The translations under genes were made by a program, and so were the position numbers. From assembly GCA_977017645.1 (NCBI GenBank), contig OZ360238.1, positions 59,334,001 through 59,398,000 of the forward strand: a DNA stretch of 64,000 nucleotides, written 5' to 3'. Below, one piece after another: positions 1 through 64,000 of this stretch. The DNA comes from Torpedo marmorata (lineage: Eukaryota). Under the pieces are notes generated by a model. That model saw nothing but the letters and a program-made list of their open reading frames with translations. It had not been told where the DNA came from and ran no database searches. Each line of letters opens with the position of its first letter. Position 1 is the stretch's first letter.

Positions 1-281
1 ATATATTAGTTTTTTAAGCTTATTGACTCCTCACTCTATTTCTCTATTTTTCTATCTTTTCTCTTTTCTTTTCTTTTATTATTTTATTTTATTTTAAATT
101 TAGACTAGGGGGATATAGGGGTTAGGGAGGGGAGGGTGGGAAGGAGGGGGGAGAAAATGTAATCACATGTAAGTTTTTAAGAATTATATGTAGAATTATA
201 TTATGTAATGTGTGATTTAAAAATTTAAATAAAATATTTAAAAAAAAAAAAATAAAAAAAAAAAAATAAAAAAAAAAAAAA
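1..281 (+). mobile_element. 3' UTR and poly(A) tail of an L1/Tx1-like LINE
   Basis: T-rich then G-rich tract, AATAAA, then a ~40 nt A-tail. A homologous end occurs in reverse orientation at 63892-64000. Confidence 0.6.
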
Positions 282-770
282 GACCACAAAGTACTCCAGC
301 GGGTGGTGAAAACTGCCCAGCGGATTATTGGCTTGCAGTTGCCCACCATCGAGAACATCTATAGAGAACGGTGTCTGGGCAGAGCGAGGAACATTATTAA
401 GGATGCATCTCACCCTAACCACGGACTTTTTACTCTTCTCCCATCGGGCAGATGCTACAGGAGCCTTCGCTCGCGTACCAGCAGGCTGAAGAAGAGTTTC
501 TTTCATGAGGCTGTGAGCCTGATGAACACTGAATCACAGCGCTGAGTGGTACTGCACTCACAGTGTAATATCAGTACTTTTATAATAGTTTTGTTGTTGA
601 ATAGGTTGTCGTTGTTGATTAGGTTATTGTTGGTTTTTATTGCACATGTTTTATTGTAATGTATATAGCACTATTTTTTTAACTTCTGGTTGGATGCTAG
701 TTGTATCTCATTGGCTTGTTTTGAACTGGTACAATGACAATAAAGTGCATCTAATCTAATCTAATCTAAT
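282..770 (+). mobile_element. Rex1/Babar-like LINE 3' fragment, (TCTAA)n tail
   Basis: C-terminal motif HPNHGLFTLLPSGRCYRSLRSRTSRLKKSFF; TGACAATAAA followed by tctaa repeats. Confidence 0.8.
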
Positions 771-780
771 CAAAACACTT

Positions 781-2231
781 CAAGATTCAAGATTCCTTTA
801 TTGTCATGTAATAATACAGAACATGTAATTTTACACAAAATTGCCTTCCACCTGCCATAAGGCAGACAGAGTTGCCATTAGTGTCACCTGGAACCCTTAC
901 AGTAAGATAGAGAAAGAGAAGGAAAAAGAGAGTCCCTTCAGTGTTACAGAATGCCCATGGATTTGCCTCCAGTGCTCCCACAACCTCTGCAGCCACACAG
1001 ACTCCTGTTCGATTCATTGGCAACCCGAGCTCTGGATCCAAACCTCCAACACGATCAGGAAGCCTTCAGCGCCCGAGTCCCTTCGGGAGCCCTTCTTGCC
1101 CTCAGCACCCACTGCAATTCCGGCTCCGATACCTGGTTCCCATGAAACAGCCTCCAGCAGCCCGCAGCCCATGTGAGTCCACCCCGGCCACGTCACCCAC
1201 AGCCTGTGCGGGTCCCTCAGCCGCTGAGCCCCTCGTTGGTCTGCTGCCGTGGTCACTCTCCTCTGCTTCTCCTTCTCAACAGGTGGGTGTGGGGTTGTTC
1301 TCCCCATTTTTGGTGCCCTGCACCGGTCCCTGCTCCCCCGGAATCTGCCACCCATTGTTTCATGGGAACCAGGTATCGGAGCTGGAATTGCAGTGGGTGC
1401 TGAGGGCAAGAAAGGGTTCCCGAAGGGCCACGGGCGCTGAAGGCTTCCTGATCGTGTTGGAGGTTTGAATCTGGAGCTCGGGTTGCCGATGGATCGAACA
1501 GGAGTCTGTGTGGCTGCAGAGCACAGGGGCCACCATCTTGGGCATAGACCTCCGCAGTTGAAGGATTTTACTTACCGTATATGCCGTTGTATTGGATGAC
1601 CCGAAAAACTTAAAATTTTCACCTTAAAATCAGGTCGTCGTATACAAAGAGTCTAAAATTTTTACCTTGATGACGAATCGCAACATCGCCGCCATCTTCC
1701 TGCTGGCTCCGACGCAATCTCGCGCATGCCCTGTTAGTTATTTGCAAAGTCTCAACACTCCTCCACGGGGTCCATCCTCCCGGTCTGACTGCTGTCGGCT
1801 CCGAACAGGCTTTAAAAGGCCTGTTACAGGAGCCAACAGTGGTTTATTTTAAAATATCCAAATAAAATTTTAATTTTAAATGATAATTTGTTATTAAAAT
1901 ATTGTGATCTGCTTTTAACAGCATCAGGTCAGCGGTAAGTGCCAGATTTGGCCGGGGGGGGGGGGGGTCGTCTTATTCAAAGGGTATTGCTCAAAACCAA
2001 CATTTTAGGTGGAAATTCCGGGGTCGTCCAATACAGAGTCGTCCTATACAACGGCATATACAGTGCAAACACCGTTGGCTCCTTTAACACTCCGTTGAAA
2101 GCCTGTAAGGACCCAACGGCATTAGAGCCGGGCGGTAGAACCTGTTGGAGCACTCTCCACTCTCTGCTTTCGCACGTCAGCACCAGTGGAAGCACGGCCG
2201 ATACAGCAGCTCTAGTATCGCCACTGTGTTC
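781..2231 (-). mobile_element. Non-autonomous element with a Rex/Babar-type tail, interrupted by an inverted duplication and a MITE
   Basis: Minus-strand tail TGACAATAAAG(GAATCTT)n at 781-806 and tail motif ccataaggcagacag shared with 59883-60020. GC-rich non-coding body with no RT. Confidence 0.5.
1575..2063. mobile_element. Tc1/mariner (pogo/Tigger-like) MITE
   Basis: ~26 bp terminal inverted repeats (TIRs): CCGTATATGCCGTTGTATTGGATGAC (1575-1600) and GTCGTCCTATACAACGGCATATACAG (2038-2063). TA on the left, TG on the right. Confidence 0.7.
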
Positions 2232-2690
2232 ATCCTGTGGATAGTGTTATGGCCACACAATTATTTTGCACAATTTAATATGAACTGCCCCTGTCACTAA
2301 CTTGTGGGGAACATATGCAAATCAGTCACTGAAAGCAAATTTTATATTTTCCATTTTATTTTACGCCACCAATATTTTAAATTTCTTTCCTGTCACATAC
2401 CATTCCCTTCTCAATAGACAAATATGCCAGGACCTGGCATATAACTGCCCCTGAAAAAGTTGCAAAAGATGTGCAAGTATAACTAAACACAACTGATCAA
2501 CTCATACTTCCCTCGCTCCCTTTTGAGAGAACCCCACCATCTACCCCACCCAACACACAAACAAGGACATTCTATTCAGGAAATTTGAGTTGTGAAGCCA
2601 TGGTATGACATATAACTGTTATAAATCAATGCTGAGCCCCAATGTTTTGTGTCAGAATGCATTTTATCTCATATTAAAGAGAATTGTAAG

Positions 2691-3392
2691 AAGTCAAGTC
2701 AAGTCAAGTTTATTGTCATCTGATTGCACAAGTACAACCTGACGAAACAGCGTTCTCCGGTCCTCAATGCAAAACACGCAGACACACAGCCAGACATAAC
2801 ACGCGTACAGACAAACAATACAATGCAGGGCAAGTATTCATATACACAAATAAATAAATATATATTGTGTCATAAATATGGGAGTCTTGGGTGGTTAGTG
2901 TGAGCAGTTCCTTTGGTCGTTCAACATTCTCACTGCTCGTGGGAAGAAGCTGTTCCTCAGCCTGGTGGTGCTGGCTCTGATACTCCTGTGTCTCTTTCCC
3001 GACGGGAGCATCTGAAAGATGCTGTGTGCACGGTGGAAGGGGTCCTCAATGATTTTGCGCGCCCTCTTCAGACAACGATCCTGGTAGATTATGTCGATGG
3101 TTGTGGGGGGGGGGGGAGGGAGACTCCAGTGATCCTCTCTGCCACTCTTATGGTCCTGTAGATTGACCTCCGATCCATTTCTCTGCAACAACCGTACCAC
3201 ACTGTGATGCAGTCGGCCAGGACACTCTCCATAGAGCTCCTGTAGAAAGTTGACATGATGGTGGCCGGTAGCCTTGCCTGCCTCAGTCTTCTCAGGAAAT
3301 GCAGTCGCTGTTGCGCCTTCCTGACAAGTGAGGAGTTGTTGTGTGTCCATGATAGTTCACTTGTTAAGTGGACCCCAAGGAACTTGGTGCTC
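2691..3392 (-). mobile_element. Rex1/Babar-like LINE 3' fragment, (CTTGA)n tail
   Basis: ORF remnant IFQMLPSGKRHRSIRASTTRLRNSFFPRAVRMLN; (aagtc)n tail on the + strand. Confidence 0.85.
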
Positions 3393-3540
3393 CAAGGAAG
3401 GAAGAAGCAGTAATCAGTTAGAAAATGTGCATATCAATGATATGATAGTTAACCTGCTAAAAAATAAAAATATATTACAATCTACCATGGTATTTTAGAA
3501 ACGGAATCTATTAAGGATAGTTCATTCTGTGCATAACTAT

Positions 3541-3690
3541 TTCAAATTCAAGTTCAAGTATATTATTATCTGATTGTACATATGCAACCCAATAAAACAG
3601 CATCTCTCCAGACCATGGTGCCCACACAAAAACACAAAATTGCACAGTACATAATGATCACATAAATAATCAAAATAAATATATATAAAT
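3541..3690 (-). mobile_element. Older Rex1/Babar-like 3' UTR fragment
   Basis: Diverged homolog of 2691-2860 (ttcaag repeats, atctgattgtaca...aaacagc). Confidence 0.55.
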
Positions 3691-3753
3691 TTCCCCACAA
3701 AACATAATCTCTCTCCAAGGTTCCAACCATTCATCTACAAAAAGTCTCAATAA

Positions 3754-3999
3754 AAAGGTAAAGGTTCCATTATTGTCACGTAATACTACATTTAGAATGT
3801 AACATACATGAAATTCTTTAATTTTTGTCTACCGTAAGGTAGACAGAGAGTCGCTACTTTGTCCAGCGCCCCTCACAGAAACCTACAGCACCTGGTGTTC
3901 CTAGGCGGTCTCCCCTCCAAGTACTGACCAGTCCTGTGCCTGCTTAGTTTCCGAGATCAGACAATCCCAGTCGTATTCAGGCTATTGGTGCTGTAAAGC
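3754..3999 (-). mobile_element. 5S rRNA-derived SINE (SINE3-like), copy 1
   Basis: 3879-3999 is the reverse complement of a diverged 5S rRNA (TCTGATCTCGGAAACTAAGCAGG...AGTACTTGGAGGGGAGACCGCCTAGGAACACCAGGTGCTGTAGG). It is followed by a ~125 nt tail ending TGACAATAATGGAA(CCTTTA)n. Confidence 0.85.
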
Positions 4000-5594
4000 A
4001 CTAAACACGTTACCTTGGAGAGGAAAAAAGTGCAGGTATGATCTTTGTCAAATATAACAGTGTGTTTTCTTGTTTGATGGATGTCACTGCTCATCTAATA
4101 ATAATTTCAAAAATGATGCTTTTATGAATGGCCAGTCTCTTTGTATTTCTTCCATCATAAATCTCTTGGGGTTCATGTGTCCTTTATCTTGGATTCTTTG
4201 TGCAACTTGCCATATGCCATGAAAATTAAGCAAGTGGAATTCCAGATTATCTGTTCTCAAAAGCAAACCTAAGTAGAATTTATGAAAATGAAATGCGTGA
4301 CGATCCCACAATTGTTTCAGCTAACAGACTGCATAAGGCACTCAGTTTAAGATATCATAAAATGCTGTTTAGTGCATTCTGCAATAGGCTGTCACATTAT
4401 TTGTGTGAACAATACCAAGGACATGCATAGACACAATACCTGAATAGGGTAAAAGTGAATGAATTAGAATATTCTCATTCAAACCAGGCTCCTTATGTGG
4501 ACAATCCAGCATGGATTTAATAGAATTTCTGTTTCTACTCCTATAATTAAACAAACTAAAAAATGTATTTGCATATGGAAGTCAGAAAAGATGACCCCCA
4601 TCTTTAGAAAAGATCTTATGTAGTACATTTCAACACTGATAATAAATAATTCAGTGTGCTAGTCAAGGAACTGGAACTGACAATCACAGAAGAATGGAAT
4701 TTTTGACTTGTTTCAAGCAGCACTGCTTATTTTGCCCAACAAGAAACAAAAAGATGCAGTGTCTTTGTGCTTTCAAATGCATGATACTGCTGGCAACATA
4801 TTTTACCATGTTTATCAGGCATAAGAGACTTGCTCTGAGAATACACTGCATACTAGTTCTTTATGCATTCATGGATTACTGTCATACAGCTTTCAAAATG
4901 TGATAAGTTTACATTTATTTATGTTTTTTTTACTTAGTCAGAGGTTACCATTAATAATAGATAACTTCTTTATTCCACGCTTTGCTTTTTAATACAAAGT
5001 AATGTGATTTACAAAATGTAAAATTCAACAAGATTGGTGGTCGCTTTCAAAACTACCTGAGAGAGGCAACAATTCCCAAGATAGATCAAATATTTCATCC
5101 CTTGTCTGCCATCGTTACTGATTCCCCCATGGGTTTAGGGTTGATCTCTTCACTTTCCGCTGCTCCTTCCACCTGTGCCACTCTGTGTATTATGTTTAAA
5201 TAGGCTGATTTTCTGAATATGCATGTTGTATTCTAACATATCCACTCATGCGATCCTCAAAAACTGTGGCTTGTTTATGAGAAAAGTAATCTAAATGTTT
5301 TGAAAAGTAGAGACAGAAAGTGTTTATTGTGTGTACAAGAGATGAAGCAATCACCACTTTGATCTTGAAGAAAACTGAGAATTTTTTCTCTTCACAAATG
5401 CTATTCACAGGTTGTGTTGGTTCCTTTGATGGTGCACACACATCAAGTTCATAATCTCTCCGTTATTATCATGAGAGAGATTAAATATAAGATAACTGAA
5501 TAAAACCATTACAATTTCCATTGGATGTGTACACTACTGACTGTATTGAGCTGGCTTTTTATTGGAGCAAAAACGTAAACTGGACAGAAAGGTG

Positions 5595-5954
5595 CAGTGG
5601 TTTTCAAACTTTTTCTTTCCACATAATCCCTCTGCCATAGGTGCTCTGTGATTAGTAAGGGATTACTTAAGGTGGTATGTGAGTGGGGAAAAAAGGTTGA
5701 GAACCACTGCTCCAGACCCAATTGTTACTGAAATATTTTGCTTGAGAAAAATTGTCATTAGCCCATTTCCTTTGGAGTTATGAAACCGTGCACATAACGA
5801 GTCAATTAGGTACGATTAAAACAGTGGTTTTCAAACCTTTTTCTTTCCACTCACATACCACCTTAAGTAATTCCTTACTAATCACAGAGCACCTGTGGCA
5901 TAGGGATTGCTTAATGTGGTATGTGAGTGGAAAGAAAAAGTTTGAAAACCACTG
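5595..5954. mobile_element. Composite hAT-type MITE (two palindromic units plus spacer)
   Basis: Units CAGTGGTT(T/C)TCAA...TTGA(G/A)AACCACTG at 5595-5709 and 5822-5954. The spacer also occurs at ~45542-45629. Confidence 0.8.
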
Positions 5955-6500
5955 CTCTAGCGCGACTCCTCATTGCTAGTTAGGCAACAACATTTTTGGC
6001 ACCTGCTCTGTGTCAATCTGACTTAGCCATTGTGTAGAAGGGTTCAAGGTGAGGAAGGAATCTCAAATCAGGCTTCAAAACAAAAAGAAAATTTACAAAG
6101 CAAGTTTTTAAAATATTGAAGAATATAAAATTTGAACTGATGTCTTTTAATCATCATAAATGAAATCACTGCAGGCTATTATCTCCACATTGCATAATCC
6201 TTCTTCCATTGCAACATAATTGTGACATTTTAAATGTTTTCTTACATATATTTACATATTAGATTTACATTTAAAAATACATATATAGTTAAAATTACAT
6301 TTACATTTAAAATTGCATTAAATTAAATCAACATCCTAACATACAACAGCCTAAAGAGAGACAATACAATAGTGAAATATACAGTGACGAGAGTTATTTT
6401 TGGAAATTCAGTCACAGGTATAAATTAGAAAATTACTTACTGAAAAAATAATATCAATGCTATATATTTTTCTTGCAAGTAAGCTTCTGTGTATAATAAA

Positions 6501-6656
6501 AAAGTAAACACGAAAATCTGTAGACACCGTGGTTAGAGTAAAAAACACAAAAGCTGGAGAACTCAGCAGGTCAAACAGTGTCTTTTATGTAGCAAAGGTA
6601 GAAATACATAACCGACGTTTCGGGCTTGAGCCCTTCATCAAAGTATATAATAATAA
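6501..6656 (-). mobile_element. Short Penelope-derived insertion with a minimal hammerhead-like motif
   Basis: Flanked by the 13-bp direct repeat TGTGTATAATAAA (6488-6500, 6657-6669). The minus strand reads TTGATGAAGGGCTCAAGCCCGAAACGTCGG. Confidence 0.75.
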
Positions 6657-7420
6657 TGTGTATAATAAAGTGGCTGTTTTACTTTCATCCTGTGCAAAAG
6701 TATGAATGTTTTATAGTTTTATATAAGGATCATTCTTAGATAAAATTTGTTCATGATCCTTCTTAAACCTTATAAATAGACCTAGTCTTGTCTCCTTAGG
6801 AAGTCAATGTAAGAATTTTCCACACAATTTTTGGGGAAATAAAGACCAATGAGATTCTTCAGGACAAATTATAAATTGTCTAAGGCTGATGCTGTATTTC
6901 ATGGGATTTAATAGGATGCCAATCCTACTGGATTCTTCCAGCTGAATGCTGTATGCCAGGAGCAACCATCCAGAGAAGAAAATGGTGAAGTACAAATGCT
7001 GAAGAAAAAAAATCAAAACCATGAGCTCACATTTCGGTAAAATGAATAAAATAACAGACGTCACCATCTGGAATGCTTTGTAAAATGAAGATCCAATCTG
7101 TTCAGCAGAAGCCTGTGTCTCTAGGCCCAGGCCAGCAGGGGACCTGCCAGAATCCACGTTCTTGACAGAAATCCACCCCCTCTAAAAATAGGGAAATTCG
7201 TTGAGTGGGATGACAGACAAAGCAAAACCATATCCCAGCATGCAGTGCTGCATCCCACTGAGACAACTGATTGATCAGTTGAAGACGATGTCAAATTATC
7301 AATAACAATCTAGTTTCTATCATGCACAGACGCGAAGTAAGGGGGAGCTGAAGTACATTGAGTCTCCCAACACATCTCATAGATTTTATCTGGCAAGCAA
7401 ACAACTCCGCAACTTCCTTA

Positions 7421-7686
7421 ACACCACCAGACTGAGGAACAGCTTCTTCCCACAGGCAGTGACAATGCTAACGACCAAAGGAACTGCTCACACTAACCAT
7501 CCGAGACTCTCATGAAACAATATTTATTAATTTATTTGTATAGATGAATACTTGTCCTGCATATGTATTGTTTGTCTGAATGTGTGTTATGTCTGGTTGT
7601 GTGTCTGCATGTTTTGAACTGAGGTCCGGAGAACGCTGTTTCGTCGGGTTGTACTTGTACAATCAGATGACAATAAACTTGACTTG
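7421..7686 (+). mobile_element. Rex1/Babar-like 3' end, (CTTGA)n tail
   Basis: TTRLRNSFFP remnant and a 3' UTR matching the copies at 2691, 11333 and 53552. Confidence 0.8.
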
Positions 7687-7698
7687 TCCAGGAACCAC

Positions 7699-10385
7699 AA
7701 TCAGAATTTATTGTCATGAACAAGTCATGAAATTCGGTGCTTTGCGGCAGCATCTTAGTGCAAACATTCATAGTATAACCATCTTACGACATTACTATAA
7801 AAAATATATAAATAATAGTGCACGAAAAGTGAGGCAGTGTCTTTGGTTCATTGATTATTCAGGAATCTGATGGCAGCTGGGAAAAAGCTGTCCTTGTGCC
7901 GTTGAGTGCTTGTCTTTAGGCTCCGGTACCTTTTTCCCGATGGTAGCAGAGTGAAGAGGGCATGGCCTGGGTGGTGGGGGTCTTTGAGGATAGAGGCTGC
8001 TTTTTTAAGACACCGCCTCATGTAGATGTCCTCGATGGAGTGAAGTCTGGTGCCTGTGATGTCACAGGCAGAGTTAATAACCCTCTGGAGTTTATTCTTG
8101 TCCTGAGAGTTGGCGTCTCCATACCAGGCAGTTATGCAACCAGCCAGAATGCTATCCACGGTACACCTGTAGAAGTTTACGAGAGTCTTCGATGACATAC
8201 CAAATCTCCTCCGACACCTCACGAAGTATAGCTGCTGGCGAGCCTTCTTTGTGATTGCATCAACATGGAGGCTCCAGGACAGATCCTCGGAGATGTTGAC
8301 TCCCAGGAATTTGAAGTTCTTGACCCTCTCCACTACTGAACCCTCGATGAGGACTGGGTCGTGATCCCCTGACTGCCTTCTGAAGTCCACAAACATCTCC
8401 TTGGTTTTGATGACATTGAGTGCAAGGTTGTTGTCGTTACACCATTCAACGAGCTGATCTATCTCCCTCCTGTATGCTTCCTCATTGCCGTTTGTGACTC
8501 TGACGACAACTGTGGTGTCATCAGCAAACTTGTAGATGGCATTGGAATTGTACCTGGCCACACAGTCATGGGTGTATAACGAGTAGAGCAGTGGGCTTAG
8601 CATGCATCCTTGGGGTGCGCCTGTGTTGATAATCAGTGAGGAGGAGACGTTGTTTCCAATTTGTACTGACTGTGGTCTTCCGATGAGAAAGTCAAGGATC
8701 CAGTTGCAGAGCGGGGTACAGAGGCCTAGAGTTTGTAGCTTCTTGACCAGCACTGAGGGAATAATGGTATTGAAGGCCGAGCTGCAGTAGATGAAGAGCA
8801 GCTGTATGTATGAATTGCTGTTTTCGAGGTGATCCAGAGCTGAGTGGAGAGCCAGCGATATTGCATCTGCTGTGGAGCGATTGTGACGATAGGCGAATTG
8901 CAGTGGGTCCAGATCTTTGCTTAGGTACATGTTAATTCTGGCCATGACCAGCCTCTCAAAGCATTTCATCGCAGTAGAAGTTAGTGCTACTGGGTGGTGG
9001 CCGTTGAGGCAGCCCACACTACTCTTCTTGGGTACCGGGATGATTGATGCCCTTTTGAAGCAGGTGGGAACCTCTGACTGCCGCAATGAGAGGTTGAAAA
9101 TGTCCGTGAACACTCCGGCTAGTTGGTTGGCGCAGATTTTCAGTACCCTGCCAAGTACGCCGTCAGGGCCTGATGCCTTGCGAGGGTTCACCCTCTTGAA
9201 TGATGTTCTGACGTCACCCTCAGAGACAGATATCACAGGGTCCTCAGCCTTTCCATGGATTCTAGTAGGCACTGTTTGGTTCTTCTTCTCAAAGCGGGCA
9301 TAGCAGGTGTTCAGCTCATCGGGTAGTGAAGCATCACAGCCGTCTATAGTGTTCGCCCTCGCTTTGTAGGCTGTAATGGCCTGTACTCCCTGCCATAGCT
9401 GGCGTGTATCTGTCTCTGTCTCCAGCTTCCTCTGGAATTGCCACTTTGCTTCAGAGATGGCTTTCCGCAGGTCGTACCTGGACTTCTTGTAAAGATCCCG
9501 ATCCCGGCCCTAAACGCCTTTGTTCTCGCCCTCAGCAGGTTGCGAATTTTCTGATTCATCCAGGGCTTCTGGTTGGGGAACACCCGGTATTTGCGCGTGG
9601 GCACACACTCATCCATGCAGATCTTGATGAAGTCAGTGACACCTGTTGCATATTCATTCAGGTTTATGGATGAGTTCTTGAATATGTTCCAGTCCACCGA
9701 TTCAAAGCAGTCCTGCAGATGCTCCTCCGCCTCCCTCGACCATACTTTCGCCGTCCTCACCACTGGTGCTGTGGTCTTCAGTCTCTGCTTGTACGCCGGG
9801 AGTAGAAGTACAGCCAGGTGATCAGACTTGCTGAAGTGCGGTCATGGTATGGCTCGGTATGCATTCTTCATGGTAGTGTAGCAGTGGTCGAGTGTGTTGG
9901 TTCCCCTGGTCTCGCATGTGACGTGTTGGTGGTAGTTTGTCAGTGACTTCTTCAGGTTGGCCTGATTGAAGTCTCCCACAATGATCGGGAAGGCATCAAG
10001 ATGTGCTGTCTCATGGTTGTTTATCACAGTGCTCAGTCCCTCCAGTGCCAGCCTGACGTTAGCCTGGGGCGGAATGTACACTGCGACCAGGATGATGGCG
10101 GTGAACTCCCTCGGCAGGTAGAATGGGCGACACTTGATCGCCAGATGTTCCAGGACGGGGGAGCAGGACTGGGACATGACCGTCACGTTGTTCACCACGA
10201 TGAATTGATGATGACACAAACACCGCCTCCCCTGGTTTTTCCAGACGCCGGTGTTCGGTCAGCGCGATGGAGGGTGTAGCCCTTGGGCTGCAGCGCTGTG
10301 TCCGGAATGTCCGTGTTTAGCCATGTTTCTGTAAAGCACATCACGCAGCACTCCCTGATGACCCTCTGATGTTGAAGTCTGGCTT
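7699..10385 (-). mobile_element. Rex1/Babar-like LINE, 5'-truncated: APE endonuclease plus reverse transcriptase, disrupted
   Basis: EN motifs VYIPP, GDFN, TLDHCY, SDH (9842-10380). RT ORF 7848-9272 has KASGPDG, QFAY, GAPQGCMLSP, KFADD, FKFLG. (TTCTGA)n tail. Frameshifts and stops separate the segments. Confidence 0.9.
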
Positions 10386-11120
10386 TGCTGCAACCAATAA
10401 AATCTCAATGAAATAAGCTCTCAATAAAAGCTAATGTTACAATGATAGAAGTGCAACAAAAACTAACCAACCCTTTTAGGTTAATCAATATTCTATAATG
10501 TACAAGTGTTCTCTGGAGAAACTCGGAAGTTTATTTGAGGTTTTGTAAGCTTGAAAAAACACTTTGTACTTGCTGCAAGGTGATCGTAAAATGACATACC
10601 GTGAGAGCTTTTAGAAGTTAAAAATGGCATCCATGGCATGCAAGCATATTTCTGTGGTGGAATTGTGACAGATGGTGGGGATGTTAGCACAAGCAGTAAA
10701 CATCTGTCTGGTACATGAGGAATAGGCAGATCATGATGTCAGCAGCACTGATTTGACACCAACCCTACCATTTTAGTGCTCAACCCTCCAAATAGCTCCT
10801 TCTCCCCATCGTGCAAGAGTGAATGCACATTCAGCAGCCGTGAGAACCTTCCAACAGGTCAGATCTGGCTGCCTTCTTCAAGCTGTCGCTATGATTCTCC
10901 AAGTATTTGTTACTTTTCGTAATTGTTCCAAGGAGAAAAAGTCGACATTTAGCAGTGGTTGAGTGATCCCGGCCTTTTCAGGATTGCAAGCTCGTGATGC
11001 CAGAATAGTGCCTCAGCAATTCTACTGACACACCCAACCCAAGCATGCTTGGTCACCGTGATACCCAGTAACCTCCTTTACAAACTCAGTTTACAGCAAT
11101 GATCCAGGTATGGTATAATG

Positions 11121-11271
11121 CAGTGGTTCTCAACCTTTTTTTTTCACTCACAAACCACCTTAAGTAATCCCTTACTAACCACAGAGCACCTATGCCACAG
11201 GTACTCTGTGGTTAGTGAGGGATTACTTAAGGTGGTATGTGAGTGGTTAAAAAAAAGGTTGAGAACCACCA
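11121..11271. mobile_element. hAT-type palindromic MITE, monomer
   Basis: TIR CAGTGGTTCTCAACC; near-perfect hairpin; 8-bp TSD gtataatg/gtataaag. Confidence 0.85.
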
Positions 11272-11332
11272 GTATAAAGCCTCTTTCCAAGTTGTTGTAG
11301 GATACCTCAAAGTTTTTTGATGCTTTGCATCA

Positions 11333-49029: not shown

Positions 49030-49235
49030 TCGGGCACCATTACTTCTGAGTCAGAAAATCAGGAGTTCAACTGCCTTCTAGGATTTAAGCACATAAGCTA
49101 AGTCTGAAACTTTACATTGAGAGTATTGCACTCTCAGATGGCATGGGAGAAGGCCTTCGCAGGTGGATGCTGGATTTCCAACACACTATTTGATGAAGGA
49201 TGCAGGGCTACCACTCTATCCTGATGGACACTCCT
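49030..49235 (+). mobile_element. SacSINE1-like old SINE, 5' part
   Basis: tctgagtcagaa...gttcaa head and caggtggatg...cactattt Deu-like segment. Confidence 0.5.
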
Positions 49236-49249
49236 AATCAGTATATGTA

Positions 49250-49350
49250 GACTGAAAAACAGGAAATGCTGGCAACATTAAGCAGGATAGGCAGCATCTG
49301 TGGAAAGAGAAATAGAGTTAATGCATCCGCTTGAACACCCTTCGTCAGAA
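49250..49350 (-). mobile_element. Old Penelope-like fragment
   Basis: aaaaacaggaaatgctggcaacattaagcagg...ggcagcatct...cccttcgtcagaa; the minus strand has CTGACGAAGGG. Confidence 0.55.
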
Positions 49351-49932
49351 TTAAATCAGATTCATTGGTTTGTGAGATTTTGCAGTGCAGACATTGGGAT
49401 TTTATCATGAATTACATTTTAACAATAATAATGCCTTTGGGATGTAATCAAGCTGTAAAAAGTGTTAATATGAATTGTTTCCCATTCTCCAAATCAATAG
49501 GTACTCTCTGTGCAAATGAAATCACAGCATTGTTCTTAGAAATATTGGCTTGGATTTTATTGCTGCCATTGCACCACAAAACTGACAAACTACCTCTGGA
49601 ATGCATGCACTTAAATGCAAAAGTATAGAAGTTACTGTTAGTGATCCTTTCTTTTGTTCTGCCCTATTTTGTGGCCTCTAGTTTAATCCCAGAAATCAGC
49701 TAAAAATGACTCTTCTTGTATAATTCTCTGGATGATGCTTTGTTGCACAGCGTAAGTATGATGTAACAAGCCATAATTACTGCGCTGCCTGGACTCCAAA
49801 ACTAATTTTATATCTGTGGATTGTAATTCCCGTAAATAAATATTTCAAGATTTTAAGGATCTTAAAATAATAAGAATACTTACTTTATTAAACTTGTTTA
49901 TGATTATCCTATCTGTGATGCAATCTTTATTT

Positions 49933-50220
49933 GGGGCGGCACGGTTGGCGTAGCGGTTAGCGCAACGCCTTTACAGCGCCAGCGATCGGGACCGGGATTC
50001 GAATCCTGCGCTATCTATAAGGAGTTTGTACGTTCTCCCCGTGTCTGCATGGGTTTTCCCCGGGGGCTCCTGTTTCCTCCCACCATTTGAAATGTACTGG
50101 GGGTTGTAGGTTAATTGGGTGTAAATTTGACGGCACGGACACGTGGGCCGAAATGGCCTGTTACCGTGCTGTATGTCTAAATTTAAATTTAAATTTTTTA
50201 AATTTAATTTTTTAAAAAAC
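49933..50220 (+). mobile_element. tRNA-derived HE1-like (V-SINE) element
   Basis: A-box TGGCGTAGCGG, B-box GATTCGAATCC, central GGAGTTTGTACGTTCTCCCCGTGTCTGC, CR1-like tail gggccgaaatggcctgtt...gtgctgta and (AAATTT)n. Confidence 0.85.
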
Positions 50221-50427
50221 ATTTTAACTCTAAATCTAAATCTAAATAAATCATTGAGAATATTTAAAACATTGTTGTTGAACACCAATGTTCCTCATAG
50301 AACTGAGGCATTAATCAATGTCAGGGGCAGGGAAATCCATGCTACAGAAATTATTAGATTTCATTGGCTTGGTTTCCACACCAATGTGTGGTTACCAAGC
50401 AAGGCAGATGTTTCTTGGAAGTCATTT

Positions 50428-51716
50428 TTGCCATCAGAGTTAGATGTAGGGTTCAAAGAATGGTACAGATTAGGTATTAAAAATTTTAAAGATCTTTTTA
50501 TTCGAGATATCTTTGCTTCTTTTGAACAATTATCAACTAAATTTAATCTTTCTAATAGACATTTTTTTAGATATTTACAAGTTAGGCATTTTGTTCAGTC
50601 TAAACTTTTGGATTTTCCTCGAATTGCTGAGACAAATATTCTTGATTTATTGTTTAACTTACAGTTTGTTCATGGTGGATTAATATCATGTATTTACAAC
50701 GAGTTGTTGAATTTAAGATCAGTTTCAATGACTGGTATTAAGAATGATTGGGAACATGATTTGAATATAACTTTTTCAGATGAAGATTGGCATTCTACTC
50801 TTAGTTTGATTAATGATTCCTCATTTTGTGCAAGGCATTGTTTATTACAATTTAAAGTGGTACATAGAATACATATGTCCAAACTCAAATTATCTTGTTT
50901 CTCTGCAGATATTGACCCACTATGTGAGAAATGTAAAATTTTTGAAACTTCATTGATTCATATGTTTTGGGAATGTCCAAATTTGGGAAGATTCTGGGGA
51001 AATATTTTTCAAATTTTATCAACGATTTTTAAGTTCAAATTACAACCATGTCCATTAATTGCCTTGTTTGGTTATTCTCAAGCACCGGATATACCTCTAT
51101 TGGTAACTCAGGAGAAAGTTTTAGCCTTTACCATGTTGATAGCTAGACGAGCAATCTTATTGAAATGGAAAGAAGATTTTTCGCCTACTCATATACAGTG
51201 GTTACACGATGTAATGTCTTGTGTAAACTTAGAGAAAATTAGATACAACATTAAAACAATAACTTTCAATTTGATAAGATTTGGGGCCCATTCATGGAAT
51301 ATTATCATGATTGGAAGATTTAGGAAGTTTGGATGCTCCGAGGATTCTCTGTCTAGTGTCTGGAGGTCGCTACTTGATCCATATTTGTACCTTTTTTTTC
51401 AATGGCAACCTTGATTAGAGGAAGGGTTTAGATTAGAATTAGGTTCGTTTTGTTTTTTTTGTTGGACTTTTTTCTTTTTTTCTTTTTTACTATATTTTCT
51501 TCTTTTTTTTGAGTAATTAGGAAATGGGTTTGACTATGTCTGTTACTGTTTACCTTAAATCAAATAGAATTAACTTAGGTTTATATAGAAAATAGTTCTA
51601 TGTAGTTCCAATATGTTAGTTTACATGTATACGAAAAGATTTGTTATTTGTTTATTACAGATTATGTATGTATGATATATGTTAAACTCAATAAAAATAT
51701 TTTAAAAAGAAAGAAA
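50428..51716 (+). mobile_element. 5'-truncated L1-clade LINE (ORF2 C-terminus plus 3' UTR)
   Basis: FFRYLQVRHF, LLQFKVVHR and zinc knuckle CEKC...HMFWEC; AATAAA plus A-rich tail. 11-bp TSD GGAAGTCATTT (50417-50427, 51717-51727). Confidence 0.9.
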
Positions 51717-52050
51717 GGAAGTCATTTATTTTCCGGAAAGATGAAGCATATTGAAGTGATACATCATCTGAACATCTTCTCAAATGTATTTGTTTAATCA
51801 ACTGAAAATTTAGCTTCAACAGACTGAATCATGAGGAGTCGTTCAAAAGTTAATTCCATGGCATGTGATCAAACTGTTGTTTTTAATTGAGTTGTCCAAT
51901 GAAGAAAGATTGGGTGGGCTATACTTGTAACTATTGGAGTTTAGAAGAATGAGAGGTGACTTGATTGAAACATGTAAGAGCCTGACAGGTCTTAACATGA
52001 TGTGGAGAAGATGTTTCCTCTTGTGTGAAAATCTAAAACTAAAAGTAACT

Positions 52051-52945
52051 CATAGAGTTATGCAGCGCAGAAACACAGGCCCTTCTGCCCAATTTCTTTG
52101 TGCTGACATGTGTTAGTCCCATTTGTTTCCAAGTGGCCCATATGCCTCTAAACCAATGGTTCTCAACCTGTTTTTTACCCCACTCACATACCACCTTAAG
52201 TACCTGTAATCCCTTACTAACCACAGAGCATAGATGCCATAGGATGCCATAGGTGCTCTGTAGTTAGTAAGGGATTACTTAAGGTGGCATGTGAGTGGAA
52301 ATAAAAAGGTTGAGAACCACTGCTCTGAACTTTTCCTATCCATTTACCTGTGTAAATATTTTTTAAACCTTGTAACTGTAAAAGGTTGCCCCTCAAGCCC
52401 CCTTTAAACCTTCCCCCTCTCACTTTAAATCTTTGCCCTCTAGTTTTAGACTTCCCTACCTGGGAAAAAGATCTGTGACCATTCGCCTTATCTATGCCCT
52501 TAATTTTTTAGCATGCTACTATAAAGTCATTCTCCCCTCCAGCTTCCTATGTTCCAGGAAAAAAGGTCCCAGCCTATCTAGTCTCTCCTTCTAACATAAG
52601 CCCTCTACTGATAACATCCTTATGAATTTTTTCTGCACCCTTTCCAGCTTAATGGCATTCTTTTTTATCGCTAGGTGACCAGAAGTGCACACAATACTTC
52701 AAGTGTGTAAGTCCTGCCGAAGATTAACTTCCCAAAATGCAACACCTTCCACCCATCCAACTCAAATTGTATCTGCCACTCCTTGGCTCATTCCAAGACT
52801 TAGATCTTAGAAAACCTTCTCCACTCTCCACAGTAACGCAAATTACATACCATGCGAACTACATTCTTATCCAAGTCGTTAATATAGATGACAAACAACA
52901 GTGGACCCAACACTGGTCCCTGCAGCACACCAGTGCTAACAATCC
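52051..52945 (-). mobile_element. CR1 3' fragment in antisense orientation, containing a MITE
   Basis: Tail catagag...gaaacacaggcccttc on the + strand. Reverse RT remnants GVLQGPVLGPLLFVIYIND near 52880-52930. Confidence 0.7.
52154..52322. mobile_element. hAT-type palindromic MITE, monomer
   Basis: TIRs CAATGGTTCTCAACC / GGTTGAGAACCACTG; 8-bp TSD ctctaaac/ctctgaac. Confidence 0.85.
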
Positions 52946-53551
52946 TCCAATCTGTCACCCATTTAGGACAGAGATGAGGTGATTTTTTTTTAACCTCTTC
53001 AGACTTTCTCCGAAGGTTAGTGGAAGCAGTTTTTGAAGGTTTTTAAGACCGGGTAGGTTGTTTCTTGATAAGCAAAGTGGTGAGGTTACTGCAAGCAGAT
53101 CGGAATATTGGGTGGATATTACAATAAGATCAGCCACAATTTTATTGAATATAGGAGCAGGCTCAAGAGGTGAATTGGTCCCTTCTTGCCTATTTTTATG
53201 AGGATTGGTTCATTAAGACACCAGTGTTCAGTGTTGCATGCTTGGCAGTTCTGACACATGAGATTGAGAAATAGTGATTCTTTGAATTCTCTGAGTATTT
53301 ATCCATAAGTGGAATATTGGGCACAGTGGTTTTATATGTTAATATAAAATAGGACTTGCACTTTCTTTATTCTAATAGAATGAGACTATTTCCCAGAGCC
53401 ACTGAACGCAAACGAGAGTTTGGTCGTAGCCCAAGGCAAAATGCTATGTTCTTAGCAAGTAGGTATGAGCACAAGTGGAACTCTGAATGGTTGTGAAGAA
53501 ATCTAATATCACCCATTTATAATTTGGGTAATAAATTTATTATTTGGATTT

Positions 53552-53862
53552 GGAAAGAGATACAGGAGTATCAGAGCTAGCACCACCAGGCTGAGGAACA
53601 GCTTCCCACGGGCAGTGAGAATGCTGAACGACCAAAGGATCTGCCCACACTAACCATCTGAAACTCTCATATTCATGAAATAAAATTTATTTATTTATTT
53701 ATTTATCTGTACATATGAATACTTGTCCTGCATATGTATTGTTTGTCTGTATATGTGTTATGTCTGGTAATGTGTCTGCGTGTTTTGCACCGAGGACCGG
53801 AGAACGCTGTTTCGTCGGGTTGTACTTGTACAATCAGATGATAATAAACTTGACTTGACTTG
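53552..53862 (+). mobile_element. Rex1/Babar-like 3' end, (CTTGA)n tail
   Basis: GKRYRSIRASTTRLRNS remnant plus the shared 3' UTR. Confidence 0.85.
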
Positions 53863-55516
53863 GATAGTTTGATTGGTCAAGAATGGCTTCATGGCCTGAA
53901 TTTAAAAAATCCATAAAACTCATTCAATAAGCACACATTATACATTCTACTGCCACATACCCAAATCTATCAGGTTTAGTTCCACTGCTACATTTTTAGC
54001 TAAATTGTTTTATTTCATCATAGCTTCTCCTTGATATGTAATGTTAATACCTAAGGATTCATTGTGATATAACTTATGGGATTTCTTTAATAAACTTAAC
54101 AATACTTATGATAACAGAATGAATTATGTGCCCCGCACTGAAAAGTGAGCCTCACACTGTTCCAAAATTATTCCACTCTTGAAAACATATTGGTTATTCA
54201 TCTGATTCTATGCATCTCACTCCTTTTCTTTCTGGCAGCTTCACACTGGCTGCTCACCAGCCACAAATGTCAGGCTTATTTCATCACATTGGCATTCAAA
54301 CATAATTTTGTTTGGATTTTTTGTATCGCAATGGAAAACAGTGAGAAGTTGCTTCACAGGCAATGCATTCCATCCAGGCCTTCCCAAGCATGAGGTGCAA
54401 GATGACAGTATATCTTTCATGTGCGTGAAGGCTGTGTCAGTGAGAACTGCTATTCAGATTTTCAAATCACTGATACCTTCAATGGAGTGACGTTTCTACC
54501 TTTCTTGACATTACAGTGCATGTTTGCTGTTACAGTTCTCTTTTATTTGTATAAAGACATCCTACACATCCTGTACATAGCAACCTAGCTGGTGAGTTCT
54601 TTAAAAAACAAACAGAGACACATCATTTGATATTATGGCAACGACTAGAACACTTTACAAACAATGTGAAAAAAGAAGTATCAGTAAAGTATTTACATTA
54701 CAAGTTAAATAAGCACCACAGCAGTAGATTGAGGAGTTAATCCTGCACGCGAGCATACCCTTAATAAAGTGCTTTTGTTACATCAGGTTTTCAGCTTGGA
54801 ACGTAAGGCAACACGAAACTAGAAATGGCACTTTGGTCCATTTATGCTCATTCTGTATTATTGCTTACTCTCACCACAAACTCAATTCCCTTGATGTAAC
54901 CTTCATAGAATATATAAACTTTACCACAGCCCACAGGCAAAGTCATGTGCTGTAAATACAATAGGATGACAATAAGGCTTGACATTTCTATTGAAGTCAA
55001 TCAAGATTGAATTGCATTACTTATTATTTTTCGAGAATGCACAAGCTTACTGGAGGCAGAGCCAACTATTCTGTTCAATTAACTGTGCTCCAGATTTTTT
55101 GGCACAATTTTCCTACTATTTATCTCTGTTGTTCAAAATTATTGTTGAGTGCCAACTTAACTGAAAACCAAAGATGTTCTGTTGGTGCAGTCACAATGTA
55201 TCCACAATTGACTGAACCACAAAGACCAAGAAAGTCCCAAACTGCTCAGCACACATAGTTGCTCTGAAAAATTTTTTGATTTGGGTGGGGAAAACAGGTC
55301 AACGTTTTTTTGTGTTTTATTTGCTTTCAGTGACACTTGCTGGAATTAAATGCATGAATGATTGGTGTGGTAAGTCCAGACCTTAATATTGTCACAATTC
55401 AGTCACCATCATTTGTTAAGAATCGTACGTAAGTGATGGTCACCTGAGATGGATAATGGAAAGGAACTGGCACTTGCATGACTCAATTCCAATGAGGAAG
55501 AAAGGAGGGAAAATTA

Positions 55517-55675
55517 GAGCTATAGAGTTGTACAGCCTATAAACAGGCTCTCCAGTCTACGCCAGCCATCGTGCCGATTTCTGCCAATCCCATTTACCTG
55601 CATTAACTCCATAATCCTCTATGCCCTGCATACTCAAGCTCGTGTCCAGATGCCTTTTAAATGTGATACTGTTCC
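55517..55675 (-). mobile_element. Old CR1 3' end
   Basis: tagagttgtacagc...aaacaggc...aatcccatttacctgca...tccagatgccttttaaatgt. Confidence 0.55.
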
Positions 55676-56024
55676 TGACAGCTGATGAGAAAAAGTCCAA
55701 ACATCTTGGAAGATGATTTCACACCACTGAGTTTCAGTGATCTACTTTGACAGAGTATCTGCAAAAGTCAATACAAAAAAAATGCAATATCTATCTCTAT
55801 AATGAAAAAAAATCTGTTTTTCTTAATTTTTGTTAGGTGCTACTAGCTCTGGCCTTCTTAATTTACAGAAAAAGTTCCTGCATTATGATCAAAGCCTACA
55901 GATACAATGAACTGGCCTATCATCTCTTTTTTGGATATTTTATCTATTGTAAAATCAGACTGATAGCTTATCACAACTGAAATCTCCGTCAATGTTTCAC
56001 CTTCTTAATTTTAAAAAAATGTAA

Positions 56025-56286
56025 TATTTAAATTAAAAATTTAATTTTAAATTTAGACATACAGCACGGTATCAGGCAATTTCAGCCCACAAACCCGTGC
56101 CCCCCAATTACACCCAATTGACCTACAACTCCTGGTACGTTTTGAACGATGGGAAGAAACAGGAGCCCCCGGAGGAAACCCACGCAGACACGGGGAACGT
56201 ACAAACTCCTTACAGACAGCGCCAGATTCAAACCCTGGCCCCGATCGCTGGCACTGTAACAGTGTTGCACTAACTCTGCTGCCCCC
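56025..56286 (-). mobile_element. HE1-like tRNA SINE, copy 2
   Basis: Reverse-complement homolog of 49933-50220. Confidence 0.85.
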
Positions 56287-57390
56287 TTCTTCAACGAACA
56301 TTCACCAAAGCACCTACCAGTTTGTTTATGGTTGTGTAATTTGCATCTTTGGATTGCTTCCAAAAAAATCATGATTTTGAGTAATGACAAAGGAATTTTA
56401 AGCATGATCTGGGACCCAAGATATAGTGTAAAGATGGCTCTGGTAACTCTGTGTCCTGTATTCTTTAACCAATTAGTAATTGTCTAATTTGAACAAAAAA
56501 AGATAGAGAATAGATTTTAAAAATTGAGAATGAACCATTTTGTCTGCTTTTATTGGCCAGGTTTACCAACAAGTATAACTTGGAAACTATTGCAAAATGT
56601 TTGCTTTGGTTTTAGGAAATTGTTGCACAATGGCTTATGATTGACTCATTTACAAGCAACTCATTTAAAAGTAATTTAACTGCATATGAAATTTTGACCA
56701 TAGCAAAGTCTTCAGCGTAGAAAATGCTACCTGTTTTTAATTTTTAAATTTGACATTAGACTTCATTAAAGTGAAGAACATTTTTGATAGACCAAGGATC
56801 ATAAGGCATGTCATAACCATCGAAGTAGAACAAAAAAAATCAGGTAAATTTGGAAGCAATGGCTAAAGTCTCCCATTGAAAACTCACAAGGTTTTATTTC
56901 ATAAAAGAGATGATTATTACAGGAATAGAGTAATCATTTAAAAAATGATGCAAGTTTATCTATAATAAAAAATGCATGCAGTGCTGGTAAAAGGTATCTT
57001 AAATTTGCGGACAGTTTCTTACAACAGTCTTCCACTCTGCAGTAGATATACTTACACATGACTCATCACTTGTGGCTTACGGAATCCTGTTGTGAGGTAT
57101 ATTGTGAAACCATGGTTCCAAATTACATTCCTTTGATGTATTTTAAAGAGGTTGAAGGGCTGTGGTAAGCCTAGACACCAGGAGCTAAAGTGATTATTGC
57201 TCTAATCACTTGATGTATTACTTGTGTTTTCTTTTGGTTTGGGCAGTGATATATCTACAAGTCCAGAGTATTATATCTATAACCTGTATAAAATGCACAT
57301 TACAAATGCACGTAGATTACTGGGATGTGAGGTGCAAAGGGATGCACAAATGCAAAATGAGCAAACTGATTTCAGTGTCTGCTGCTGCTC

Positions 57391-57745
57391 GCTGGTAGAG
57401 CGCTCCTCTCGGTGTGTTTTCAAGTGCTATTCCAGAACCTTGATCACATAATCTAGTCTAGCGTTTTAGCACTACACTTCAGGAGGTGTCATCCTTCGAA
57501 TGAAATGTTAAACCAGAACACTGCCTTCCCACCCAGGTGGACATAGAAGACCACACAACAGTATTTCCAAGGCAGTCTGGGAAATTTTCCAGAGTCCTGC
57601 CCAACATTTATCCTTTACTTGATGTTGTGACTTATTTTATTGGTGTTTGTGAGCCCTTATTAACTGCGCTTCACCTGCATTACAACAGTGACTCCATTGA
57701 TTGTGAATAATTTTTATACAGTCTGAAGTTATGAAATGTAAATAT
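57391..57745 (+). mobile_element. SacSINE1/DeuSINE-like old SINE
   Basis: ggaggtgtcatccttcgaatgaaatgttaaacc...caggtggacatagaaga...gtcctgcccaacatttatcc...cattacaacagtgact. Confidence 0.65.
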
Positions 57746-57859
57746 GATTTTAAAAATTCCATATTCTTCTTTTCTAATTGTGAACTAATGTCCACACTGC
57801 AGTCCAATATGTGAAAAAATGTAGTAAAGTTATAAATTACTTTTCAGTTTTTAACTGGG

Positions 57860-58130
57860 AACACAGAGAGGCTGCAAATGCAGGAATCTGGTGAAAAGCA
57901 CAATCTGCTGGAGGAATTCAATGGGTCAAGCAGCATTAGTGGGAGAAAAAGTATGGTCAACATTTTGGGCTGGAACCCTTCACCAAAGCTGAGTGTTGCA
58001 GAGGGGAGACAGCGAGTATAACGAGGACAGAGGGAGGAGTTAGACAGGGGCCAATAGGGGATGGTGAACCAGAGAGGGGTGAAGGATGACAGACAGGGGC
58101 AGTTGATTGGCAGGTGCCAGACAAAAGGAG
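57860..58130 (-). mobile_element. Old Penelope-like fragment
   Basis: ctgcaaatgcaggaatctgg...tgctggaggaattca...gtcaacattttgggctggaacccttcacca. Confidence 0.6.
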
Positions 58131-59882
58131 AGAGAGAAAAGTTTTGTTTTCAGTTTTAAATTCAATTTCGCTGATAATTTATTTGTGCAATCAGATGGCC
58201 TGCATTTTTTTAAAACATGGAAATCAGACAGTTTTTTTCATCTGGAGACATTCTTGTACATTGCATCATTTGGCGATGGTAACCATTTTATGCATCTCTC
58301 AGAACACAGCATTAAAAGTTACGCCACTGCCACTTTGGCCATGCAAACCTGTTTTTTAAAAAAAAAACTGACTGGGCATCAATTTTGATTAAAATAAAAG
58401 TTTGAAGCTGTAATTTATTCTGTGAAATGTCTTTTGCTTTCTTAACATTGGAGTTTTGTTGGCAGTTAATTAGCGGAGATGTTGATTGTGTCAGGCTAGA
58501 TAACTCCGTTCACGATCTATGGAAGATCTGTTACATCAGGAAGATACTCTTTACTGTAGATAAACACCTACTTTATGCAGTTACTTCTGTCTTTTTTGAC
58601 AATTACTATAAAAAAATTGACAGTAGTGTAGCACATCTGTGACATTAAATGTCTCTGCGTTCTAGTGATTTCAAAATACATAAAGATTAATAGTGAATAG
58701 ACAAAAAATAAAATGTCTATCGTGATTTCTGATCTGAGTAATTATAAACAAGTTTGGAAATGATGGTAAAAAATCTAGAGCTAATTTACGGGAATATTAT
58801 TAGTATAGCATTTCAGAACGTTAGCCTTGATGTAGAACAGTTATAAAACTAGTTTAAATAATAATTATCCTTGGTGGTCTATGCAGGTGACATTTCAAAT
58901 TTTGAAAGAGTTCCTCCCCTTTGAAGGAATGTCACTATTTCAGTTTTCTTTAAGATGTAGAGGTAGGTAGCCACATTCCCCAAAGGTTTTGTTTGATTTC
59001 TTTTTTAAATGCAGCAATTTTATTTTAAAATACCATGGCTTAGCCTCAGCTGTTTTCACCTGCTTCTGTGCACCTGTTAATGTACAAATACATTGTGGCT
59101 ACTTAGAGCCTGTGGGTGGGTGAGGAGAGGGGGGCAGAGCCACTATTACCTCAGGCAACCACATTAACAGCAATTGGTCTGGTGGAGTTCCCCACAGCTT
59201 TTAATTATTTTGTTAAAGGAGAATCTGCCAATGTAAAGAATATTTTTAAAAAAAAGATTTTTTACTTAGGCAGATTACTATTCGTAATGCAATTGCCAAC
59301 AAATCCTGCCTTAGGCATACCGGATTTTTAACAATGTGAACTGTCCATGAAAGGTTCGTTGCAGTCAAGGTGAAGAACAAACTTCCATTTATATGGTATC
59401 TTGCACATCCTCAGGGCATCCCACAGCACCTTACGGCTAATGAATGAATTGTAATTGAAAGTCTCCTCAGCACTCTAAACTGCTGGGGCAGTTCAATATC
59501 AACCATTGTATGAATATACTGGCTTGTGAGATGGCATGGAGCAGCTTTTCAATTTATAAGAAATCTACACGACAATAATTATTCTTGTCCACTTTACTGC
59601 TCTATTCAAATAACTGCTTCCATCAAAATACAAAAGGATTAATAGTGAATTAACTAGAATAAACTAAAGAAGATCAGTACAGGTAAATGACAACATTCAT
59701 TTCACCTAATTTCATTTTCTTTGCATTGTAGTTATTGAGGTATATAAAAGGTGACCATTTAGTTTGCATTGTGTCTGATGTAATGCAATAGTGCAAAACT
59801 ATTTTTTCTACAAACACATTTTCCATACAGGTGTAGGCATGGATATAAATATACATTTATTGCTCAGACATAATTAGTCTCC

Positions 59883-60020
59883 AGATTCAAGATTCTAGAT
59901 TATTGTAATGTTGTAAAACAGAAGATGTAATATTACACAAATTTTCCATTACTATACCGTAAGGCAGACAAAGATGCGCCATCAGCAAGAAATTGCCCGG
60001 CGCCCCTTACAGTCAGAGAA
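59883..60020 (-). mobile_element. Tail-only fragment with a (GAATCTT)n end
   Basis: gattcaagattc...attattgtaa...taccgtaaggcagacaaag...gcgccccttacag, homologous to 781-903 and to the 5S-SINE tail. Confidence 0.65.
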
Positions 60021-61282
60021 TCTAGGGATTCCATAAAATTATAGGGCATCTAACTCCTCAACTCTTGACCATGTTCTTTTTAAAAAAATAATGTACACAG
60101 CATGTTTTCTTTTTATTCATTTATTTCTTCTAATTAGGACTGGCTGGTTGGATAAGTGATCACATATCTGAACAGAAGTGAGAAGCAATGTTACACAAAA
60201 ATATTTTACACCAATGTGTCATTTTTTAGTTATTTTTATTGTAAAAAGTAATAACAGACAGCCTGATAGTGAATGCTTGAAATGACAAGGCATTTGCTTC
60301 AGTATATATAAAATACTTGATAAGATATTTAAGGTCTGTTCAAAAACATCAAGAATTTTGCCTAAGTTGAATGAGAAAAGTAGTTGAGTCACATCGCTAA
60401 AATTTGCTTTGAATTCTCAGTGTGGGAAAGTGTGTCATATTATTTATCAATACAAGTAAATATGTGGCAGGATTCATATAAAAACTGGCCCCATTTTTTA
60501 AAATGTCACATATTTGTAACTCTATTAGAATTATCATAAGTCACGTCAAGATAGTGAATGCTAGATATTCTATGCAGGCAATATATTTTAACTGCAAGAT
60601 CCTTTACAAATGATAAAGAATATCATTTTTCATAGCTTTTTAAAAAAGGAAAATCAATGCAAAAGACAAAGAACAGTGACAATTAGGGTTGTCTTCTGCT
60701 ATTATTAGATAAAAAAGAATAGAAATTGAGCTACTCTAGTCATATTTCAGTAGATATCATTTTAAAATTGCTAAATCCAGTCAACATCACTTTTAATAAA
60801 AATGTTCATTAAATGACTTCGTTATCGCATCAAAGAAAAGAAATTAAACAGGTTTGTTAAACATTGTCTACAAGGAATAAAATAATCATGGATACTTATA
60901 TTCCCTTTTGCATCCAGCAGGATTCTCTAATATTAAACAAATGGAAATGTTAGCTGACATTTTGCTTAGAGCTACACCAGGACTATTTCCATCAGGACAC
61001 GGTGTCATTCATTTATTCACACACAAAAGTATGTCCTTGTGGTTAATGAGCAATAATCAACACTGGCTTGACTTTATTCCTTTGCTCCTAGCAATGTTAA
61101 ATACTGTGATGCAATCCCTTTGCTGAGACACTGGAGAATATGATTGAGAAGCAATGAAGCAAAGCCTCAATCCAAAAGCCACAGCTCAGGTTCCATTGTC
61201 ACTCAATCCACTTTATACTTTCATTGCTTTTTGGTATCGTTCTGCAAGGCACATCACAGTGGAAAAAAAAAATTAAACAGCA

Positions 61283-61440
61283 CTCATTTTCACATTTAAG
61301 AAAAATTTGGACAGGTACATGGATGGGAGGGGTATGGAGGGCTATGGACTGGGTGCAGGTCAGTAGAACTAGGCAGATTAATAGTTTGGCACAGACTAGA
61401 AGGGGCGAAGGGCCTGTTTTCTGTGCTGTAATGTTCTATC
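61283..61440 (+). mobile_element. CR1 3' end fragment
   Basis: FKKNLDRYMDGRGMEGYG remnant and ggcgaagggcctgttttctgtgctgta. Confidence 0.75.
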
Positions 61441-63698
61441 AGTTTTCGACAGGAAGAAACAATGATGACACAACTAAGCTGAATGATATAACTATATATT
61501 CTTCATTTTGTGTGAAGGTATGTATGTTTATCTTCTCACAAGGTTTAAAGGGAGAAAATGCCATCGACAATCATTCAAATTAGAGAAAATTCAAAAAGTA
61601 AATAAAATATGTGATTTTCAATTGACTTTTCCATGCTCAGAAAAACAAAGACTAATGTTTGGTATTTCTCAACCTCATTCCAACTTCACCCATTGTTTAC
61701 TGGCATCATGAACAGCCAGCACATTCACCCAGTGCTTGCCTAAGCCCCAGGATGAACAAATGCCATCTCTATTGTGTTGTTGGCCTAGCTTTGAAGCAAC
61801 CGCAGTTCTTTGTCTGCCATACTAATCCGTTTATTAGGCTTTCCTGATTGTTCTCTCTGAATATCACCACAAAAGCTTGTCTTGTGAACAAAAATGTCAG
61901 TGTGAAAAGAAGGGATATCCAGCAATTCTGAGCACAGAAGACCTGTGCTACAACTTTCCAGGAGTAGTTGATGTTGAGACTGAGACAAAGGGTGGATAAG
62001 GTTCTATTCTTCAAGCCGAGCTCCTTTAAGAGAAGAGGACAGTGATTTTGTGGCTTTTGTTGCCGAAAGGAAGGAGCAGGACTCTCCCACTGAATTGGAA
62101 TAGTAACAAGTGGGGCTGGGACCTCTGGCTTTTGTAGTGCACTCATCTGAGAGACTGTGCTTTTCTCAGCCCTTCAGATTTATTTTTCCAAAGTTACAGG
62201 GCAATTATGGAAATGTGCCCTTTGAAGCTCAGTCGATTTCTCTTTATTTTCTTCCTCCTGACAAAGCAAAGCTTCTCTCGCAGCTCAATATATTTTTCCG
62301 CAAGTAGGCAATCATTACATGAAGGTTCAAAGGAATCACTCCAGCAGTCACTTGACCAATGATAAAAAGTTTTAATAAATGCAAGTTAAAAGACAGCCTT
62401 TAAAGGTTATGAGAAGGAGGTGCGATACAACACCGGCTGAGTAACACCTAGAAATGGATTCATGTAAACTACGTGTTAGCACATGTCATCTTTCCTTTGA
62501 ACAGGCCCCAGTGAGTTAAGATTGCAGATGACTGCCAGGCATGCAATATGTTTGGCAAAATCATCAGGTTTGCTGCCATAAGTTCCAGCCATGCCAATAC
62601 ATTTGTCAGTACTACAAATTTAGCAGAATGAACACTGTACACTCCCTGCCACACATCTGACAAGCAGAAGACAATCAATAGCTCTGTACTCTCATCCTTA
62701 CACTATTTATCACCACAATACAGAATCTTGCCATGCCATGTGAACCAGGGAGACATTTTCTCTTCTTCTTCATATGTTGAAGTTGAGGAAGCACAATGCA
62801 GGTCATTCTGGCCAGCTGCAGGCTCAGAGAAAATAAATATGGAAAATAGAGTTGCAACCACATGAGATATTTATACTCTGCCATGGTGCAGTGTAATTTT
62901 TCCACAGCAATGCTCTGCAATGCGTTCTTAATTTTCTGCTGGTTTTAACAGTTCAAACTGACATTTTTTAGCAATGATAGAAAAATAGAAGCAAAAAATT
63001 TAAATTGGCGATGTCACCACTAAGGTTTTTGCACCAGAAAGAAAAACAAATTTTGCTTTGGAGAACTATGCAACACAAAATCTAATTGTTTGCATGCTTT
63101 AAATTCATATTAAATTCACCTGGATTCTTCAACAAATATCTTTAATCAAGTTGAAGAGCAAAGCATGAAGAGCAAAGTGCAAAATAAAACATCAGCACCA
63201 TTTTTGAAACTTTCTTTTTAAATATACACAAACTCTGTATTGGTACTTGAATAGTAAAGAGATATGGGTTGCAGTCTACGTGTGTCTTTTAAATAGTGTT
63301 CCCACCCGGAAGCCTGTCTGATTGACAAGCTCAATTCCTTAGCAGGCAGGGAACATCTCAGTGGAGGTCGCAGGCCAGTGTGATCTTGTGACGGGAGAGG
63401 GTGAAACTATTGCTAGGGTCCAATTATGTGGGAGGTGTCTGATAGGTGTAGGTTAGATTGTGGATAGGGAGGAAATATCCCTGCTCCTATTTGCAGTGCT
63501 GGCAAAAGCTCATCTTGTTCATCCAACAACTGTTGTTTCCTTTGGCTGCCATACCTGGGAGACCCAGCCAGAGTTGTATTTTAAATGAAGCTAAAAATCT
63601 GAGGAAAGTTGCCATTTTGAAGTATTTAAATGAGCAACCAAATGCTGGGAATGGGCTGGTCTTGCTAAGAGGAATGGTTTGACAGTCTAGTTCAATTT

Positions 63699-63825
63699 AA
63701 GTCAAGTTCAAATTCATTATCCTCTGACTGTACATATACAGTACAACCCGACAAAACAGCATTTCTCCAGATGACGGTGTACAAACAGACACACACAATA
63801 CACAGTAGATAATAATCACATATAT
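63699..63825 (-). mobile_element. Older Rex1/Babar-like 3' UTR fragment
   Basis: aagtcaagttcaaattcattatcctctgactgtaca...caacccgacaaaacagc, similar to 3541-3690. Confidence 0.55.
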
Positions 63826-63891
63826 CCTAGACTTGGAGGTTAGGAGAGTAGAAGGAAACTTGACAGAAATAGAAACAAATTCTGAAGGGTC

Positions 63892-64000
63892 TTTTTTTTA
63901 TTATTTTATTTAAACTTTTAAATCACAAAATACATAAGATAAAATATAAATTTATCAAAATACATGTGATATATTTTCACCCCCCCACCCTCCCTCCCCT
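63892..64000 (-). mobile_element. L1/Tx1-like 3' end, same family as 1-281
   Basis: Reverse complement gagggtggg...gaaaat...tcacatgta...tgtgatttaaaa.tttaaataaaata matches 130-240. Confidence 0.6.

What the first reader, a model, noticed from the sequence alone, without database searches (positions are those of the whole stretch)
6488..6669. 156-bp retro-insertion built around a minimal hammerhead ribozyme, with a 13-bp TSD
Seen: the minus strand reads atatacT-TTGATGA-A-GGGC-TCAA-GCCC-GAAA-CGTC-GGTTATGT, between perfect TGTGTATAATAAA repeats. Known: this fits the minimal type-I hammerheads of Penelope-like elements (YUGANGA core, stem II, GAAA, a palindromic ACGU stem III that works as a dimer, GUC cleavage triplet). 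Here position 3 is U and there is an extra A before stem II; atac(t)/ggttat can form stem I. Inference: a tiny non-coding, ribozyme-bearing unit that inserts on its own, either retrozyme-like or a severely truncated Penelope.
Basis: partly seen in the sequence, partly recalled or inferred. Interest (0 to 1): 0.7.

Follow-up and report, generated by a model that had tools for sequence, protein, structure and literature searches.

The report
Penelope retrotransposon stub with hammerhead
This insertion is real, but it is the tail end of a very abundant Penelope-like jumping gene that carries a known kind of minimal hammerhead motif; it is likely a dead-end by-product rather than a self-spreading element, although such stubs end unusually often at the motif's front edge and not at its predicted cut site.

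Summary
In detail: a perfect 13-bp target-site duplication (TSD) flanks 156 bp bearing a minimal type I hammerhead (U3·G8 core). The insert is 146 nt of the 3' pseudo-LTR of an autonomous Neptune-type Penelope-like element (98% identical to a copy with a 1033-codon open RT/GIY-YIG frame) plus 10 nt of filler. Of 99 position-ordered copies, 37 run on into the ORF. Short and long copies share every recurrent variant tested, so no separate retrozyme or SINE lineage is seen. 3' ends are discrete (about +103 or +141), matching the two internal RT starts known for Penelope. 5' ends are not random: 25 of 81 copies reaching the motif stop at -6..+11, and genome-wide junction counts at -3 to -5 (1055-1913) exceed those at the cut site (274) and at -13 (241). 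The likely cause is reverse transcriptase running off an RNA start (about 45%) or terminating at the hairpin (about 35%); no cap-G signal was found. About 98% of 107,761 motifs have U3. Cleavage is untested. The scan noted both features before, in this genome and others. A known kind of element, modest interest.

The parts
6488..6500 (+). Target-site duplication, copy at the element's 3' end (its last bases overlap the T-run where reverse transcription began)
6501..6646 (-). 146-nt 3' pseudo-LTR of an EN+ Penelope-like element, positions -5 to +140 relative to hammerhead U3
   Evidence: 98% identical over 153 nt to the 3' end of long copy L084; identical over 0..+100 to long copies in L219
6501..6537 (-). 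Optional 'tail' between the two preferred 3' ends (about +103 and +141), inferred to be the two internal RT start sites
   Evidence: 3' ends 28 of 75 at +100-109 and 41 of 75 at +130-149; PMC11167929
6607..6647 (-). Minimal type I hammerhead motif: stem I 6647-6642 with 6613-6607, core 6641-6635 (U3·G8), extra A 6634, stem II 6633-6622, GAAA 6621-6618, ACGU palindrome 6618-6615, predicted cut 6614/6613
   Evidence: cleavage untested
6647..6656 (-). 10-nt filler at the 5' junction, a TTA-type repeat resembling the start of the target site (slippage inferred)
   Evidence: sequence
6657..6669 (+). Target-site duplication, copy at the element's 5' end
26993..27098 (+). Second stub of the same family in the window: begins about 2 nt before U3, ends near +103 (no tail), 12-bp TSD

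Best explanation
The insert is a 5'-truncated copy of the 3' pseudo-LTR of an abundant autonomous Penelope-like retrotransposon, likely made when that element's own enzyme nicked the target, began reverse transcription inside the element's RNA and stopped at a preferred point just in front of the hammerhead motif. Shown: sequence identity to the end of ORF-bearing copies, two discrete 3' ends, the TSD, the excess of 5' ends at -6..+11, their scarcity at the cut site, and the absence of a short-copy lineage in the sample. Inferred from the anole element (PMC11167929): target-primed reverse transcription started at +141, some 40 nt upstream of the ORF start. Inferred, about 45%: the stop marks the 5' end of an RNA begun at an internal pLTR promoter near -5, so the stub is a run-off copy of the mRNA leader. 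The hammerhead is likely a passenger here, slow or protein-dependent, and did not define the insert's end.
For: The window copy matches long copy L084 at 98% over 153 nt. L084 has a 1033-codon open frame with a Pfam RVT_1 match (E 2.7e-6, 27.7 bits, just under the 29.6 cut-off) and, read by eye, a CX4CxxC linker and a C-terminal LIYCxxC..LYIGET motif. 37 of 99 position-ordered copies run into this ORF. In 7 of 25 loci fetched with the ORF's 5' part, a direct pLTR ends at +141 and runs straight into the 5' UTR and ATG, so the insertions' 3' end is an internal site of the RNA. 3' ends are bimodal, and 29 of 33 inverted arms begin at +97..+107 while their partner ends near +141, as expected from two start sites. 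5' ends: 25 of 81 at risk stop at -6..+11 (0.017 per nt) against 0.002-0.004 per nt at +12..+59 and 0.0006 at -41..-120; for non-inverted copies the best 18-nt window holds 13 of 27 ends (0 of 20,000 uniform simulations; p 0.0001-0.033 under three truncated exponentials). Genome-wide junction patterns: -3 1055, -4 1913, -5 1078, -7 740, -13 241, cut site +28 274. 59 of 60 loci fetched from the -4 and -5 lists are true junctions. Many inverted copies start at -4 or -5 without any palindrome at the junction. No variant is shared by two or more of 21 short copies and absent from 91 long ones; nearest-neighbour test p=0.29. D. virilis Penelope has an internal pLTR promoter (PMC2377424).
Against: Against run-off as the cause: no excess of a cap-derived G before the start (24 of 100 at -5, 16 of 100 at +28, about 25 expected; 17 of 68 unpaired rows at -4; hand tallies). 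None of 7 upstream pLTRs of full-length copies begins at -6..+11: five run on to -118, -711, -810, -826 and beyond -873, two begin at +16 and +33. The edge is not single-base sharp, and 11 of 99 copies stop at -7..-23. The -4 count includes palindromic inverted pairs counted twice (32 of the first 100 rows) and the -7 count is inflated by a likely sequence variant (about 43 of the first 100 rows). Two insertions with different 14-bp TSDs share one unusual inverted junction, so short units can be recopied now and then. The lineage test covers only about 100 nt and 21 short copies. No RNA data were available.
Confidence: 0.85

Rival explanations
1. Same identity, other cause of the preferred stop: the RT terminates or switches template on finishing a long hairpin (-6 to +35) that is followed, in the direction of copying, by a U-rich tract. 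The stub is then a structure-induced truncation and marks no RNA start.
For: The predicted lowest-energy fold is one extended hairpin with its 5' foot at about -6, z = -2.4 for the 53-mer. A stop of about 30% per pass fits five upstream pLTRs passing it (chance of 0 stops in 5 is about 0.17). No cap-G excess.
Against: A stall on RNA structure is expected at the 3' foot (+19 to +35), where ends are scarce. Both arms of inverted pairs often end at -4 to -6, in L286 with unrelated filler between them.
Confidence: 0.35
2. An independent non-autonomous family (SINE- or retrozyme-like) of about 110 or 147 nt is transcribed from its own copies and mobilised by the Penelope protein.
For: Thousands of copies share near-common ends and carry TSDs. 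pLTRs can act in trans (PMC3846280). One short inverted unit was copied twice.
Against: No short-specific variants and no clustering. The copy is a monomer, not a tandem. Solo copies lack the ORF-start sequence that the anole protein needs downstream of the RT start (PMC11167929). The recopied junction occurs only 2 times in the genome.
Confidence: 0.07
3. The hammerhead cut defines the template: self-cleaved or circularised RNA pieces are copied into the genome as such.
For: The motif is kept: stem II is paired in 93% of cells across 30 chosen motifs and core position 7 varies freely. Two upstream pLTRs begin at +16 and +33, near the cut.
Against: The insert keeps the 33 nt upstream of the cut. 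Junctions at +28 number 274 against more than 1000 at each of -3, -4 and -5. The core is U3·G8. Hammerhead mutants did not affect insertion in the anole system.
Confidence: 0.03

Closest known systems
5'-truncated insertions and solo pLTRs of canonical EN+ Penelope-like elements, Neptune/Nematis type (PMC8557442, PMC3846280; passages)
   Same: RT with C-terminal GIY-YIG and CX2-5CxxC linker, partial tandems forming pLTRs, frequent inverted 5' copy, optional 30-40 bp tail, TSDs, heavy 5' truncation.
   Different: 5' ends pile up at the hammerhead's 5' edge, which I did not find in the passages read. The clade is assigned by motif only; no RT tree was built.
Minimal hammerheads of metazoan PLEs (Cervera and De la Pena 2014, PMC4209133; parts 1-2 of 4)
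   Same: Type I, no stable helix III, palindromic 15.2-16.2, extra nucleotide between A9 and G10.1, G10.1-C11.1 pair, mostly found as single motifs from truncated PLEs.
   Different: The core is U3·G8, neither C3-G8 nor the U3-A8 covariant named in that text. Helix II is short (4-5 bp). The paper's figures and supplements, which mark exceptional core changes, were not seen.
Poseidon element of the green anole, PAc (Frangieh et al. 2024, PMC11167929; parts 1-2 of 4)
   Same: Two internal RT start sites bounding the tail, AT-rich targets, no sign that the cleaved RNA is the template.
   Different: Here the start sites lie in the 5' UTR about 40 and 80 nt before the ATG, the hammerhead is wholly non-coding, and the element has the Neptune-type linker.
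Non-LTR (animal) retrozymes (PMC7229834 passages; bioRxiv 10.64898/2026.07.22.740005 parts 1-3 of 5)
   Same: Small, non-coding, type I hammerhead, related to PLE pLTRs.
   Different: Those are tandem repeats whose units are cut from ribozyme to ribozyme. This is a dispersed monomer with TSD, with ends away from the cut site and no lineage of its own.

Membership tests
EN+ Penelope-like element (parent) | Single ORF with RT and C-terminal GIY-YIG endonuclease contiguous with this sequence | tested here: met
   1033-codon frame in L084, RVT_1 E 2.7e-6 (below the curated cut-off); the GIY-YIG motif was read by eye, Pfam did not report it
EN+ Penelope-like element (parent) | Partial-tandem pLTR upstream of the ORF | tested here: met
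   7 of 25 loci
EN+ Penelope-like element (parent) | Inverted 5' copies and optional 30-40 bp tail | tested here: met
   39 of 99 copies inverted; 29 of 33 arms begin at +97..+107; bimodal 3' ends
Neptune/Nematis clades | CX2-5CxxC linker between RT and EN | tested here: met
   CARRRCNTC in the L124 and L090 translations; definition from PMC8557442
Neptune/Nematis clades | Placement in an RT phylogeny | not tested
   no reference PLE proteins were fetched
Minimal type I hammerhead | Core UGA.GA / GAAA, stems I and II, palindromic helix III, extra nucleotide after A9 | tested here: met
Minimal type I hammerhead | Watson-Crick pair between positions 3 and 8 | tested here: not met
   U3·G8; all of the first 100 listed motifs have U3; at most 1,895 of about 107,761 have C3
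Minimal type I hammerhead | Compensatory changes in stems | tested here: inconclusive
   30 hand-picked motifs: stem II 93% paired but only 2 cells changed on both sides; stem I 60% paired; score 0.284 against 0.229 shuffled (2 of 500), sequences related
Minimal type I hammerhead | Self-cleavage after GUC, as dimer or with protein | not testable with these tools
   the hammerhead-shaped monomer (-6.7 kcal/mol) lies above an alternative hairpin (-12.9); the same hairpin is predicted for a C3 copy
Non-LTR retrozyme | Tandem array of hammerhead-bearing units | tested here: not met
   single unit between TSDs; nearest other motifs are over 10 kb away
Non-LTR retrozyme | Own lineage apart from the autonomous element | tested here: not met
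   (21 short against 91 long copies, about 100 nt)
Non-LTR retrozyme | Expressed as circular RNA | not testable with these tools
   no RNA holder listed

The most novel reading that the evidence does not exclude
The thousands of stubs form a fossil map of Penelope's insertion reaction: a protein dimer primes both target strands at two internal RNA sites (+103 and +141) and runs off an RNA that starts at the hammerhead's first base, giving strong-stop-like copies, while a lineage with over 100,000 motifs has thrived with a wobble (U3·G8) catalytic core. That would show that ribozyme cleavage does not make the insertion template in vivo and would locate a vertebrate PLE promoter.
Probability: 0.4. 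Interest if true: 0.5.

Novelty: new member of a known kind. Interest (0 to 1): 0.28.

Why it matters
The insertion itself is ordinary: one of tens of thousands of Penelope stubs. What the family adds is a testable handle on an open question, whether PLEs need their hammerhead to cut. About 98% of motifs here have a U3·G8 core, copy ends avoid the cut site, and they gather at the motif's 5' edge. A 5' RACE experiment and a cleavage assay would settle which mechanism makes the stubs.

Tried and rejected
Rfam scan at E up to 10: no hammerhead family matched; 17 weak hits, all below gathering score. Cut-site origin: rejected. Separate short-copy lineage: not found. A family built on the shared inverted junction of L203/L205: only 2 exact copies genome-wide. 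Cap-derived G, a lead from note e1-9899633: not reproduced in hand tallies; 3 TSD-bearing simple copies among the 60 loci have a filler ending in G, inconclusive. Splicing into the pLTR as cause of the ends: rejected by reasoning, since ends spread over about 17 nt. An initiator-like CTCATA at -8..-3 (consensus recalled, no call) is too degenerate to count. RNA evidence: no RNA holder listed; laying contigs of four coded runs showed the family covers the stretch in each but cannot show RNA starts. Folding: the double-hammerhead drawing (-11.7 kcal/mol) is far above the best dimer fold (-33.2), which says little about a protein-assisted ribozyme. Literature: 'hammerhead + C3U' gave 2 papers, neither on PLEs; a search for UUGANGA, TTGATGA or U3-G8 with hammerhead and Penelope gave 0; 'Penelope + shark + hammerhead ribozyme' gave 1 review. 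Scan note e1-9979019 says the U3 change has appeared in print; I did not find that source, so I do not claim it is unpublished. Supplements of PMC11167929 held no hit for four terms; its Fig. S2 and the figures and supplements of PMC4209133 could bear on both the end pile-up and the core variant and were not seen. Rows dropped: L054 (duplicate of L053); L244, L245 (tandem copies of L243) and L234 (same locus as L195); L221 (no alignment). L094 and L129 have only 500 bp upstream; L057 was classed as inverted by eye. Whether the insertion lies in a host gene was not examined, nor was an empty site found.

Full report
Observation. The two 13-mers lie at 6488-6500 and 6657-6669 and enclose 156 bp. 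The minus strand carries the motif as described. Positions below count from hammerhead U3 (window 6641) as 0; the predicted cut falls before +28. Rfam has no hammerhead match here, but the motif fits the published minimal hammerheads of Penelope-like elements (PLEs), including the extra nucleotide after A9 (PMC4209133, parts 1-2 of 4 read).

What it belongs to. A DNA search of the 6.2-Gb genome returned copies 96-99% identical over query positions 24-175, many of which continue upstream into a frame encoding RT and GIY-YIG motifs. To avoid selecting by score, I searched a 30-nt tag near the 3' end: 3,686 exact matches, 0 for the reversed control, and took the first 100 in order of position on contig C1, 99 after dropping one duplicate. 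One copy, L084, holds a 1033-codon open frame with an RVT_1 match; the window copy is 98% identical to its last 153 nt. 37 of 99 copies run into the ORF; 56 are simple, 39 carry an inverted 5' arm and 4 a direct piece. Searching with the ORF's 5' part, 7 of 25 loci show a direct pLTR ending at +141 that continues into a short 5' UTR and the ATG. The linker CX4CxxC points to the Neptune/Nematis type (PMC8557442 passages). So the insert is 146 nt of pLTR (-5 to +140) plus 10 nt of filler.

3' ends. In a second sample, 76 motif matches in 60 regions covering the first listed matches, 28 of 75 aligned copies end at +100-109 and 41 at +130-149. In the first sample 29 of 33 inverted arms begin at +97..+107. 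This is the known optional tail. In the anole element it lies between two internal RT start sites, both target strands are cut and extended, ORF sequence downstream of the start is needed, and hammerhead mutants insert normally (PMC11167929, parts 1-2 of 4). I infer the same chemistry here.

5' ends. They spread from +81 to beyond -3200, but 25 of 81 copies that reach +11 stop by -6, a rate of 0.017 per nt against 0.002-0.004 downstream and 0.0006 at -41..-120. The bins were chosen after seeing the data; a scan statistic allowing for that gave 0 of 20,000 under a uniform null and p 0.0001-0.033 under three exponential nulls for simple copies, and weaker support for inverted ones (p 0.009-0.33 under the exponentials). 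Genome-wide, patterns of two mismatching bases followed by exact element sequence gave 1055 at -3, 1913 at -4, 1078 at -5, 740 at -7, 241 at -13 and 274 at the cut site. These are raw counts: the two-mismatch filter passes roughly 0.46-0.64 of true junctions (my estimate from base composition), -4 double-counts palindromic pairs, and -7 includes a likely variant. 59 of 60 loci checked at -4 and -5 were real junctions, 26 simple and 33 inverted. The window holds a second stub that starts at about -2 and ends near +103 with a 12-bp TSD.

Is there a separate small family? Over positions 0 to +100, 21 short simple copies and 91 long copies share all recurrent variants; none is confined to two or more short copies; nearest neighbours of short copies are short in 21% of cases against 18% under permutation, p=0.29. 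The test has limited power. Against it stands one case of a short inverted unit copied twice with different 14-bp TSDs, the only two exact copies of that junction in the genome.

The ribozyme. The motif pattern matches 107,761 times; all of the first 100 rows have U3, and a slightly looser C3 pattern matches 1,895 times, with more varied stems. C3-G8 is a core pair whose natural covariant is U3-A8 (PMC3088659 section 8); of 301 motif matches in my fetched loci, overlapping loci included, 280 were U3·G8, 18 C3-G8 and 3 U3-A8. Stem II stays paired in 93% of cells across 30 chosen motifs, mostly by G·U changes, and true double changes are few. Energy models prefer an alternative hairpin that buries the core, also in a C3 copy. 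Activity is untested; low or protein-assisted cleavage is what published minimal hammerheads show.

Mechanism and rivals. Best reading: the autonomous element's protein nicked an AT-rich target, started at +141 and stopped at the preferred point near -5. I favour run-off at an RNA start in the pLTR (about 45%), given the internal promoter of D. virilis Penelope (PMC2377424 passages), the fairly sharp upstream edge, and the scarcity of ends at the hairpin's 3' foot. Against it: no cap-G excess (hand tallies), and five of seven upstream pLTRs of full-length copies pass the point while none starts there. That pattern fits a partial stop at the hairpin about as well (35%). An independent SINE or retrozyme family (7%) and templates made by ribozyme cleavage (3%) are poorly supported.

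Papers seen. PMC4209133 parts 1-2 of 4; PMC11167929 parts 1-2 of 4 and a blank supplement search; bioRxiv 10.64898/2026.07.22.740005 parts 1-3 of 5; passages of PMC8557442, PMC3846280, PMC2377424, PMC7229834, PMC7151607, PMC6155905; PMC3088659 passages and section 8. Earlier scan notes report the same stub pile-up in other genomes and the U3 core in this one; I had reached both readings before opening them, and they are not independent support.

Verdict. A real, young, TSD-flanked Penelope stub: a new member of a known kind. Interest 0.28, carried by the non-random stop and the wobble core, not by this copy.

Noticed in passing
window 26993-27098 (+): Second stub of the same family, from about -2 to +103, without tail, 12-bp TSD.
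   Followed up: yes
window 17206-about 17300 (+): Older, diverged PLE pLTR (83% over 58 nt) with a U3 motif that has lost G12.
   Followed up: partly
L203 and L205 (G000 C1, 88 kb apart): Two short inverted-pLTR insertions with different 14-bp TSDs share one junction with an 18-nt filler; only these two exact copies exist, which suggests local recopying of a short unit.
   Followed up: partly
L286, near the match: Inverted pair whose two arms both end at -4 and are joined by a short filler resembling TTAGGG telomere repeats.
   Followed up: no
L026 (about 1001-1658), L220, L226, L147: pLTR sequence joined to the first 100-150 nt of the ORF; L026 has two direct motif copies 500 bp apart. These could be internally deleted, retrozyme-like derivatives that keep the protein-binding region.
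   Followed up: no
G000 C2 72969121-72969300; C11 71430839-71430954: Short tandem arrays (38-bp and 30-bp period) of pLTR pieces seen in the pattern listings.
   Followed up: no
window 5594-5713 and 5826-5957: Two short inverted-repeat elements with CAGTGGTT ends (MITE-like); they explain the weak miRNA-type Rfam hits.
   Followed up: no
L135-L141, L144, L146, L158: One near-full-length copy with the same upstream flank recurs on many small contigs, likely a segmental duplication or large tandem repeat.
   Followed up: no
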